Shown: positions 1 to 64,000 of the stretch, piece by piece | Numbering within the stretch: the stretch's first letter is position 1 | How the letters are laid out: each line of letters starts with the position of its first letter | Position numbers and translations under genes: made by a program | NCBI GenBank assembly: GCA_050506795.1 | Contig: JBJHCF010000015.1 | Coordinates: forward strand, 33,030 to 97,029 | DNA: 64,000 nucleotides | Source: Opitutia bacterium | GTDB taxonomy: Bacteria > Verrucomicrobiota > Verrucomicrobiia > Opitutales > T3Sed10-336 | Reading direction: 5' to 3' | The notes under the pieces: generated by a model | Databases searched by the model: none | Told to the model about the DNA's origin: nothing | Seen by the model: only the letters and a program-made list of their open reading frames with translations

Positions 1-86
1 TCGACCATTTCACGCACAATCTCAGCGTCTTCGGCTAAGAGAATGGTTTTATCGCGACTGGCGTGTTTTTTGGCTGCTGCATTCAT
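1..86 (-). CDS. Response regulator receiver-domain protein, N-terminal part (runs off the window)
   Basis: Manual translation MNAAAKKHASRDKTILLAEDAEIVREMV; ILLAED is a typical receiver beta1/acidic pocket. Confidence 0.7.
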   Translation of the reverse strand, partial: MNAAAKKHASRDKTILLAEDAEIVREMV

Positions 87-246
87 TGGCTCTGTCAGGC
101 AAACCTTGGAGGGAATGAGGAGCGTGACGATGTTAAACTTGGATCAATTAACAAATTAATTACACAATCGCGGGTCAATTCGATTTGAATTGTTTCTTCA
201 AATCACTTTCGGTGTCCGGTCCTGATGCCGCCCATTGCATCCCGCC

Positions 247-2214
247 TCAGCGCGGCGGTCCGTTGCCGGCAACGTATTGATCGTGGAGGATCTGTATGCC
301 CAGCAAGTGATTGAGAAGGGCGTCCTTGCGGGTGAGCGAAACGGAATCGGTGTCGGCTTCGTACTCTTTCATGAAACTTTCGATTTTCGCGGGATCCAGG
401 AGGCCCGCTTCCTCCACCTTTTCCCGGCAAAGGTAGAGATCGGTGAGTTTGGCCAAAGCCGTTTGCTTCTTCTTTTCCGTGTGGCCGGGAGGCGCCATAA
501 AGGCGAATTTCTCCCGTTTATAAAGCACCTCTGGGAGGACGCCTTTCATGGCTTCACGCAGAACCCACTTTTCAATATTGCCTTGGATGCGTAAACCGGG
601 GGGGACCTGCACCGCCGCTTCGGCCACGTGGTGGTCGAGGAAGGCGGGGCGGGATTCCATGGAATTGGCCATGTCGACCCGGTCTCCACCCCAGTTGAGG
701 ATTTGCCCCTCCAACATCGTTTTGCTCCAGGTGTATTGGGCGATGTCGAGCGGGTGCCTGCCCTCGATCTGGGAGGGGTTCAGGGTTGCGGCGATGGCGT
801 CGATGGGATCGTAGTCGCCGATCTCCTCCAGCGCTCCGCGGCTCAGCAGGGGACGGGCCAACTCCAGCGTGGCCATCCAGGGCTGAATCCACGACGGCGT
901 GAAGCCGCAAAGCTCGTCGAACGAGGGGTGGTGGGCCTGGACCTCCGCCAGAATGGCCCCCTTGAAAATCCGGTTGCTCTTTTCCAGCGCCCGGTGGAAG
1001 GACTCCACCACCTCGGGGGGTTCGTCCTTGAGGCCGTGCATGAACATGTCGCGTTTGAACGACGGGTAGCCTCCGAAAAGTTCGTCGGCCCCTTCTCCGG
1101 TCACCACGCTCTTATAACCGGCCTCGCGCACGTGACGGCTCATGCAGAACTTGGCCACCCCCAGAGTATTGTAGAAGGTCCGTTCCGCGTGGTACATGGT
1201 GCGGAGGTAATTGTCGCCGTAAAGATCCTCCGCATTCAGGCGAATGAGGTCCTGCTCGGCGTTCATGCTTTCCGCCATTTGGGTCGCGATGACGGCCTCA
1301 TCGTAATCGTCGCTGTCGAAACTGATGGTGAAGGCTTTGACCGGGGCCTGCTGGGCGCCGCTGGCCAGGCCGAGAATCGAACAGCTGTCGATACCGCCGG
1401 AGAGGTAACAACCCACGGGGACATCGGCTTCCAGGCGAAAGGTGACGGATTTGACCAACTCTTCGCGAATGCGCAGAATGTGTTCTTCCGGCGTAATCGC
1501 CGTGTCGCGCTCCTCGGGGAGCGGAAAATTCATATCCCAGTAGCATTGGTCCTCGATTTCCAGGCGTCCGTTCCGGCGCTGGACAATCAGCATGTGTCCG
1601 GGACGCAGGGCCTGGATGCCTTCGAAGGCGCTGGTTCCCGGCACCATGGTGTGCATGAGTTGGTGCAGGGCGGCTTTGCGGTCGAGTTTGCAGGGAACTT
1701 CGGGGTGCGCCAGCAGGGACTTGACCTCGGAGCCGTAGAATAGAGCGCCATCCTGTACGTGATAAAAAAGCGGCCGTACGCCAAAGCGATCCCGCACGAG
1801 AATCATGCGGTCCCGGGCCTGGTCGTAGAGGACGAAGGCGAACTCACCGCGCAGCTTGTGCACGAAGTCCAATCCCATGCGCTGGTAATAGTGTATGGCG
1901 ATCTCGCTGTCCGAGCGGGTGCGGAAACGCGCGCCGTCCGCCATCAGCGAAGCCCGGTGACGCTTGTAGTCGTAGAACTCCCCGTTGGCCGTGAGTACGA
2001 TCTCGCCGGAGTGCGAGCACATCGGCTGGCTGCCGGTGTGCAGGTCAATGATGGTGAGCCGGGCGTGGCCCAGGGCGAGACCGCGTTCGGCGTCGATATG
2101 CATGCCGGTGCCGTCGGGACCGCGGTGGTGAATCGATTTCACCATCGCCTGTAATTCCTGCTCCGCCCCGGCGTCGAGGCCCTTTGCTTTCCAGAATCCG
2201 GTTATTCCGCACAT
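247..2214 (-). CDS. asnB: Asparagine synthase (glutamine-hydrolysing) family amidotransferase
   Basis: Starts MCGITG (Ntn Cys2); HRGPD, RDRFGVRPLFY and LSGGIDS motifs; start set at ATG 2214. Confidence 0.92.
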   Translation of the reverse strand: MCGITGFWKAKGLDAGAEQELQAMVKSIHHRGPDGTGMHIDAERGLALGHARLTIIDLHTGSQPMCSHSGEIVLTANGEFYDYKRHRASLMADGARFRTRSDSEIAIHYYQRMGLDFVHKLRGEFAFVLYDQARDRMILVRDRFGVRPLFYHVQDGALFYGSEVKSLLAHPEVPCKLDRKAALHQLMHTMVPGTSAFEGIQALRPGHMLIVQRRNGRLEIEDQCYWDMNFPLPEERDTAITPEEHILRIREELVKSVTFRLEADVPVGCYLSGGIDSCSILGLASGAQQAPVKAFTISFDSDDYDEAVIATQMAESMNAEQDLIRLNAEDLYGDNYLRTMYHAERTFYNTLGVAKFCMSRHVREAGYKSVVTGEGADELFGGYPSFKRDMFMHGLKDEPPEVVESFHRALEKSNRIFKGAILAEVQAHHPSFDELCGFTPSWIQPWMATLELARPLLSRGALEEIGDYDPIDAIAATLNPSQIEGRHPLDIAQYTWSKTMLEGQILNWGGDRVDMANSMESRPAFLDHHVAEAAVQVPPGLRIQGNIEKWVLREAMKGVLPEVLYKREKFAFMAPPGHTEKKKQTALAKLTDLYLCREKVEEAGLLDPAKIESFMKEYEADTDSVSLTRKDALLNHLLGIQILHDQYVAGNGPPR

Positions 2215-2304
2215 TTGATCAAAATAATTGAGTTCAGTCGCCGGTGCCAAGCTTCCTCTGGAACTCGGGGGCCGGCGATTTCGGGTGAATTCGGTTGAAA
2301 CGGA

Positions 2305-3429
2305 TCAGCTCAGCGGAATGCCGTCGGGCAGCCGGTCGAAGCGGTCAAAGACCGCGGTGAGAAGCGCCTGCCGCACGAACACCGCCCCGTGGGCCTGCGC
2401 GAAGTAAAGGTTGTGGTTGGTGTCATCGAGGCTGGTATCCAGCTCGGTGAGACGCGCAAGCGGGTGCATGATGACCGCCTCCTTTTTCAGCTGACTTGTC
2501 CCGTCAAGTTTGTTTTGGCTGTCCAGGGTGTGATAACTGCCACCGAGGTGGGCGATGGAATTGAGATATATCACGTCCAGATCGGAAACCAGTTCGCCGA
2601 TGGAATTGGACTCGTTGAACTCGATGCCGGCGGCCTCGATATCGTGTCTCAGTTCCGGTCCGAGGGGATCGGCCATTTCCGAAATGACGCTGATGCGGCG
2701 GAAATTCTCCTCGAAAAGAAGCGACATGAGCAGGAAGCTCTTGACCGCGCGCATGCTGCCCGGGGTGCCCATGATGCCCAGATGGAGGCCGCCGTTACGT
2801 TTTCTTCCCTTGGCGTCGGCCAGTGCCGGGTTCCATTTGAGCAGTGCGTACCAGTCGGCCAGGGCCTGGGTGGGGTGTTCGCCCGAGCCGTTGCCCGCGT
2901 TGATCAGCGGGATACGCAGGTTCTTGCGAATGAGGTCGAGCGAATCGGTTTCGGTGTGACGCATGATCACGAGGTCGCCGTAGGCATTGAACATCTCGCC
3001 GATATCGCCCAGCGATTCGCCTTTCTTGACCCCGGTGATGGCGGCGTCCGGGATACTGATGATCTTTCCGTCGAGCCGTAGAGTGGCGCTTTCAAAAGAG
3101 GTCCGGGTGCGGGTGCTGGCTTCGAAGAAGGCGGTAATCACGATCTTGCCGTCCAGCAAATGGTAGGGCGCGATCTCCATCACTTCCAACAATGCGGCGA
3201 AACGGCACAGTTCAACCACCGTTTTGCGGTCGAAGTCCTTAACCGAAAGAATGGATTTTCCACTGAGATTCCGCAGGATCTTGAGGTCGATCGGCCGGTC
3301 GCCGAGCAGGTGCCTCGGGTCGGGTCTCAGGGTTTGGGAATCGGCGGGCGGTTCCAGTGCTTTGGTGCTTTGATTGGCCGGAAGGATGGAACCTGTCGCG
3401 GCGGATTTTCTGGTGACGTTTTTTTTCAT
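2305..3429 (-). CDS. Aspartate/ornithine carbamoyltransferase family protein, non-canonical PyrB-like
   Basis: FFEASTRT, KKGES, MRH, HPTQ and HPL motifs; lacks the ATCase R-x-Q motif. Confidence 0.88.
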   Translation of the reverse strand: MKKNVTRKSAATGSILPANQSTKALEPPADSQTLRPDPRHLLGDRPIDLKILRNLSGKSILSVKDFDRKTVVELCRFAALLEVMEIAPYHLLDGKIVITAFFEASTRTRTSFESATLRLDGKIISIPDAAITGVKKGESLGDIGEMFNAYGDLVIMRHTETDSLDLIRKNLRIPLINAGNGSGEHPTQALADWYALLKWNPALADAKGRKRNGGLHLGIMGTPGSMRAVKSFLLMSLLFEENFRRISVISEMADPLGPELRHDIEAAGIEFNESNSIGELVSDLDVIYLNSIAHLGGSYHTLDSQNKLDGTSQLKKEAVIMHPLARLTELDTSLDDTNHNLYFAQAHGAVFVRQALLTAVFDRFDRLPDGIPLS

Positions 3430-3512
3430 CAGGATGCTGAAAATAAAATTGGTGCCATGTTAAATGGTGTTGAAGGTCGATGGTTCCGGATTTCCCTGGC
3501 CGGGACGGAGGT

Positions 3513-3638
3513 TTACCAGATCTGTTTGCGCAGATAGTCGACCAGAATCATCAGGAGCAGGATGAGGGCCGCGAGTCCGGTTAAGACCAGTGATCCGATA
3601 ATTAAAAGCTGCAGCACGGGAGCGGGATAGTAGATCAT
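3513..3638 (-). CDS. Small single-TM membrane protein (41 aa)
   Basis: MIYYPAPVLQLLIIGSLVLTGLAALILLLMILVDYLRKQIW; its ATG overlaps the symporter TGA (ATGA). Confidence 0.7.
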   Translation of the reverse strand: MIYYPAPVLQLLIIGSLVLTGLAALILLLMILVDYLRKQIW

Positions 3639-5104
3639 TGCAGAGTCCCTTTCCTGAGTTCTTCGTTGGATTCGTTCAGCCTGGCCCAATCGAAATCATG
3701 GGGCCACGTGAGCGTACTGAACAAGGTGATGGTCATGGAAACGGCCGCCCCCACGAGCGCGCCCGAATACCAGCCGATTCCGAAATAGGCCCAGAGGCCA
3801 AGGCCGCTTCCCAGGACCATTGCGGCAATCACGCCCCAGGGATTGGTTTTTCGCCAGAACAGCCCGGCCGCCACCGGCCAGATCACCGCCCCGACCAGCG
3901 GGCCGGCGGCGAAGAGGAGTTGGGCCAGGGTCGCTTCGAAGACTGTGATGTTGAGGATACAGACCAGCCAGGTGGCGAATCCGAGACCCGCGATTATGAC
4001 GATGGATGCGGTGCGGAGATGGCGTTCGCCGGGCTGGGATGCGATTCCCTTGCGGTAAATGTCTTCCGTGATCAGGTCGGAGGTGGCGGCCAGCAGACTG
4101 TCTATGCTGGAGGCCAGAGAGCAGAAGAGGACGATAAAAATAATCACCGCGCCGGCCGCACCGAGCACCTCGCTGGCCGCCAGGGGGCCGAGCATGTCGG
4201 GTCGCGGCAGGTTGATGCCGAGCGAATCGCTGGAGAGCGCGACGAATCCTACCGCGATGGGGATGGGCAGCCAAAAGAGGCCGCCCAGCAGGTAGGCCTT
4301 GAACGCGACCCCCTTTCGCATGGCAAAGGCCCGGCTCCACCAGACGTTGTTATGAAAGATCTCTCCGAAACCGAAGAGCATGTTGTTGAAAAAGGCGATG
4401 ATCGCCGCCGGCAAAAGCACGTAGAGCAGGGCGGGTTGGTCGGCCATGACCGTGGTGTAAGTCGCGTCGAAATCGATGCGGTGGTAGATCACCGCGCCCA
4501 CGATTACCACGCCGACCAGAATGATGATACTTTGAATGAAGTCGGTGCCGATGACCGCATAAAGTCCGCCAAAGAGGGTGTAGAGCACACAGACCAGCAA
4601 GATAACGGTCATGCCGAGCGGAATCGGAATCCCCGCCACGGCATTCATTAGCAAGCCTCCCGCCATGGCCATGGTCAACAGCCAGGCGAAACTGTAGAAG
4701 AGAGAAATCAAGAGAAAGATCACCCAGGCCAATCGACCGAACCGCAGGCGAATGAAATCGCCGCTGGTTAATCCATTGGGCATGATGCGGCGGATACGGC
4801 GGGCCATGGGCGCGAAGAGAAACAGACCGAAGCAGGCGGTGGAGTACCCGAGCATGCCCCAGACGCCCAGTTCCAGTGCGAATTGCGGCGCCAGCATGGT
4901 GGTGTTCGAGGTGATCCAGGTCGCCATTGCGGTGGCGGCTCCGAGGGCCAGGCCCACGTTGCGTCCGGCCACCATGTAACCGTCCATGTTCTTCGCCTTC
5001 CGGCCCCACAGGACGCCCAGGAACACCCAGAGTACGCCCAGTGCGCCCAGCAACACCCAGCCGGTTTGCGTGGAAAGGACCGCGGTTTCATGGCCGGCGT
5101 TCAT
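3635..5104 (-). CDS. Sodium:solute symporter family protein (urea/proline transporter-like)
   Basis: Multi-TM; YMVAGRNVG, YTLFGGLYAVIGTDFIQ, SSIDSLL; ATGA overlap with upstream gene. Confidence 0.9.
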   Translation of the reverse strand: MNAGHETAVLSTQTGWVLLGALGVLWVFLGVLWGRKAKNMDGYMVAGRNVGLALGAATAMATWITSNTTMLAPQFALELGVWGMLGYSTACFGLFLFAPMARRIRRIMPNGLTSGDFIRLRFGRLAWVIFLLISLFYSFAWLLTMAMAGGLLMNAVAGIPIPLGMTVILLVCVLYTLFGGLYAVIGTDFIQSIIILVGVVIVGAVIYHRIDFDATYTTVMADQPALLYVLLPAAIIAFFNNMLFGFGEIFHNNVWWSRAFAMRKGVAFKAYLLGGLFWLPIPIAVGFVALSSDSLGINLPRPDMLGPLAASEVLGAAGAVIIFIVLFCSLASSIDSLLAATSDLITEDIYRKGIASQPGERHLRTASIVIIAGLGFATWLVCILNITVFEATLAQLLFAAGPLVGAVIWPVAAGLFWRKTNPWGVIAAMVLGSGLGLWAYFGIGWYSGALVGAAVSMTITLFSTLTWPHDFDWARLNESNEELRKGTLQ

Positions 5105-5793
5105 GACGAATTCTCCTCTTCTCGCGCTTCCTCGCGGTCTTTGCGGCTGCCCGCCACCACGAGGACCAGGGTCGCCAGGACCACGATTCCGCCAATGGCG
5201 AACAACAGAATCGCGTCCCGCATTGATTGATACGTTATCCGGACCTGCAGCGGACGACTCCATTCGCCCGGCGGTCCGTCGTCAACCGCCGCGCGGACGC
5301 GGAAGTAAACCTCCCCTTCCGGCAGACCTCCCCGAAACGAAGTCCGATCCTGTCCTTCGTAAAGGGTTCGGGCCTCGCTGAAATCGGCAGACGCGGATTG
5401 TTGGAGCGTAAAGATCCTAATCTGGCCGTCGGGGGTTTCCTCCTCCCCGTCGATAGACCAGGACAGGCTGACGTGGGGAACGTTGGTTTCCATGACATCG
5501 ACCACGGTTCCGTCGACCTCGGCTTCGCCGGGTTCGTCGATCCCAAAAACGGCCCGGGGCCCCTGCGTTTCGTCCGCCGCGAGGGGAAACCTTGGGATCA
5601 CGGTCAGGCAAAGGATCAAGGCGCAGGTCGCAAGGCGTTGCGGGAGGGGGCGGGGGTAGGGGCTTCGGCCGCCCCCGGAAGGCTGCGGACGGTATTCCAC
5701 TTTGGCGTTGAACGTTGCGTTGGAAAAAAAGATGGACGGGCTCCTTTCAGCGTACGAGAGAACAGGAAACAGAATTGTGCCGAAAAGTAACAC
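5101..5793 (-). CDS. Exported FN3-like domain protein with C-terminal TM helix (start uncertain)
   Basis: Signal-like stretch; VSLSW...GLPEGEVYFRVRA...GEWS fibronectin-III pattern; hydrophobic C-terminus; coupled to the symporter. Confidence 0.65.
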   Translation of the reverse strand: MLLFGTILFPVLSYAERSPSIFFSNATFNAKVEYRPQPSGGGRSPYPRPLPQRLATCALILCLTVIPRFPLAADETQGPRAVFGIDEPGEAEVDGTVVDVMETNVPHVSLSWSIDGEEETPDGQIRIFTLQQSASADFSEARTLYEGQDRTSFRGGLPEGEVYFRVRAAVDDGPPGEWSRPLQVRITYQSMRDAILLFAIGGIVVLATLVLVVAGSRKDREEAREEENSS

Positions 5794-5987
5794 CTTATGC
5801 CACGAACCGGAGACCGGTTCAACCGAAAACTGCAGGGAGGCTCCTGCGGGGGGGGTCGTGCGGCGCCGTTGAGCCGAGGGTATAGGCAGACGAAACGAGC
5901 GGACTCAAGGCCGAAGCAAACCGTTGAAATCAAATACGTTCTGTTGCCAGCACGGACGAGGAAGGGGGGCGGTTTCCGGTGTGAAGT

Positions 5988-7340
5988 TCAGTCCTCCGAT
6001 CGGACCGGGAGGTCGCCGTCGGCGAATTGATTGATCAGTCGGGTTCCCGGTGAGATTCCCTCCCGGCGCGACAGCGGGACGCCGTTTTCGTCGCGTACCA
6101 GAACGAATCCGCGCTGGAGAACGGAATCCGGCCCCAGGGTTTGCAGTCGTTTTCCGAGGTGAATCATTTTTTCGCGCCGGGCGGGAAGTTCGGTGGCCAT
6201 GAGGCGTTCGAAGCGGGCCCGCAGAGCGGAATAGCTCGCCACCGCCAGATTAAGGCGATGGGAGGGCAACGATTGATCGAATCGCGACCGCAGTTCCGCG
6301 GTCAGGCTCTTTTTCTCCCAGAGAACCGCTTTGGCGCCCGCATGCAGGCGGTTTGCCAGGTCGTCCAGACGCAAGTACCCGTTTTCGATCCGGTTTACCG
6401 GGGAAACGCTCTGCAGGCGGTGGTGCAGCAGTTTCAATTCGCGTGCGCACGTTTCGAGGCGAAGGTCGACCTTTTCCCGCAGCCGGTCACGCGCCGCGGC
6501 CAGGCGGTCACGGCATTCGATGAAACCGCTGGAAATCACTTCCGCCGCGGCGGAGGGGGTTTCCGCCCGCAGGTCGGCCGCGAAATCACAAAGAGTGAAG
6601 TCGATTTCGTGCCCGACCGCGGAAACCACGGGCAGGGGACAGGCCGCCACCGCGCGAGCCAGGATTTCCTCGTTGAAGGGCCAAAGGTCCTCCAGGCTAC
6701 CTCCTCCTCGACCGATCACCAGGGCGTCGAGAAAAGGCAGACTGGCCGCGTATTTCAACATGGAGACCATCTCGGCGGCCGCTTCCGCCCCCTGGACCCG
6801 TACCGGCATCAGGATGAGGCGTCCCCACCATCCGCGCCGTTTCAGGATTCGCAGGAAATCCTGGGCCGCCGCGCCGGTAGGGGAGGTGATGAATCCGACT
6901 GTGGACGGAATCTTGGGGATGGGGCGTTTGTTGGCAGAATCGAAAAGCCCTTCCGCCGCCAGTTTCCTTTTGAGGCGCTCGAATTCCATCTGCAAGCGCC
7001 CCTGACCGTCCTCCTGCAATTGCCGGACGATGAGTTGGTAGGCGCCCCGCGGTTCGTACACGTTCACCGCTCCCTGTGCCAGAACCTGTATTCCGTCGCG
7101 CAGCGTCGCCCCGGTTCGGGCCGCGTCGCCCCGAAATAAAACGCAGGGAAGCTGACTGCCCGCGTCCTTGAGCGAGAAATAGCAGTGCCCGCTGCTTTGC
7201 CGTCGAAAATTCGAAATCTCCCCCCGCACCCACACCTCCGGCAAGGACGTTTCCAGGAGCGCCTTGATGCGCCGGGTAAACTCCGTAATGGTCAGCGGGC
7301 GATCCGTGGTGTCGGTTGGCAGGTAAAAGTCGGTAGGCAT
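5988..7340 (-). CDS. xseA: Exodeoxyribonuclease VII large subunit
   Basis: VWVRGEISNF, GHCYFSLKD, RGGGSLEDLWPFN, GHEIDFTL, ETPSAAAE. Confidence 0.96.
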   Translation of the reverse strand: MPTDFYLPTDTTDRPLTITEFTRRIKALLETSLPEVWVRGEISNFRRQSSGHCYFSLKDAGSQLPCVLFRGDAARTGATLRDGIQVLAQGAVNVYEPRGAYQLIVRQLQEDGQGRLQMEFERLKRKLAAEGLFDSANKRPIPKIPSTVGFITSPTGAAAQDFLRILKRRGWWGRLILMPVRVQGAEAAAEMVSMLKYAASLPFLDALVIGRGGGSLEDLWPFNEEILARAVAACPLPVVSAVGHEIDFTLCDFAADLRAETPSAAAEVISSGFIECRDRLAAARDRLREKVDLRLETCARELKLLHHRLQSVSPVNRIENGYLRLDDLANRLHAGAKAVLWEKKSLTAELRSRFDQSLPSHRLNLAVASYSALRARFERLMATELPARREKMIHLGKRLQTLGPDSVLQRGFVLVRDENGVPLSRREGISPGTRLINQFADGDLPVRSED

Positions 7341-7350
7341 GGGGGGCGAT

Positions 7351-7557
7351 TCTTTGTTCTTTGTTCCTGGTGCTTTGTTCCTGGTTCTTGGTTCCTGGTT
7401 TTTTGCTTGGGAGAGTGGAGCGAGTTTTGAGGGGTGGGTTTCTGATCGTCAATGGCCTGTTTGCGATTGTTCACATCATTAACCATCGGTACAACCAACA
7501 ACAAAGAACCAAGAAACAAGAACCAGGAACCATGGAACCGAGAACCAGGAACAAGGG
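7351..7557. repeat. Two inverted arrays of degenerate heptamers (TCYTKGT-like x7 at 7351-7399; complementary ACCARGA-like x~8 at 7501-7557)
   Basis: Read directly from the sequence. Confidence 0.8.
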
Positions 7558-7847
7558 AAGCCGGCAATCGGGTAAACCGAAGACTAGTTTTGGGCAAAAT
7601 TCGCCGAGACGGTTCCGCGGCTCTCCAGTATTCAGAATGAGATGGGGATAACCAGTCGCTGGGAAAAAATATGGACCGAGGCAAGCCGGCGTGTTAGCGT
7701 CCGGACTCGTTTCGCATTGACTGGGCGTGTTTTCGGAGAATGACCGACAGTTCCGAAGCCCGCGGCCCTTCACGGGCCCCCATGATTGCCGGCCTTCCGC
7801 CTCATGGCGAATGACTTTTGATCCATAATCACACGAGGACATCAAAT

Positions 7848-9836
<1,989 letters not shown>

Positions 9837-9994
9837 GCGGTTGACTTGCGGGGGTGGGAGCGTAGCGAGCGGGAGAACGGGTGAGGGGCGAACGGCAACT
9901 GCTGCCGCCCCGATCCCCGCTCCGCTCAATTTCCGTTTACGGTCAGGGAAACCGGTGTGCCAAGGGTAACGATTATCTGATATCGGATAACCGG

Positions 9995-10276
9995 TTACCC
10001 TTTCCGCACCTTTTCTTTCCGCTCTTCCCGTTCCTCTTCCAGGCGGGCCTTTTCATTGGCCAACTGCTTCTTGATCTTTTCGGCCTCTTCGAACTCTCCC
10101 TTTTTCAGAGCATCGGCCAGATGCTTTTGCAGGAAGATTTCCCGTTCGGCGATCTTGGCCGACATGGTTCGGTCGATTTCCGCCAGGGCTTCTTTTTGTT
10201 CCTCGGTCAGCGGTTTGGCCGCTTCCGGATCCGTCACCTGCAGGCGTTCCATTGCCAATTCGTAAGCACTTTTCAT
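9995..10276 (-). CDS. Hypothetical coiled-coil protein (93 aa)
   Basis: ATG-started, charged helical ORF MKSAYELAMERL..., directly downstream of comEC. Confidence 0.8.
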   Translation of the reverse strand: MKSAYELAMERLQVTDPEAAKPLTEEQKEALAEIDRTMSAKIAEREIFLQKHLADALKKGEFEEAEKIKKQLANEKARLEEEREERKEKVRKG

Positions 10277-10291
10277 CCTGTGAACGATCCG

Positions 10292-11959
10292 TTACTGCAC
10301 GGGAAATGTCAATCGCACCCCCAGGGCCACCAGGATTCCGACCACCAGGAACGGGAGGGTGGCGTTGATCCAGGAGGGGCGACCGCGCCGTTCGGCGTAA
10401 AGCAGCAGGCTGCCAAGGAGCGCCGCGGTGGTGGCGCCCGCGAGGAGATCGTGACGGTATTCCGCGCTCCAAAAATGGATGGGAAAATACTGCCAGGTTC
10501 CGACCGCGGCCTCCATAATCACGATCACCAGCCAACCGGCGTGATTGAAGAGCGAAGCCAGGGGCGCCAGGCCCAGAAGTCCGAGGGCCAGTGCCAGCAT
10601 CCCGGCCGAGATCACCAGGGAGGCCAGACTGACGAGGATAATGTTCAATACCACCGCGCCCGGGGCGAAGACGTTGAAGTAGTGGATGCTTAAGGGACTG
10701 CTGGCCAGGGTGGCGGTCAGACTTACGGCGGCTGTGACCAGAAAGAATCCGAGACAGTCCTCGATCACACGGTGGGTGCGGCTGAGGTCGTTTGCCGGCA
10801 ACCACCCGAACAGGCGGCACCTGGCCTTCCAGTGCTCGGAAATCGGTATGCCGAGCAGCAGAATGGCGGTGACCACAGTGTAGGAAAGCTGGAAACCGGC
10901 GTTCCAAAGTTGGTGGGGAAATAGCAACAACACACACACTGCGGAACAACCCAGGGCGGAAACGGGGTTTCCAGGACGGGCAAACAACGACGAACTCCAG
11001 AAAAAGGCGACCATGATGTAAGCCCTGACCGCTGAAGGCGCGCCGCCGGTGACCTCCACGTAAAACAGCAGCAGACCCAGCCCGATCATCGCCGCGGGCA
11101 GGGGTGGCGTGCGGGCCAGGGTCAGGATCGAATGCAGGGCGAAGGCGATGACCCCGATGTGGAGCCCGCTGATAGCGAAGAGATGCAGCGTGCCGGTTCG
11201 GGTGAAAGCATCGCGTTGTGAATCCTCCAATACATGACGTTTTCCCAGCAGCATGGCCACGTAAACGCGGACATGTCCGGCGGCATTATCCCGCGCTCCC
11301 TGACGCAGGTGGGCGGCAAAACGGTCGCGGTAATCGCGACAAAATCGAAAAAAACTCCGGGCCGGCCGGGTTTGTTCCGGAGGAGGACCGCGCCCAAAGC
11401 GAAACTGAACGCCCGATTGCTGCAAAAACCGGGAAAAACCGTCGTCGTAAGTCTCCTCCAACGGGATCGACTCCAGGACGCCTCGGGTGCTCAGCCGTGC
11501 GGTCCGGGCGGGCGACGGCGAACCGGGATTTAGGCCAAAGGAAAAATGCAACTTTGAACCCACCAGGTCCTCGAGAACCGGCGGCGTGGCGGTGATACGA
11601 CCGATGCCGGAAATCCGTTCCGGGTCCGCGGAAGCGAAAACTCGCTCGACTTGAAATTCCAGTTGGGCTTCCCGGGGCGGCAACGTATCCCATTCCGGCA
11701 GGCGGCCGTGGCGGTGCTGGTAATAGGCGAACGACAGGCAAAAGGCGGCGCCGGAAAAACAGGCCGTCCAGGCGAGTCCCGCGGATGCAGGACGGCCGCG
11801 CCGGTCGAAAATCAACAGCGTCGCGGCCAGTGCCAGCAACACTCCCAGGGCCAGCGCGGTGGCCGGGAATCCAAAAACCAAATACTCCGCCGCGCTGTAC
11901 CCGGCGATCAGGGGCAGCAGCAGTCGAAGGATCGGACAACGGTGGTTGACGGGGCGCAT
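10292..11959 (-). CDS. comEC: ComEC/Rec2 family competence protein (no C-terminal beta-lactamase domain)
   Basis: TGTLHLFAISGLHIG, PSAVRA, GFQLSY. Confidence 0.9.
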   Translation of the reverse strand: MRPVNHRCPILRLLLPLIAGYSAAEYLVFGFPATALALGVLLALAATLLIFDRRGRPASAGLAWTACFSGAAFCLSFAYYQHRHGRLPEWDTLPPREAQLEFQVERVFASADPERISGIGRITATPPVLEDLVGSKLHFSFGLNPGSPSPARTARLSTRGVLESIPLEETYDDGFSRFLQQSGVQFRFGRGPPPEQTRPARSFFRFCRDYRDRFAAHLRQGARDNAAGHVRVYVAMLLGKRHVLEDSQRDAFTRTGTLHLFAISGLHIGVIAFALHSILTLARTPPLPAAMIGLGLLLFYVEVTGGAPSAVRAYIMVAFFWSSSLFARPGNPVSALGCSAVCVLLLFPHQLWNAGFQLSYTVVTAILLLGIPISEHWKARCRLFGWLPANDLSRTHRVIEDCLGFFLVTAAVSLTATLASSPLSIHYFNVFAPGAVVLNIILVSLASLVISAGMLALALGLLGLAPLASLFNHAGWLVIVIMEAAVGTWQYFPIHFWSAEYRHDLLAGATTAALLGSLLLYAERRGRPSWINATLPFLVVGILVALGVRLTFPVQ

Positions 11960-12043
11960 AGGGGTGGTGCGGGGGAATCATTCCCAGTCCAAAACGGCGG
12001 GCGCGTTCAAGGCAAGCCGCGAATCGCGGTCCTCTCCGGACAA

Positions 12044-12874
12044 TTATTCGATTTCCACGTTCCCGGGTTGGGTGGTGGGGTTGATAAAGCGACACCCACT
12101 CAGCGTTTTTGCCTCCAGCATGGCTGCCTGCAAATAGGCCCTGGCACGTCCCACGGCTTGTTCGAGGGGGAGTCCCCGCGCGAGGTAAGCGGTGATCGCG
12201 GCGGAGAAGATACACCCGCTGCCGTGGGTGTTGAGCTCGGCAACCCGGGCGTACTCAAAAATCCGGGGATCGCCGCCAACGGTCACCAGGGCGTCGGTCA
12301 CCCGGTCACCCTCCAGGTGGCCCCCTTTCATCAGAACCGCGCAATTGTACTCGGCCGCGAGCAGCCTTCCCGCGGCGATCATGCCGTCCATATCCGCCGG
12401 ACGTTCCGCCAGGAGCACAGCGACTTCATCCAGGTTCGGGGTGATGAGCGTGGCCCGGGGAAGCAGCTCCGCTTTCACCGCCTCGATGGCGTCGGGTTGC
12501 AGGAGCACCGCGCCGCTGGTGGCGACCATGACCGGGTCGATAACGGTCTGGATGGAGGGGTTTTCTTGAAGGAAACCGGCGAACGAGCGGATGATTTCGG
12601 CTGAGAACAGCATGCCGGACTTCAGGGCCGCGATTCGAAAGTACCGCCCGACCTGGTCCATTTGCTCGCGGACAAAGGCCCCCGTGGCCGGAAACACCTC
12701 GGTCACCGAATCCGGATTCTGAGCTGTGAGGCAGGTGATGGCGGAGGCGCCGTGGACCCTGAGCGCGTTGAAGGTGGCCAGGTCGGCCTGAATACCGGCG
12801 CCGCCTCCACTGTCGGAGCCGGCGACGGTCATTGCGGTGGGAAGGTCGGAGGTGTGTTTTGATACTGACGGCAC
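12044..12874 (-). CDS. thiD: Hydroxymethylpyrimidine/phosphomethylpyrimidine kinase (start uncertain)
   Basis: AGSDSGGGAGIQADL, DPVMVATSG, THGSGC. Confidence 0.93.
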   Translation of the reverse strand: MPSVSKHTSDLPTAMTVAGSDSGGGAGIQADLATFNALRVHGASAITCLTAQNPDSVTEVFPATGAFVREQMDQVGRYFRIAALKSGMLFSAEIIRSFAGFLQENPSIQTVIDPVMVATSGAVLLQPDAIEAVKAELLPRATLITPNLDEVAVLLAERPADMDGMIAAGRLLAAEYNCAVLMKGGHLEGDRVTDALVTVGGDPRIFEYARVAELNTHGSGCIFSAAITAYLARGLPLEQAVGRARAYLQAAMLEAKTLSGCRFINPTTQPGNVEIE

Positions 12875-13018
12875 GACGGGAATTGAAAGCCCGACAGGGT
12901 AGCTTGGCAAAACGATTCCCTTTGGATTAACAGCCAACGCTCAATCATTCCGCAGGGCTTGGGCGGCCGCCTAAGTCCGACAGGATGCTCGGGTTTGCCA
13001 AACCGCAAAAAATCGGGA

Positions 13019-13501
13019 ATGGTGGGAGGCGTTGTGAACAATCGCAAAAATTCGCGGCAGATATCCGTTTACCGCCGGGGGCTCCTGGTCGTTCAATCCT
13101 GGTTGTTGCTGGCGGTTGGCATTCTGGTGGCCGCCGCCCTGATTCCGGGGATCCGCTACGATACCTTCGGCACTCTGTTGCTGGTGGTGGTTTTGCTCAG
13201 CCTGCTGAACGCTTTTCTCAAGCCGATACTGATGCTGTTCACGCTGCCATTCATTATGCTGACCATGGGCCTGGGCATCGTGATCATCAATGCGGTTTTG
13301 TTTCTGCTGGCCGGTTTGCTGGTGCCGGGATTCGCGGTGGACGGATTCGGAGTGGCTTTACTTGGAGCGCTGATTATCAGTGGGATAAATCTTCTGGTGA
13401 ACCTTATCCTTCCCCTTGAGGTTTCCTATCGGGCGACCCTGCGTCATCACCGGCAAACCCGGCAAAAACCGAAAAACGACGACGATATTATCGACATCTG
13501 A
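13019..13501 (+). CDS. YvlD-like 4-TM membrane protein ('phage holin family')
   Basis: LLNAFLKPILMLFTLPFIMLTMGL...VPGFAVDGF. Confidence 0.85.
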   Translation: MVGGVVNNRKNSRQISVYRRGLLVVQSWLLLAVGILVAAALIPGIRYDTFGTLLLVVVLLSLLNAFLKPILMLFTLPFIMLTMGLGIVIINAVLFLLAGLLVPGFAVDGFGVALLGALIISGINLLVNLILPLEVSYRATLRHHRQTRQKPKNDDDIIDI

Positions 13502-13546
13502 AGCGATCCTCTGTCTTATCGAATCTTTAAACACCGACAAAATATC

Positions 13547-14950
13547 ATGGCTGAAAACACGAATTACGACCTGGTGGTGATCGGCGGGGGACCCGCCGGC
13601 TACGCCGCCGCCATCCGGGCGGGGCAACTTGGCAGGAAAGTGGCCTGCATCGAATCGGAGCGCGCCGGCGGGACCTGTCTTAACTGGGGTTGCATCCCGA
13701 GCAAGGCGCTGTTGAAAACGGCGGAGCTGTATCGCAAGCTCCACCACTTGGAAGAGTTCGGCCTTTCCTGCCAGAAACCGAGCTTCGACTTTCAAAAGGT
13801 TATTGCCCGCTCGCGCTCGGTCTCGGATCAGATGGCCAAAGGCATCGAATTTCTTTTCAAGAAAAACAAGGTCGATTATGTTGTCGGTACCGGACAGATC
13901 AACGTGCCGGGCATGGTCGAAGTGACCTCCGGCCCCGATCAGGGGAAATTCTTCAAGACGGAAAATATCCTGCTCGCGACCGGGTGCCGGGCGCGGAAGT
14001 TGCCGGGGATCGAGGTTGATGGCGAGCGGGTTATGACTTCGCGCGAAGCGCTGGTGACCAAGAAGTTGCCCAAATCGATTACCATTCTCGGAGCCGGCGC
14101 GATCGGCGCCGAGTTCGCCTATTTTTTTAACGCTCTTGGCAGTGAGGTCACCCTGGTGGAGATGTTGCCGCAGGTCCTTCCCCAGGAGGACGCGGAGATT
14201 GCGCGCGTCCTGGAACGAAGTTTCAAGAAGCAGGGAATGACCGTGCATAAGGCCACCCGGCTCGAGGACGTCAAAGTTCTCAAGAACGAGGTCACCTACA
14301 CGTTGAAACCGGAAAAGGGCGACGCCGTGAAGGGCCGTTCGGAGAGCCTTCTGCTGGCTATCGGTGTGGTGCCCAATCTGGAGGGGGCCGTGTCGCCGAA
14401 AGCGCGCGTGGACCTGGACGACCGGGGTTACGTCAAGGTGGGCGACGACTACCAGACGTCGGTTCCCGGCGTGTACGCGGCCGGAGACATTATCGGACCT
14501 CCCTGGCTGGCGCATACCGCCACCTACGAGGCCGTCCAGGCGGTAAACGGAATGTTCGGCGAGGCCAAACCACGGCGGGTGACGCTTTTTCCGGCCTGCA
14601 CTTATTGTCAACCGCAGGTGGCTAGCCAGGGAATGACCGAACAGGCGGCCAAGGAAAAGGGAGTCGCCTACAAGGTCGGCAAATTCCCCTTCGCCGCCTC
14701 AGGGAAGGCGGTGGCGTCCGGTGATTCCGATGGTTTTATCAAGATTCTATCGGCGGAGGCCGACGGCGAGATCCTCGGCGTTCACATCATCGGCGCCGAG
14801 GCGACGGAGCTTATTGCCGAATACGGTCTGGCAATGTCGCTGGAGGCCACGGCGGAAGAGATTCACGCCAGCATCCACGCCCATCCCACCTTGTCGGAAG
14901 GTCTCGGCGAAGCCGCCGCCGCGGTCAGCGGCGAAGCGATTCATATCTGA
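13547..14950 (+). CDS. lpdA: Dihydrolipoyl dehydrogenase
   Basis: GGGPAGY, GGTCLNWGCIPSK, HAHPTLSE. Confidence 0.96.
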   Translation: MAENTNYDLVVIGGGPAGYAAAIRAGQLGRKVACIESERAGGTCLNWGCIPSKALLKTAELYRKLHHLEEFGLSCQKPSFDFQKVIARSRSVSDQMAKGIEFLFKKNKVDYVVGTGQINVPGMVEVTSGPDQGKFFKTENILLATGCRARKLPGIEVDGERVMTSREALVTKKLPKSITILGAGAIGAEFAYFFNALGSEVTLVEMLPQVLPQEDAEIARVLERSFKKQGMTVHKATRLEDVKVLKNEVTYTLKPEKGDAVKGRSESLLLAIGVVPNLEGAVSPKARVDLDDRGYVKVGDDYQTSVPGVYAAGDIIGPPWLAHTATYEAVQAVNGMFGEAKPRRVTLFPACTYCQPQVASQGMTEQAAKEKGVAYKVGKFPFAASGKAVASGDSDGFIKILSAEADGEILGVHIIGAEATELIAEYGLAMSLEATAEEIHASIHAHPTLSEGLGEAAAAVSGEAIHI

Positions 14951-15294
14951 TTGGATCCTGAGGACGGGAAGCTCCGTTATCATCCGACGGCCGACTGGAT
15001 GGCAGGCACGTTGTCTTCCAGTCACCGCTTTTTGGAGACGCGGAGCTTCCCCGAAGTCCCGAGCCGCAGGTGTTTCAGCAGGAAAGTTTGACCCAGAGCC
15101 AGATTTTTTTGCTATTTGCTTGCCTGCGGACCGGATTTGGGCACCATCGAGTTTGTTCTAGAGATTTGTCCGTTCTACTACCGAGAGGCTACCCGGTTTC
15201 ATTCAGGCATGGTGCTTGAATGGTTGGATTCCGAGAATCGAGGGCAGAGAGCGCAGCTAACCGAAACCAAGAAGACAAACTCTCTGCATCGATT

Positions 15295-15630
15295 ATGAAG
15301 TTATATGTTGGAAACCTGCCGTTTAGTGCCACCCGTGAGGATATCGAAGGAGTTTTTGAACCTTACGGACCGATCGACGACATTCATGTCGTCATGGATC
15401 GCGAGACCCAGCGTCCGCGTGGATTCGCCTTTGTGACCTTGGCTGAGAAGTCTCAGGCCATCAAGGCCGTCGAAGCATTGAACGAAAGTGATATGGGAGG
15501 ACGTAAGTTGGTCGTCAACGAAGCTCGGCCGCGTGAAGAACGTGCGCCCGGCGGTGGTGGTGGCGGTCGTCGCTCCTTCGGTGGTGGCGGTGGCCATCGC
15601 GGAGGAAACCAGGGTTACCGCGGACGTTAA
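15295..15630 (+). CDS. RRM RNA-binding protein with Gly/Arg-rich tail
   Basis: RNP2 LYVGNL and RNP1 RGFAFVT. Confidence 0.95.
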   Translation: MKLYVGNLPFSATREDIEGVFEPYGPIDDIHVVMDRETQRPRGFAFVTLAEKSQAIKAVEALNESDMGGRKLVVNEARPREERAPGGGGGGRRSFGGGGGHRGGNQGYRGR

Positions 15631-15655
15631 TTCCCGGCCTCGAACCTTTTACCAG

Positions 15656-15687
15656 ACGCCCTCCGGTATTCCGGAGGGCGTTTTTTG
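15656..15687 (+). terminator. Rho-independent terminator
   Basis: ACGCCCTCCGG-TATT-CCGGAGGGCGT followed by a T-run. Confidence 0.9.
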
Positions 15688-15893
15688 TGTTTGATATCCG
15701 GCCTGCCGGAATGGGACTCGCTTAAGGGCGTGGATCGAAGTCGCTTGGGCGCAACCGAATCGTATTCACTCTCCTCGTGTAGGTCGGTGCGTCACATAGG
15801 ACAATTCCGAGATTGAGACGCCGAGTGAAATGCGGCGAACTTCGCGAATTTCGAGGCCTCGGCGTACGCCATGATTTGGGTTTGGGAGAAGTC

Positions 15894-16472
15894 CTATCGT
15901 CGCTTCCACACCTGCCAAAACTCCATGCCGGCAAAGATCGGAAGCGGATCAGAACTGGGACGGCTTACCAGCAGATCAAAATCTTCCAGGAAAGCGGTCC
16001 GTTCTTTTTCGGGAGGCATCGGATACGGCGGCGGATCTTCCTCTTCGCCGTATAGAAAGTATCCCATCAACAATCCACCCGGTCGCAAGAGTGATTGAAC
16101 CCGCTTCGAATATTTCATTGCCAGGTCCGGTGGCAGGGCGCAGAGAAACGTCCGCTCGTAAATCGCGTCAAAGGACGCCTCAGGTAACGGAGCTTCGAAG
16201 AAATCGGCTTGGCACAGGGCCTCCCCGCCGACATCTCCGAGAACCGACCTCGCTTGAATCACGGCCTCGTGGCTGAGCTCGACACCGATCGCCTCGTTCC
16301 CCCTGTCGAGTAATTCTCCGACCTCATAGGCCGACCCACACCCTGGAATCAAAACTCGTCCCAGGTTTCCGCTCTCTACCAAAAACGATCGAAAGTCCGC
16401 GGGGACACCTCCAAAGTCCCACGGTGTACGGCCGCTTTGGTAGCGCTCGTTCCAAAATGCTTCGTTGGTCAT
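15894..16472 (-). CDS. Thiopurine S-methyltransferase (TPMT) family SAM methyltransferase
   Basis: FWNERY..GRTPWD, VLIPGCG, YERTFLCALPP. Confidence 0.88.
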   Translation of the reverse strand: MTNEAFWNERYQSGRTPWDFGGVPADFRSFLVESGNLGRVLIPGCGSAYEVGELLDRGNEAIGVELSHEAVIQARSVLGDVGGEALCQADFFEAPLPEASFDAIYERTFLCALPPDLAMKYSKRVQSLLRPGGLLMGYFLYGEEEDPPPYPMPPEKERTAFLEDFDLLVSRPSSDPLPIFAGMEFWQVWKRR

Positions 16473-16512
16473 CGTTCTGTTCTCCGGCCGAGCAGCGTGG
16501 TTGATCAAGGAT

Positions 16513-17952
16513 TCAAGGGCTCTCCCGGATGACGAGGGCGCGGATTTCGGTCATGTCTTCCATGGCGTAGCGGACGCCTTCGCGGCCGATGCCGCTCTCC
16601 TTGACCCCGCCGTAGGGCATGTTGTCGACGCGCCAGGAGGGGACTTCGTTGATGAGCACGCCACCCACGTCGAGTTCATCCCAGGCGCGCATGGCGTTTG
16701 CCAGGGAGGGGGTGAAGATGCCCGCGTGAATTCCGTACTTGGCGTCGTTCACCCGCCGCAGGGCCTCATCGAAATCGGCGAAAGTGTCGATGACCGCCAC
16801 CGGCCCGAAAGCTTCCTCGCACGAGAGCGGCTGGTCGGGCGGTACGTTCTTCAGGAGGGTTGCCTCCACAATGGGTCCGTTGCGTCTTCCGCCGCACAGG
16901 ATCGACGCCCCCGCGTCGGTGGCTTGTCGTATCCATTTTTCCAGGCGGGCCGCTTCCTTTTCGGAGATCATCGGCCCGATGAAAACGTCCTCGTCCGACG
17001 GATCTCCCGATTTCAACTCGCGGGTGGCGTTCACCAGTTTTTCCTCAAACTCTTCGGCGAGCGATTCATGAACGAGTATCCGCTGGACCGATATGCAGCT
17101 TTGACCGGATTGGTAGAAGGCGCCGAAAATGATGCGTTTGACGGCGTCGTCGACGTCCGCTCCCCGGTCCACCACACAGGCCGCGTTGCCTCCGAGTTCC
17201 AGCACCACCTTTTTCTTCCCCGCCTTAGCCTTGAGCGCCCAGCCGACTTCCGGGGAGCCGGTGAAGCTGAGCAGTTTGAGGCGTTCGTCGGTGGTGAACA
17301 GCTCCGCTCCGTCGCGGCTGCACGGCAGAATGGAAAACGCTCCTCGCGGCAGGTCGGTTTCGGCGAGGATCTCCCCGATCAGCAGTGCTCCGACGGGAGT
17401 GCGGCTGGCGGGTTTCAGAACGAAAGGACAACCGGTCGCGAGGGCGGGGGCGATTTTGTGAGCGGCCAGGTTGAGAGGGAAATTGAAGGGAGAAATAAAC
17501 GAACACGGCCCGATCGGAACGCGTTTGGTCCAACCGCGGTACCCGCGGGTGCGGCCGCTGATTTGCGGCTCCAGCATTTCCCCTGAAGGTCGGACCGACT
17601 CGTCCGCCGCGATCTGAAAGGTGTCGATCAACCGCGTCACTTCCCCCCGGCTGTCCTTGATCGGTTTACCGGCCTCGACTCGCAGCGCCTGCGCCAACTC
17701 CTCGGCGCGCTCCTTGAAACGCGCCACGCAGTGATCGAGCACGGCGCGTCGGTCACACGGCGCCATGCGGGCCATCGCGGACGCCGCCTCCACGGCGGCG
17801 GAGATCGCGCGATCGATCGTGTCGGGATCGGCCAGGGGCACGCGGGTGGCGAGTTCGCCCGAATACTTGTCGAAGACCTCAAGGTCCTTATTTGGTGATT
17901 CGGGCCGGTTCGCGAGATAGAATGGATAAGTGGATTTCATTGATGCTGTCAT
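16513..17952 (-). CDS. Aldehyde dehydrogenase family protein
   Basis: PFNFP, FTGS, LELGGN, GQSCIS, EEAFGP. Confidence 0.95.
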   Translation of the reverse strand: MTASMKSTYPFYLANRPESPNKDLEVFDKYSGELATRVPLADPDTIDRAISAAVEAASAMARMAPCDRRAVLDHCVARFKERAEELAQALRVEAGKPIKDSRGEVTRLIDTFQIAADESVRPSGEMLEPQISGRTRGYRGWTKRVPIGPCSFISPFNFPLNLAAHKIAPALATGCPFVLKPASRTPVGALLIGEILAETDLPRGAFSILPCSRDGAELFTTDERLKLLSFTGSPEVGWALKAKAGKKKVVLELGGNAACVVDRGADVDDAVKRIIFGAFYQSGQSCISVQRILVHESLAEEFEEKLVNATRELKSGDPSDEDVFIGPMISEKEAARLEKWIRQATDAGASILCGGRRNGPIVEATLLKNVPPDQPLSCEEAFGPVAVIDTFADFDEALRRVNDAKYGIHAGIFTPSLANAMRAWDELDVGGVLINEVPSWRVDNMPYGGVKESGIGREGVRYAMEDMTEIRALVIRESP

Positions 17953-18092
17953 GTATGGGTTTTCTCCAATTTTGGCCCTTTGGCGACCAACACGATTTTT
18001 GTACCAGAAAAATCCCCGGAATGCGAATTCGAGTGGTCGATATTCTTGATCTGCTCTGGTTGGTGACCTCAATGGGTTGTGCCGGAATCCAG

Positions 18093-20357
18093 CTAGAATT
18101 TCATCCGCAACCCGGCCCGCGCGTGGCGGCCGGGGAGGGGGGCGAGGTCTTTGACGAACGACGTGTGATTGCGTGCTTCTTCGTCGAGGAGGTTTTCCAG
18201 TCGGAAGAAGAAATCCAGGGTGATATTCCGAAAGTCTTCGCGGTACCCGAAACCGCTCCCAAGCAGCGTGTATCCCGGGGTGGCCGTCTCATTCGCCGCG
18301 GTTTGACTTTGCCGCAGGACCCGCAGCAGGTCGGCCGAGGCGAAGAAACCGTTATGCTGCCAGAGGATCTCAGTGCCGAGTCTTACGGGAGGAATCCGCG
18401 GCAGCGGCTCGTTTTCGTCCAGATCGCGCGCCCGAATCCAGTCCGCCCGAAGGATCCAGTCCAGGGATTCGTCCGTTGGTCTCATCGCTTCCTTGAGCGC
18501 AAACACCACCTCGGCCTCGGCGCCGATAAACAGGGCCTCGGTCAATTGGTAGCGTGTCACATCCAGGAACTCGTTGCCTTCACCGTCGTCTTCCCGCCCC
18601 TGGAGAAAGGCGTCGTCCACCTCTTCGCGCCGTCGCAGGTCGAAGGTTCCATCCATATTCTCAAATGCGAGTTCGTCGGTTCGGCGCAGGCTGACGAAGT
18701 CGGGGAAAAACTGGGCAAAGCCTGTCAGCTCTCCCGATACCCGGCCCGCCTTCCGGCGCAACGCGGCGTCCAGACCGATCGAACGTTCCCGGTCGAAGTT
18801 CCCGGTTTCAAGGTGATCGCTGATCTCGAACGCAAAGGTGCCGACGTGCGGACCATCCGCGTAAAGCTCCTGGGCATTGAAGAGGCGTTCGGTGTAGCTG
18901 AGATTGATCGCCGCCTCATGATTCTCCACAAATTCGAAAATGACGCCCGCGGCCCCGCTGGCTCCTGTCTTTTGGTAGTCTGCCGGCCGCACGGGATCGG
19001 GGGACAACTCGTCGCGCTCGAACAGCTCCGGGCGGATGTGCTGCTGCTCGAGGCGGGCTCCAAATTGAAGGGTAATCGGGTCGCGCTGCCACTCCTGGAA
19101 GGAGAAAACACCGCCCTTCCAGGTCCGTGTCGGGCGCAGGAACGCTTCGGCGCCGGTCGCCGAAAAGCGGCTGTGCGCGGCGTCGAATCCCACTCCGCCC
19201 TCGATCTCCCCCAGGGGGCGGTGCGAAAGCTCCAGGCGCGAATCGAACCCCCGGTTGCGGAACGTGGTTCCGATCACGCCGTTTTCCAACTCGTGGTGAA
19301 CATAATCGACGGCGCCGACGCGAACATCCACCCGTTCAATCAAGCTACCACGTGTTTCGAACTCCGATTGCAGGTCAAGACGTTTGCGATCGAGGTCAAT
19401 GCTCACGAATTCATCGAATGCGCGGTCCACGATCAACCGGCCTTCGGCGTCGCGCCCGACCGCCATCTGTTCGACCTCCCGGCCGATCCCGTAGTCGGCT
19501 CCGAACCGGCTCACCGCCACCCCCACATAGCCGTTCTCTAAGAATCGACTGGCCCCGAAAAAGAATTCGTCGGTGTTGTTGTGGCTCTGTTCGAGCCGAC
19601 GGAAGGGCTGGTCCTCCCGCAGCGCCGGGTCAACCGCTCCGAATCCCGGTATCCTCAGATCGCCGCCGCGCCTCTTGAGCCCGCCAAACGCCAACGCGAC
19701 TTCGTCGCCGTTGATCTGGGTTCTGAACGCTCCGGTTGTGCCGCGATTGGAGCCGTCGGCCACGCCGGAAAAATCACCTTCCACATCCTGGGCACCCAGA
19801 GATCGCGGAATCATCGAATCGGTCACATTGACGACACCGCCGACCGCGCCGCCCCCGTACAGAAGGGCTCCCGGACCGCGTATGATCTCGACGCTCTCGG
19901 CCCGGTAGGGCTCGATCGCCACGGCATGATCGAGACTGCCGGCGGACGCGTCCACCGGATCCAGACCGCCCTGCAGGACCCGAACGCGGAAGTTGCTGAA
20001 ACCGCGCACAATCGGGCGGCTCGCTCCGGGAAAGTAGTTCGTGCTCGAAACTCCGGGCAATCCCGACAGCGTTTCACCCAGCGACTGATCCAGCCGCCGC
20101 TGCAGTTCCCGCTCCTCGAGCAGAATCACCGGCTGTGCATACTCGCCGGGACCTCGAGCCAGGGGACCGCCCAACACCCGGAGCGCCGGCAGATCGACTG
20201 CCTCGTTATCCCCTCGGCGTTCGCCATCCGGCGTTCCCGAAGCGCGAAACGTGTCCGTACGCCCCGCACCGGAGGGCTCAATTTCGTCCTCGGCAAACAC
20301 GACTCCGGAAGCCGAATACAGGAAGAACAAGATCAGGAAACTCAATCGAGCAATCAT
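18093..20357 (-). CDS. TonB-dependent receptor (ZnuD-like)
   Basis: Plug motifs SLGETL, ASRPIVRG, DHAVAIEP, IRGPGALLYG; C-terminal F. Confidence 0.9.
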   Translation of the reverse strand: MIARLSFLILFFLYSASGVVFAEDEIEPSGAGRTDTFRASGTPDGERRGDNEAVDLPALRVLGGPLARGPGEYAQPVILLEERELQRRLDQSLGETLSGLPGVSSTNYFPGASRPIVRGFSNFRVRVLQGGLDPVDASAGSLDHAVAIEPYRAESVEIIRGPGALLYGGGAVGGVVNVTDSMIPRSLGAQDVEGDFSGVADGSNRGTTGAFRTQINGDEVALAFGGLKRRGGDLRIPGFGAVDPALREDQPFRRLEQSHNNTDEFFFGASRFLENGYVGVAVSRFGADYGIGREVEQMAVGRDAEGRLIVDRAFDEFVSIDLDRKRLDLQSEFETRGSLIERVDVRVGAVDYVHHELENGVIGTTFRNRGFDSRLELSHRPLGEIEGGVGFDAAHSRFSATGAEAFLRPTRTWKGGVFSFQEWQRDPITLQFGARLEQQHIRPELFERDELSPDPVRPADYQKTGASGAAGVIFEFVENHEAAINLSYTERLFNAQELYADGPHVGTFAFEISDHLETGNFDRERSIGLDAALRRKAGRVSGELTGFAQFFPDFVSLRRTDELAFENMDGTFDLRRREEVDDAFLQGREDDGEGNEFLDVTRYQLTEALFIGAEAEVVFALKEAMRPTDESLDWILRADWIRARDLDENEPLPRIPPVRLGTEILWQHNGFFASADLLRVLRQSQTAANETATPGYTLLGSGFGYREDFRNITLDFFFRLENLLDEEARNHTSFVKDLAPLPGRHARAGLRMKF

Positions 20358-20468
20358 GCCGACCCAGATTTCCGGAGTTTCTTCGGGGGTCAATAAGAAT
20401 TTTGAGTAATCAAAATAAAAATTTATACTAGGATCATACTTGGCTGGTCCCCTCAATGCCACGGAAGG

Positions 20469-22127
20469 TTACGGCTCGCGTTCCAGGCGACCGCTTTCTT
20501 CGGGAATTTCGTGAAAGAGGGCGGAGACGTTCTGGGAGTAGTCAACCGGAAGATCGATCAGGTGAACGCCGCCCGCGGTGAAGGCTTTTTCGAGCGTGGG
20601 CGCGAGATCGGCGGTGGCGGCGATGCGGTGTCCGGCGGCGCCGTAGCTTTCGGCGTATTTGACGAAGTCCGGGTTGTTGAACTGGAGGCCGAAATCCTTG
20701 AATCCCATGTCGGCCTGCTTCCAGCGAATCATTCCGTAGGAGGCGTCGTTGAGAATGAGAACGACCAGGTCGAGCCCGAGGCGGACGGCGGTTTCCAGGT
20801 CCTGGGAATTCATCATGAAACCGCCGTCTCCCACTACGGCGAGAACCCGTCGGTCGGGGTGAACGAGTTTCGCCGCCATGGCGGAGGGGAGTCCGGCCCC
20901 CATGCTGGCGAGGGCGTTGTCCAGCAAAACGGTGTTGGGACGGCGGGCCATGTAGTTGCGAGCAAACCAAATCTTGTAGATGCCGTTGTCGAGCGCGATG
21001 ACGCCGTCGTCGGGCATGACGTCGCGCACCACTGAGACCAGATGCTGCGGGAGTACGGGAAAGCGGTCGTCGTCCATGTCGCGGCAAGTGTGTTCGCGCA
21101 GGGCGGAGGCGACTTTTTCGAAAAAGGAAAAGTCCCAGTGCGCCTGGGGTTCGAGGGCTTCGTTCAACTGCCAGATGCTGTTGGCGATGTCGCCGATCAT
21201 CCCGGCCTGGGGGAAGTAAACCGAGTCGATCTCGGCAGACAGGAAATTGATGTGAATGACCTTGCGCGCGGCGTCGTTCATGAAAAAGGGCGGCTTTTCC
21301 ACGACATCGTGTCCGACGTTAAGAATGAGATCGGCGGCGGCGAGGGCGCGGTGGGGGAAATCCTTGTCGGAGACGGCGCAGTTGCCGAGGAAGAGCGGAT
21401 GGGTCTCGTCCACCACGCCTTTGCCCATTTGGGTGGTCACGAAGGGAATGCCCTGTTTGTCCACGAAAGCGCGCAGCATTTTCGCGGTCATTTTCCGGTT
21501 GGCGGCGGCTCCGATGAGGAGCACCGGTCGCTTGCTTTCGCGCAGCAGGGTGAGCGCGCGATCGAGCGCCTTCCCTTCGAGAATCGGACGCCGGGCTTGA
21601 CTCAATTGAATCGGTTCGGCGGTGACCTCCTCACGGGCGATGTCCTCGGGCAGTTCAATGTGCACGGCGCCGGGGCGTTCCTCCTCGGCGAGCCGAAAGG
21701 CGTTGCGCACGCGTGCGGGGATGGCGGCGCCGCTGATGATCTGGCGCGTGTATTTGGTGATGGGCGTCATCATGTCCACCACGTCGATGATCTGAAACTG
21801 GCCCTGCTTGCTCGTCTTGATCGGCTTCTGGCCGGTGATCATGAGCATGGGCATGGCACCGAGCTGGGCGTAGGCGGCGGCGGTGACCAGGTTCGTGGCG
21901 CCGGGCCCGAGGGTGGCGAGGCAAACGCCGGTTTTGCCGGTCAGGCGACCGTAGGTCGCGGCCATGAACCCGGCGGTCTGCTCGTGGCGCGTGAGGATGA
22001 GTTTGATCTTCGAGCCCGAAAGGGATTCCAGAAAATCGAGGTTTTCCTCTCCGGGAACGCCGAAGATGTAGTCCACGCCCTCGTTTTCGAGGCAGCGGAT
22101 AAAGAGATCGGAGGCTTTTTCGGGCAT
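20469..22127 (-). CDS. Acetolactate synthase large subunit-like ThDP enzyme
   Basis: FGVPGEEN, RHEQ, TLGPGATN, GDGGFMMN. Confidence 0.92.
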   Translation of the reverse strand: MPEKASDLFIRCLENEGVDYIFGVPGEENLDFLESLSGSKIKLILTRHEQTAGFMAATYGRLTGKTGVCLATLGPGATNLVTAAAYAQLGAMPMLMITGQKPIKTSKQGQFQIIDVVDMMTPITKYTRQIISGAAIPARVRNAFRLAEEERPGAVHIELPEDIAREEVTAEPIQLSQARRPILEGKALDRALTLLRESKRPVLLIGAAANRKMTAKMLRAFVDKQGIPFVTTQMGKGVVDETHPLFLGNCAVSDKDFPHRALAAADLILNVGHDVVEKPPFFMNDAARKVIHINFLSAEIDSVYFPQAGMIGDIANSIWQLNEALEPQAHWDFSFFEKVASALREHTCRDMDDDRFPVLPQHLVSVVRDVMPDDGVIALDNGIYKIWFARNYMARRPNTVLLDNALASMGAGLPSAMAAKLVHPDRRVLAVVGDGGFMMNSQDLETAVRLGLDLVVLILNDASYGMIRWKQADMGFKDFGLQFNNPDFVKYAESYGAAGHRIAATADLAPTLEKAFTAGGVHLIDLPVDYSQNVSALFHEIPEESGRLEREP

Positions 22128-22345
22128 GGTGGATTCGGTTTCGTGAATGGCTCGAGCATTGGGTGAAAGAATCAAGGCACTCTATCATTAAACCCGTTCG
22201 AAGTCATGAGGAATGAAAGAACCTTATGGCCGCGGACTATCGCCCGATAAACCGGTTCAGGGACTTTTCATTTGCTCCAATTAGAAGTCTTATTGTCAAA
22301 AATAAACTTTTGACGACTCAAAATAAAAACTTTCAATATGGACGA

Positions 22346-23623
22346 ATGAGACCTATCGACGAAGATTCGGAAACCTTCCGGCGTTGTTTGAAACGCTCCA
22401 TATGGCGAGTTTGTCGGCCGGCCTTACCGGCGGCTTTTTTTGCGGCATTGACGGCGCTGAATGCTTCGCCGGTCGGTGCGGAGACTGAAGACACCCGGTC
22501 CCGAGGGGCGGAGTCGGCCGGTTTCAATGAAGACGAAGTGCGCCGTGTGATGCGGGAGATTCTTGCCGAGGAAGGGATCGGGGTGGCGGGACTCGAGAAC
22601 GGGCGATTTTTTATCCAGTCGGCCGATGGCAAGAACCGGCTGAACATCGGCGGACGCATTCAGCCGCGGTTCGAGTTCGAGCGGCGCGAGGGCGAGGATA
22701 ACATCAGCCAAGCTCGATTCCGCCGGCTGAGGGTGGACTTTCGAGGGCATGTGATCGACGAGAACCTGACGTTCCGGATCATGCCGGAGTTGAGGGACAA
22801 TGCCCGGCTGGATACGGCCTACGTGAATTACCGCTTCTCTGACGCCGTCCAGATACGGGTGGGTCAGTACAACGTCCCGTTTGCCTGGGAACGGGACTCC
22901 TCCAGCAGTCGCCACCAGTTGACGGAGCGCTCGACCGCTCACAACGAATTCCAGTGGCCCGGAGGCGGCGGAAAGGACGTCGGCGCAACGCTCCATGGAC
23001 GGCTCGCCGATGATGTGCGTTACGCGGCCGGCGTCTTCGGTGGAGGGGGGCGAAACCTCTCGGGCGAAAGCACCGAAGGGATCATGGTGTCCGGTCGCGT
23101 CACCTGGTCGCCGCTTGGCGAATACCCGGGCAGCGAGGCGTTGGTCCAACCTGTCGAAGGAACCAACCTTTCTTTCGGCGCCGGCGCCTGGTACGCCAAT
23201 CAAAGTGCCGTGCGCGACTGGTACCCGTGGGACGATGACGAGGATCAAACCGCCCACGCCTTCGCGAACACCCTGGACGCACAGTGGCAGAAAGGGAGAT
23301 TCTCCGCTTCCGCCGCCGTTTTCTTCCGTCAGGTGAATCCGCGGGAGGATGGTTTTTCCACCTTTGATGGCTTTGGATTCAACGTGCAGGGCGGATACCT
23401 GATTCTGCCCGAGCGCCTGTTCGGTGGGTTGCGGTACTCGCAGGCCGCCCCGGATGATACCGTGGACGAGGGGAAGACGCGCGAAGTGCTCGGCGGGATT
23501 CAGTTCTATCACAAAGGTCACCGCTCAAAAGTCCATCTGGAAGCGGGTTGGGCGCAGCGACACGACGCCGACGACTGGCGCGACACCGAGGTCGTTCGAA
23601 TGCAGTATCAATTGTTGTTTTGA
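22346..23623 (+). CDS. OprO/OprP-like porin
   Basis: Signal-like segment; GGRIQ, FRRLR, AYVNY, RVGQYNVPF; C-terminal YQLLF. Confidence 0.8.
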   Translation: MRPIDEDSETFRRCLKRSIWRVCRPALPAAFFAALTALNASPVGAETEDTRSRGAESAGFNEDEVRRVMREILAEEGIGVAGLENGRFFIQSADGKNRLNIGGRIQPRFEFERREGEDNISQARFRRLRVDFRGHVIDENLTFRIMPELRDNARLDTAYVNYRFSDAVQIRVGQYNVPFAWERDSSSSRHQLTERSTAHNEFQWPGGGGKDVGATLHGRLADDVRYAAGVFGGGGRNLSGESTEGIMVSGRVTWSPLGEYPGSEALVQPVEGTNLSFGAGAWYANQSAVRDWYPWDDDEDQTAHAFANTLDAQWQKGRFSASAAVFFRQVNPREDGFSTFDGFGFNVQGGYLILPERLFGGLRYSQAAPDDTVDEGKTREVLGGIQFYHKGHRSKVHLEAGWAQRHDADDWRDTEVVRMQYQLLF

Positions 23624-23642
23624 GGTGATCAGAAGCCCAAAA

Positions 23643-25616
23643 TCAGAACAAACTGAACGGGCATCCGGTTGGCGCCGGGACTGCTAAAATCGGGGGCGCC
23701 GGGCAGCCGAGGGCGGCGGCTACGGCGCGCAGGAGTTCGGCTTCCTCGGGAGAGACCGTTCCGTCGGATGCGGCGCAATGCACGGCGGCGTTGAGCACCC
23801 GGCGACGGATCCCGGGGCTGAGTTGATGCAGGACGCTGAATGCCCGGTGCAGGGCTTGCGGGGTGGCCGGCTTTTGCAACGGCTCTTTGTGAAACGTTGC
23901 CGGCAATTTGGATAAGGCGGCCTTCCAGGCGGTTTCGTTGTCCTTCCGTCCGGCGCGGGCCAGGGAGCCCAACAGGATCGAAATTTCCTCCCAATGGCTT
24001 CCGATCGAGTAAATGCGTTTCTCCGTCCGTCGATCACAACCGAATTGCCGGTCGAAGTGCTCGGTGACGATCTGAAAAATGCAGATCTGGTAAATCGTTC
24101 CACCCGTTTTCTCCAGGAGGATTTCCGCCCGTTGCCGGAAGACTTCGTAATCGCCTTTCTCTATTGAATGAAGCGCCGGGATGGCCAGTTCCACCAAGGC
24201 CAGACGAGATTTCCGGTCCAGCGACCCGCATGCCGGTGCGAGTTGGTTCGGATCCGGCCGGTGGTGTTCGTCCGGGAAGGGGACGGATAATTCATCCATC
24301 GAGAGACCCTCGCCGTCTTCGCCGTCCGCTCCAATCAGGAACAAGAGGACGGCGGCGGCGCCGTCGGGGGTGCGTACCGCTTCGCGCAGTCGTATTGGAA
24401 TTCGCTCGAGAATCGCCCGGGAGCGCTCGAGTCGTGACGCCTCCAGTTGTCCGATGGCGGCGGTGATGGCTTGCGCCTGCACGCGGTCCAACACGGGTTT
24501 CGACGGAGGGGGCGGATCGGGCAGTTTGATGTCGGGTACCCGGATGATCTTCGACCGGCGAAGGGCGCGTTCGTCGAGGATCACCGGAAAACGACCGTCG
24601 AAAGTGGGATCCAGAATGCGGATACGTGCTTCCAGCGGAGGGTGGGTGGTGAGGATTCGGGCGAGCACGCCGTTGACGCCGTCCACGAAAAAAATGTGGC
24701 CGGCCTCTTCGGCGAACGGGTGTTCAATCCCTCCCCCGCGCGACCATCCTCCCACCTTAAGGAGGGCTCCCGCCAGACCCTGAGGGTTGCGGGTGAATTC
24801 GACCGCCGCCGCATCGGCGATCCATTCGCGCTGTCGTGAGATGGCGCACTGGACGAGGCGTCCGAACATAAACCCGACATAGCCGATCGCCATGAGAACG
24901 GCTCCCAGGGCGGCGACGATCACGTTGCCGATAACGTTCGAGCCGCGTTGGGTCCAGTTTGACGCAATCGATCCGCCTTCGTCGGGGATTATCGAGTGCA
25001 CGGCCTCCACTCCCAGCTCATGCACGGCAAACAGGCCGTGCAGCAGGCAGATCATCCACAGATTCAACCGCATGTCGCCGTTGAGGATGTGACTGAATTC
25101 ATGGGCCACCACCGCTTGCAGTTCGGCGCGATTGAGGTTGTCGACGGCGCCGCGGGTCAAACCGATGATGGAATCTTCAATGGTGAAACCGGCCACCAGG
25201 GCGTTGATTCCGAGCTCGTTTTCGAAGATGTAGATTTCCGGCTTCGCGATGCCGGCCGCCACCGCCATTTCCTCGACCACATTGTGCAATTGTCTTTCTT
25301 TCAGGTTGCTCGCGGTTTCGGACAGACGCTTCCCCCGCAGAAGGCTCGCTACGGCCGGCCCGCCGTTCCTCAGCAGGAAATAGCGCCGGAGTACGGTCGC
25401 CGCGACGAATCCGCCGAATCCCAGACAGGTCCATCCGAAAATCTCCCAGTTCCAGAAGGGTTTGTCCCACGAGGCGAAAAGGGTTCCCCAGACATGGACG
25501 CAGATCGCCACCAGCGGATACAGCAACAGCGCCACCGCCAGAAACGTGACAAAGTAGATGATCAGAAAGAACCGCAAGCGCCTCCGCGCTAAAATCTGGC
25601 GATCGAAGAAGTCCAT
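23643..25616 (-). CDS. M48 (HtpX-like) metalloprotease with C-terminal TerB-like region
   Basis: AHEFSH, SRQREWIAD, THPPL; ASDGTVSPEEAELL. Confidence 0.9.
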   Translation of the reverse strand: MDFFDRQILARRRLRFFLIIYFVTFLAVALLLYPLVAICVHVWGTLFASWDKPFWNWEIFGWTCLGFGGFVAATVLRRYFLLRNGGPAVASLLRGKRLSETASNLKERQLHNVVEEMAVAAGIAKPEIYIFENELGINALVAGFTIEDSIIGLTRGAVDNLNRAELQAVVAHEFSHILNGDMRLNLWMICLLHGLFAVHELGVEAVHSIIPDEGGSIASNWTQRGSNVIGNVIVAALGAVLMAIGYVGFMFGRLVQCAISRQREWIADAAAVEFTRNPQGLAGALLKVGGWSRGGGIEHPFAEEAGHIFFVDGVNGVLARILTTHPPLEARIRILDPTFDGRFPVILDERALRRSKIIRVPDIKLPDPPPPSKPVLDRVQAQAITAAIGQLEASRLERSRAILERIPIRLREAVRTPDGAAAVLLFLIGADGEDGEGLSMDELSVPFPDEHHRPDPNQLAPACGSLDRKSRLALVELAIPALHSIEKGDYEVFRQRAEILLEKTGGTIYQICIFQIVTEHFDRQFGCDRRTEKRIYSIGSHWEEISILLGSLARAGRKDNETAWKAALSKLPATFHKEPLQKPATPQALHRAFSVLHQLSPGIRRRVLNAAVHCAASDGTVSPEEAELLRAVAAALGCPAPPILAVPAPTGCPFSLF

Positions 25617-25633
25617 GGAAAGATGTAGGTGGG

Positions 25634-28063
25634 CTAGAAAGTGACGGTAACCTCCTCGTCGGTCCACGTGACGCTCCGGCGCTCTCCATCGGGGATCAGT
25701 TCGATCTCGAATTCCCGGTCGTTATGGATTGGGGCGCTCCCGTCCGGAGCGGCGGGACGGAGGGTGAGTGTCAGTTCCGTGTCGTTCCACTCCATTCCGA
25801 TCCAGGTTCCCTGTCCATTGAGGTATTCGAGGTTGACGCCGTCGTCGTCGTAGAGCGTAAACTCTCCATCGGCGCCTCGGAAAATCTTGAGGGTGATGGG
25901 TTCGTCCACCACCTGGCTCGAGTACTGGCGAATCGGGTCGATCGGAATGATCGCGCCTGCGCGGGCGTAAAGCGGCATGATCGTGAGATCAACCTCCCGG
26001 CTCACGGTTCGACCGCCCTTGATCGGTTCATGAGACCACCAGTCGTACCATAGGCCTTCGGGAAGGTAGAGCGCCCTGTTTTCAGCGCCCTGCTGATAGA
26101 CCGGAGCCACAAGGATATCGCGTCCCCAGAGGTATTGGTCGCCGAGGGAGGTGGCATAATCGTCATTCGGATAGTGAAGCCACATCGCGCGCATCAGCGG
26201 CAGCCCGGTCTCCCGGGCCTGCCAGGCGAGTGAATAGACGTAAGACTGAAGCTGGTACCGGAGTTCCGTGAACTTTTTTGTGACCGGTTCGATTTCCGGG
26301 TTGTTCATTTCCGACTCCAGCGGCGGGGTGTTCGATTCGAGCGGTCCGCGCTCGATCAAGCCCCAGCCCCATGGGAGCCGAGTCCACCAGGTCCGTCCGT
26401 GGCTGCGGAACGAAGGGGTGAATGCGGCGAATTGAAACCACCTCGCAAAAAGCTCTCCAGTCAGCTCCGTGGTGGGGTAAAAACCGCCGATATCAGACCC
26501 CCACCACGGTGAGAGGCTCAGGGAATGGTTCAAACCGACCGCTATTTGGCCTTCAAGCGTTTTCCAGGTGGAGGTGGTATCGCCCGACCAGATCCAGCCA
26601 CCCCAACGGGCAATCCCGAGATGGCCATTCCGGTTGATGTTCCATGGCCGAACGTTCGGCGTGGTGGAGATCGGGCCTTCGTAGTACATTTGGTGCCGCT
26701 TCATTCGCTCCCACAGGTTGAACCAATCCCCCTCATCGGGCCACCAGCCGTCGATGCCGTCATTGACCAGATCGACATGTTCCTGCCAGTAGTTGTCAAT
26801 GTGGGACGCGTCTAGAATTTCGCCGGGTTGGGGCGGAATGGTCCCCTGGAGAGTCGGCAGGCGATTACGGCTCCAGGGGATCATGTGCAGAATCACTTTC
26901 ACGTTTCGCTCGTGCAAATCGGCGATTACGTCCCGCGGGTCCCGCTTAAAAACTTCGGGATTGTATTGATAGGACGGTTGGTTCTCATTCCAACCGCGGG
27001 GGGTGAAGCCGGTTCCGAGATAGATGACGGCATCCACCGGGATCTCTTTCTCGCGGAATGTATCCACGATATCGATCATTTGATGCTCATCCTCCAGCGT
27101 GCGGTGCGACTGCATGTAGCCCAAAGCCCATTTCGGAGGCAGGACGGTCGGGCCGGTCAGTTCCGAGAGGTCCTTCATGAACCCGGCCGGATCGCCGGCG
27201 TCAAAAACGAAAAGATCATAAACTCCGGGGTACATCGTCTCGAGCGGAGGGATCCCCTGGCCCTCATCGCGATGCTGCTGAGCCCGGTCCTGCACGGGGC
27301 TTGCGAGGCTGGTGCGATCCCTTGGGATGTAGAGCCCCTCGTTGATCGTCCGCTCCTCCACGTTGTCAAACTCCAGGTCGATCCTACCCCAGGGAGTGGC
27401 GAACCAGAGGGCCCAGCCGTCCGTCCCGACCAGCAGTGGGACCGGATTTCGGGAACCGTAGGCGTTAGCCTGCCAGCGGGGGTGCATGTTGTGGAAACGT
27501 CCGCGCCGGTCGAATTCAATCGGTTCTTCACGCCAGTCGGAGCCGGGCTGCGGTCGCGGACCACCAGGGCCCATGCCGAGAACCGGCGCATCCTGCACCT
27601 GAAATCCGACTGTTCCGTTTTCCTTGAAAACGAGCCGTTGGATCGTTCTACCCTCCCCGTTTATAACAGTGACGGTGAGCGGGTCGGGTTCCACCTCCAC
27701 ACGGAAACGCCCGACCTGGCTGGATACTCCGGAATCGAGATGCCGGATACTCAGTGCCGGGGTGGGGTAGTCCCGTTCGATCAGGGCGGGGGTGAAGGGA
27801 AATTCTTCTTCGAAATGAATCGGTTTCAGCGTGATCCGGACACTTTCGTGTCCCGCTTCGCGGATGTCGAGTTGAGCGGGCATGCCGTAGGAGCGAATTG
27901 GAGTTTGTGCCTCGATCGCCGAAGCGGTGAGGCCGGTCAGTGACACCGCACCCGCGATCACAAGACTCCGAACCCAGCCGCGCCACCTGAGTCTGCCGGA
28001 AGGGGTTTCACCCTGATCGGAATGATTGTTCAAGGTGAAAGGGAGCCACAGGTAATCGATCAT
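25634..28063 (-). CDS. Glycoside hydrolase family 31 protein
   Basis: PPKWALGY, WPDEGD, WSGD, GSDIGGF, RWFQFAAF. Confidence 0.93.
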   Translation of the reverse strand: MIDYLWLPFTLNNHSDQGETPSGRLRWRGWVRSLVIAGAVSLTGLTASAIEAQTPIRSYGMPAQLDIREAGHESVRITLKPIHFEEEFPFTPALIERDYPTPALSIRHLDSGVSSQVGRFRVEVEPDPLTVTVINGEGRTIQRLVFKENGTVGFQVQDAPVLGMGPGGPRPQPGSDWREEPIEFDRRGRFHNMHPRWQANAYGSRNPVPLLVGTDGWALWFATPWGRIDLEFDNVEERTINEGLYIPRDRTSLASPVQDRAQQHRDEGQGIPPLETMYPGVYDLFVFDAGDPAGFMKDLSELTGPTVLPPKWALGYMQSHRTLEDEHQMIDIVDTFREKEIPVDAVIYLGTGFTPRGWNENQPSYQYNPEVFKRDPRDVIADLHERNVKVILHMIPWSRNRLPTLQGTIPPQPGEILDASHIDNYWQEHVDLVNDGIDGWWPDEGDWFNLWERMKRHQMYYEGPISTTPNVRPWNINRNGHLGIARWGGWIWSGDTTSTWKTLEGQIAVGLNHSLSLSPWWGSDIGGFYPTTELTGELFARWFQFAAFTPSFRSHGRTWWTRLPWGWGLIERGPLESNTPPLESEMNNPEIEPVTKKFTELRYQLQSYVYSLAWQARETGLPLMRAMWLHYPNDDYATSLGDQYLWGRDILVAPVYQQGAENRALYLPEGLWYDWWSHEPIKGGRTVSREVDLTIMPLYARAGAIIPIDPIRQYSSQVVDEPITLKIFRGADGEFTLYDDDGVNLEYLNGQGTWIGMEWNDTELTLTLRPAAPDGSAPIHNDREFEIELIPDGERRSVTWTDEEVTVTF

Positions 28064-28363
28064 GGTATTCCCGGATTCGGTGCGGGGAAGCGGACCGCTT
28101 CAAGCAGAGCCCCTATGGGAAAATCCCCTGATTTGAGCAAAGTTTGATTAACCCGAAATAAGGTTGAATGCAATCAAACGGATCGGCCTGCCCGGGGGCA
28201 AGGTTGGAATTCGGTAATGTTGCCATTCCCGGGCATGCTTTGTTATGAAGAGTTGGAAACGGCCGGAGATTCTTTCGGATCTCAATCATCCCGACACGAG
28301 GTCTTTCGAGACCCCTCAATACGCACCTTGACGTGAAATCTGCCTGCATTTTAAAATGTCAAA

Positions 28364-29320
28364 ATGAGCTGTTATCCCGCCTCCTGGTTTCTTTGTGGTT
28401 TTTTGGTTTTCAGTAGCGTTGTCTCGGTCGGTCAACCGGCGATTGCCGCGGATAATCCGGAAAGGTGCGAGGGGCGGGGTATTGCTGGTGTCGGCGCAGT
28501 TGACGGGCAGGTGTTGGACCCGGAACAGCCGGCTCCGCGAGAGCTGGTATTGGAAACGTTTCGACAAATGTTGGCTCTGCCTCCGGAGGACCAGATCAAC
28601 TGGGACAAAGCGGTGGAGGCGGGACGGATACCTCCGAACGTCCAGGTTTTGCACGAGTACCTTCGCGATCGGCCGCACGAGGACGTTTGGGACGCGGTGC
28701 CTCCGCCCGAAATGCGGGTCCTCCCAGACGGACGAGAGGTGGAGGTTTTTCCAGTGGAAGTTCTTGGTCCAAACCTGGGGGCGAACGTAACGCAGGAGGA
28801 CCTGGACCGACTGCTGCCGGAATTGGCCGATGCTCATGAACGAATTGAGGCGTATTCGCGAACTCGATACGATGACCCGGACCCCTGGAGTCGCGTTCGA
28901 TTTGAGCCCGAGGATTTTGAAATCGCAATTGCGTACGAGGAGGAACAACCGGGGACGGAGAAGAAGGTGCTTACCCGGGGAGAGGCCGGCATGGAATATT
29001 TCGTGGAGCGAGACCGTCTGCTCGCCGGCCGACATGTCCATCGGGCATGGCAAGTCACGGATGACAGTGGTCGGGCCATTATGTACCTCGATTTTTCCGA
29101 GGAGGGTGCCGAAATTATAGCGCAAGCGACTCGCGAGGCGGTGGGAGGGTACCTTGCCCTGATGGTAAGAGGTGAGCTGCTATCCGTTCCGCGAATTCGC
29201 GCCGAGATCACAGGAGGCGAAGTGAGCATAACCGGTCTTGATCCCGAGACATTCCGGGCGATTATCGAGGAGGGCAAATCGCGTTTTCTGAACGAGAAAA
29301 GCGATCGCCAGGAACAGTGA
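28364..29320 (+). CDS. Secreted protein with a SecD P1-head-like domain
   Basis: Signal peptide; C-terminal LDFSEEGA...LALMVRGELLSVPRIRAEITGGEVSITG. Confidence 0.7.
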   Translation: MSCYPASWFLCGFLVFSSVVSVGQPAIAADNPERCEGRGIAGVGAVDGQVLDPEQPAPRELVLETFRQMLALPPEDQINWDKAVEAGRIPPNVQVLHEYLRDRPHEDVWDAVPPPEMRVLPDGREVEVFPVEVLGPNLGANVTQEDLDRLLPELADAHERIEAYSRTRYDDPDPWSRVRFEPEDFEIAIAYEEEQPGTEKKVLTRGEAGMEYFVERDRLLAGRHVHRAWQVTDDSGRAIMYLDFSEEGAEIIAQATREAVGGYLALMVRGELLSVPRIRAEITGGEVSITGLDPETFRAIIEEGKSRFLNEKSDRQEQ

Positions 29321-29341
29321 AGGCTTATAGGTTGCTAAAGC

Positions 29342-29572
29342 GAGTGGTACTCGGTTAAGGCCGTTGATCGAAACAGCGCAGTCCTGCTTTGGCAAGTTCA
29401 CCAAAAACCACGCCCGGTTTTAAAGCATTGCTGAACTGTGAAGGTTCTCACACGGAGGCACGGAGAGTTCAATCGGACCCACCTCCGTGAGCTCCGTGGC
29501 TCCGTGTGAGTCCAATTTCCGCTGTATTTTTTGCTTCATCAAACGATGAAACGCCTTAACCGAGTGCCATTC
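29342..29572. mobile_element. MITE-like dispersed repeat, family A copy 1
   Basis: 20-bp terminal inverted repeats (18/20 match): GAGTGGTACTCGGTTAAGGC and GCCTTAACCGAGTGCCATTC; homologous to 38210-38467 and 63847-64000. Confidence 0.85.
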
Positions 29573-29575
29573 GGG

Positions 29576-32500
29576 CTAGCGCACTTCGATCTGCGTTCCG
29601 GCACTTTCCGAGCGAACCTCGGGATTGTAGTAATCGTAAATGGCGGCGGTTGGCGCGGTAACGCGCAGGGGATGTTTCGCGCGGAGTTGATAGCTGAATT
29701 GAAAGGGCTGCCGAACGGGTAGTTCGTGCAGGTAGAGAATAAGCTGATTTCCGGTGATCTCGTAGCGTGCGATTCGTTCTCGGGCGACCAGAATGTCGAG
29801 GGAGTCTGCCAGGAGTTCGAACCCGGGAGGCACGCCCAGGTCGATCAACGGCATGAACACCGGGCCGGCGGTCTCGTTCACGACGGTCACGTGCGCGGTC
29901 AGAAGGTCGTTCACGCTGAGGGTCCCCCGATCGTAGGACACCTCGATAGAGAGTGCCTCCGCATTCAATGGGTCCGGTTTGATCTCCTCGGCATCGTCGC
30001 GGACCCAGTAAGAGGCCGCCAATTGCACGCCGAGGTCGCTCGGGTTCCCGGTCTGCAAACGCACGGCATTTTCACCGGTGACTACCTTCGAGGTCAGCGA
30101 AATTAAACGCATGACTTCATACTCCTCCGGCGTGATCTCCAGGCTTTCTACCGGGTCTTCGTTGAGCGAGACCGCGAGCCGAATCGTTTCCTCGGATGCG
30201 GCCACCGTGGACGTCGCCTTGAGAAGGGCCTGTATCGAGAGAATCGTCGCTTGTGTCGATCCGAAATGCCCCCAGGAGGTTCGCTGTCGTGAGATCCATG
30301 ATACAGCCTCGAGCCCAAGTGGAACGGTTGCCGGGTCGTTCAGAAGCACGAGGGCGGCCAGCGCCGTCGCCTCGACGTCCGCGGCACTGCCCGATGAGCG
30401 GGCTATGCTCCGACTTCCCGCCGTCCAGTAAGCGGCGCCACCTTCCACGCTCTGAACGGTCTGCACCAATCGCCGGGCAAAAGCCCTTCCGGTTGCGTCC
30501 GAGCGATCCAGCGCCAGGAGTGCGTTGGCGGCCAGCGCCGTTTCGTACGGCGTCTCGAATTCTCCGGCGTTTCGGCGCAGCCAAGCCGCCCCGGCTTGCA
30601 CGCGCTGACCGCGCTGGTTTGCCGATGCCAGGGACCAGACCGTGTAGGCGGTGGTTAATTGCCGAGAGCCGAATCCGCGACTGTTCCATGATCCGTCCTG
30701 TGCCTGTTCGCCATAAAGCCAGTCCATTGCGCTCGCCGTCACGCTCGGATCCACGGAGTGAATGCGCGCCATGTCAGTGAACTGCCGGACCCCGTAAGCG
30801 GTCAGCCAAACGTTTGCCGGAGAGCGTCCGAACCAATCGAATCCTCCCTCCGGGGTCTGGAAGGTGAGCAGGCGCTGGTAGCCGGTGTTGATGAGCTTTC
30901 GGGCGCGAACCTCAACTTCCGGCGTAAGCGTCTCTGTCTCCTCCAGGTAGGCGAGCACCAGGACATTGGGATAGTTCACCGATGAAGTCTGCTCGAAACA
31001 CCCGAACGGAACCCGCAACAACCCGTCCATTCCGTCCAGGACTTCAGAGAACCGTGACGGATACAACTTCAGCAAAAGCGACTCCGACCCGGGTATAGCG
31101 TTCGCCGGAAAATGCACGCTCCAATCAAGCCCCTCGCCCAGCGCCTCATTAAAAACCGTCTCAAACCGGCGCCCTGTCGGCACAACTCTTACAATCCGTT
31201 CGATCGCGTCGGATTCCCGCTCGCCGATGGCCGTGACCAGAAAGGGGTGTTCGCCGACCTGGACCGCGCGCAACGGAAAATGAATGGCCCTGACTTCGCC
31301 CGGGCCCAGATGCACGGTCACCTCGGCGCCGTCGCCCAGGGGTTCGAACCATTCGTGCTCTTCGAATCGTAAGCGCACCGTCTGTTCCCGGTCGAGGTAG
31401 TTGTAGCAGACAACCGGAAGGGCCACCTCATCCTCGAGTGAAAGTGCGACCGGCAGGTCGAGATCGACAAAAAAACTCTGAAACACCGGTACGCGCACTT
31501 CTCCTTGTCCCATCCTTCCCCGGGCATCCACGATATCGTAGGTTCCCAGCCAGGTCGTAATCGAATCCGCCAACGCCAGGTCGAGGGTGACCCTGCCGGC
31601 ATCGTCGGTGATTAATTCGGGCGCCCAAAGGAGCGTTTCGGGAAAGTCCCTGCGAACCCGCGGCGACTCACCGCTTGCTTCCTCCTGTGCCTGAACGCTG
31701 TCGCGTTCGTTATCCCGGATGACCATGGCCTGCTCGATTTGTCGCAAGTCGCTCGAGTGCACCGTTCGCCGTGCCGACTCACGAACTTTCGAGACCGTTG
31801 GAACAAACCCCGAAATCAGCAGGATCACCAGGAAGAACCAAATGAACGCCTGTACGATTGGAAATCCTGTGCCCGGCCAGGAAGTCGATTTGCGCCGCAT
31901 CCATTTTCCACCCTTGAATCGAACGATCAATCCGGTCAGCAGAGGCAGCAAAATATGAGCGAACCACAGGAGGAGGACTCCGTGCTCATCAAAATGATGA
32001 TAAGCCCACGGCACGGATCCGCGCAGCAGGGCGAATCCGGCGAGATAAAGCCAGGCGGAGGTTATAAGCACGCTCCGAATACGCGGCCCGTCGGTGTCGT
32101 CAGCAGCCGGGATACTGAGGAGAGCCTTCGAGAAAATCACCAACAAAGCCGCCGCCTCGACAACCGTGATTGTCCAGAAGAACGTGGTTTCGCTGATGAA
32201 ATTCAACCCCCAGCGGACATCGTCCAGGAAGACAAAGGTAAAAAAGACTATAGGCGGCACAATGAGGTGAACCGATGCGGCAATCAGGTAAAGATTCACG
32301 CTTCTCAGCAACGAGTAAGCCGTTTCCCTCGATCTCGAGTTCCAGTCTTCACGGATCGCATTTGAGGTTCTGGCGGCACTGGCCACCGAAAGATAAACCG
32401 GCAAGACCAAGAAAGCCAGGAGGCCGAGTCCAAATGCCCCTCCGACCAATACCCTCACCGTACGCTCCCGGGCACGCTCCCGCTCCATGACCTTTCGCGC

Positions 32501-34573
32501 GCCCGTCGCGACCCGTATCGGGTAGAGCGTCTCGGCGCCCTCGATCAATTCAACGATCGGCCCGAATTGCCGGTGATCGCGAAAAAACTCCAACTCGTCC
32601 CGGTCCCTTAATTCCCGCAGATGATCCAACATCGCCCGAGGAATCAATCCTCCATCCACCAGTTCGTCCAGGGGCGAGCCGCGCGGCTCCGACAACGATT
32701 GAAGCCACGCCGCCGCCAGCGCCTGCCGATGCTTGTCGTCGGTCAGCGCCATTAGAGGCGGAACCCGAAATGCGATTTGATAGCGCGGTTTCTGAATATC
32801 GGTTTCCGTATCCAGAAAATCCTGCAGGAGTCCACGCGCCACCGGCTGAACATGCAGGACGCTTTCGTCGATGACTGAGATTCCGATCGCCCCGGGCGTC
32901 GGCGCGCCCTCGGCGTCGTGCACCGAAAAAGTGATTTGAGCGTCATCGCCCGGCCGGTACGGCCCTTCGCGGTCGAGGCGTGTCTCAACCTGCAACCCGT
33001 CGGCCGGAGAAACAAAGATCGTACGCGTCTGTCCGCGAGTTTGGCCTCCCGGTGAAATGACATACACGTTCAGTCGTACCAGGCCGGTAATATCCGATGG
33101 CAACGGAACCGTGAACCGCGCCGTTCGGTTTCGCATGGGAAACGAACGCGTCAGGACCGTTTGCCGCTCTCGGATGGCGTCGAAGAACACGCGGTTCGCT
33201 TCTTCGGTTGAGTACACCGTCACCTCGGCGATCTCGCCGGTCCGATAAACCGCCTTGTCCGTCCGCACCAGCAACGGCGACCGCCCGAAACTGCCGTTCG
33301 CCTGGAATGTCGCGCTCGCCGTCGCGCCGTCCACTGCACGGGCGATCGCTGTAACGCTGAAGTCTTCTTCGGGGGTAGCGCTCCAAACCAGAACGCCATC
33401 TTCACCAGTGGCATACCTCTCCCCGTCGATCTCCACTTCCGCCGCGGCCGGACGTCCGTCGGGATACGACACGAGAACGACGAAATCGTTCTCCACCCCG
33501 GGAACGACCTGACCGCTTTCGGGAAGAATGTCCACCGTCAACCCGGTGGCCGAAAGGGTCAACGGCCGCACGGCCCGCCCCGCCTGGCCCGCCGTGTCCA
33601 CGACCTCGGCCTCCAACTCCAGAAACGCCTGGCCCGCCATTTCAGGACGCCCCGCGAAGAAATCGGGCAATTGAATGGAAAAGGACATGTCACCCGCATC
33701 ATCCGTCCGCCCTTCGATACGGCCGACCTCCCGCTCCTCCTCTTCCAGTGAGAAAGCCCGCACCACCACTGTGGCGGCGCTCACTGGCTGGCCAAAAAAA
33801 TACTCGGCGCTCAAGGTGCCGCTTATTTCGTCTCCGGGGCGGAAGAATGCCCGGTCGATCTCCAGTTCCACCCGAAAACGGGGAAGAACGTAACGCATCA
33901 CTTCGACGCTCCTGGAGGTGTATTCCTCACCATAATACACCCGGATTTCATAGCGGCCGAGACTGACTTCGTCGGCGAGCGCGAAGTCAGTCGATGCGAT
34001 TCCAAACCGGGAAGCGGCGCGTTCGTCCCGGAACACCAGGGCGCCGTCGGCATTGCGGACCTCGAAGCGAAGACGCTCGTTCGCCGCCGGTTGGCTCCGG
34101 ATCGGGTTGGTTGCCAGCGCGCGCAGGTGAATTGTCTGCCCGGGCTGATAGATGGGTTTGTCGGTGGTCAGCAGAACCCGAAGCGGCCGGTAGACCGTCA
34201 CATTGCGCTCGATCCGGTCGCTGCCCCGCCGCGAACGCGTCGCGATTTCCAGGCGATACTCCCCGGGCGGCAGCGACGGAACAAGAACACCCTCACTGAT
34301 CGTACCGCCCTCATCCGTGGAAAACGACCCCAGACCAGAGGTCCTTCCGTCCGAATCGGTCAGGGAGAAGCGGACCGAGGCGCCTTCAATCGGCTCGCCG
34401 TTTCGACGATTCAAAACCGCAACGCGAATCGCGGTCTCGGTTTCGGCGGCCAACCGGTCCTGGCTGAAGACAAATGTCTCATGGGCCTCCGCCGGACGAA
34501 ACAAATATGCCAGAACACCAACCGCCGCGATCACGCCGAACAGCCAGAGCAAGGGGGATTTGAAGATTTTCAT
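29576..34573 (-). CDS. Alpha-2-macroglobulin family thioester protein with internal polytopic membrane insert
   Basis: TDKPIYQPG and RTDKAVYRTG MG domains, RRDFPETLLW, thioester PFGCFEQ, YDYYNPE. Confidence 0.93.
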   Translation of the reverse strand: MKIFKSPLLWLFGVIAAVGVLAYLFRPAEAHETFVFSQDRLAAETETAIRVAVLNRRNGEPIEGASVRFSLTDSDGRTSGLGSFSTDEGGTISEGVLVPSLPPGEYRLEIATRSRRGSDRIERNVTVYRPLRVLLTTDKPIYQPGQTIHLRALATNPIRSQPAANERLRFEVRNADGALVFRDERAASRFGIASTDFALADEVSLGRYEIRVYYGEEYTSRSVEVMRYVLPRFRVELEIDRAFFRPGDEISGTLSAEYFFGQPVSAATVVVRAFSLEEEEREVGRIEGRTDDAGDMSFSIQLPDFFAGRPEMAGQAFLELEAEVVDTAGQAGRAVRPLTLSATGLTVDILPESGQVVPGVENDFVVLVSYPDGRPAAAEVEIDGERYATGEDGVLVWSATPEEDFSVTAIARAVDGATASATFQANGSFGRSPLLVRTDKAVYRTGEIAEVTVYSTEEANRVFFDAIRERQTVLTRSFPMRNRTARFTVPLPSDITGLVRLNVYVISPGGQTRGQTRTIFVSPADGLQVETRLDREGPYRPGDDAQITFSVHDAEGAPTPGAIGISVIDESVLHVQPVARGLLQDFLDTETDIQKPRYQIAFRVPPLMALTDDKHRQALAAAWLQSLSEPRGSPLDELVDGGLIPRAMLDHLRELRDRDELEFFRDHRQFGPIVELIEGAETLYPIRVATGARKVMERERARERTVRVLVGGAFGLGLLAFLVLPVYLSVASAARTSNAIREDWNSRSRETAYSLLRSVNLYLIAASVHLIVPPIVFFTFVFLDDVRWGLNFISETTFFWTITVVEAAALLVIFSKALLSIPAADDTDGPRIRSVLITSAWLYLAGFALLRGSVPWAYHHFDEHGVLLLWFAHILLPLLTGLIVRFKGGKWMRRKSTSWPGTGFPIVQAFIWFFLVILLISGFVPTVSKVRESARRTVHSSDLRQIEQAMVIRDNERDSVQAQEEASGESPRVRRDFPETLLWAPELITDDAGRVTLDLALADSITTWLGTYDIVDARGRMGQGEVRVPVFQSFFVDLDLPVALSLEDEVALPVVCYNYLDREQTVRLRFEEHEWFEPLGDGAEVTVHLGPGEVRAIHFPLRAVQVGEHPFLVTAIGERESDAIERIVRVVPTGRRFETVFNEALGEGLDWSVHFPANAIPGSESLLLKLYPSRFSEVLDGMDGLLRVPFGCFEQTSSVNYPNVLVLAYLEETETLTPEVEVRARKLINTGYQRLLTFQTPEGGFDWFGRSPANVWLTAYGVRQFTDMARIHSVDPSVTASAMDWLYGEQAQDGSWNSRGFGSRQLTTAYTVWSLASANQRGQRVQAGAAWLRRNAGEFETPYETALAANALLALDRSDATGRAFARRLVQTVQSVEGGAAYWTAGSRSIARSSGSAADVEATALAALVLLNDPATVPLGLEAVSWISRQRTSWGHFGSTQATILSIQALLKATSTVAASEETIRLAVSLNEDPVESLEITPEEYEVMRLISLTSKVVTGENAVRLQTGNPSDLGVQLAASYWVRDDAEEIKPDPLNAEALSIEVSYDRGTLSVNDLLTAHVTVVNETAGPVFMPLIDLGVPPGFELLADSLDILVARERIARYEITGNQLILYLHELPVRQPFQFSYQLRAKHPLRVTAPTAAIYDYYNPEVRSESAGTQIEVR

Positions 34574-34656
34574 AAGAAAGGGGGCGAAAGGGTTTTTGCG
34601 TCCGTTTCCTGACTTCCCTGGAGCTTATCGTTTTTCTACAGCGGATCAATAAAAAC

Positions 34657-34674
34657 TTGCAGGCAAAGCGCCAA
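34657..34674 (-). promoter_or_regulatory. Possible sigma-54 promoter for the A2M gene
   Basis: Minus strand TTGGCGCTTTGCCTGCAA has GG-N10-GC, ~85 bp upstream of the start. Confidence 0.35.
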
Positions 34675-34810
34675 CCGGGATGGAGCGGCACCGCCGCCAC
34701 CTGGAATGTGGACGGGCAGATGAGCATGAAGAGTTACCAGCCCTTCCGTGCCCGGAGCCTGCGAACGAAGAAACTATGGGCGAACGTGGTGACAACCGAC
34801 GTATCGGGAA

Positions 34811-35068
34811 TTGACCGGGAGTAAGTCAACGCATCCCGTGGGCGGTGCCGAACGAGAGCAGCAAGAAGCGGGGTTCGTCGATGCCGCAATGGAGCCTATC
34901 GTGTCGGACCTCACAGCGACTTGGAATCACCTCACGGTGGAAAACCTGGAACCGGAAACGACGTATTATTGGACGGTGGAAGCAGTGGTGGACCGCTCCC
35001 GGTCCAATCGCGGTGTTCGTTTGGCCCAGGGCGAACCCTGGCGCGTGGTCATCGGTGGAAACGACTGA
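34811..35068 (+). pseudogene. FN3-domain gene fragment
   Basis: LTVENLEPETTYYWTVEAV is an FN3 C-terminal motif; short ORF with no signal peptide. Confidence 0.45.
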
Positions 35069-35172
35069 AACAAAGCAACAGTCCGGTTTTCGGTTTCTGG
35101 AGGCTAGTCGATTCGCATTGACCGCACCCGGTGGTTCCGCTATCCTAAGAAAACCTCTAGAACACTAGAACA

Positions 35173-37695
35173 ATGAGTGCCATTACCTCCAATTTCCTGC
35201 GATCGAGCCGGATCTACCCCGATTTAATCGGTGTGTTCCAGGCGTCGCTTCTGGTGTTCGCTCTCGTTGCCATACCCCTGTCCGCCCGTTCGGAACCGAA
35301 TTGTGGAATATTGGATACCGGTTCTCCGTACCCGGAGTATATTGCGATCAATGCCGACCAACAGGGCGTCGTCGAAAGCAAGGTCACTTTCATTTTCCCT
35401 CACACCGGTTTTAGATTGGAGTGGGGCGATCTAGAGGTTGCGGATCGGAGGTTTTCGGTTGCGTTGGATTGGGAGGAACTCGACGCCGGATGGCAGGTGG
35501 TCGCCGAGTGCTCGAACACCTACTCGCTCGGCCCGCTGGCCGACGGAGCCTATGTTTTTGAGGTTTATGATTTTGCGGGAAACCTCCGGGAAGCGAAGCG
35601 CTTTTTTATCGTGGACGGAAAGCCGCAGGGGCCTCCCGTGCCGGCGGATGTGTTGCTCGACTCGAGACCACTGGAGAGCGGAGTGGAGATCGAGGCCCAA
35701 GTCCGCTTTCTCGAGCGCGGCTATGCGATAGCCAGTTGGGGTGATCCGGAGGTCGGGGACGGAACAATAACGATCGAAGCCGAGGCCGTTCGGCGATCGG
35801 ACAGCACTAATCAGGTTCGGTTTAACCGCCACACTTATGCCATTCACGATCTCGACCACGGCGAATATTCGGTGCGTTTCCTTCTGAAGGGACACGAAAT
35901 GGCCGATCACGTTTTTACCGTTGAAGATCACTCGTGGCGGACCACGGTTCGCCTGTTCACCGAATCGATCACTGACCATCGGACCGCCGGCCACTCCCTG
36001 CAGGTCGATTTCAGGCATCCCGATGGAATTGACACCGATTCCTTCGGCCATCGGGACCTGCGGGTTACCGGTCCGGAGAATTTCGCGCGTCATGCCCGAT
36101 TCGTGGAGTGGACGCATTCTATGGACGCGGCATGGCCGAATGGCGTGATCGCAACTTACGAAATCGATCCTCCGGGAGGGTTTTGGACCGCCGAAGAAAA
36201 CGGGCGTTATGCGGTTTTTCTTCAGGACGGTGCGGTTAAATCCGGCGGCGGCGAGCCGCTTTCCGGCCGGCGGATCGGCGAGTTCGATGTGAGGTTGGAG
36301 CGACCGGCGCACCCGCTCGTCCGAGTCGAGGAACTCGAATTGGTGGTGGACCACTCTTCCGATACTCTGGAATACGGCGTGGAGCTCACGTTGGAAATCG
36401 CCCATAGCGGCATTCAGGTTCGATCGTGGGGAACTCCGGAATCGCGCGAGGGGCTGTTCGCAGTCGAGCTGGATATTGAGACCGACGAGGTCGGGCGTCC
36501 GGCCGTTCGTGAGGAGAGTCATTCTTACAGTCTGGAGGCTTTGCCGGCGCAGGTATTCGACTTCGTGGTGTACGCCTCTAACGTACGCATCGGCTCCAGG
36601 CGATTCGCCGTCACCGACGACGATCCGATCCGGGCACAGGCGATGGCTGGGCGTATCGATCGGCAATCCATTCGGCCTTTCCCGTTGATGGTGTATTACA
36701 CCTCGGTGGATCCTCTCGACCTGGAGTCGATTCACGATACGGCAGTCGATATCTCCGGTCCCGGCGGGTACCGCTTAACCGTTACTCCCGACGAAATTGT
36801 GAGTAACCAAGAAGTGAACGGCGAGTATCGGGTTGGAGTCCTTTACAGCGCTCCGGCGCCCGGTGGTGTGTGGCGCGCGGCCGACAATGGGTATTACCGG
36901 GTTTCCGTTCCGGGGCGCAGTATCCGTGACGAGGCCGGGCGCTTCTTTGATGGTGGCGTTCTATCCGGATTTCTGGTCGCGATTTCCCCTCCGGCCGAGC
37001 CGCCGGCCCGGCCGTTGGTCACGGTATCCCGAAGGATAGTCGATGACGTCGCGTTTGCCGACCTTACCTTCGACCCCCGTGACTCCGGGTGGAGCATTGT
37101 CGACTGGCCCGAAAGACTCCATTTTTCCGGCACGGAGGTCATCGCTTTCCTCGCTATCGACGAAGAGGCCAAAGCCACCGAAACACAATTCCACAGCTTT
37201 CGCCTCGGCAAGCTGCCTCCAGGTTATTATACTTTTCGAGTCGAGGGCTCGAATGGATTTGTCAGCCGCCACACCGTACGCATCTCCAATCAACCTCCGG
37301 TCCGTCCGATCGACGCCTGGCGCACCGCCGCCGGGGAAGCGGCGAATATGCCGGTGGAGGAACGCCAAGAACGGCTTTCGCTGCGGGAATACGCGTTTGG
37401 CCTGGATGGCGAGGAGAACGGTCGCGGGACCATTCTCACCGCCGAAACCGTGACGACGCCGGACGGGGGGACCCGTCTCCTCGCGCGCTACCCGGAAACC
37501 TTTTCCGCGTCCGACTTGAACTACCGCATCGAGATCTCCAATGACCTGAACAACTGGGTCGACGCGACCGGGTTGGTCGAAACGATCGAAGCGGTAAGCG
37601 ATGCCGACGGCCGCATCTGGTGCACTATCCAATTGAACGAACCCGTGACTCACGGCGCCCGCTTCCTTCGGGTTCGTGCGATCCTGAGTGAATGA
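35173..37695 (+). CDS. Secreted multidomain repeat protein
   Basis: Signal peptide, two types of internal repeat, C-terminal YAFGLD...YRIEISNDL..W..RFLRV module. Confidence 0.85.
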   Translation: MSAITSNFLRSSRIYPDLIGVFQASLLVFALVAIPLSARSEPNCGILDTGSPYPEYIAINADQQGVVESKVTFIFPHTGFRLEWGDLEVADRRFSVALDWEELDAGWQVVAECSNTYSLGPLADGAYVFEVYDFAGNLREAKRFFIVDGKPQGPPVPADVLLDSRPLESGVEIEAQVRFLERGYAIASWGDPEVGDGTITIEAEAVRRSDSTNQVRFNRHTYAIHDLDHGEYSVRFLLKGHEMADHVFTVEDHSWRTTVRLFTESITDHRTAGHSLQVDFRHPDGIDTDSFGHRDLRVTGPENFARHARFVEWTHSMDAAWPNGVIATYEIDPPGGFWTAEENGRYAVFLQDGAVKSGGGEPLSGRRIGEFDVRLERPAHPLVRVEELELVVDHSSDTLEYGVELTLEIAHSGIQVRSWGTPESREGLFAVELDIETDEVGRPAVREESHSYSLEALPAQVFDFVVYASNVRIGSRRFAVTDDDPIRAQAMAGRIDRQSIRPFPLMVYYTSVDPLDLESIHDTAVDISGPGGYRLTVTPDEIVSNQEVNGEYRVGVLYSAPAPGGVWRAADNGYYRVSVPGRSIRDEAGRFFDGGVLSGFLVAISPPAEPPARPLVTVSRRIVDDVAFADLTFDPRDSGWSIVDWPERLHFSGTEVIAFLAIDEEAKATETQFHSFRLGKLPPGYYTFRVEGSNGFVSRHTVRISNQPPVRPIDAWRTAAGEAANMPVEERQERLSLREYAFGLDGEENGRGTILTAETVTTPDGGTRLLARYPETFSASDLNYRIEISNDLNNWVDATGLVETIEAVSDADGRIWCTIQLNEPVTHGARFLRVRAILSE

Positions 37696-37834
37696 GACAA
37701 GCGACTTTCGAGCTCTTCGCGACATCAGAAATCGGCCGCGACGAACTGGGAGCCGGTCAGGATGCTTATCATTCTTGTATTCTGGGGTTGGGCGAAGCAA
37801 CCTAGGCATAAATCGAATCGTATCGGGTATTCCT

Positions 37835-37966
37835 CTGGAGGGCCATGCTCCGGCATGGCCGGGGTCGTCCCGGACCGAGGTGGTGACCCGTTCCCTTCGC
37901 AATGGCTGACACCGGGGCCACACCTTACGGCGGCGGCGCGGGAGCCTGCACCTTACACGTATTTCC
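37835..37966. repeat. REP-like dispersed repeat, family B copy 1
   Basis: Begins CTGGAGGGCCATGCTCCGGCATGGCCG; aligns over ~130 bp with 56735-56867. Confidence 0.8.
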
Positions 37967-38209
37967 GCACTGACAAACAGACGAATGGTACGCGCGCATT
38001 GGACGCAGTGATCGGCGAATTTGCGACGGAAAGGCGAGATTGTCCCGAAGGGACTATATGAAAATAGCCCGGCGTTTTAACGCCGAGTGGAGAATATCAG
38101 TCCCAATGGGATTCTTTGTCGAACCACGAAACACTCGAAATACACGAAATTGAAGCAAACCCGCCGTTATTCCGAGCGACAACGCCGAAGGCCCAACCCG
38201 GACTATTCT

Positions 38210-38467
38210 GAATGGCACGTTTAAGGCGGTTCATCGTTTGATGAAGCAAAAAATACAGCGGAGAATGGACTCACACGGAGCCACAAGACACGGAGAGTTC
38301 AACCGGACCCACCTCCGTGAGCTCTCTCCGGCCTGAGCTCGTCGAGGGCGTGACTCCGTGTGAGAACCTTCACAGTTAAGCAATGCTCTAAAACCAGGCG
38401 GGTTTCGGTTAACTTACCAAGGTAGGACTACGCTGTTTCGATCAACGGCCTTGACTGAGTGGCATTC
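38210..38467. mobile_element. MITE-like repeat, family A copy 2 (diverged, internal inversion)
   Basis: Homologous to the reverse complement of 29342-29572. Confidence 0.85.
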
Positions 38468-38985
38468 CGGTTAAGGCGGTGGATTGTTGAATCGCCGCCT
38501 TCGCGCTCGACGAAGTCCAGTGACCCCCGAACCAGGAACCGATCTTCAACCGGATTCTCCAGAGCGGCACAGACAGGGGCGAGGGGCAAGAGGCCGGAAT
38601 CATCGGGGGCGTGGGTATCCTGCCCACCATAATTTCGTGCAGTTCGGGTAACTCGTGGTCAAGAATTTCCTAACCGAGCGCTATTTGAACTATCGTCACT
38701 CGTCCCGCCCGGGACGGAAGAAAGAAGCGCGTAAGGTGCAGGCGGGAACGCCGCCCTCCAGGAAGCCGAAGCGCGATCTTGATCTTGATTCGGTTCCTCA
38801 GACGATCAGCTGCTGAAACGAGCGCCATTCCTTCTACTGTGGATTCGGCCTTTGTTTCGGTGTTGGGAGGGACGGGCTTTGAGCAAGGATCCGCAGGTTT
38901 TTTCGCAACTGGATTCAGATTTCGATTAAAGCTTTACCTGTTGATTTGTCTGCTGAATATAGTAGCGAGAGTAGGTTTATTTGAT

Positions 38986-39867
38986 TTGAAAAAGGTAACG
39001 AAAAGAGGGCCGGATTTTCTGGTGATTGGCGCTCAACGGTCTGGTACCAGTTGGCTTTATCAGGTTTTGCGCCGCCATCCGGAACTCTGGTTGCCGCCGG
39101 TGAAGGAACTGCATTATTTTGACGACCCTGAGCGAAAGAGATATTATAAACATCTCAAGTTGCGATGGCGTGGCATTTCGAAGTTTCGTCATCCTTTGTC
39201 GCGGTGGGATTTTTACTATTTTCTGGGGAAACCCTGTGACGAATGGTACATGCGTTTATTCTCCCCGGGTCGTCGCCGCGGTCTGTTGACGGGTGAGGTG
39301 ACTCCGGCTTATGCGACATTGGATGAAAGTACCTTCGAACGGATCAGATCGATGAATCCTGATGTCAGGTTGATTTTTATCATGCGCGATCCGGTCCTGC
39401 GAGCTTGGTCCGCGGTAGTCAATCACAGCAGGAAATCGGGGGAGGCAGTCCTGCCTGGTATGGATGTGGCATTGGAGCGCTCCCGGAATCCCGGTTTTCA
39501 GATGCGCTCGAACTATCTGGAGACGATCAAACGTCTGGAGAAGGTTTTTTCGCCGGAGCGGATATTTTACGGCTTCTTTGATGACCTCTCACAGCGCCCC
39601 GAGGCCTTTGTAAGCGATATACTCAAGTTTCTCGGAGTCGTTCCGGGAGAGATTGCTCCATTACTGCCGGCCTCGGCACGCAACTCCGCAGCGGGAGGGC
39701 GGCGGCCGCCATTGGAGTTTGAGCGCGAGTTGGCGGAGCGGTTTATGCCGTGGCTGAACGAATTGTGCGACCGGTTCGAGGGTCCGCCACATGTCTGGCG
39801 TGCCCGCTATCAAACCCTCCTGCTGGATGGGGGTGCCGGGGAGGAGCCGCACTCCACCCGATCCTGA
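38986..39867 (+). CDS. Sulfotransferase family protein (start uncertain)
   Basis: PDFLVIGAQRSGTSW (5'-PSB), KELHYFD, MRDPVLRAWS (3'-PB). Confidence 0.9.
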   Translation: MKKVTKRGPDFLVIGAQRSGTSWLYQVLRRHPELWLPPVKELHYFDDPERKRYYKHLKLRWRGISKFRHPLSRWDFYYFLGKPCDEWYMRLFSPGRRRGLLTGEVTPAYATLDESTFERIRSMNPDVRLIFIMRDPVLRAWSAVVNHSRKSGEAVLPGMDVALERSRNPGFQMRSNYLETIKRLEKVFSPERIFYGFFDDLSQRPEAFVSDILKFLGVVPGEIAPLLPASARNSAAGGRRPPLEFERELAERFMPWLNELCDRFEGPPHVWRARYQTLLLDGGAGEEPHSTRS

Positions 39868-40742
39868 TTCCCGGGCGGCGTTACGACGTTAAGGGAGCCA
39901 GGGAGGATTCGGATATCGATGGTTTTACCCGTCCAGTGGGATTCGCCGTCGGTGTGCATCCAGCCTTCATTTTCCCTGGTGATCAGTAAACGCGAGCTCC
40001 GGGAGGTGGTCACGGCGGGGTGTCGATTGAGGTTGCGGGCGAACAGGCGGACGGCGAGGGAAGCGAATTCCGGAAGGGAGGCCGGACGGATGGTCACGCA
40101 GTCGAGCAGTCCGTCGGCGATGTCCGCGCCGGGGGCGATGACGGCGTTGTTGCCGTACTGCGACGCGTTGGCCACCGCGATCTGCCAGGCGTGGCGGTCG
40201 CCTGATCGGTCTGCGGGCGCGTCCGGTGTCTCGATCGAGTACCGGAAGGGCTTCCAGCGCCGGAAGGTGCGCAGGCCCACCAGAAAGTAGGGGAATGCGC
40301 CGCGCCGGGCGAGTCGGTTGAACTGTTCGCTGATTTCAGCGTCGAACCCGATCCCCATCACGTTCAGGAACGGAAACCCGTTGGCCGTTCCGGTATCCAT
40401 CAGGCGCGTGGGACCATGCAGCGCCAGGTTTACCGCCCGCCGGGTATTCGAGGGCAGGCGCAGGTGACGGGCCAGTCCGTTTCCCGACCCGCAGGGAACG
40501 ATTCCCAGCGCGACCCGGGTGCCGATCAATTCCTGCCCGACCTCGTTGACCGTACCGTCGCCGCCGACGGCGATCACTCGATCCATGCCGTCCGCCACCG
40601 CCTGTCTGGCCAACTCCTTTGTGTGCCCGCGGTACTCCGAGTACACCATCGAAACCGCGGCGTCGCGCGGTACGCGCTTTTCCACGGTTCGCTGTTTCCG
40701 CCCTTTCCCGGAAAGCGGATTGATGATAAAACGAACGTTCAT
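39810..40742 (-). CDS. Diacylglycerol kinase family lipid kinase (YegS/BmrU-like)
   Basis: IINPLSG, GGDGTVNE, PCGSGNGLA, GIGFDA. Confidence 0.92.
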   Translation of the reverse strand: MNVRFIINPLSGKGRKQRTVEKRVPRDAAVSMVYSEYRGHTKELARQAVADGMDRVIAVGGDGTVNEVGQELIGTRVALGIVPCGSGNGLARHLRLPSNTRRAVNLALHGPTRLMDTGTANGFPFLNVMGIGFDAEISEQFNRLARRGAFPYFLVGLRTFRRWKPFRYSIETPDAPADRSGDRHAWQIAVANASQYGNNAVIAPGADIADGLLDCVTIRPASLPEFASLAVRLFARNLNRHPAVTTSRSSRLLITRENEGWMHTDGESHWTGKTIDIRILPGSLNVVTPPGNQDRVECGSSPAPPSSRRV

Positions 40743-40871
40743 TCCCGGTCGAAGCGTGGAGAGTGAAGATTTAATGGTGAATTTGGAAGAGTGAATTTCG
40801 ATGATTCTCATCCAATGTTGGTATGATCTCACTTTTCGTTATTCTCCGGGTATTCTACAGGTGTTCTTGAA

Positions 40872-40890
40872 TTGTCACAAAACCGTAACA
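40872..40890 (+). promoter_or_regulatory. Pho-box-like direct repeat
   Basis: GTCAC (40874) and GTAAC (40885) at 11-bp spacing. Confidence 0.55.
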
Positions 40891-40973
40891 CAAGATCCCG
40901 GGTTTTTGTGTATGATTCAGGGAGTTGATTTTTAAACGGCTCATTATTGTGACCATCAACTTTTCCATAACAC

Positions 40974-42116
40974 TTGAGAATCGCACTGGTAACGGAGACT
41001 TTTCCGCCCGAAGTTAACGGGGTGGCTATGACGCTGGAGCGTCTGGTGAGCGGGTTGAGCGCCCGAGGGCATACAATGCACCTGGTGCGGCCCCGGCAGG
41101 GGAGTGATCGGGATCAGGGTGGGGATCGTGCGGAACAGACCCTCGTGGCCGGGATGAAGATTCCGGGCTACCGCGAGCTGAATTTTGGGTTTCCTTCGAC
41201 GAGGCGTTTGTCGCGGGTGTGGCGTGAGCGGCGGCCGGATGTGGTCCATGTCGCGACCGAAGGTCCGCTCGGTTGGAGCGCGCTGCGCGCCGCTGGACGA
41301 CTCGGAATTCCGGTTTCGTCGAGCTTCCACACCAATTTTCACAGCTACGGCGGCCATTATGGTTTTGGCGCCCTGCGCAACCTGGCGCTGCGTTACCTGC
41401 GGCGATTCCACCGGCGAACACGCGTGACTTTCGCTCCCACGGCCGAAATGTGCGAGCGGTTGGAAAAGGACGGTTTCGGCGACCTCCGGGTGCTGGGACG
41501 AGGAGTAGACACCGAGCTTTTTTCACCCGACAAACGGTCCGAGACCCTTCGCCGCGAATGGGGCGCCGGACCGGAAACCCTGGTCGTGGGGTATTTCGGT
41601 CGGGTGGCAGCGGAGAAGAATATCCATCTGGCGGCGCGGGCGTTTCTCACCATCCGCGAGGTTCGACGGGACAGCGCGTTTGTTCTGGTGGGCGACGGTC
41701 CTTTGGCGGCGGAGTTGAAACTGAAGTATCCGGAGTTCCATTACCAAGGCATGCGTCGAGGCGACGATCTGGCGCGGCATTACGCCTCGGTGGATCTCTT
41801 TCCTTTCCCCAGCGTGACGGAGACGTTCGGCAACGTGATCACGGAAGCGATGGCCAGCGGCGTGCCGGTACTGTCATATGATTACGCCGCCGCCCGGGCC
41901 TTCATCCGTGACGGTGAAAACGGAGCGAAAGTTACCCTCGACGACGAGAAGGCGTTTCTGGCAAAGGCGCGCCAACTGGCAGCCGATCCGGCGATCCTCC
42001 GTTTGATGGGGAAACAGGCCCGCGAGACCGCGCTCGGCATAAGCTGGGAGCGGGTAGTGGAGTCCTTTGAGCGGGAACTGATAGCAATTTCGGCGAATTC
42101 CGAGCGAACCAAATGA
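40974..42116 (+). CDS. Glycosyltransferase family 4 (glycolipid synthase-like)
   Basis: ETFPPEVNGV, HVATEGPLG, FHTNF, FPSVTETFGNVITEAMASG. Confidence 0.92.
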   Translation: MRIALVTETFPPEVNGVAMTLERLVSGLSARGHTMHLVRPRQGSDRDQGGDRAEQTLVAGMKIPGYRELNFGFPSTRRLSRVWRERRPDVVHVATEGPLGWSALRAAGRLGIPVSSSFHTNFHSYGGHYGFGALRNLALRYLRRFHRRTRVTFAPTAEMCERLEKDGFGDLRVLGRGVDTELFSPDKRSETLRREWGAGPETLVVGYFGRVAAEKNIHLAARAFLTIREVRRDSAFVLVGDGPLAAELKLKYPEFHYQGMRRGDDLARHYASVDLFPFPSVTETFGNVITEAMASGVPVLSYDYAAARAFIRDGENGAKVTLDDEKAFLAKARQLAADPAILRLMGKQARETALGISWERVVESFERELIAISANSERTK

Positions 42117-42985
42117 AAAAGTTCAAATACAAGACCATTATTCTTTCGGATGTCCACCTGGGGACGTTCGATTGCAAGATCGAGGAGGTGAACGACTTCC
42201 TCAAGTACACCGAGTCGGAAAAGCTGATCCTTAACGGCGATATCATTGACGGATGGAGCTTGCGAGGATCCAGGCGTTGGGACTCGGGCGGTTGGACCAC
42301 CAATCACACGCGTTTCGTGCGGCTGGTGCTGAAGAAGATGGAGAAAAAGAACACTGAGGTCATCTATCTCCGCGGAAATCACGACGATATCCTCAGCCGG
42401 TTTCTGCCTCTCAGTTTTGTCAATCTTCGCGTCGTGGAGGAGTACGTTCACGAGACTCCCAAAGGCGACTACCTGGTCCTTCACGGGGATGTGCTTGACG
42501 CGGTCACCATGAACTACGTGCTGCTCGCCCATGCCGGAGATATCGGCTACAAATGGCTGATGCGCTTCAACCGGATGTACAACCGTTGGCGCGCCTGGCG
42601 CGGCAAGGAGTACTTTTCGCTCAGCAAATACGTCAAAGGACGGGTCAAGAGCGCCGTCAGTTTTGTATCCCGGTACGAGGAGCAAATTGCAAAACTGGCC
42701 CGGAAGAAGCAATGTGTCGGAGTGATTTGCGGTCACATCCATACCCCGGACGACAAATTGATCGATGGGATTCACTATCTCAATTCCGGCGACTGGGTGG
42801 AATCCTTGACCGCGTTGGTCGAGCACATCGACGGTACGTTCGAAATTATCGAGTATTCGGAATTTCGTCGAAAGCTGGAAGCGATGCACGGCGCTGATGC
42901 CGTTCCCGGGAAGGCTGATTTGGACAAGGATGACGAGTCGCCATGGATAGGTTCACTGCCGTTCGGTTGCGTGCAAACCTCGTAG
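42113..42985 (+). CDS. Metallophosphoesterase, LpxH2/PlcP-like
   Basis: SDVHLG, NGDIIDGW, GNHD, HGD, CGHIH, YLNSGDWVES. Confidence 0.88.
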   Translation: MKKFKYKTIILSDVHLGTFDCKIEEVNDFLKYTESEKLILNGDIIDGWSLRGSRRWDSGGWTTNHTRFVRLVLKKMEKKNTEVIYLRGNHDDILSRFLPLSFVNLRVVEEYVHETPKGDYLVLHGDVLDAVTMNYVLLAHAGDIGYKWLMRFNRMYNRWRAWRGKEYFSLSKYVKGRVKSAVSFVSRYEEQIAKLARKKQCVGVICGHIHTPDDKLIDGIHYLNSGDWVESLTALVEHIDGTFEIIEYSEFRRKLEAMHGADAVPGKADLDKDDESPWIGSLPFGCVQTS

Positions 42986-43458
42986 CGCCCAGCTTCAGCG
43001 GGCGTCTCTGCGGTGTGAGGACGGTCGTCAAGAAGGAACTCCTGCTAAAGCAAGGAGCTACGGTGAATGCTGAACCCGTAGCGCCCAGCTTCAGCGGGCG
43101 TCTTTGCGGTGTGAGGACGGCCGCCGTTTCAAAGAAGGAACTCCTGCTAAAGCAAGGAGCTACGGGGAATGCTGAACCCGTAGCGCCCAGCTTCAGCAGG
43201 CGTCTCTGCGGTGTGAGGACGGTCGTCAAGAAGGAACTCCTGCTAAAGCAAGGAGCTACGGTGAATGCTGAACCCGTAGCGCCCAGCTTCAGCGGGCGTC
43301 TCTGCGGTGTGAGGACGGTCGCCAAGAAGGAACTCCTGCTAAAGCAAGGAGCTACGGTGAATGCTGAACCCGTAGCGCCCAGCTTCAGCGGGCGTCTCTG
43401 CGGTGTGAGGACGGCCGCCGTTTCAAAGAAGGAACTCCTGCTAAAGCAAGGAGCTACG
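42981..43458. repeat. BIME-like tandem array of five 96/102-bp units of paired GTAG-type REPs
   Basis: Units start at 42981, 43077, 43179, 43275 and 43371. Confidence 0.92.
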
Positions 43459-43502
43459 TAGGGCCAGGGACGTGGGGAACGATAATCTGTCTTTTGCGCC
43501 AA

Positions 43503-43531
43503 TGTAACGCGAAAGCCACACGTTCGTAACA
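43503..43531 (+). promoter_or_regulatory. Pho-box-like repeats upstream of pstS
   Basis: GTAAC/GCCAC/GTAAC at 43504, 43515 and 43526 (11-bp period). Confidence 0.55.
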
Positions 43532-43594
43532 AAGTTCAGGTAGATTCAGGCCGTCTCGCAGAGATGAATAACCACTCAAAACAATAGAAAAGAG

Positions 43595-44572
43595 ATGATG
43601 ATTATTAACACGAAGAAGATTATCGCTCCCCTGAGCGGACTGATTGCCCTCGGAGGGATTTCGCTCCAGGCGGCCGAAGACCTTGTCGATCCGAACCTGC
43701 CCGAGTACACTCGTGTTTCCGGCGTGTCGGGTAACTTGAATTCCATTGGTTCGGACACCCTGAACAACCTAATGCAGCTCTGGGCTGAAGGTTTCCGGGA
43801 AATTTACCCGAACGTCAACGTGCAGATCGAAGGCGCGGGGTCCGGCACCGCTCCGGTCGCGCTGATCGAAGGCACCGCCCAGATCGGCCCGATGAGCCGC
43901 GAAATGCGTCAAACGGAAATCGAAAGCTTCGAGGGTGTGTATGGCTACGCGCCGACCGAGGTTCGCGTTGCTATCGATGGAATAGCCGTTTACGTCCACC
44001 GCGAAAACCCGATCCGGGGATTGACCCTTCAGCAGGTGGACGGAATCTTTTCCAGCACCAACCGTTTGGGAGGAACTACCCTCAACACCTGGGGCGACGC
44101 CGGAATGACTGGGGTCTGGGCCAACCGTTCCATCTCCATCTACGGACGTAACTCCGCGTCGGGTACCTACGGATTCTTTCGCAACGCCGCCATGGGCGGA
44201 GGAGACTTCCGTTCGGCGGTCGCGGAACAGCCCGGTTCTTCCGCCGTGGTGCAGAGTGTCGCCGCGAATCGTTTTGGTATCGGTTACTCGGGCATCGGTT
44301 ATTTGACTTCCGGGGTCCGTACCGTTCCGATTTCTCAGGACGGCGAGAACTTCTACGAAGTGAATGCGGAGAACTGCATCAGCGGAGATTATCCGATCGC
44401 CCGCTTTCTGATCTTGTATGTGAACAAGAATCCGCGTGAGGAAATGGACACCTTGACCTACGAGTTCCTGCGTTTCGCGCTTTCCCGCCAGGGACAGGAA
44501 ATCGTGGCTCGCGAAGGTTTCTTCCCGATGCCTCTTCAGGTGGTCGATCAGGTCTTGGCCTCGTTGAAATAA
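43595..44572 (+). CDS. pstS: Phosphate ABC transporter substrate-binding protein
   Basis: GSDTL, GSGTA, GRNSASGT, YPIARFL. Confidence 0.95.
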   Translation: MMIINTKKIIAPLSGLIALGGISLQAAEDLVDPNLPEYTRVSGVSGNLNSIGSDTLNNLMQLWAEGFREIYPNVNVQIEGAGSGTAPVALIEGTAQIGPMSREMRQTEIESFEGVYGYAPTEVRVAIDGIAVYVHRENPIRGLTLQQVDGIFSSTNRLGGTTLNTWGDAGMTGVWANRSISIYGRNSASGTYGFFRNAAMGGGDFRSAVAEQPGSSAVVQSVAANRFGIGYSGIGYLTSGVRTVPISQDGENFYEVNAENCISGDYPIARFLILYVNKNPREEMDTLTYEFLRFALSRQGQEIVAREGFFPMPLQVVDQVLASLK

Positions 44573-44591
44573 TTGCAAAGACCTATGAACC

Positions 44592-44620
44592 GGGGCGGGA
44601 TTCGCTTTGAATCCCGCCTC
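44592..44620 (+). terminator. Intercistronic stem-loop after pstS
   Basis: GGCGGGATTC-GCTTT-GAATCCCGCC. Confidence 0.65.
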
Positions 44621-44701
44621 CCTACTTTTAACGAGAAAAACAGAGCTGCCTCCAACCTAATCAGTCACCGGCTTTACTCCCAGACGCAATAGATCCGATC
44701 C

Positions 44702-47020
44702 ATGCCCGAAAAATCCGAACAATCCAAACTCAAGAGCATTCCGGAACGTTTCAGGGTGTCGCGTTCCACCTTGGTCTTCGACCAGTTGATGAATCAACTG
44801 ATCAAGGTCGGTGGCATTGCGATTATTGCGGCGGTTGGCAGTATCTTTCTTTTTATCTTCATACAAATTCTCCCCCTGTTCCGCGGGGCGTCGGTTTCGC
44901 ACGATAGAACTTTCGATCTGGAAGATCTCGAAGTGGAGGCGGTGGGAATCGACCCTTGGTCGGAGTTGCCGCTTTTTGTGTCGCCTGATGGCACCTTCAA
45001 ATTTTTCGACATCGCGTATCTCGACACGGATTACAATCGCGGATTTTTCACGGTGCGTCCGGATTTTCCGGAAGGCACCGAGTTTCCTTTCGTACGCTAC
45101 GATCAACGACGCAATTCGGCCTTGTTCGGTACGGGCGACGGACGTTTTTCCGCCGTCGCAGTGACTTTCAATCAAACGCATCCTCCCCACCGGTCCCGCG
45201 AAGTTGTGCCCGAAGTGACGGCCAGCCCGTTGTTGCGGCTGGGACGGGACGACGCTCCTTACGAGCACATTGAGTACGTCGACGCCGGCCGCAATAAGCT
45301 GGCTGTCGCGATCCAGCGGGTCGATGGCCGGCAGGTACTGTATGCGCTGACGCTATCGCAGCGGCAGACGCTGCTCGGTCCGGGACCCCTGACCCGCGAG
45401 CGTGAGTTTGCTCTGACCGATTTGTTCGAAGGCGAACCGACCTTTGTGCGGATTACGGCGGACACTGATTTCGTAATCGTTGGCACGACGGATGGAGACG
45501 TGCACCTTCTGGCCCGTGCCGCCGACGGATTCTCGTTGCGGCAGACCGTGCGACCATTCGCCGGCACGGCCGATGAAACGATTCACTCCATGGATTTCAT
45601 GTTCGGCGACCTTTCTCTGGTTTTCACGAACAGTGAAGGCCGAAACGTGATGTACAGCGTCTTCCATGAAGAGGAGCGAGGTTACCGGATTCTTGGGAGG
45701 ACCAAAGAATTCGAACGCCTGCCTTTTGAGAGTGGGGCTACCTTCTATTCGACCAGTTTGCGAAACAAGGCGTTTTTGATCGGGGCTGGAGATTTTGCAG
45801 CGATCCGCTATGCCACCACAAAACGAACGCGTTGGGAAAGCACGTTGGACTTTGAGGTGCGTCACGCCGTTTTGGGACCGAGGTACGATAAGATCGTTTT
45901 TGTGGATACGGAGAATCGCCTTCACCTGTTCGACTTGGTAGACCGTCACCCGGAGACCGGATTGCGTGCCTATTTCGGACGGATTCACTACGAAGGCCGT
46001 GCGGGCCCGGAATTCATGTGGCAATCGACCGGCGGGGGGGACGATTTTGAACCGAAGATTTCGATGGTACCGCTGATCATAGGAACGATGAAAGGAACCG
46101 TTTACGCTATGATGTTCGCGGTGCCCATTGCGCTATTGGCGGCGTTGTACACCTCCCAGTTCCTGAAGCCCGAACTCAGACGCATTGTGAAACCGGTCAT
46201 GGAGATTATGGAATCGGTGCCGACGGTGGTGCTCGGATTCCTCGCAGCTCTGTGGTTCGCGCCGATTATCAGTGGAAGCGTGCCTTCGGTGTTTCTGGTA
46301 TGTCTGGCGCTTCCGGTTTCGGTGTTCGTCTTCGGCGCAATCATTGCTTCGTTGCCCAAACCTATTCGGGTCTTAATAAAAGACGGTTATGAGTTTCTCT
46401 ATTTCGCGCCCTTTATGTTTTTGGTGGGCTGGGTGGCCTGGTCGCTCGGGCCGGTGTTTGAAGGCATCTTCTTCACGGTCGCGGATCCCGACAGCGGGGT
46501 GGTGGTCGCTGACTTCCGTTTGTGGTGGCAGTTGAATTCGGGGATGTCGTTCGAGCAGCGGAATGCTCTCGTGGTGGGGCTTTTCATGGGCTTCGCCATC
46601 ATTCCGACTATTTTCACGATCGCCGAGGATTCCATGTCCAATGTCCCGGACGCATTTCGTTCCGGTTCGCTGGCGCTGGGCGCCAGCCGGTGGCAAACCG
46701 CGGTGAACGTGGTTCTTCCCACGGCGGCGGCGGGCATCTTTTCCGCGTTGATGATCGGCTTTGGCCGGGCGGTGGGCGAGACTATGATCGTGTTGATGGC
46801 GACCGGGAACACTCCGGTGATGAACTTTAATATGTTCGAGGGCATGCGAACACTGGCTGCGAACATCGCCGTTGAACTGCCGGAAGCGGCCCAGGGAGGC
46901 AGTCTTTATCGCTCCCTGTTCCTGGGAGCGATGCTGCTTTTTCTGATGACGTTTGTTGTCAACACGGTGGCCGAGGTTTTGCGCCAGCGACTTAGGGACC
47001 GGTTCAAGGCGGTCGAGTAA
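44702..47020 (+). CDS. pstC: Phosphate ABC permease, long form with large extracytoplasmic domain
   Basis: SVPTVVLG, GSLALGASRWQT, GRAVGETM. Confidence 0.93.
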   Translation: MPEKSEQSKLKSIPERFRVSRSTLVFDQLMNQLIKVGGIAIIAAVGSIFLFIFIQILPLFRGASVSHDRTFDLEDLEVEAVGIDPWSELPLFVSPDGTFKFFDIAYLDTDYNRGFFTVRPDFPEGTEFPFVRYDQRRNSALFGTGDGRFSAVAVTFNQTHPPHRSREVVPEVTASPLLRLGRDDAPYEHIEYVDAGRNKLAVAIQRVDGRQVLYALTLSQRQTLLGPGPLTREREFALTDLFEGEPTFVRITADTDFVIVGTTDGDVHLLARAADGFSLRQTVRPFAGTADETIHSMDFMFGDLSLVFTNSEGRNVMYSVFHEEERGYRILGRTKEFERLPFESGATFYSTSLRNKAFLIGAGDFAAIRYATTKRTRWESTLDFEVRHAVLGPRYDKIVFVDTENRLHLFDLVDRHPETGLRAYFGRIHYEGRAGPEFMWQSTGGGDDFEPKISMVPLIIGTMKGTVYAMMFAVPIALLAALYTSQFLKPELRRIVKPVMEIMESVPTVVLGFLAALWFAPIISGSVPSVFLVCLALPVSVFVFGAIIASLPKPIRVLIKDGYEFLYFAPFMFLVGWVAWSLGPVFEGIFFTVADPDSGVVVADFRLWWQLNSGMSFEQRNALVVGLFMGFAIIPTIFTIAEDSMSNVPDAFRSGSLALGASRWQTAVNVVLPTAAAGIFSALMIGFGRAVGETMIVLMATGNTPVMNFNMFEGMRTLAANIAVELPEAAQGGSLYRSLFLGAMLLFLMTFVVNTVAEVLRQRLRDRFKAVE

Positions 47021-47058
47021 CCCATGAATAACGTCGATAATATATTTTTCCCTGTCCG

Positions 47059-48810
47059 ATGAATCGAATGAAAGGCAACGACAAATCCGTTCGCAATGTA
47101 AAGACACCCTCGGGTGAGGTGGGGGTGTGGTTCACCTCGATGGGTTTGGCTCTGGGCTTGAGCATGGTGGTGCTGCTGTTCGGACTGATCTTTGTCCGCG
47201 GGTTCGGCTTTTTCTGGCCGGTACCCGTGATGCAGATCGAATTGCAGGAGGACAGCGAGGCCGCGTTCCGTGGCGCCACCACCTTTGCGGGAGCTCTGGC
47301 GAAAACCCAGCAGCGAATCGACCGAATCGTTGCGGAGAGGGTTGAGGAGTTCGAAGAGGAACAAGAAGAAGGATCCGGGCCGCCGGCCATGATCGTGGAT
47401 ACCTACACGGAAATCCAACTCTTTGTCGGCAACCGCGATTTTTATGGGCAGTCCTTTCGGTATTTCCGCGAGGACGAGATCCTTGCGACCACGTTTCCCG
47501 AGGGCATCGTCCGGGCGGAGCGCCGTATCGAGGGCGATGGCATCTTTTTTCCGAAACGTATCGTCCAGGTGGATGGTTCGGAGATTACCGTGGATGAGGA
47601 CGGGTTCGAGGAAACGATGGCCCGGTTGGTGCGGGAAGCCCGGGCGCGGCGGGCCGAGATCAATCGGATCGACCGTAGGGAAATTGGAGCGATCAATCTT
47701 GAGATTAACGACATCCAATTGGAACTTCGCTATCTGCAACGGCACTCGGAGGAAAGCGACGCACGGGACAGGCGAATCGCGACGCTCGAAGCGCGCGCCG
47801 ATAGCCTGAGGGAATCGTTTGCGGTTCTGGAACAGAGGGCTGACGAATTGCGGCAACTCAACCGCGGCAACACGCTGTTTTTTCAACGGGCGGATGGAAG
47901 CGAAGGCCAAATGGCCATTGGTGATCTATATCGATTCCACTATCCGAACCGAATAGGTTTTCTCGATCGGGTCGGATTGTTTGGTATACATTTTTGGGAT
48001 TTTGTGAGTGGTTACCCACGCGATGCCAATATGGAGGGCGGCATTTTCCCGGCGATTTTCGGGACCCTGGTCATGACGCTGATCATGAGTATCGCGGTGA
48101 CGCCATTCGGCGTGATTGCCGCGATATATCTGCGTGAATACGCGCGGCAGGGACCGATGGTCCGTTCGGTGCGGATCGCGGTCAACAACCTCGCCGGTGT
48201 TCCCTCTATTGTGTACGGCGTTTTCGGTTTGGGATTCTTCGTTTATTTTGTGGGTGGGTCGATCGACGCCCTGTTTTATCCGATGTCGACCGAGATGAAC
48301 GTTCCCACCTTCGGCACCGGAGGTATTCTCTGGGCCGGGTTGACCCTGGCATTGTTGAACCTGCCAGTGGTTATCGTCGCGACCGAGGAGGCGATCACGG
48401 CTGTCCCGAGGGGCGTCCGTGAGGGATCGCTTGCCTGTGGCGCCTCCAAATGGCAAACGATGCAGCGACTCGTCATCCCCTCGTCGGCCCCCGGTATCCT
48501 TACCGGAATGATCCTGGCAATGGCGCGCGGCGCCGGCGAGGTGGCGCCGTTGATGCTGGTCGGAGTGGTGGCGTTGGCGCCGAACTTGCCGGTCGACACC
48601 AATTTTCCGTTCGTGCATCTTGAGCGCAAGTTCATGCACCTGGGCTTTCACATTTATGATGTCGGTTTTCAATCTCCCGATTCGGAGGCGGCTATCCCGA
48701 CCGTCTTTGCCACCACGCTGATCCTGATCATGCTGATCGTGGCGCTGAACCTGACCGCGATTCTGATACGAAACCACCTTCGTAAGCGGCACAAAGCAAG
48801 CGCTTTTTGA
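47059..48810 (+). CDS. pstA: Phosphate ABC permease with coiled-coil insert
   Basis: GGIFPAIFGT, LAGVPSIVYG, ARGAGEVAPL. Confidence 0.93.
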   Translation: MNRMKGNDKSVRNVKTPSGEVGVWFTSMGLALGLSMVVLLFGLIFVRGFGFFWPVPVMQIELQEDSEAAFRGATTFAGALAKTQQRIDRIVAERVEEFEEEQEEGSGPPAMIVDTYTEIQLFVGNRDFYGQSFRYFREDEILATTFPEGIVRAERRIEGDGIFFPKRIVQVDGSEITVDEDGFEETMARLVREARARRAEINRIDRREIGAINLEINDIQLELRYLQRHSEESDARDRRIATLEARADSLRESFAVLEQRADELRQLNRGNTLFFQRADGSEGQMAIGDLYRFHYPNRIGFLDRVGLFGIHFWDFVSGYPRDANMEGGIFPAIFGTLVMTLIMSIAVTPFGVIAAIYLREYARQGPMVRSVRIAVNNLAGVPSIVYGVFGLGFFVYFVGGSIDALFYPMSTEMNVPTFGTGGILWAGLTLALLNLPVVIVATEEAITAVPRGVREGSLACGASKWQTMQRLVIPSSAPGILTGMILAMARGAGEVAPLMLVGVVALAPNLPVDTNFPFVHLERKFMHLGFHIYDVGFQSPDSEAAIPTVFATTLILIMLIVALNLTAILIRNHLRKRHKASAF

Positions 48811-48839
48811 TTAAAGGTTTATAAACAAGAGATTTAACG

Positions 48840-49703
48840 ATGGATACAAGTAACGACAATTTGAAACGCAGACCGGACGCCGGGGGCGAAGTGTCGCAAT
48901 CGCGTATGCAGGTCGAGCGGCAGGCGCTGGGCGACCGTGGAAAGTACCGGCAGGATTACATAAGTTTCCGGAGCTACAGCTTTTTCTACGGTCCGGCTCA
49001 GGTCCTGTACAATATCGACCTGGCGATGCCAGAGCGTCAGGTGACGGCGCTAATCGGTCCGTCCGGTTGCGGGAAGTCGACCTTGCTGAGGAACATTAAT
49101 CGAATGAACGATCTGATCGACGGCATTCGCCACGAGGGAGAACTTTTGATCGGGGGAGAAAGCGTGTACGATCCCCATCTTGAAGTGATTTCGTTGCGGA
49201 AACAAATCGGGATGGTTTTTCAGAAATCCAATCCGTTTCCGAAGTCAATCTATGAAAACGTCATTTACGGGCTCCGTGTGGCGGGACGAAAGAAGAAGAG
49301 CGTTCTCGACGAAGCGGTGGAGCGCAGCCTTAGACGGGCGGCGTTGTGGGATGAGGTGAAAGACCGTTTGCATGAGAGCGCGTTCAGTCTTTCGGGGGGA
49401 CAAATGCAGCGCCTTTGCATCGCACGCGCGATTGCCAACGATCCGGAAATCATCCTCATGGACGAACCGTGCTCGGCGTTGGATCCCATCGCCACTGGGA
49501 AAATCGAGGATTTGATTCACGAGTTGAAGGAGAACTACACGATCGTGATTGTGACTCATAACATGCAGCAGGCCGCCCGTGTTTCCGACCGAACCGCCTT
49601 TTTCTATCTCGGTAAGCTGATAGAATACGGCGAAACCCAACAAATCTTCATGAATCCAACCAACACCCAGACCGAAGCTTACGTCTCCGGACGTTTCGGT
49701 TGA
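48840..49703 (+). CDS. pstB: Phosphate ABC ATPase
   Basis: [33 protein letters not shown]. Confidence 0.96.
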
Positions 49704-49750
49704 TCGGTTCTTTATGGCTCTGGAATCATTTCAACCTTATCAGAAATAGT

Positions 49751-50419
49751 ATGAAACGATTTTTCGACGAAGAACTCAACACGCTCCGCTCCCACCTTTC
49801 GCTGATGGGTGAAAAGGCGATCGAGCAATTGCGTACTGCCATCAAGGCCCTGGTCGAGCGCGATCGTGAAGCGGCCGAACAAGTGCGGCGCAACGACGAC
49901 ATTCTCGACGAACTGGAAGTGAAGATCGACGAGGAGGCGATCCGCTTCGTCGGCCTGCGCGGACCGGTTGCGCGGGAACTACGGCTGGTTATTGTCGGTA
50001 TGAAAGCGGGTCACGACCTCGAACGGGTGGGGGACGAAGCCAACAATATCGCCAAACGCGCGCTCAAGCTCGTGGACGAGCAACCGGTCAAGGAATACGT
50101 GGACATTCCACGGATGGCGTCCATGGCTGAGGAAATGCTCCGTGACGCCCTCAGCGCCTTTTTTGATGGCGATGAAGCCAAGGCGATCGATGTCTGTCAG
50201 CGCGACGGCGAGGTGGACAAGCTCAACAAGCAGCTCTACCGGGAACTGGTCGGCTGCATCTCGGAAAGACCGTCGACCACCACGGCGGCCATCGAGTTGA
50301 TGTTCGTTTCCAAAGCGCTGGAACGCATCGCTGATCACGCTACCAATATCGCGGAGGAAGTGATTTACCTACTCAGGGGTAAGGATGTTCGCCATACCAA
50401 AGAGGTCAGTCCGGATTGA
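49751..50419 (+). CDS. phoU: Phosphate signalling protein
   Basis: DLERVGD and LERIADHATNIAE. Confidence 0.95.
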   Translation: MKRFFDEELNTLRSHLSLMGEKAIEQLRTAIKALVERDREAAEQVRRNDDILDELEVKIDEEAIRFVGLRGPVARELRLVIVGMKAGHDLERVGDEANNIAKRALKLVDEQPVKEYVDIPRMASMAEEMLRDALSAFFDGDEAKAIDVCQRDGEVDKLNKQLYRELVGCISERPSTTTAAIELMFVSKALERIADHATNIAEEVIYLLRGKDVRHTKEVSPD

Positions 50420-50530
50420 CCGGTTGCTCAACCGCCGACACCAGGAGGCGGGAATGGTGCGGTGAGCGGCAAACCGGTTAGGTTCCGGTAATGCTTGCCA
50501 AGGCCGGGGGATATTGCTTATCCTGCGCTT

Positions 50531-51190
50531 ATGCCCAGCAAGCATGTCCCGTTGAGTGCTTCTCTCGTCGATTACATCGAGCGGTGCCACAGTCACAGTG
50601 AAGATCCCCTCCTGCACGAACTCCGGGAGGAGACGCAGGCGCTTGGGGACATTAGCGTGATGCAGATTACGCCGGAGCAAGGTGCGTTTCTTTCGCTTCT
50701 GGTCGGTGCGCTTGGGGTTCGACGACCGATCGAAGTCGGCACCTTTACCGGTTACAGTGCCATTTGCTTGGCCCGGCCGTTGCCCGAGGATGGGACCTTG
50801 TTGTGCCTGGATTCCAGTGAGGAATGGACCGGTATGGCGCGTACGTACTGGGAGAGAGCGGGGGTTCTGGATCGCATTGAACTTATGCTGGGAGATGCGG
50901 AGGATTCACTTCAGTCCTTCCCGAATGAGCCTCTGTTCGATTTTGCTTTCATCGACGCCGATAAGACCCGCTACGACGCCTATTTCGAGCTGTTGCTCCC
51001 CAGGCTGGAGAAGGGCAGTGTCATGGTTTTCGACAATATGCTCTGGGGGGGGCGGGTTTTGCCGGAGCCGCTGGTGGAGCCCGACGCTCGGGCCATCAAC
51101 TCTTTGAACCGCAAGTTGGCTTGCGATCTGCGAGTGGAATCGGTCCTGCTGCCGGTGGCGGACGGCTTGAATATCTGCCGTAAGCTTTAA
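50531..51190 (+). CDS. Caffeoyl-CoA-type O-methyltransferase
   Basis: EVGTFTGYS, FIDADK, DNMLWGG. Confidence 0.92.
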   Translation: MPSKHVPLSASLVDYIERCHSHSEDPLLHELREETQALGDISVMQITPEQGAFLSLLVGALGVRRPIEVGTFTGYSAICLARPLPEDGTLLCLDSSEEWTGMARTYWERAGVLDRIELMLGDAEDSLQSFPNEPLFDFAFIDADKTRYDAYFELLLPRLEKGSVMVFDNMLWGGRVLPEPLVEPDARAINSLNRKLACDLRVESVLLPVADGLNICRKL

Positions 51191-51200
51191 TCCGAAAAGG

Positions 51201-51231
51201 CAAAGGCCCCGGACCAGGTCCGGGGCCTTTG
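51201..51231. terminator. Bidirectional terminator
   Basis: AAAGGCCCCGGACC...GGTCCGGGGCCTTT between convergent genes. Confidence 0.85.
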
Positions 51232-51250
51232 GTGGCGGATGAGGGTCTCC

Positions 51251-52387
51251 TCAATTTGCCGGTTCGATGCGGAAAAGGCTGGATGAGGAATGGTCGTTGA
51301 GCACGTAAATGTACCCGTCCGGACCCTCGCGAACATCACGAATCCGGCCGACCTTCCCGAGGAGAAGCTCCTCGTCGTGAATCACCTCGTGATCGCGAAT
51401 CACCAGGCGGCGGATCCTTTCGCTTTGCAGGCCACCGGCCAGGAGGTCGCCTTGCCATCGGGGAAAGCGATCCGAAGTGACCAACGCCAAACCGGACGGA
51501 GCATGGGTCGGCAGAAGTTCGTAAACGGGGTCCACCATCCCTTCCATGGTCCGGGCCTGCGCCTCGCGAATCGGCGCCTGGCTTCCGTAGTCGAGACCGA
51601 GGGTGACGACCGGCCAGCCGTAGTTTTCGCCCGCCTGATGGAAATTCAACTCGTCACCTCCGCGCGGACCGTGCTCGGTCGACCAGATTTCGCCGTTTTC
51701 CGGATTAACGATCAGACCCTGGATGTTGCGGTGACCGTAGCTGTAGATCTCGTCGTGTGCCTCGTCGTTGTCCAAAAAGGGATTGCCGGCGGCGGGTGAA
51801 CCGTCGTCATTCAACCGCAGCAGGGTTCCGGCATGGTCGCCAAGATCCTGGGCGCGCGGCGGCTGGGAGCCCCGGTCTCCGATGCTCATGAGCAGATGGC
51901 CGTCGTTGGTCCAGGCCAGACGCGAACCGTAGTGGCGCCCCGGACCGGAGCCGCGGTCCTGGGTGAAAATTTGTTCGACATCCACCAGAGAATCCCCGTC
52001 GAGCCTTCCCCGTACCAGGGTGGTGGCTGTGCCACCGCTTGCCCGGCGGGAGTAGGTCAGGTAGATCCAGTCCTGGTCGGGGTAATCGTGGTGCAGCAGG
52101 ATGTCCATCAGTCCCCCCTGGCCGGTGGCTTGAATGTCGTTGGGCAGTCCGGAGACCCGGGTGAGTTCGCCGTTTTCGACCAACTGAAGCCGGCCTTCCC
52201 GTTCGGTGATCAACATGCGACCGTCCGGCAGGAAGGCTACCGCCCAGGGATGGCGCAGGCCGTCAACCACTTCGACAATGCGAATGTGATGATACTGGGT
52301 GCGTTCCTCGCCCACCACGTTCTCAGCCGGGGAAATCAGCGGCATTGCCAGCAGCGGCACGGTGGCTAGGAGCAGGGCTTTTTTCAT
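51251..52387 (-). CDS. PQQ-dependent sugar dehydrogenase (YliI-like)
   Basis: Signal peptide; PWAVAFLPDG, GQGGL, GHRNIQG, EHGPRGGDELN. Confidence 0.92.
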   Translation of the reverse strand: MKKALLLATVPLLAMPLISPAENVVGEERTQYHHIRIVEVVDGLRHPWAVAFLPDGRMLITEREGRLQLVENGELTRVSGLPNDIQATGQGGLMDILLHHDYPDQDWIYLTYSRRASGGTATTLVRGRLDGDSLVDVEQIFTQDRGSGPGRHYGSRLAWTNDGHLLMSIGDRGSQPPRAQDLGDHAGTLLRLNDDGSPAAGNPFLDNDEAHDEIYSYGHRNIQGLIVNPENGEIWSTEHGPRGGDELNFHQAGENYGWPVVTLGLDYGSQAPIREAQARTMEGMVDPVYELLPTHAPSGLALVTSDRFPRWQGDLLAGGLQSERIRRLVIRDHEVIHDEELLLGKVGRIRDVREGPDGYIYVLNDHSSSSLFRIEPAN

Positions 52388-52560
52388 AGAGCTACGTCGG
52401 GTGCGGGGTTGGGAGTTAGGATCGTAGGATTCGGTTCTGGGATGATTCATGGGCTAGGTGGTTTCTTTTTTCGATTTAGTTTCAAGAATGTGAAAGAGCT
52501 AATGTGCACGTTCGGCTCGATTGCTCAAGGCCTCATGGCAAATTCCTGGGTACGGGGAAC

Positions 52561-52595
52561 AAGAAAGAGCCGGGGAATCCGACATCCCCGGCTCT
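52561..52595 (-). terminator. Rho-independent terminator
   Basis: AGAGCCGGGGA-N8-TCCCCGGCTCT with a minus-strand T-rich tail. Confidence 0.7.
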
Positions 52596-52722
52596 CAATG
52601 TTTTCAGCATCTCACCAACGGCTCGATTACCTGTACCTTGCTAACGGGCCGGAGTGAAATTTCTTGCGGCGGGCCTGCACGTGTTCCGCTCAGGCCTCGC
52701 TTGTAATGAGACGAACTTTCCG

Positions 52723-53409
52723 TTACGGCTGCTGCGGCGCTTGCTGCTGCGGTCCCGGTTGTGGTTGCTGCTGCGGTTGCTGCTGCGGCTGTTGTTGCTG
52801 CATGAACTGCTGCTGAAGCACGGCGAATTCCTGTTGCAGGTTTTCGTATTCTCCAAGCAGGCGGTCTGTGGCCTCGTCGATTTCGTTCATGGCGGCCATA
52901 AGGGCCTGGTTGAACTCGTCACGGGCTTCCAGGAGTTCCTCATCCTGAATCAACTGTTGCTCGACGGGGGCCAGTTGCTGCTGGACCTGTTGATATTCGG
53001 TTTGCAGGCGCTGAAAGCTTTCGGGGTCCGCCTGAGGGTCCAACTCATCGAGTTCCTTGGTGATCTCCCGCTGACGTTCGATCTGCTCTTCAAGTTCGGG
53101 CGCCGCGGCCAGCATCTTTTCGCTGATCATGTCCTGGAATTCTTCGCGGGCTTCAGTGATGTCATCCCGTTCCAGGGCTTCCTCCTGAATGGCGATGAGC
53201 CGTTGAGTGACCTCTTGCAGCTGGGTTTGGATCTGTTGCAACTGTTGCTGGATCTGCTGCCCGGGCTGCTCCTGTGGCTGTGGTTGTGCCGGTTCCTGCG
53301 GAGGCGCCGTTTCCTGCGCCACCATGACGGAACCCGCAATGCTTAAGGACAAGCCGGTGGCTGCCACGAGTTTCCATTGTCGGTGAATCTTATCGGTTAG
53401 GATTTTCAT
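52723..53409 (-). CDS. Secreted Gln/Glu-rich coiled-coil protein
   Basis: Signal peptide, helical Q/E-rich core, PQQQ tail. Confidence 0.85.
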   Translation of the reverse strand: MKILTDKIHRQWKLVAATGLSLSIAGSVMVAQETAPPQEPAQPQPQEQPGQQIQQQLQQIQTQLQEVTQRLIAIQEEALERDDITEAREEFQDMISEKMLAAAPELEEQIERQREITKELDELDPQADPESFQRLQTEYQQVQQQLAPVEQQLIQDEELLEARDEFNQALMAAMNEIDEATDRLLGEYENLQQEFAVLQQQFMQQQQPQQQPQQQPQPGPQQQAPQQP

Positions 53410-53422
53410 ACCGTTGGACTAA

Positions 53423-53439
53423 CGCAGGGGCCGTGCCAG
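53423..53439 (-). promoter_or_regulatory. Sigma-54 (-24/-12) promoter
   Basis: Minus strand CTGGCACGGCCCCTGCG; adjacent to an NtrC-type activator gene. Confidence 0.7.
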
Positions 53440-53645
53440 AACGGCGAAGGAATTGGGGCACCTTTTAGCAGATTCTATGTAAGCATTTGAATATCAGGTG
53501 GAAAAATTCTGAAGTGGAATTCGTGGCCTGGTAGGTGAAAACGAAGTGGTGCCGATTGAGATCACTTCACGTGTGCGGATTCCGCACATGTTTCGGATTG
53601 ATCGATCGATTAATGAGTCCGATGAGGCGGGCTGCTTACTCATTA

Positions 53646-55121
53646 TCAGGCGCCGGGAGAAGGTTCCTCGTCGGCGCCATCGAGTTTTTTGAGGTATTCG
53701 TACAGGGTGCGCCGTCCGATCCCAAGCAGGGCCGCCGCGCGCCGCTTGTTTCCCTGACAGCGTTCCAGGACATGCCGGACATACTTGAGCTTCAATTCCT
53801 CCAGGGGAGCGATTCGGCGATCGTCCATTTCCAGACCGGACCATCCCTGCGTTTCACCGGCGTCGTTGGAGGCCGGGGGCAGGGAGGTCTTGCCGCGGAT
53901 TCGCTCGGGGAGGTCTTCCGGTCGAACGGTGCTCTCGTGGCAGAAGGTCACCGCCCGTTTGATGGCGTTTTGCAGTTCCCTGACGTTACCCGGAAAAGGG
54001 TAGTTGCGCAGGAGATCCAGAGCTTCCGCCGAAAACCCCCGCACGTTTTTCCCGATTTCCCGGCTGTACTGGGAAAGAAACCGAATCGCCAGCAATTCCA
54101 GGTCCTCGCCGCGCCGGCGCAGGGGAGGCAGGTTCAGGGCGAAGGTCTCCAGGCGAAAGTAGAGGTCCTCGCGGAACCGGCCCGCCGTCACCGCCCGCGC
54201 CAGGTCGCGGTGGGTCGCGACCACCACCCGCACATCGATGGCTTTTTCCTGGTTGCCGCCAACCGGACGAATCTTTCCGTCCTGCAGCACCCTCAGGAGT
54301 TTGGCCTGCATGGCCAGGGGGAGTTCGGCGACCTCGTCTAGAAAAAGGACTCCCTGATGCGCTTCCTCGAAGAGGCCTTTCTTGGTCTTGCGCGCGCCCG
54401 TGAAGGCGCCTTCAACGTGCCCGAAGAATTCGCTTTCGAGGAGGTTTTCAGGCATTCCCGCACAGTTGACGGGGACGAAGGGCTTGTCCCGGCGATCACT
54501 TTCCCGGTGAATGGCCTCCGCGACGAGTTCCTTGCCGCTGCCGCTTTCCCCGTGAATCATGACCGGACCGCTGGATTTCGCGATCTGTTGAATCTGATAG
54601 TAGAGTTTTCTCATCGGCTTGCTGCTGCCGATGATGTCGTGGAAGCGGGGCGTGCGGTCGGACCGGCGGAAGCGTTCCACCTCGAGGCGAAGTCGGCGCA
54701 CCTCCAGGGCGCGTTCCAGGCAGAGGAGAAGGTGATCGAAATCCAGCGGTTTGGTCAGAAAATTGTCCGCGCCCGACTTCAGCGCTTCCACCGCCTCGGG
54801 AATGGTTCCGAACGCGGTGATGACCAGGAAACAGGGCGATTGCGGTCCGGCCCGCACGGCTCGGAGCAGACTGAAACCGTCCTCTCCGGGCAAACGAAGG
54901 TCGCTGATGACGACGTCCGGATGCCAGGAACTCATGACTTCCAGCGCCTCTTCCGCCGAAGCCACCGAGTGCACCGCGTAACCGGCTTCCTTGACTTCGT
55001 CCGCCAGCATGGCCCGCAATTGGTCGTCGTCCTCCACCACCAGGATGCGCTCCATGAGCCCGGTGTCTTTCGCGTTTCCGTTGTCGGCCGCTTCGGTTTT
55101 TTCCAGCGTTTCTCCGGTCAT
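53646..55121 (-). CDS. Sigma-54-dependent response regulator (NtrC family)
   Basis: Receiver domain, [21 protein letters not shown], Fis-type HTH; ATGA overlap with the kinase. Confidence 0.95.
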
Positions 55122-56629
55122 GCGGTGACGACTTCCTGTGGTTTTGAGCTCATGGCTTTCACACGCGACTCGGCCGATGGAAACAGCAGATCGAAGCGGG
55201 CGCCGCCTTCGGGCGCCTCGGTGATTTCCACCCGGCCGTCGTGCTCGTTCACCACCTGCTGCACGATCGCCAGGCCCAGGCCGCGGCCGCGCCGTGCATC
55301 CTTGGTGGTAAAGAATGGACTGAAGATTTTCTCCCGCATTTCCGCCGGTATCCCCGGTCCTTCGTCGGCGACCGTGAAACGGACTCCCTGGTCCCCGGCT
55401 TCCCACTCGAAGTGCACCGTTCCTTCGTTCGATGCCTGGAGCGCGTTCTGGATCAGGTTCTTCAGGGCCAGTTCGATTCGTATCGGATCCCCGTATACCG
55501 TGGGCCCGGGCCTGGGTCCCTCCGGCCTCAGCCGGCTGGCGCTGCCGTCGACCATGCGTTCGGCTCCGCGCAGGGCTCGGTCCGCCAGTTGATCGGCCGG
55601 GATTTCGCGATGGCGGGCGCTGGCCGGTTTGCCGAATTCGAGCAATTGCCGGACCACGTTCTCCATGCCGCGAACCTCCTCCCGGATTTCGCGAAGGTAC
55701 GTCTGCATTTCCTCGGGATCCTTTCCCGGGCGCAGGGCGCGTTGGGCTTTGCCGTCGAGAACGCTCAGAGGGGCGCCGAGTTCGTGCGCCACCCCGGCCG
55801 CCATTTCGCCGAGCGCCGCGAGTTTTTGGGAAGATTTCAGCTTTTCGGTCAGGCTTGCCTGGGCGGCGCGGCCGGCTTCGATTTCGCGTTCGGCGGCGAT
55901 CATGGAGTCGAGCATGCGGTTAAGTGATCGCGCCAGTTCGGCGATCTCGCGCGGGCCTTCCGTCGAGGCCCGGTGCCGGCGATCCCCTTCGCGCACGCGG
56001 CTCATGGATTTGCGGAGACGTCCGAGCGAACGTCCCAGAGCGCCCTGGTATCCGAGGAGGACAATACCTGTCATCAGCCCGGTGCCCGCCAGGAGGTAAA
56101 TAGCCGCCATGCCGCGCAGGCGGGAGAGGTATTCCTTGATTTCGCTCTCTCGCCGCGCGATCTGCAGCAGGCCGATCACTTCCCCGGCGGAACCCTCCAA
56201 CGGCACGAAATAGGAATAGACGTTCCGGCCGTGCACCTGCCCGTACTCGCCGGTGCGTCGCTCCGCCTCCACCACCCGGGTAATACGATCGCGCAATTGG
56301 CGGTTGGTCGAAACCGTTCCGGCGGCCGCCACCATGACCCCGTTCTGGTCGTACAGGTAGGCTCCGTAGATGCGGCCGATGTCGAAAACCGAATCCAGGG
56401 TTTCCTGCACCGTGCCTCCGCGTTCGCGTTCCATGGAACGGCTGAGCGGTCCCTGCACCGCGCGGGCCACCAGTTCCACATCCTTTTGCATCTGGGACTC
56501 CAGATGATCCTCAAGCTTCGCGAGGACAAAATAACCGAGCCCCAGCACGAAAAGGCCGAGCGGCAGGACCACAAAGAGCAGCAGCCTGGTCGCGAGGCTG
56601 GCGTGGTTATGCAGTTTTCTTTTCAGCAC
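55118..56629 (-). CDS. HAMP-domain sensor histidine kinase
   Basis: Two TMs, [28 protein letters not shown]. Confidence 0.95.
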
Positions 56630-56734
56630 GGTAGCAATAGTACCGGTACTACCGAATCAACGAAAGGGCAAACCGGTCGGGTCCCATCGTTAGTCCCTTA
56701 ATTCTGAAATCTTGCGCAAATCGCGCAAAATTTT

Positions 56735-56867
56735 CTGGAGGGCCATGCTCCCGCATGGCCGGAGTCGCCCCAAAAGCGGACGTGGCGATCACTCCCCTTC
56801 GCAATGGCCACCACGCCAGGCAAACCTTCCGGCGGCGGCGTGAGAGCGACGTCCTCCACGTAATTCC
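56735..56867. repeat. REP-like dispersed repeat, family B copy 2
   Basis: Homologous to 37835-37966. Confidence 0.8.
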
Positions 56868-57190
56868 TGATTGGTACCGGCTCCGCCGGGCTAGGTCGTC
56901 CGGCGTCGACCAGGCGAGTGGAATTGCGGTCGATCCGGAAACGATGCCCGTTCCGGGACAGAAACGCGCGTTGCTTTCGATCAGGTGGGACAGAATGACG
57001 CTTCCGTGAATGGCGAGATGGAGGGGTGTCCTTCTTTCATCGTTAACAAGAAGCTGGCATATAGTGCTTTATGATAATAAAACACCCGAGGGGGACCTCA
57101 TCTGCCGACGGTATGGAAAATGCAGTTGGATAGTTATCATTGAAGATCAAAACCTGAGTTTTTCGCTCAAAACCCGAACGGATTTTTACC

Positions 57191-59773
57191 ATGGATTCCA
57201 ATAAACTTACCGAAAATGCCCAGAAAGCCATTCTTGATGCCCAGCAGGAGGGTCGCCGGCGGAATCACAACGAAATTGATACCTTGCACCTGATGGCCGC
57301 CTTGCTCGCACAGGAGAACGGTCTAGTGCCTGGTTTGCTGCGCAAACTGGAGATTACCCCCAATGCCGTGGAGCTGGCGCTGGGGCGTGAGCTCGACCGT
57401 TTGCCCAAGGTGACCGGGAGTGTCGACACTTCGAAGATCTACGTGAGCCAGGCGTTTAACGACTCCCTTACCGCTGCGGAAAAGGAGGCGAAGAGCCTCA
57501 AGGACGAATTTGTCAGCGTGGAACACCTTTTCCTGGGGCTTCTCGAGACGGCCCGCCCCGCGGCGTTGAAAAAGCTCTTCGCAAGTTTCGGTCTGGAGCG
57601 GAAGCGGGTCCTCCAGAAGCTGAGCGAAATGCGCGGCGGGCAGCGGGTGACCAGCCGGAACCCGGAGGCCACGTACGAGGCGCTGGAGAAATACGGAGTC
57701 GACCTGGTGCAAATGGTCAAGAAGGGGAAAATCGATCCGGTGATCGGGCGCGATTCGGAGATTCGGCGTGTCATTCGTATCCTCTCCCGCAAGACAAAAA
57801 ACAATCCGGTGCTTATCGGTGAGCCCGGTGTCGGCAAGACCGCCATCGTTGAAGGACTGGCCCAACGCGTGGTGCGGGGAGACGTGCCGGAGGGGCTGAA
57901 GGACAAAACCATCTTCGCCCTGGATATGGGCTCGTTGCTGGCCGGGGCCAAATATCGCGGTGAATTCGAGGAACGTCTGAAGGCGGTTCTGCAGGAGATC
58001 AAGAACAGCGACGGACGCATCCTGCTCTTCATCGACGAACTCCACACCATCGTCGGCGCCGGCAAAGCGGAGGGCGCCATCGACGCGGGCAACATGCTCA
58101 AGCCAATGCTGGCCCGCGGAGAGCTTCATTGTATCGGCGCCACCACGCTCGATGAATACCGCAAGTATATCGAAAAGGACGCCGCGCTGGAACGGCGTTT
58201 TCAGACCGTCCTGGTCGACCAGCCCACCGTGGAGGACACCATTTCCATTCTCCGGGGTTTGCGCGAGCGCTTCGAACTCCATCACGGCGTGCGTATCCAG
58301 GACAACGCGCTGGTCAATGCGGCCGTGCTATCGCATCGCTACATAACCGACCGTTTCCTTCCGGATAAGGCCATCGATCTGGTGGATGAGGCCTGCGCCA
58401 TGATTCGCACGGAAATGGACAGCATGCCGACCGAGCTGGATGAACTGACCCGGAAGGTCATGCAGCTGGAAATCGAAGAGGCGGCCCTGAAGCAGGAAAA
58501 GGACGAGGCCAGCAAGCAGCGCCTGGAGGCGTTGAAAAAGGAACTGGCCGATGTGCGGGAAAAGGCCGGCGAACTCCGTCGCCAGTGGGAGGACGAAAAA
58601 GAAGAGGTGCAGAAAGTGCAAAAGGTCCGTGCCGAAATCGACGAGGTGAAGCTCGAAATGCAACGGGCCGAACGCAATTACGACCTCAACAAAATGGCGG
58701 AACTGCGCCACGGCCGACTGCCCCAGCTCGAAGCGGAACTTCAGCGCCTGGAGGCCGGTGAGTCGGAGAAAACGTTGCTTAAGGAAGAGGTCTCCCAGGA
58801 GGAAATCGGCGAAATCGTGTCCAAGTGGACCGGTATTCCCGTGACCCGCCTGCTGGAGGGCGAAAAGGAAAAACTCCTTCGGCTCGAGGAGGTTTTGCAC
58901 GAACGGGTGATCGGTCAGGACGAAGCCGTCACCGCCGTTTCCGAAGCCATCCTGCGCGCCCGTTCGGGAATCAAGGATCCGCGTCGTCCGATCGGCAGCT
59001 TCATCTTTCTCGGTCCCACCGGGGTGGGCAAAACCGAGCTGGCGAAAACGCTTGCCCGCAGCCTTTTCGATTCCGAGGACAATATCATCCGGATCGACAT
59101 GTCCGAGTACATGGAGAAACACTCTGTGGCCCGGCTTATCGGGGCGCCGCCGGGGTACGTTGGCTTTGAAGAGGGAGGACAACTCTCCGAGGCCGTTCGG
59201 CGAAAACCGTACTCCGTGATCCTCTTCGACGAAATCGAAAAAGCCCACCACGACGTGTTTAACGTGCTGCTCCAGGTGCTCGACGACGGGAGGATTACCG
59301 ATTCACACGGGCGCACCGTCGATTTCAAAAACACGGTGGTGATCATGACTTCCAATGTGGGAAGCCGTTATCTGATTGAGGGCGTGACCGGAGATTCGAT
59401 TCCCGAGTCGGTGCGCAATCAGGTTTTCAGCGAGCTCCGCCAGGGATTCCGGCCCGAGTTCCTGAACCGGGTGGACGACATCATCCTTTTCAAACCACTT
59501 TCCCTGGAGGAAATCGGTTCGATCGTCGAACTGCTCCTGGTCGATCTCAATCAACGCCTGGCCGATCGTCGCATCGAAGTCGAACTCGACGCCGACGCCC
59601 GCAAATGGGTTGGCGAAAAGGGATATGACCCGGTTTACGGCGCCCGGCCATTAAAGCGATTCCTGCAGAAGCAGATCGAAAACAAACTGGCCCGTGCGAT
59701 AATCGCCGGCGAGGTGGTCGAAGGAGGGAAGGTGCGTTTCGAGTTGGTCGACGACCAACTTGTGATGACTTGA
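57191..59773 (+). CDS. clpB: ATP-dependent chaperone ClpB
   Basis: Two AAA+ modules ([16 protein letters not shown]), middle coiled-coil, GAPPGYVG. Confidence 0.97.
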
Positions 59774-59853
59774 GGGTAAAAAGACGTCAGGCAACACGAC
59801 TGTTGACAAAAAACCGGGTTCAGCCGGAGCTGCTTCTTCCCCTCAAATTTTTA

Positions 59854-59897
59854 GTCCCACGTGGAAACACGCGTTCCGTTGAAATCGGTCTGCATGA
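59854..59897 (-). repeat. 44-bp direct repeat of 62745-62788 (coding remnant MQTDFNGTRVSTWD*)
   Basis: 42/44 identity. Confidence 0.9.
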
Positions 59898-59931
59898 ACC
59901 GGGCGAAGGAAGCATCGGCAGTTGTTGTCTT

Positions 59932-60957
59932 TTACGAATTCCTCGGCCTTGAGCGCATCCTGAACGCGGCGAAGGCAAGGAATGCAAGCATTGCGACTCC
60001 GCCGATCGTCCATGGCAAAACCGCACGGCCGCCCGTTTCTTGGCTCTCTTCAAGTGTTCCGGAATCCGGTTCAAGCATTTCGTTTTCCGATTCAGGGAGT
60101 ACGTTGAGAGGCGCCTCGTAATCCGCAGGTTCATCGTCGCGGTCAGGATCTTCGGTTTCCTCGTCCGGTTCCGGCTGCCTTTCCTGCCATTCCCGATACA
60201 GTTCCGTTCGCCTACCATGTGTTCTTCTCCGGATTTCAGTATTTATCTCCACCGTCCTGACCGCTTCGTCAACGAATGCATCCCCCCTCTCGAGTTCCTC
60301 TGAGAGTAGAGCCCGAAGGCGCTCGATTCCCCCTATTTCGCCAAGAACATTGAAACTGCGAATTGCAAAGTGGCGGGGCGTAACAATTTCGGGATCCATT
60401 CCGGCAGGTGCCCAATTCTGCTCCAATCGTCGCTTCTCCTCCCAGAACGACTCCTTCATCCTCGGCGCTAGAAATTCCTCACTTTTCTCAATACCGAAAC
60501 GCCCCACTGCAATATACCCAATGCGAAGCGTACTCATCACTACACCGGTGGGTAAATCAGAATTCTCCACTTCAATCAGACGGCCTGTTAGCCGTTGAAA
60601 ATCGACATGTTCAGGTTCCATGCTGGCCATGATTCCCAATGCGTGAAGCGATTCAGTCCAATAGTTTTGAAAACGATCATCCTCCAATAGAGTCAAACAA
60701 GCATCGGCGATATCGCTCGTTCCGGCAACAGAGTAGAAATCGCTGTGCATTAGGCCTTCAAAACGGTCAGGCTCATAGGGTTCTAGCTGAAAAATAAACC
60801 GAAGCGCTTCTTCCTGAGTTGGATCCACTGGAAAGTTATCCAAAATAGCACCAACGTCTTCCGGTCCAAATTGTTCGGGCAAAGGTTCACTTGCCAGTAC
60901 CAATAGGCTCAACGATACAGTTGCGATAAAAGATAGGAAAAATTGAGGCTTTGTCAT
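59932..60957 (-). CDS. Exported helical protein with acidic linker and C-terminal membrane anchor
   Basis: Signal peptide; C-terminal VLPWTIGGVAMLAFLAFAAF-RMRSRPR; ATGA overlap with the upstream ORF. Confidence 0.8.
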   Translation of the reverse strand: MTKPQFFLSFIATVSLSLLVLASEPLPEQFGPEDVGAILDNFPVDPTQEEALRFIFQLEPYEPDRFEGLMHSDFYSVAGTSDIADACLTLLEDDRFQNYWTESLHALGIMASMEPEHVDFQRLTGRLIEVENSDLPTGVVMSTLRIGYIAVGRFGIEKSEEFLAPRMKESFWEEKRRLEQNWAPAGMDPEIVTPRHFAIRSFNVLGEIGGIERLRALLSEELERGDAFVDEAVRTVEINTEIRRRTHGRRTELYREWQERQPEPDEETEDPDRDDEPADYEAPLNVLPESENEMLEPDSGTLEESQETGGRAVLPWTIGGVAMLAFLAFAAFRMRSRPRNS

Positions 60958-63347
60958 GGCATTACCGCATCATATTGATATTGTTTTACATGGGTCCGGT
61001 AGCCGGGGTCGGTTGTGCAGGGCGTTCCCCACATATAGTTATGGGTTTCACACTCGTGGTTAAGGCCTCGCACATGCGTGTGTTCGTGAATCATCGTGGA
61101 TGGGCCTGGTGTTGCTATCATAACTATTCCCGGTGTTCCTACCCTCGCGTAGCCGGCTAACGGGTTGCCGTCATGATTAATAATCGAATGTACAACATAT
61201 ACCCTTATAGCTTCCTCATCAATATAATCCCAAAGTGCTTGAGTTTGTACGGTGTCATTACGACTGATTTCATTATAGGTGTTCGGCTCATCCCTAAATT
61301 CCTGTCCCGGATAAAATGCGATCGGCATGAGAATGTCGTTGCCGCCGTGGTAGTTTCTCACCTCGTCGCTATTACTGATATCGCCAAAATGTGTGTCTTT
61401 CACAGCATCGGCATAAGAAGTCCGCATGCTCTTAATGGTCGCCGTTGGAACGACCGTGACTTTGACCCTGTCCTCGATCTGAACGGCTCCATTCCACTCA
61501 AATTCCAGCTTCACAGTGCCCTGGCCGGTGCTCAAGCCTTCGACCCAGAGGACGCTCAGTGGCTGCATCAAGTCGAGCAATTCCTGTTTCTCCGCCGCAT
61601 TCGACAAGTCCCAGGTTCGGCTTGATGTCCCGAGGGTCGACCCGGCAATGCCGATGTTCGCATTGCTCGGCGCGGGCGTGATGATTATTCCATCCGTTTT
61701 CGCCAGCAGGAGGTTGCTGTATGCTTTGCTGAAGCGCTCTTTCCAGATTCGTATGCCAAATTCTCCGAAATCTCGTTCAATTGATAAAGTGACCTTTCCT
61801 GAATCCATAGATTCGATTCCCGGAGCATAGATACGCAAAGCGGCGCTGTCATTGTCGCCTGAAACGGTGGTGCCGCTCGAGATGTGGAGCATATCCGGAA
61901 CGCCGCTGGAATTGTCGTCGTCATTGTTAACCGCGATGAACATGCCGACGGTTTCTTTCTCATTTGCAGGCAACTGGAATGAAAGTGGCTGGTCAGGTAA
62001 CAATTGAGCCAGGATTTGATGGGATTCGTCAGCGTATTTTGAGGCATGCAATTCCACCGGAATCAACAACGCCTCCTTGCCGGGGGTGGGGTTCTCGGAT
62101 CCAAAAAAATCAAGTGTTCCCAGCAGTCCGTCCTTATTGTCCACGATCCAATGATTTTCGAGAACGAAGAAACGGTTTTGCCCTTCATGGGTGACACCGG
62201 TTCCAAGAACTTTAGTTCCGGGCATGCCATTAACCTGTGCTTCCCAGTCGTAGTCGGGTTGGTTTAGATTGGTTGCTACATGGGAAATGGTGATTCGGTA
62301 GCCGTTACCGCGGCGGAGCTTAACGGTTTGCTCTTTCACGCCGCCGAATCCTTGGTTGTGGAAACTCATCTGACGAAAATCCTCCGGTCCGGTGCCTTCA
62401 ATAATCATCCTCCATTGCTCTGATTGGCTTCCGCTCGGATCTCCGACAGTGAACTGGACTTCGACGATATCCGTTGCTTCCGGAGGCAACCCGTCGTCGT
62501 TCGGGTTGAGGGGGTCGAGACCGTTGTCAACTTTCCAGCCGTCGGAGAGCAAGTCTCCACTGGTGTCCCACTTGTCCGGGTCGGTGCCGTGGAGGTATTC
62601 TTCGTAGTTGGTCAATCCGTCGCCGTCGGGATCGGCGTTGGGATCTACGTCGAGCTCACTGAATTGGTGCAGTTCCCAGGCATCCGGGAGACCGTTACCG
62701 GTACTGTCTACCCACGAAAAAGGATCCGTTCCGAGTTGCAGTTCGTCCCAGGTGGAAACGCGCGTTCCGTTGAAATCGGTCTGCATGATCGGAGCCTGCG
62801 GATCATAGGTGTGGATCAGTCGTAGAAAAAAGCGATCCTTGTTGCTGGCGAAGCCGTATTCGATCGTTTGGTCGGCGCCCGGTTCGACGATTCCCGTCCA
62901 ATCCCAGTTTTCGAGATCTTCGGAGCCTTGCACAAAGTAATAATGGCCGGATCTTGCGAACCAGGAAAAAGTGTAGGCGTCAGTGGTCGAATCGTAGGTC
63001 AAGCGAGTGTCTTCGTTGTGACGAAGGTCCGGTACGCCACCCATCAAGCGGGCGATACGGCGATGCGTCAGATCACGGTAAAATCGAAAATTGCCTGCGA
63101 GTAATATTCGCCCGTTTTGATCCAAAACCAGGCTGCGGACCCTATCGTCGGGGCCGGTTCCCGGATCGAAGCTGGGATCCAGGAATCCCCCGGGGTGGAG
63201 TCGCGCGATCCGGCGTCGAGTTTCTTCCGCGATCGACACGAAATTTCCGCCGATGAGCACACGTCCCATTGAGTCCTCAAGCACGACGTGAACCGTACTG
63301 TTGATTGGACCCGGGTTGAAGGAGAGGTCGCGTTCACCGTTCGCCAA
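60954..63347 (-). CDS. Multidomain protein with delta-60 repeats, DxDGDG Ca-binding repeats and C-terminal metzincin-like motif; probably 5'-truncated
   Basis: IARLHPGGFLDPSF, DPDGDGLTNYEEY, HEHTHVRGLNH..M. Confidence 0.8.
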   Translation of the reverse strand: MANGERDLSFNPGPINSTVHVVLEDSMGRVLIGGNFVSIAEETRRRIARLHPGGFLDPSFDPGTGPDDRVRSLVLDQNGRILLAGNFRFYRDLTHRRIARLMGGVPDLRHNEDTRLTYDSTTDAYTFSWFARSGHYYFVQGSEDLENWDWTGIVEPGADQTIEYGFASNKDRFFLRLIHTYDPQAPIMQTDFNGTRVSTWDELQLGTDPFSWVDSTGNGLPDAWELHQFSELDVDPNADPDGDGLTNYEEYLHGTDPDKWDTSGDLLSDGWKVDNGLDPLNPNDDGLPPEATDIVEVQFTVGDPSGSQSEQWRMIIEGTGPEDFRQMSFHNQGFGGVKEQTVKLRRGNGYRITISHVATNLNQPDYDWEAQVNGMPGTKVLGTGVTHEGQNRFFVLENHWIVDNKDGLLGTLDFFGSENPTPGKEALLIPVELHASKYADESHQILAQLLPDQPLSFQLPANEKETVGMFIAVNNDDDNSSGVPDMLHISSGTTVSGDNDSAALRIYAPGIESMDSGKVTLSIERDFGEFGIRIWKERFSKAYSNLLLAKTDGIIITPAPSNANIGIAGSTLGTSSRTWDLSNAAEKQELLDLMQPLSVLWVEGLSTGQGTVKLEFEWNGAVQIEDRVKVTVVPTATIKSMRTSYADAVKDTHFGDISNSDEVRNYHGGNDILMPIAFYPGQEFRDEPNTYNEISRNDTVQTQALWDYIDEEAIRVYVVHSIINHDGNPLAGYARVGTPGIVMIATPGPSTMIHEHTHVRGLNHECETHNYMWGTPCTTDPGYRTHVKQYQYDAVMP

Positions 63348-63505
63348 CAGGCGAACAAGTCTGGACGCGGGAGACGATTGTTCTTTATTAAGTGCCTTTT
63401 AATCAAGTTGATGGAACGCTGAAAAGCAAGGAATTTATCAAGACCTTACGAGATAACGAACTATTGGGTCGTTTTGTCAACCCTCAGGCTCGGGCACAAT
63501 CGGAT

Positions 63506-63739
63506 GTGTCATCGCGGATTCCCAGAAGTGAGCAAACCGAAGAGCTGAAAAAGTTCGGGGTCCGGGTGCGGAACGAGAGATTGGCCCGGGCGCTGACTCA
63601 AGAGGAACTGGCGGAAGCGGCCGAGCTAGCGGTGCGCTCCTTGCAGAAGATCGAAGCCGGTCAGATCAACATCCTGATCACAACCGCCCGGCGGTTGCGG
63701 CGGGCGTTGGGGTGCCCCTGGGAGAGGCTGCTGGACTGA
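63506..63739 (+). CDS. XRE-family HTH regulator
   Basis: FGVRVRNERLARALTQEELAEAAEL..RSLQKIEAG. Confidence 0.85.
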   Translation: MSSRIPRSEQTEELKKFGVRVRNERLARALTQEELAEAAELAVRSLQKIEAGQINILITTARRLRRALGCPWERLLD

Positions 63740-63846
63740 TTCAACCCTGGAGCCATTCTTTTGGATTCCAGGCGGGGACGGCGCCGTTGCGGGGTGACTT
63801 GTATGATTTGAAGACATCGGTAGCACGTTTTGACCGCCATTAGTCC

Positions 63847-64000
63847 GAATGGCACGGTTAAGGCGTTTCATCGTTTGATGAAGCAAAAAATACAGCGGGA
63901 ATTGGACTCACACGGAGCCACGGAGCTCACGGAGGTGGGTCCGATTGAACTCTCCGTGCCTCCGTGTGAGAACCTTCACAGTTCAGCAATGCTTTAAAAC
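63847..64000. mobile_element. MITE-like repeat, family A copy 3 (truncated by window end)
   Basis: Near-identical to the reverse complement of 29417-29572. Confidence 0.85.

Follow-up and report, generated by a model that had tools for sequence, protein, structure and literature searches.

We describe a five-gene cassette in an Opitutia genome, of which our literature search found no published description, and whose arrangement is conserved far beyond what chance would produce. Its ATCase-like carbamoyltransferase (CT) is not a pyrimidine enzyme, its transporter is related to the urea symporter DUR3, and two hydrolases often accompany it. We tentatively favor a reading in which the cassette would let the cell make, import, and recycle an N-carbamoyl amino-acid amide.

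Gene layout and conservation of the cassette

Within the window (the whole stretch of 64,000 nucleotides analyzed), ORF reading gives five co-oriented genes:

5101..5793, minus strand: FN3-TM protein (ORF), a proposed transporter accessory subunit by inference
3635..5104, minus strand: SSS-family transporter of the DUR3 lineage, 489 aa (ORF and PF00474), proposed ureido-compound importer
3513..3638, minus strand: 41-aa single-TM microprotein, MIYYPAP...DYLRKQIW (ORF), proposed small transporter subunit
2305..3429, minus strand: ATCase-like N-carbamoyltransferase (CT), 374 aa (ORF, PF02729 and PF00185)
247..2214, minus strand: AsnB-family glutamine-dependent amidotransferase, 655 aa from MCGITGFW (ORF and PF00733)

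All five ORFs were confirmed, as were the two ATGA overlaps that the original prediction had placed among the first three genes: direct reading of the sequence shows the FN3-TM stop overlapping the SSS start (tcATGAac) and the peptide start overlapping the SSS stop (caATGAtc). The SSS protein most likely starts at the ATG at 5104 (MNAGHE) and AsnB most likely at MCGITGFW (position 2214) rather than at the upstream TTG at 2250; the true start codon of the FN3-TM protein is uncertain. The flanking genes encode the exonuclease VII large subunit, acetyl-CoA synthetase, and ComEC; a CheY-like receiver is encoded downstream. Inspection of these flanks found no pyr genes near the unit, as had been claimed.

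The linkage of transporter, CT, and AsnB, on which the original prediction depended, held up across 80 loci carrying labels of five phyla. Specifically, i) SSS is upstream of CT in 79 of the 80 loci; ii) AsnB is downstream of CT in 78, both misses being contigs that end 9 and 184 nt past CT; iii) a tblastn search places an FN3-TM homolog directly upstream of SSS in 67, and of the 12 misses that do have an SSS gene 9 are truncated by a contig end, while locus L005 has no upstream DNA at all; iv) a 39-43-aa peptide homolog with W as its last residue separates SSS from CT in every one of the 73 loci that hold both gene ends; and v) the order small ORF-SSS-CT-AsnB persists in metagenome relatives at 42-45% CT identity. 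Identical gene order in 78 to 79 of 80 independent loci puts the arrangement far beyond chance. The spread is patchy (a CT ortholog in 4 of 400 sampled genomes of the phylum), and, judged by record titles, genera of soil and fresh water (Chitinophaga, Anseongella, and Haliscomenobacter) are among the carriers, so that habitat does not imply an osmolyte role.

An ATCase-like enzyme outside pyrimidine synthesis

CT matches PF02729 (117.8 bits) and PF00185 (35.3 bits) but falls below the ATCase cut-offs (172.4 versus 237 bits for TIGR00670, 165.9 versus 263 for NF002032), and the OTCase, PTCase, and YgeW models all score at most 81.5 bits. Alignment to solved ATCases bears out the motif changes originally described: CT keeps the carbamoyl-phosphate residues (STRTR, KGES, MRH, HPTQ) and the Arg of the G-R-T-V-H-S segment, while its YLNSIAH aligns with YVTRIQKE, and its HPLAR with HPLPR, of the Methanocaldococcus jannaschii enzyme, so that the R-x-Q aspartate ligands become S-I-A within the CT stretch N-S-I-A. 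In E. coli numbering, the ATCase positions concerned are Arg229, Gln231, Arg167, and Lys84. Among 121 tabulated sequences, Y-x-N-[SAV]-[IL] is found in the cassette CTs and in 8 close cluster representatives, together with HPLAR wherever that stretch is present; most other sequences carry the canonical Y-x-T-R-x-Q-x-E-R and HPLPR. The cassette CTs form a single clade (FastTree support 97), separate from 87 other sequences including the genome's own PyrB, and share a conserved N-terminal extension of about 55 residues; the substituted loop (residues 292-299) is modeled at pLDDT below 50.

The genome holds three OTCace_N genes, namely CT, one argF, and one canonical pyrB elsewhere, so that CT is not the sole pyrB, a test that had been proposed for it. 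The separate pyrB carries RIQHER and HPGP, and its neighbors look, by eye, like pyrR and dihydroorotase. Taken with the sub-cut-off ATCase scores, the replaced motifs, and the separate clade, this pyrB leads us to conclude that CT is not a pyrimidine enzyme. CT nevertheless looks catalytically competent from its sequence, since all 20 family members compared share STRTR, K-G-E-S, M-R-H, HPTQ, and the Arg that aligns with the alpha-carboxylate ligand of ATCases. It probably runs in the anabolic direction, because no carbamate kinase (TIGR00746) was found in the 97.8%-complete genome and catabolic transcarbamylases typically adjoin one (PMC6022934, section 3.3).

The AsnB-type amidotransferase

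AsnB matches PF00733 (266 bits) and GATase_7, passes TIGR01536 (405.2 > 267.1), and is the top Asn_synthase match of three in the genome. It has the N-terminal Cys nucleophile and an SGGIDS PP-loop, and an MCG[IV] start in 62 of 65 full-length orthologs marks it, as far as sequence can tell, as a true amidotransferase. The parallel originally drawn with the amidotransferase of NAGGN synthesis survives at the level of the AsnB family and not as a special resemblance: the NAGGN model scores 280.4 bits against a cut-off of 570.1, and the highest-scoring specific model is that of the XrtA/PEP-CTERM system (373.9 bits over the full length, cut-off 816.9). By model scores AsnB falls in none of the named AsnB subfamilies, and its nearest solved relative, 7ylz, is a hydroxyamidotransferase. 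The synthetase domain of this family could adenylate something besides a carboxylate.

A DUR3-related transporter with two proposed accessory subunits

The SSS protein matches PF00474 (76.7 bits) and falls below every NCBIfam cut-off. Its nearest solved relative is AtDUR3 (9j7c, 119 bits, E 2.2e-33), followed by a SiaT-like protein (5nv9, 45 bits). The Na+ symporter originally predicted is thus upheld as an SSS family member and revised in type, from a generic symporter to a DUR3 relative with two conserved, putative accessory subunits. Nine urea-site residues of AtDUR3 have been tested by mutation (PMC11840088); in one pairwise alignment at low identity, SSS keeps four of them (W93, T98, Y117, and W338) along with P342 and P474. 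In that alignment it has T, G, G, W, and L in place of the other five (W95, Q124, N305, Y315, and Y461), and N, L, and Q where DUR3 has the proposed proton residues D312, E402, and H222. Four of the urea-site replacements (T65, G93, G245, and W255 in SSS) are shared by all 30 family members compared. The substituted positions are consistent with a larger pocket, and we propose that SSS recognizes a urea-like compound, given that DUR3 is by far its best solved relative and that four urea-site residues appear to be retained.

The FN3-TM protein has no Pfam or NCBIfam match and the 41-aa peptide no Pfam match. The FN3 fold proposed for the first gene was corroborated by an AlphaFold2 model (mean pLDDT 80) comprising a hydrophobic N-terminal helix (52-64), an extracytoplasmic fibronectin-III-fold beta-sandwich (81-186), a C-terminal TM helix (191-229), and a short charged tail; Foldseek returned 68 matches at E<=0.001 with fibronectin type III domains on top (best E 2.4e-5, probability 1.00). 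L27, D34, and W41 are invariant in an alignment of 27 peptides. Structure prediction suggests that the peptide binds SSS: the complex scored 0.83 (best of 3 controls 0.00), a mark that 116 of 157 solved complexes attain, against 2 of 215 mismatched pairs; these counts apply only roughly here as we used our own alignments. At least 99% of contacts agreed between runs, and partner pLDDT was at least 85. We propose that the FN3-TM protein and the peptide are both transporter subunits.

Two hydrolases track the cassette

An M20 N-carbamoyl-amino-acid hydrolase and an isochorismatase-type amidase, unnoticed in the original prediction, accompany the cassette. Within 8 kb of it, 30 of 80 loci have an M20 ortholog and 26 an isochorismatase ortholog, with 25 having both. 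Where hydrolase genes are present, about half of the loci place them immediately downstream, sharing the orientation of CT and AsnB. Among the 400 sampled genomes, the M20 ortholog (57-58% identity, other matches at most 38%) and the isochorismatase ortholog (56-66%, other matches at most 40%) occur in exactly the 4 that bear CT. The Opitutia genome has both orthologs as well, at loci unlinked to the cassette. The M20 protein passes the hydantoinase/carbamoylase model TIGR01879 (374.7 > 204) and NF006771 (496.6 > 399) but not the model of the N-carbamoyl-L-glutamate amidohydrolase ErtE (375 bits, cut-off 520), and the isochorismatase member falls far below the BiuH (63.6 < 370) and RutB (45.2 < 378) cut-offs. 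Judged by family, the two would perform the reverse chemistry of CT and AsnB, and if they are co-transcribed with the cassette, the cycle would be futile unless the four enzymes together make up a single linear route. As a counterpoint, three Bacteroidota cassette genomes have no ortholog of either hydrolase, and a Calditrichia cassette genome has M20 only.

A proposed pathway and its rivals

In the pathway we propose, CT would move the carbamoyl group of carbamoyl phosphate onto the alpha-amino group of an amino acid with a free alpha-carboxylate and a non-acidic side chain, with Gln, Asn, or some other neutral amino acid as candidates; the AsnB-type enzyme would amidate a carboxyl group using ATP and glutamine-derived ammonia, giving an N-carbamoyl amino-acid amide that is uncharged and rich in nitrogen; the DUR3-lineage SSS protein, the FN3-TM protein, and the 41-aa peptide would act as a three-subunit complex importing the product or a precursor; and in about half of the carriers, including the Opitutia genome, the isochorismatase-type amidase and M20 hydrolase would dismantle the compound, which would most likely serve as a compatible solute and/or a recyclable nitrogen store. 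The original proposal that CT and AsnB make such an amide beside a dedicated transporter is partly supported, being strengthened by the separate pyrB, the linkage, and the hydrolases; the direction of CT, its acceptor, the product and its amidation at the alpha-carboxyl, the transporter substrate, and the physiological role, as an osmolyte or otherwise, are what we infer. For carbamoyl-glutamine amide, a described osmolyte, the literature searched names no genes.

We wish to stress that the transporter is linked to CT and AsnB as tightly as those two are to each other, and import of an exogenous substrate fits this at least as well as de novo synthesis. The cassette could accordingly take up and convert or salvage an exogenous ureido or amide compound through DUR3-like import, with all four enzymes acting on it or its derivatives and CT either recovering carbamoyl phosphate by phosphorolysis or modifying an imported amino compound together with AsnB. 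The constancy of the transporter as partner of CT and AsnB, its urea-symporter lineage, the translational coupling of the first three genes, the MarR-type regulators adjoining the cassette in 18 loci, the frequent orientation of the hydrolases like CT and AsnB, and a patchy distribution typical of accessory nutrient modules all argue for salvage; it is hard to place an amidotransferase that consumes ATP and glutamine in a catabolic route, however, phosphorolysis by CT would be redundant with a hydrolytic carbamoylase, carbamate kinase was not found in the genome, and some carriers lack the hydrolases but never CT and AsnB. On balance we judge salvage rather unlikely, though the most serious competitor to the amide pathway.

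Other readings fare considerably worse. PP-loop ATP pyrophosphatases activate ureido-type carbonyls, and by the logic of argininosuccinate synthetase or GMP synthetase the AsnB-type enzyme might adenylate the ureido oxygen left by CT and add glutamine-derived ammonia, yielding a guanidino compound. This argument is a chemical one; the position of AsnB outside the named subfamilies and the varied chemistry of its family, as 7ylz illustrates, agree with it, but the AsnB family proper offers no precedent for such a reaction, partners such as an amidase and an N-carbamoyl hydrolase better suit an amide and ureido product than a guanidine, and no guanidine riboswitch or other Rfam element was found, so that we consider guanidinylation very improbable. 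We attach equally little weight to modification of the envelope or an exopolysaccharide, with AsnB amidating and CT carbamoylating a surface polymer precursor: the full-length XrtA/PEP-CTERM match points that way but is far under its cut-off, the neighboring genes of the loci include no conserved glycosyltransferase, flippase, or exosortase gene, and what is conserved beside CT and AsnB is an importer and hydrolases of small molecules. Least credible of all is that CT is a second aspartate carbamoyltransferase and AsnB the cell's asparagine synthetase, neighbors by chance. Several sources do give CT family members the annotation aspartate carbamoyltransferase, and of the three Asn_synthase matches in the genome AsnB is the best, besides passing the TIGR01536 cut-off; against this stand the canonical pyrB, the sub-cut-off ATCase scores, the replacement of the aspartate ligands in every family member, the absence of the CT family from 396 of 400 sampled relatives, and a gene order conserved over loci labeled as five phyla.

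Comparison with known systems

The closest relative of CT is PyrB of the ATC II (E. coli-archaeal) type, with which it shares the fold (ATCases top the Foldseek matches, E about 1e-20; phmmer 1.7e-42 to 2rgw), the carbamoyl-phosphate motifs, the Arg aligned with the alpha-carboxylate ligand, and the 80s-loop Lys. It differs in the S-I-A and HPLAR replacements, the N-terminal extension, equivalog scores under cut-off, and its coexistence with a true pyrB away from pyr genes. The NAGGN gene trio encodes a hydrolase with its synthetic genes, as we also propose for the cassette. In both systems an AsnB-family enzyme would amidate an amino acid or peptide whose amino group is blocked, which leaves both charges masked (for the solute chemistry, see PMC1224877), but the N-blocking enzyme is an acetyltransferase/ligase for NAGGN and a transcarbamylase here, AsnB scores under the NAGGN cut-off, and a three-part transporter is integral to the cassette.

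The SSS protein resembles the DUR3 urea/H+ symporter in the six shared residues named above, and differs in length (489 versus 704 aa), in five urea-site and three proposed proton residues, and in being accompanied by the FN3-TM protein and 41-aa subunit. The hydrolases belong to the families of hydantoinase/carbamoylase-type M20 enzymes and of isochorismatase amidases (BiuH, RutB, and N-carbamoylsarcosine amidase), but form orthologous groups of their own that track the cassette. Non-canonical transcarbamylases include acetyl- and succinyl-ornithine, putrescine, diaminopropionate, diaminobutyrate, and ureidoglycine types, as well as YgeW (PMC6022934, sections 3.3 and 4.1). Like CT, they combine a conserved carbamoyl-phosphate domain with an altered second-substrate motif that marks a new acceptor (PMC6022934); those of known lineage are OTCase-like or knotted, whereas CT arises on the ATCase side and, alone among those compared, is paired with an AsnB enzyme.

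A conserved five-gene cassette

Five co-oriented genes had been predicted at window positions 247-5793, and reading of the open frames together with family scans confirmed them on the minus strand. In order of transcription they are:

Genes of the cassette (window coordinates)
5101-5793, minus strand: FN3-TM, an open reading frame of 230 codons, its product matching nothing in Pfam or NCBIfam
3635-5104, minus strand: SSS, the transporter (PF00474, 76.7 bits)
3513-3638, minus strand: the peptide, a 41-codon open reading frame
2305-3429, minus strand: CT, a carbamoyltransferase of 374 aa in the ATCase/OTCase family (PF02729, 117.8 bits; PF00185, 35.3 bits)
247-2214, minus strand: AsnB, an amidotransferase of 655 aa counted from MCGITGFW (PF00733, 266 bits; GATase_7, 130.8 bits)

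Both predicted ATGA overlaps, FN3-TM with SSS and SSS with the peptide, can be seen directly in the sequence; gaps of 83 and 90 nt stand in front of CT and AsnB. The flanks bear no relation to the cassette (exonuclease VII large subunit, acetyl-CoA synthetase, and ComEC upstream; a single-domain response regulator and then convergent genes downstream), and CT has no pyr genes beside it, as originally predicted. The response regulator (L004, 11700-12116, minus strand) is CheY-like and ends at window position 86, 160 nt 3′ of asnB on the same strand; two-component genes also lie beside the cassette in a few Bacteroidota loci. An IS630-type transposase with DDE_3 and HTH domains (L004, 4701-5732, minus strand) is found near the cassette, some 6 kb to the left of the window.

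We rejected a riboswitch or other RNA leader on the basis of two Rfam scans: window positions 1-6500, searched at E<=1, gave one chance-level sRNA match within asnB and no riboswitch or RNA leader, and eight related loci, searched at the gathering score, gave tRNA and tmRNA only and no regulatory RNA. A scan for promoters and terminators returned the same counts as in shuffled sequences.

One genome per species was scanned for the cassette, yielding 203 confirmed places, and the gene order proved to be conserved far beyond chance. Specifically, among the best 80 of the 203 loci, i) SSS lies upstream of CT in 79/80, the sole miss being a contig that starts at CT; ii) AsnB lies downstream of CT in 78/80, both misses being contigs that end 9 and 184 nt past CT, and two loci have an insertion of about 3 kb before AsnB; iii) FN3-TM is detected upstream by tblastn in 67/80, one miss having no upstream DNA, while of the other 12 nine are cut by the contig start and one was recovered by clustering; and iv) a hydrophobic open frame of 39-43 aa ending in W separates SSS from CT in all 73 loci where both gene ends are present, 70 of the 73 passing our hydrophobicity filter and the remaining 3 visibly belonging to the same family. 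Linkage of transporter, CT, and AsnB thus holds in 78-79 of these 80 loci, and the expectation of conserved synteny is borne out. More distant metagenome relatives, with CTs at 42-45% identity, keep the order small open frame-SSS-CT-AsnB amid unrelated flanks.

The same best 80 of 203 loci are labelled Verrucomicrobiota, Bacteroidota, Calditrichia, Acidobacteriota, and Gemmatimonadota. CT is sparse within the phylum, being present in 4 of 400 other genomes sampled from it, and is 60-70% identical between phyla, a combination that would fit the spread of an accessory unit through transfer. Soil and freshwater genera are among the carriers, and the cultured type strains labelled as carriers are Haloferula luteola, Haloferula sargassicola, Luteolibacter marinus, Reichenbachiella agariperforans, Flexithrix dorotheae, Chitinophaga japonensis, and Pelagicoccus spp.

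A carbamoyltransferase distinct from PyrB

Judged by its sequence, CT is not PyrB. The source genome (97.8% complete) has three OTCace_N genes, of which CT is one; another encodes an argF-type protein with SMG and HCLP, and the third, on another contig, is a canonical pyrB (321 aa, RIQHER and HPGP) flanked by open frames which by eye, rather than by family scan, resemble pyrR and dihydroorotase. CT is therefore not the sole pyrB. Of five features by which ATCases (PyrB) can be recognized, CT has only the carbamoyl-phosphate site. In alignment with solved ATCases this site is intact (S-T-R-T-R, the Arg-His of M-R-H, and H-P-T-Q), and CT also keeps the 80s-loop K-G-E-S and the Arg of the segment aligning with G-R-T-V-H-S. 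The aspartate β-carboxylate ligands are replaced, Y-L-N-S-I-A-H-L-G standing where ATCases have Y-x-T-R-x-Q-x-E-R, and H-P-L-P is lost, HPLAR occupying the position of HPLPR; the alignment thus reproduces both substitutions on which the original prediction was built. The ligands concerned are Arg229 and Gln231 in E. coli ATCase, and the roles of the residues compared here (α-carboxylate Arg, 80s-loop Lys, and β-carboxylate ligands) are textbook knowledge.

CT passes the Pfam gathering scores of the superfamily (29.9 for PF02729 and 29.4 for PF00185) but falls below every curated ATCase cut-off, scoring at best 172.4 against 236.95 for TIGR00670, and 165.9 against 263 for NF002032 and 132 against 512 for NF006046. 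The predicted fold is that of ATCase (model pTM 0.81), with ATCases as the top Foldseek matches at E about 1e-20; the low-confidence parts of the model are the substituted loop 292-299 (pLDDT below 50) and the first 32 residues. Residues 1-57 form a conserved N-terminal extension (L-x-P-N ... L-E-P-P-x-D-S-x-T-L-R-P-x-P) not found in ATCases, the first 32 residues being modelled as disordered.

A word-indexed search with CT scored 8000 candidates, 7269 of them at E<=1e-10, and the 120 matches listed are all 63-91% identical to CT, 340-384 aa long, and named hypothetical or aspartate carbamoyltransferase at the source. An alignment of 20 family members shows no variation (20/20) in the carbamoyl-phosphate motifs, in the aligned Arg, or in N-S-I, the fourth position always giving N-S-I-[AT]; H-P-L-A-R is present in 19/20 and H-P-L-S-R in 1/20, and the L-E-P-P-x-D-S-x-T-L-R-P of the extension is conserved. 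An exhaustive search among representatives clustered at 50% identity yielded 139 matches at E<=1e-30: one full-length match at 56%, six at 41-47%, and then ordinary ATCases at about 35%. A protein atlas gave only similar, unnamed ATCase-like clusters, with lengths of 352-365 aa, from Pseudomonadota and Myxococcota. Among 121 sequences tabulated by motif, the cassette CTs and eight near representatives have Y-x-N-[SAV]-[IL], plus HPLAR where the stretch is present; most of the others have canonical motifs, and 13 representatives have broken carbamoyl-phosphate motifs. FastTree places the cassette CTs in a single clade (SH-like support 97). The near relatives are the next to join it (89), followed by the degenerate group (99), and 87 others, including the PyrB of the source genome, fall outside all of these; because the tree was built quickly and its outgroup branch is long, we use the grouping alone.

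The degenerate sister group (P0139, P0140, P0141, P0150, P0153, P0155, P0160, P0162, P0175, P0177, P0217, P0264, and P0269 of the motif table; 354-374 aa) has motifs such as SSRTR, NPTH, and LRT and lacks K-G-E-S; one member is labelled Gammaproteobacteria. These proteins may be pseudoenzymes or have a different chemistry.

Carbamate kinase (TIGR00746) has no match in the 97.8%-complete source genome and is not among the conserved cassette neighbors. An adjacent or genomic carbamate kinase gene serves as a criterion for catabolic transcarbamylases in the available text of a 2018 review (PMC6022934), and by that criterion the absence argues for an anabolic direction of CT.

An amidotransferase outside the named AsnB subfamilies

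AsnB has the MCGITG start with its N-terminal Cys, the SGGIDS PP-loop, and a TIGR01536 score of 405.2 (cut-off 267.1), and 62 of 65 orthologues start with MCG, which marks it as a real amidotransferase. By model scores it is outside all named AsnB subfamilies: it reaches 266.5 against 499 on the model of E. coli-type asparagine synthetase B (NF006949), in three separate stretches, and 280.4 against 570.1 on that of the NAGGN amidotransferase (TIGR03104), over residues 13-398 only. The closest solved relative is a hydroxyamidotransferase.

Two orthologues, at L010 (5442-7367) and L080 (9088-11055), begin MGGIAG and MSGIAG rather than MCGI; these two lack the Cys nucleophile of the glutaminase and may work with free ammonia. 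The source genome also has two tandem AsnB-family paralogues (G000:C12:62089-65171, open frames of 650 and 656 aa), which score much lower than the cassette AsnB on the Asn_synthase model.

Hydrolase partners

Clustering of cassette neighbors revealed two hydrolase families, one belonging to the M20 peptidases (N-carbamoyl-amino-acid hydrolase type; M20) and the other an isochorismatase-type amidase. With the source genome's own orthologues as queries, M20 was found within 8 kb of the cassette in 30/80, isochorismatase in 26/80, and both in 25/80 of the best 80 of 203 loci; among those of the 80 having at least 4 kb on each side, M20 is present in 24/45. The M20 neighbor at locus L083, to which the source genome's M20 is 59% identical, passes the hydantoinase/carbamoylase model TIGR01879 (374.7 against 204) as well as NF006771; on the N-carbamoyl-L-glutamate amidohydrolase model M20 scores 375 bits (cut-off 520). 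The isochorismatase weakly resembles biuret hydrolase and RutB.

Orthologues of M20 (57-58% identical; other matches <=38%) and isochorismatase (56-66%; other matches <=40%) occur in exactly the 4 of 400 genomes that bear CT, within about 5 kb of it; because these genomes are mutually related, we attach no statistic to the co-occurrence. In the source genome both orthologues are unlinked to the cassette and lie in unrelated contexts. Five carriers from other phyla differ in this respect: three from Bacteroidota have neither hydrolase, the Calditrichia carrier has M20 only, and the Acidobacteriota carrier has both. The hydrolase genes often directly follow AsnB in the same orientation, which could reflect a single linear route in place of separate synthesis and breakdown.

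Three Bacteroidota loci (L036, 9074-11971; L046; L042) encode a protein of 965 aa that matches no Pfam family and has a weak M20 carbamoylase-like region (about residues 380-775). Its gene separates CT from AsnB or lies immediately upstream of the cassette, and the protein may be a local M20 substitute. At six loci (L027, L034, L037, L038, L044 at 10181-11068, and L065; cluster c8) a protein of about 295 aa without Pfam or NCBIfam match adjoins M20.

A DUR3-lineage transporter with two candidate subunits

SSS matches the full PF00474 profile (cut-off 22.8) and does not reach TIGR00813 (132.2 against 184). Among solved structures it is closest to DUR3, the urea/H+ symporter of plants (119 bits, E 2.2e-33), with a sialic-acid-type SSS next (45 bits). 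In the available text of PMC11840088, nine urea-site residues of AtDUR3 were tested by mutation and three residues are proposed to handle protons. One pairwise alignment at low identity, on which the residue mapping depends, conserves 4/9 of the former and 0/3 of the latter:

AtDUR3 residues named in the available text of PMC11840088 and their counterparts in the window SSS
Urea site, unchanged: W93, T98, Y117, W338
Urea site, replaced: W95 by T, Q124 by G, N305 by G, Y315 by W, Y461 by L
Proposed proton residues, replaced: D312 by N, E402 by L, H222 by Q
Other named residues, unchanged: P342, P474

T65, G93, G245, W255, and L337 of SSS are invariant in 30/30 family members. We infer that the pocket is probably an enlarged urea-type pocket, with a different coupling ion.

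The peptide family (n=27) has an invariant L27, D34, and C-terminal W. Complex prediction supports binding of the peptide to SSS, with a score of 0.83 (best of three controls 0.00), at least 99% of contacts agreeing between runs, and a partner pLDDT of at least 85; the score mark, reached by 116/157 solved complexes and 2/215 mismatched pairs, applies only roughly here given our custom alignments. A RiPP, with the peptide as precursor and AsnB as lasso-type cyclase, was considered and rejected: the prediction docks the peptide, a conserved TM helix, on SSS, and AsnB keeps its glutaminase Cys and scores 176 on the lasso-cyclase model (cut-off 525).

The product of the first open frame was predicted to be an FN3-fold membrane protein, and structure modelling and Foldseek agree. 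The model (mean pLDDT 80) has an N-terminal hydrophobic helix, a seven-strand β-sandwich (81-186), and a TM helix (191-229), and the Foldseek matches (68 at E<=0.001) are mostly fibronectin type III domains; no Pfam FN3 model matches. From synteny and translational coupling, we propose FN3-TM as a candidate third transporter subunit.

Proposed function and relation to known systems

CT would carbamoylate an amine; AsnB would amidate with ATP and glutamine; M20 and the isochorismatase amidase would carry out the two reverse hydrolyses; and a transporter descended from a urea carrier would handle the same compound. The simplest compound common to all five parts is most likely an N-carbamoyl amino-acid amide. 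Retention of the α-carboxylate Arg and 80s-loop Lys, together with loss of the β-carboxylate ligands, points to an acceptor that is an α-amino acid and whose side chain is neutral, in which case amidation would come after carbamoylation or take place on another carboxyl. Linkage to an importer fits an imported substrate and re-uptake of the product equally well.

We wish to put forward, as a tentative possibility somewhat short of probable, that the cassette encodes an unassigned route to an N-carbamoyl amino-acid amide of the class of N-α-carbamoyl-glutamine 1-amide, for which no genes have been known since it was described, combining a new acceptor on the ATCase scaffold, a new AsnB subfamily, a hitherto unrecognized three-subunit ureide transporter derived from DUR3, and a dedicated amidase/carbamoylase recycling pair, and spread horizontally through at least five phyla. 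Ectothiorhodospira marismortui is among the reported producers of N-α-carbamoyl-glutamine 1-amide. The ureido-amide pathway originally predicted is partly supported, and made more specific, by gene content, a separate pyrB, linkage, and hydrolase partners; the identity of the product is still something we infer. Osmolyte genes in the source genome (no Glyco_transf_20 match, two BCCT transporters) are too weak to speak either way on an osmolyte role, and in a search for ectoine synthase there the controls were silent.

Our search of the available literature found no description of the cassette, no genes for N-α-carbamoyl-glutamine 1-amide under several spellings of the name, no microbial pathway for carbamoyl-asparagine, and, mostly in titles and listings, no carbamoyltransferase plus amidotransferase tied to an N-carbamoyl osmolyte. 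The acceptors named in the available text of the 2018 review are aspartate, ornithine and derivatives, canaline, diaminopropionate, diaminobutyrate, putrescine, ureidoglycine, and possibly oxamate, with aspartate the only one on the ATCase branch; that text has neither a neutral α-amino acid acceptor nor an AsnB-paired enzyme (PMC6022934).

We conclude that the cassette is a real and widespread module, so far undescribed, whose enzymes are of known kinds and which has a predicted new specificity and a predicted new transporter architecture. If the proposed function is correct, it would add a new class of acceptor to the transcarbamylases, and on the ATCase branch; a ureido-amide solute would have its first genes; bacteria would be seen to have a DUR3-type transporter that requires two small subunits; and hundreds of such genes would no longer be annotated wrongly as pyrB or asnB. 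The proposal can be tested directly, since cultured type strains are labelled as carriers. Measured against known systems, CT keeps the features of transcarbamylases but lacks most of those that define an ATCase, and SSS is supported as a member of the DUR3 lineage but, by its urea-site and proton residues, is not a DUR3.

Follow-up and report, generated by a model that had tools for sequence, protein, structure and literature searches.

The human thioester protein CD109 is anchored by a C-terminal GPI, and type I bacterial alpha-2-macroglobulins (A2Ms) carry an N-terminal lipobox. The available sections of PMC9156758 describe linker and bait as one insert in MG6, with R730 and F733 as a plug whose retraction starts the conformational change; they state that in complement proteins the anaphylatoxin domain occupies the bait slot, and they place a CD109-like ancestor inside the animals. 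An animal-to-bacteria transfer is called non-definitive in the accessible part of PMC13069473, and two bacterial A2M types are described in the available portion of PMC5764988. Here we analysed a 64,000-nucleotide stretch of DNA (the window), in which a gene at 29576-34573 on the minus strand encodes a 1665-aa CD109/A2ML1-like thioester protein, P0001, without any internal stop (assigned from the ORF, Pfam and the PDB ranking). All features below are on the minus strand and are given in window positions.

The protein begins with a hydrophobic segment (aa 7-25, 34499-34555; hydropathy) that is either a signal peptide or an uncleaved anchor, lacks the lipobox cysteine and is retained in relatives. 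There follow, in this Pfam order, MG2 (aa 133-225) and MG3 (aa 227-305; together 33659-34177; PF01835, E 4.7e-27, and PF17791, E 3e-08), A2M_BRD, which spans MG5 and the first half of MG6 (aa 436-574, 32852-33268; beta strands in the model), A2M, the second half of MG6 (aa 980-1069, 31367-31636), TED_complement, the thioester domain (aa 1176-1451, 30221-31048), and A2M_recep, which is MG8 (aa 1574-1655, 29609-29854). The CxEQ motif, which the first-pass annotation had called intact, is complete: CFEQ lies at aa 1192-1195 (30989-31000) within PFGCFEQ (aa 1189-1195, 31009-30989) and is present in 28 of the 29 members of the protein's group. The catalytic histidine downstream of the thioester is absent from P0001, where the alignment has a gap opposite the CD109 histidine stretch; by a crude motif count, a downstream His occurs in 11/26 clade members, P0001 not being among them. 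The Pfam scan gave no bMG domain at E up to 0.1, and P0001 has no cytoplasmic domain. The gene stands alone, flanked by genes for a SecDF-head protein and a secreted protein, with no PBP1c neighbour and no six-gene operon around it. In the PDB ranking P0001 scored 220 bits to CD109, 190 to A2ML1, 161 to human A2M, 150 to C3, 145 to insect TEP1 and 52 to Salmonella A2M, and a fold search returned CD109, C5, C4 and C3; the second A2M of the same genome, of the bMG10 type, reached only 26 bits against the same library. On these scores P0001 is CD109-like rather than Salmonella-A2M-like.

Pfam boundaries place the insert between A2M_BRD and A2M, that is, inside the split MG6. Here we identified six Kyte-Doolittle 19-residue peaks, at aa 708-726 (2.4), 763-781 (2.2), 801-819 (2.0), 832-850 (1.6, the weakest), 866-884 (2.4) and 906-924 (2.6), which together span 31802-32452 and bear out the earlier description of about six hydrophobic helices in one open frame; elsewhere in the protein, hydropathy exceeds 1.5 only in the N-terminal segment at aa 7-25. 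The insert opens with a linker region and a small periplasmic helical domain (aa 575-684, 32522-32851; from the model) that is common to a two-helix planctomycete group (hhalign probability 96%); its reading as a decayed GspG head is not supported (hhalign probability 2.8%). A long helix (aa about 685-743, 32345-32521; hydropathy and models) continues into membrane helix 1 (aa 708-726, 32396-32452), and helices 2-5 (aa 763-884, 31922-32287; hydropathy, profile and fold searches) make up a generic bundle of four helices, which was seen in A2M proteins or fragments only. A basic cytoplasmic loop with 6 K/R and zero D/E precedes helix 6 (aa 885-902, 31868-31921; residue count).

The loops after helices 1, 3 and 5 contain 5, 1 and 6 K/R, against 1 and 0 in the loops after helices 2 and 4, and odd loops are the more basic ones in 17/17, 9/9 and 3/3 six-helix members of three groups, which extends the positive-inside pattern first noted for a single loop. 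Together with hydropathy and the AlphaFold2 model, this charge bias suggests that both macroglobulin halves lie outside the cytoplasm, on the outer face of the inner membrane. Helix counts across the family agree with the first-pass argument that an even number of membrane helices keeps both halves extracytoplasmic. A GTDB scan yielded at least 654 relatives, of which 80 loci were examined; bait regions were complete in 64 (the remaining 16, incomplete or unparsed, are left out of the counts) and had 0 helices in 33, 2 in 14 and 6 in 14, making 61 of 64, with 3, 5 and 9 helices in one each. AlphaFold2 modelled aa 601-973 (44 sequences) as all-helical with a mean pLDDT of 77.9, and a model of aa 429-1138 has beta domains on both sides of the insert, its pTM of 0.36 leaving the arrangement of the domains unfixed. 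Searches with the insert gave nothing above noise in Pfam (insert alone), no usable match in the ESM Atlas, no Foldseek match to the model at E up to 0.001 and, in a wide structure search, only generic helical bundles, of which the best (Z 11.6) is a designed protein, matches that argue neither for nor against a specific fold. An insert profile without the pilin helix found 41 matches in 1.84 billion representatives, and the classifiable ones carry A2M motifs or resemble fragments of the insert, none being established as a stand-alone membrane protein.

An assembly chimera or a recent inactivating insertion might be suspected, as a search of 40 relatives found no P0001 orthologue (the strongest match has E 1.7e-16 and 27% identity) and G+C drops to 0.55 in the insert. 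However, GC3 stays at 0.65-0.71 throughout the gene, and frame and thioester motif are intact. In 12 of 18 homologues (from 8000 scored candidates), at least 93% of aa 600-1000 is covered, with 25-31% identity, so that the insert, whose layout recurs in many uncultured bacteria, is no unique recent disruption; one 8410-base contig (a unitig) of run X1, possibly the source sample, covers 29533-34800, and thus the gene and both insert junctions, with no difference and no joint. These results confirm that the observation is real and the insert conserved, and leave an artefact with practically no probability. Within the phylum the CD109-like subfamily has one member (G301) among 400 genomes, and the distribution of the P0001 gene is patchy. 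Judging by the names of relatives and by pilin types, the host is probably an Opitutales-like verrucomicrobium.

Helix 6 is the hydrophobic half of a type IV pilin alpha1, an identity that the first-pass annotation left out, as it did the kinship with CD109. The alpha1 stands in register at aa 903-952 (31718-31867; NCBIfam, profiles and alignments), with G903 at -1, F904 at +1, Q908 at +5 and P925 as P22, and its amphipathic half is periplasmic; the likeness to pilins runs from -1 to about +48. In NCBIfam, aa 903-951 match GspG weakly (E 0.1); the segment also matches, at E 1.5e-8, a pilin gene in its own genome, and a profile of 111 pilins scores it at 21.9 bits and relatives at up to 54.7; three planctomycete relatives exceed the PF07596 cut-off. 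One JGI automatic name already couples 'pseudopilin PulG' with a relative. In the model, aa 905-964 form one continuous helix, as is typical of pilin alpha1 according to the available text of PMC5059446. The segment is internal, starting at aa 903 and passing, with no pilin head, into the linker and MG6.

In the 111 real pilins, G/A at -1 and F/L at +1 are kept in 98-99%, and G at -1 is required by prepilin peptidase. The 51 distinct embedded segments have G/A at -1 in 16%, F/L at +1 in 10%, E5 in 61% and P22 in 100%, the conserved positions being inflated because segments were picked by profile score. The loss of G/A at -1 from most segments argues that the embedded helix is mostly an uncleavable anchor, and general processing by prepilin peptidase was rejected since the cleavage-site residues are gone in most of the 51. 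P0001 itself has G903/F904, exactly in register with P22 and behind the basic cytoplasmic loop, and its genome encodes one prepilin peptidase and 47 GFxxxE matches, so the peptidase might cut between G903 and F904 and release the C-terminal chain as a giant minor pilin that brings the thioester onto a pilus as a covalent adhesin. We consider this very improbable: G/A at -1 followed by a hydrophobic residue occurs in just 2/51 segments, in P0001 position +2 is P and position +5 is Q, where Glu5 is critical for pilus assembly (available part of PMC5059446), the hydrophobic half is closer to the A2M relative P0028 (11/22) than to any of the 111 pilins (at most 7/22), and the C-chain would remain held to the membrane-anchored N-chain via MG6.

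Downstream of the pilin helix, a flexible linker remains that is probably the bait (aa about 959-973, 31655-31699), where pLDDT is below 50 at model residues 531-552; the low-confidence stretch extends over about aa 959-980. It leads into a conserved plug segment (aa 971-983, 31625-31663) whose R974 and F977, invariant in 17 sequences, align with A2ML1, CD109 and C3; the aligned A2ML1 chain residues, 712 and 715, would be R730/F733 under a numbering offset of 18. In 49 members, 39-57 aa separate P22 from the plug. In the models the plug is periplasmic and follows a 60-residue helix and a short flexible linker, and the helices are inserted ahead of a bait-like linker rather than in place of the bait. 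The first-pass reading of the bait region as a membrane domain thus holds as to the position of the helices, in the MG6 slot, but not as to a replaced bait, since linker and R974/F977 plug remain. If a cytoplasmic loop were cut, the membrane-fixed helix ahead of the plug would still hold as a stopper; a trap should fire only when the chain is severed between helix and plug, which argues against a cytoplasmic trigger.

We somewhat favour, as the best reading, a periplasmic covalent protease trap that is fixed in the inner membrane and goes off when the linker is cut on the periplasmic side. P0001 would be a monomeric, CD109/A2ML1-like trap, fixed to the membrane at its trigger site, in which the chain, after leaving MG6, descends along a long helix, makes six passes through the membrane and returns through a domesticated pilin alpha1. 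This alpha1 would serve as anchor, stalk and stopper for a threaded R974/F977 plug, in the slot that the anaphylatoxin holds in C3. A protease reaching the membrane face would cut the linker at about aa 959-973, the plug would retract, and the thioester, presumed to form at the intact motif, would be exposed and bind the protease, probably via lysine, an amine preference expected because the catalytic histidine is missing; the catch would stay membrane-bound. The linker, at about 15-22 aa, is short compared with the 32-aa bait that the available sections of PMC9156758 give for A2ML1, which is a point against a trap.

From 106 C-terminal halves (584 columns) we built a midpoint-rooted neighbour-joining tree with 100 bootstraps; it has no animal or type I outgroups and hence is silent on the direction of transfer. 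P0001 falls within a 100% clade of mostly six-helix, pilin-bearing proteins. Outside it are planctomycete two-helix, second six-helix and Chloroflexota six-helix groups and forms with a GspG head, which was identified in 30 of 76 bait regions (20 above cut-off). With 0, 2 or 6 helices or a GspG head in it, the bait slot is modular. Homology between the Chloroflexota bundle and that of P0001 could be traced only in the stalk and helix 1 (54 columns). The pilin profile scored no pilin helix in Chloroflexota six-helix members, so the common factor would be a bulky stopper ahead of the linker.

An ECF gene lies directly upstream in 11/13 two-helix loci and in 3/4 loci of the second six-helix group (these are kin, not independent), and Pfam zf-HC2 was found in 4/9 tested N-termini of ECF-linked loci; the planctomycete sisters are often anti-sigma fusions, and transmembrane signalling is plausible in sister groups with an N-terminal zinc finger and an upstream ECF gene. 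Among loci with enough upstream DNA, the ECF gene is upstream in 0/5 of the P0001 clade and in 0/7 and 0/18 of other groups, and P0001 has neither the zinc finger nor the ECF gene. These observations bear on the first-pass proposal of a trigger from membrane or cytoplasm, in which the six-helix bundle would relay a signal to the thioester or report firing inwards. The bundle of four helices is kept across the P0001 clade, and a divergent HTH_17 regulator gene accompanies 7/10 loci of that clade, but the HTH_17 gene was not found in the genome of P0001 (G000), the bundle's loops are short and poorly conserved, and two-helix versions occur inside the same clade, so that helices 2-5 are dispensable. 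The cytoplasmic part of the proposal is thus weakly indicated, and with a periplasmic plug, no cytoplasmic domain and no ECF gene upstream in its clade such a trigger is unlikely in P0001; for a transmembrane sensor as a whole we see a low probability, well below that of the membrane-pinned protease trap.

The periplasmic half-helix of P0001 has its best match, among 9.87 million in-frame genome 28-mers, in the pilin G000:C36:20248 (20/28), and the next matches are other pilins (16/28); the same 28-residue segment of 53 A2M relatives reaches at most 14/28 to P0001, and the hydrophobic half shares only 4/22 with the same host pilin. The subfamily of this pilin occurs in 128 of the 151 genomes of the order, mostly with one match. 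Of its orthologues, for which 19 of 20 loci were parsed, the four best-ranked, same-family ones match the half-helix at 19-21/28, and the other 15 at 9-17/28. Where P0001 and the host pilin share a residue (20 positions), the same codon is used at 4, compared with 6.9 expected, so the match is old and kept; recent gene conversion was rejected, synonymous sites being saturated. In five A2Ms with known hosts, compared with pools of 10-37 tails (the four foreign pools drawn from at most 15 loci each and thus covering only part of the pilins of those hosts), four tails matched best, or tied within the phylum, with own-host pilins, and the fifth, L016, tied. Three proteins of one clade (P0002, P0009 and P0010) carry, judged by eye, different pilin subtypes at the same place. 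The pilin segment has thus been swapped or refreshed more than once. On the reading of a membrane-pinned protease trap, resident pilin genes would have supplied or renewed the half-helix long ago, and selection would have kept it.

A purely structural role does not explain the 20/28 host-pilin match, the E5 in 61% of segments or the repeated occurrence of pilus parts in the slot. The uncleavable pilin alpha1 might instead dock the trap at the platform of the type IV pilus or of type II secretion, or act as a decoy for proteases or attackers of the membrane pilin pool, so that the trap guards the site or fires by force or binding. The host-matched tails, the conserved pilin subfamily, the age of the match and the GspG heads of the sisters fit this reading, as does G301, whose last helix resembles the C-terminus of an adjoining GspF gene (12/28, pairwise E 1e-5) and which has three GspF genes downstream. 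Against it, we found no conserved pilus neighbourhood, with a pilin gene in only 4/80 loci and no cluster of GspF genes that recurs; a pilin part is missing from many members, the conservation of the segments is raised by their selection on profile score, and with 17-124 pilin genes per genome, old gene conversion plus structural selection could yield the host match. Both that course and a functional tie to the pilus machine fit, and we regard coupling to the machine as an unlikely alternative to the trap fired by a linker cut.

In the literature searched, outside which lie most subscription journals, we found no paper that describes membrane helices or pilin parts at the bait slot of an A2M; as far as this search goes, the architecture, which the first-pass annotation did not recognise, is undescribed. 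Budd et al. (2004) may mention early members of the subfamily. In the two described bacterial types the bait is plain and the kinship with the animal proteins distant; the P0001 subfamily is much closer to CD109/A2ML1, uses the bait slot as a socket that takes membrane bundles and pilus parts, and bears on the origin of the animal A2M/complement family. Its membrane-fixed stopper makes the subfamily a natural test case for the plug-and-channel trigger, and if the pilin helix is functional, it would link a trap of the innate-immunity type to a pilus system. A broader proposal, which we advance speculatively and think doubtful, is that in a widespread CD109-like bacterial thioester family pilus parts serve as baits tuned to the host or as handles for docking: in P0001 an uncleavable core-pilin alpha1 would tie the trap to the pilus assembly site or mimic membrane pilin, so that pilin-directed proteases, phages, predators or machine force fire the thioester, the sister receptors would also be anti-sigma factors, and no other prokaryotic proteins would be as closely related to animal CD109, A2M and complement as this family.

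Compared with known systems, P0001 resembles type I bacterial A2Ms (E. coli ECAM/YfhM, Salmonella SaA2M, PDB 4u48) in that these are periplasmic, inner-membrane-linked and carry CxEQ (available text of PMC5764988), but it scores only 52 bits to 4u48 and has no lipobox (no N-terminal Cys), no bMG domains and no PBP1c neighbour. Type II, represented by P. aeruginosa MagD, is held at the inner membrane, as we read P0001 to be, although through MagB; MagD lacks CxEQ and a membrane domain and belongs to a six-gene operon (same source, as far as available). With type IV pilins and pseudopilins (TIGR02532, DUF1559/PF07596, GspG) P0001 shares alpha1N, P22 and an amphipathic alpha1C, whereas its segment is internal and headless, with Q at +5 and a cleavage site that most relatives have lost. 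Complement C3 and C4, to the first of which P0001 scores 150 bits, likewise have a folded module in the bait slot ahead of the plug (available sections of PMC9156758); in P0001 this module is a membrane bundle and not a soluble anaphylatoxin, the Pfam scan gave no C-terminal extra domain, and the catalytic histidine of hydroxyl-reactive C3, C4B and A2ML1 is missing. Human CD109 and A2ML1 (PDB 8s3o, 7q1y) and insect TEP1 share with P0001 the MG ring, the MG6 insert, CxEQ and the RxxF plug. Unlike CD109 and A2ML1, P0001 has an insert with six membrane helices and a pilin alpha1, a short bait-like linker and no catalytic histidine, and whereas the anchor of CD109 is not at the bait slot, that of P0001 is.

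The pilin at G000:C36:20248-20979 (L173), the best match in the host genome to the periplasmic half of the pilin helix of the A2M, belongs to a subfamily that 128 of the order's 151 genomes contain, in most cases with a single match, and that is found even in those smaller than 1 Mb; it is a candidate core or major pilin. In G301, another genome of the phylum, the gene order at L172:2388-11458 is an ECF sigma gene followed by a six-helix A2M and three consecutive GspF genes, and the third of these GspF proteins ends in a sequence similar to the last helix of this A2M (12/28 positions). Larger inserts in the bait slot, with approximately 8-9 predicted helices or approximately 500 residues, were observed in L051, P0055 and L072.

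The second A2M of the host genome (L171:226-8518, contig C50; 2000 aa) is of the bMG10 type; the CxEQ motif was not seen in this protein, and its gene adjoins an ORF that, by its motif, resembles a tyrosine recombinase. In the window, the A2M stop codon is immediately followed, on its 3' side, by a dispersed repeat of approximately 240 bases (29330-29570) with an internal inverted part and 74 matches in the genome, many of them near full length (71-87% identity); it resembles an element of the MITE or REP type. A plus-strand gene (28364-29320) converges on the A2M gene and encodes a small protein that appears to be secreted and whose single recognised domain is a SecDF P1 head. Upstream lies a short open stretch (34846-35067, plus strand) whose start codon is not clear; a Pfam scan of it yielded 0 matches, and it resembles the remnant of a fibronectin-type repeat.

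At seven loci (L001, L002, L003 and L174-L177), a conserved HTH_17 protein with a cysteine pair in its C-terminal part (68-82% identical) is encoded divergently, upstream of the A2M, and the intergenic sequences are visibly similar, probably representing a dedicated regulator and its site. At a number of planctomycete loci (among them L008, L050, L063, L065 and P0051), the A2M carries a fused zf-HC2 zinc finger at its N-terminus, together with a membrane helix, and an ECF gene lies immediately upstream; these proteins are probable anti-sigma/A2M fusion receptors.

Follow-up and report, generated by a model that had tools for sequence, protein, structure and literature searches.

A pilin-like helix at the bait position of a predicted membrane-threaded thioester macroglobulin from an Opitutia bacterium

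What is a segment resembling the start of a type IV prepilin doing in the middle of a bacterial thioester macroglobulin, and is it a substrate of prepilin peptidase (PilD)? The question is raised by a minus-strand gene in a 64,000-nucleotide stretch of an Opitutia bacterium contig (hereinafter the window). The original prediction was of an internal prepilin-like segment fused ahead of the thioester half, with Q in place of E at position +5, which would either undergo programmed cleavage or pilus display via prepilin peptidase or be a co-opted membrane anchor. The segment is indeed there: it occupies 31900 to ~31720 of the minus strand, within the ORF 29576-34573, and the residue at +5 is Q908. 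However, it is not a simple fusion, being the sixth membrane helix of an approximately 400-aa insert that splits the MG6 domain. The features of the gene, which we designate P0001, and of its flanks are as follows:

29576..34573, minus strand: thioester alpha-2-macroglobulin/TEP gene (P0001), 1665 aa, from the ORF, Pfam and sequence matches
34499..34555, minus strand: hydrophobic N-terminal signal or anchor helix, residues 7-25, without a lipobox cysteine
32852..34483, minus strand: MG domains to the first half of MG6, residues ~31-574 (Pfam MG2, MG3, A2M_BRD)
31655..32851, minus strand: ~400-aa insert that separates the MG6 halves (linker/bait position), residues 575-973
32543..32734, minus strand: small helical subdomain, residues ~614-677, co-occurring with the pilin helix
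31922..32452, minus strand: membrane helices 1-5 (predicted), residues ~708-884
31865..31921, minus strand: basic cytoplasmic loop, last residue G903 (pilin position -1)
31799..31864, minus strand: membrane helix 6, pilin alpha1-N-like, F904 (+1) to P925 (+22), Q at +5
31724..31798, minus strand: pilin alpha1-C-like periplasmic helix, residues 926-950
31658..31723, minus strand: poorly conserved linker, residues 951-972, leading to the second MG6 half, whose start is conserved
31367..31636, minus strand: second MG6 half and start of MG7 (Pfam A2M, residues 980-1069)
30221..31048, minus strand: thioester domain (TED), residues 1176-1451
30989..31000, minus strand: thioester motif C1192-x-E-Q
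29609..29854, minus strand: C-terminal MG8/receptor-binding domain, residues 1574-1655
28364-29320, plus strand: flanking gene for a stand-alone SecDF P1-head protein (Pfam)
35173-37695, plus strand: flanking gene for an 840-aa protein, no Pfam match at E 0.001

The Pfam models MG2, MG3, A2M_BRD (436-574), A2M (980-1069), TED_complement and A2M_recep are all recovered in P0001, in order and above cut-off, and the 1665-aa ORF is the sole long ORF with the thioester motif pattern in its genome. The motif is intact (GCFEQ at C1192) and near-invariant across 286 relatives, with GCFEQ in 284 and GCMEQ in two. The C-terminal half finds its best matches in CD109 (E 5.5e-52) and A2ML1 (2e-45), with A2M included in a range that extends to 1e-39, as compared to the far weaker matches to the A2Ms of Salmonella (E 7e-10) and E. 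coli (YfhM, 2e-7); the best fold matches are likewise CD109/A2ML1-type A2M-family proteins. Judged from its sequence, P0001 is a member of the A2M/TEP superfamily closer to CD109 and A2ML1 than to E. coli YfhM. With CD109 (PDB 8s3o, 9fx3), A2ML1 (7q1y), A2M and complement C3 it shares the MG ring, the split MG6, the CxEQ thioester and the C-terminal MG8, and in both P0001 and the metazoan A2M-family proteins the trigger region lies between the MG6 halves. While the metazoan bait is a soluble disordered loop, that of P0001 is a predicted six-pass membrane bundle plus the pilin helix, separated from MG6 by just ~20 variable residues.

P0001 also resembles the type I bacterial A2Ms (E. coli ECAM/YfhM and Salmonella Sa-A2M), which PMC4498604 and PMC5764988 describe as inner-membrane-anchored periplasmic thioester traps for proteases (their lipoprotein label is taken here from PDB molecule names); the latter source also pairs A2M with PBP1c in the type I operon. 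In contrast to these, to which it is linked only by the weak matches above, P0001 lacks a lipobox cysteine, or indeed any cysteine in its N-terminal region, as well as a pbpC neighbour, and carries a membrane bundle in its bait. It is neither a type I bacterial A2M nor a signal peptide of class III. A search of its genome (G000, 97.8% complete) with TIGR02073 returned no PBP1c match, and across 14 macroglobulin loci, inspected by BLAST and by eye, there are no recurring pilus, secretion or pbpC neighbours, a pilin gene lying about 6 kb away in one of them. PilC/GspF-family genes are found elsewhere in the P0001 genome (10 domain matches on five contigs). The one neighbour that recurs is a small divergent HTH_17 gene, which lies upstream of the macroglobulin in three of the 14 loci (L211, L214 and L129). 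Elsewhere in the window, several near-identical head-to-tail repeats at ~42950-43450, visible as repeated translations in overlapping ORFs, separate phosphoesterase-like and phosphate-binding-protein genes (labelled by eye).

The pilin-like segment is placed in exact pilin register by G903|F904 at 31865/31864 and P925 at +22, and displays the 21 mainly hydrophobic residues, the Pro22 and the amphipathic alpha1-C expected of a pilin. Profile comparisons with this copy gave a divided result: the curated N_methyl, TIGR02532 and DUF1559 models return no match, the sole curated match being to TIGR01710 (GspG) at E 0.06-0.11, but an HMM built from 38 motif-picked pilins of the same genome recovers the segment with an iE of 0.003 among 53,974 ORFs, where the 56 rows ranked above it are all pilin-like by eye. 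Among the best 120 relatives, PF07963 (N_methyl) is matched by four and PF07596 (DUF1559) by seven; P0024 (PF07963, 27.9 bits) and P0098 (PF07596, 26.4 bits) are relatives that pass these pilin models. A pilin HMM scores at least 15 bits in 114 of the 120, which is not a family frequency since that HMM had the insert in its query. Taxa named among the relatives are Verrucomicrobia, Lentisphaerae, Planctomycetes and Sedimentisphaerales, and some of the proteins already bear the database names PulG or DUF1559. The resemblance goes beyond chance, and at the level of sequence residues 904-950 form the alpha-1 helix of a type IV pilin, keeping its register as far as Pro22.

The PVC type IV prepilins (DUF1559/PF07596, N_methyl PF07963) and the P0001 helix share the alpha1 register from +1 to +46 and the N-in/C-out topology. 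They differ in that the P0001 helix is internal, has lost Glu5 and Cys36, and is followed by no pilin head sequence, and in that the cleavage glycine is mostly lost in its family. Among true pilins, 89 of 104 have the Cys36 that only 2 of 119 inserts retain; a signature peculiar to the inserts consists of D39 in 85 and D/E44 in 91 of the 119. A fresh N-terminus is associated with pilin-type G44 (p 0.0007, from rows that include kin and so are not independent), while the corresponding associations with N39 and C36 are not significant (p 0.16 and 0.13, respectively). We also considered whether the helical subdomain upstream might be a pilin head in permuted form: its profile match to the GspG-type inserts is non-significant (E 0.03, probability 1.7%), and a split-pilin fold search with the insert of a relative gave no Foldseek match at E<=0.001 and, with VIA-align, generic helical hairpins (best Z 6.8).

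Six membrane helices are predicted in the P0001 insert, the pilin helix coming last; shorter relatives have two, and the helix count is even in 60 of 66 complete inserts. Lys/Arg per loop (n=70) amount to 3.7, 3.3 and 4.2 in loops 1, 3 and 5 versus 1.0 and 0.5 in loops 2 and 4. Even helix counts together with positive-inside loops thus predict that both macroglobulin halves are periplasmic; the G|F site falls on the predicted cytoplasmic face, as in a prepilin. The AlphaFold model of residues 520-1140 (104 sequences; pLDDT 80, pTM 0.47) has a long helix (686-743), the small helical subdomain and, over residues 905-966, a single unbroken helix some 60 residues long. G903-F904 closes a loop, and MG6 is preceded by a short link modeled at low confidence. 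The helix 905-966 is predicted to run beside the stalk of helix 1; a search for covariation between alpha1-C and the stalk yielded noise only, with ~38 effective sequences. A two-pass relative (pLDDT 83) is modeled as two long helices with a short turn between them and matches generic hairpins only. The alpha1-C lies in a stretch of ~50 residues (medians 50 and 55) which in non-pilin sisters takes the form of a low-complexity tail, and the periplasmic helix fills half of it in the pilin forms. The helical subdomain tracks the pilin helix, with a spacing of at least 134 residues in 107 of 108 pilin forms as compared to a median of 114 in 74 non-pilin forms, in which the median is shorter by 30 residues. 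The linker of residues 951-972 is likely an exposed region, the putative site of cutting. An in-frame methionine just upstream of the segment (M892 at 31900) has a purine-rich stretch upstream of it (31898-31920, minus strand) and the annotated start has none. An internal start there, which would yield a separate prepilin-like product, was considered; among relatives read by eye, Met892 is shared by P0002 only.

Does PilD cut between G903 and F904, with the outcome of programmed activation or of a pilin-anchored thioester half for display? In P0001 itself a basic loop on the predicted cytoplasmic side leads up to a Gly at -1, a prepilin peptidase gene is present in its genome (G000:C9:16956) as in 4/4 other hosts tested, and PMC4471445 reports the Gly preceding the cut to be critical and Glu5 to be dispensable for processing, with leaders of 6-26 aa. 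The family, however, does not keep the site. With the 120 best relatives aligned on Pro22, two of them wrongly, G|F is found in five and is followed by E5 in only four, and G-F-x3-E is not conserved; E5 as such is retained in 74 of the 120 and is absent from P0001. At -1, 43 of these relatives have Arg and 19 have Gly, the latter reaching 16% there versus a background of 9% in the loop, whereas true pilins have Gly or Ala at -1 in 100 of 104 cases; Gly followed by a hydrophobic residue, which could be cleavable, is seen in 13 of 119, and N|F is what P0002, the nearest relative at 61% identity, has at the site. Where the motif is complete, it turns up at scattered points of the tree and has the look of a fresh copy. 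Pairwise identity (n=119) is ~20% at the site, 37% in alpha1-N, 48% in alpha1-C and 21% in the linker, a gradient that runs opposite to that of a cleavage signal. Moreover, P0001 has a proline at +2, and its site is preceded by 903 residues and six predicted membrane helices rather than by a leader of known length; going by PMC9352918, a cytoplasmic cut would be expected to keep the plug membrane-tethered and the MG6 halves interlocked. PilD cutting of the P0001 copy is unlikely, and we regard activation or display by such a cut as highly improbable; as a mechanism of the family it is not supported. The other half of the original prediction, a co-opted membrane anchor, finds support together with the pilin homology.

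The gene is present in 1/401 genomes of the host's order (that of P0001 itself), 3/301 of the class and 13/401 of another order, the last comprising five with a pilin helix, two with a non-pilin helix, four with a GspG-like insert and two partial genes. A contig-level genome scan for relatives recovered mostly distant Acidobacteriota. For the wider family we used the C-terminal half as query and classed 148 of the best 150 representatives at 50% identity: 72 have non-pilin membrane bundles, 41 GspG-like heads, 22 pilin helices and 13 other inserts. With 72 of 148 using non-pilin helices, pilin likeness is not required for the function of the family. Among metagenome loci, the pilin helix is found in 9/79 and the GspG-like motif in 43/61 complete inserts. 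Pfam T2SSG gives weak matches in four of six tested and is found with a CarboxypepD_reg domain in 2/2 Acidobacteriota proteins. Acidobacteriota loci (L010, L020 and others) combine T2SSG-like repeats with CarboxypepD_reg, without membrane helices in the slot. The insert at the bait position is variable in all relatives examined, the bait status of the slot being assigned by position only. On a tree of 56 rows (all 22 pilin forms with 9 chosen and 25 random others) the pilin forms imply at least 11 changes, gains and losses pooled.

Several of the proteins P0126-P0147 form a clade that lost the pilin helix and has a Gly/Tyr/Met-rich low-complexity tail instead. A zf-HC2 anti-sigma domain begins some macroglobulins of the family (L141:1782-7155, P0095, P0098, P0129 and P0139); L141 has an ECF sigma gene directly upstream, its macroglobulin gene being split into two frames in the contig. 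This arrangement suggests a protease-sensing anti-sigma role for the zf-HC2 macroglobulins. The same phylum also has a second, shorter class of thioester macroglobulins, of ~1330-1440 aa and with a plain soluble bait (L037 (G077:C296), L039 and L041).

The outer half of the helix resembles the pilins of its own host. After Pro22, the P0001 helix is identical at 18/24 positions to the host pilin G000:C36:20164-20979, as compared to at most 12/24 for 132 of 133 other inserts. In a search of 81 genomes of the class, the best non-self match is that same host pilin (E 2.8e-8), with 16 non-self matches in the same genome and the best in any other genome at E 1.3e-4. The helix has a different flavour in five genomes of the other order, where it scores a mean BLOSUM of 37-52 against own-lineage pilins versus 21-26 against foreign ones; the P0001 helix scores 44 against its own pilins and 21 against those of the five genomes. 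This host matching is seen in 6/6 genomes, which represent two independent lineages; in the five comparison genomes the sample comprised 30 of the 392 pilin matches. A recent conversion of the insert by the host pilin gene was considered and rejected: only 4 of 21 identical residues share their codon and there is no exact shared word longer than 16 nt. Hence, the match is either old or held by selection rather than a recent copy. P0001 and P0002 are identical at 18/24 positions in alpha1-C versus 5/21 in the membrane part. The inserts of P0037 and P0081 resemble a second stand-alone pilin family, which points to replacement. A stand-alone pilin-like gene of the C36-pilin subfamily in the host genome (G000:C23:46098-46943) itself has no G|F-x3-E.

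A parallel is offered by the anti-sigma/VWA proteins (YfbK-like, PF12450 + PF12034) of the same class, such as L220/L222:792-4190 (G1218:C3). In 90 of their 120 best relatives (P0287-P0406) a membrane helix lies within the first 300 residues. In 47 of the 120 that membrane segment is the same pilin-derived helix, and G/A|F is found in none of the 47; in the genomes checked, one of three such proteins has it. Unlike the macroglobulins, these are unrelated, single-pass proteins, some of which retain more of the pilin. By a by-eye count, the 120 include secretin N-domains of PF03958 in 23 and of PF21305 in five. The 47 reuses without a cleavage site indicate that the uncleavable pilin helix can be reused as a module and is not macroglobulin-specific.

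We propose that the pilin-derived helix at the bait position, uncut by prepilin peptidase, probably has three roles: anchoring the returning chain, forming the stalk and contributing to the bait. The even number of predicted membrane passes would leave both macroglobulin halves in the periplasm, with the pilin helix bringing the chain back out and holding the plug on a rigid stalk. In the A2M family, according to PMC9352918, once the bait is broken its C-terminal end can withdraw from the central channel, which triggers a conformational change. By analogy, a periplasmic protease would cut the outer half of the helix or the short linker (residues 926-972), upon which the plug before MG6 would retract and expose the thioester, and the protease would be trapped while the macroglobulin stays membrane-tethered. 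The outer half, kept like the host's pilins, might act as a decoy, drawing factors that attack or handle those pilins, a role that we consider plausible. More tentatively, envelope sentinels in general, namely eukaryote-like thioester macroglobulins and anti-sigma/VWA sensors, may repeatedly place uncleavable, host-matched pilin pieces (the alpha1 helix in P0001, the GspG-like head in its sisters) at their trigger, such that a protease, phage protein or predator factor aimed at pili springs the covalent trap; we raise this as a possibility rather than an expectation.

The chief competing view is that pilin helices, as the N-in/C-out membrane helices most abundant in these genomes, simply recombine into a tolerant slot, the pilin likeness being functionless and the outer half conserved only through packing on the stalk and the small helical subdomain. 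Raw material is certainly plentiful, with 58-105 TIGR02532 matches per host and at least 38 pilins in the P0001 genome, and the non-pilin helices in the slot of nearly half the representatives, the co-occurrence of the subdomain with the pilin helix, the reuse of the helix by the unrelated anti-sigma/VWA family and the second pilin type that replaced it in P0037 and P0081 all accord with this view. Yet a need for an anchor leaves unexplained the GspG-like heads that fill the same slot without a membrane helix in 41 of 148 representatives, and the host-specific residues are held at the protein level while synonymous sites have diverged, with P0001 and P0002 agreeing far better in alpha1-C than in the membrane part; we consider it doubtful. 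It has also to be asked if the uncut helix is a docking tag that recruits the macroglobulin to a type IV pilus or type II secretion platform where the envelope opens. The retention of E5 in the majority of relatives alongside a well-conserved remainder of alpha1, the PilC/GspF-family genes in the genome and the secretin N-domains often carried by the anti-sigma/VWA proteins with the same helix would fit such a role, but the P0001 copy has no E5, pilus or secretion genes do not recur beside the gene in the 14 loci (the one pilin ~6 kb away apart), and a six-pass bundle with an N-terminal anchor would not be extractable into a filament. This makes docking improbable.

Our literature search found no description of a pilin helix in a macroglobulin bait, the search covering few subscription journals; an A2M bait that is predicted to be membrane-threaded and capped by a piece of host pilin is thus an architecture not found there. 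If the uncut, host-matched helix is indeed part of the bait, the targets of bacterial macroglobulins become open to a concrete question, namely what cuts or binds it. PVC envelope proteins reuse the uncleavable pilin helix as a module, and this explains the misleading pseudopilin and PulG names that such proteins bear.
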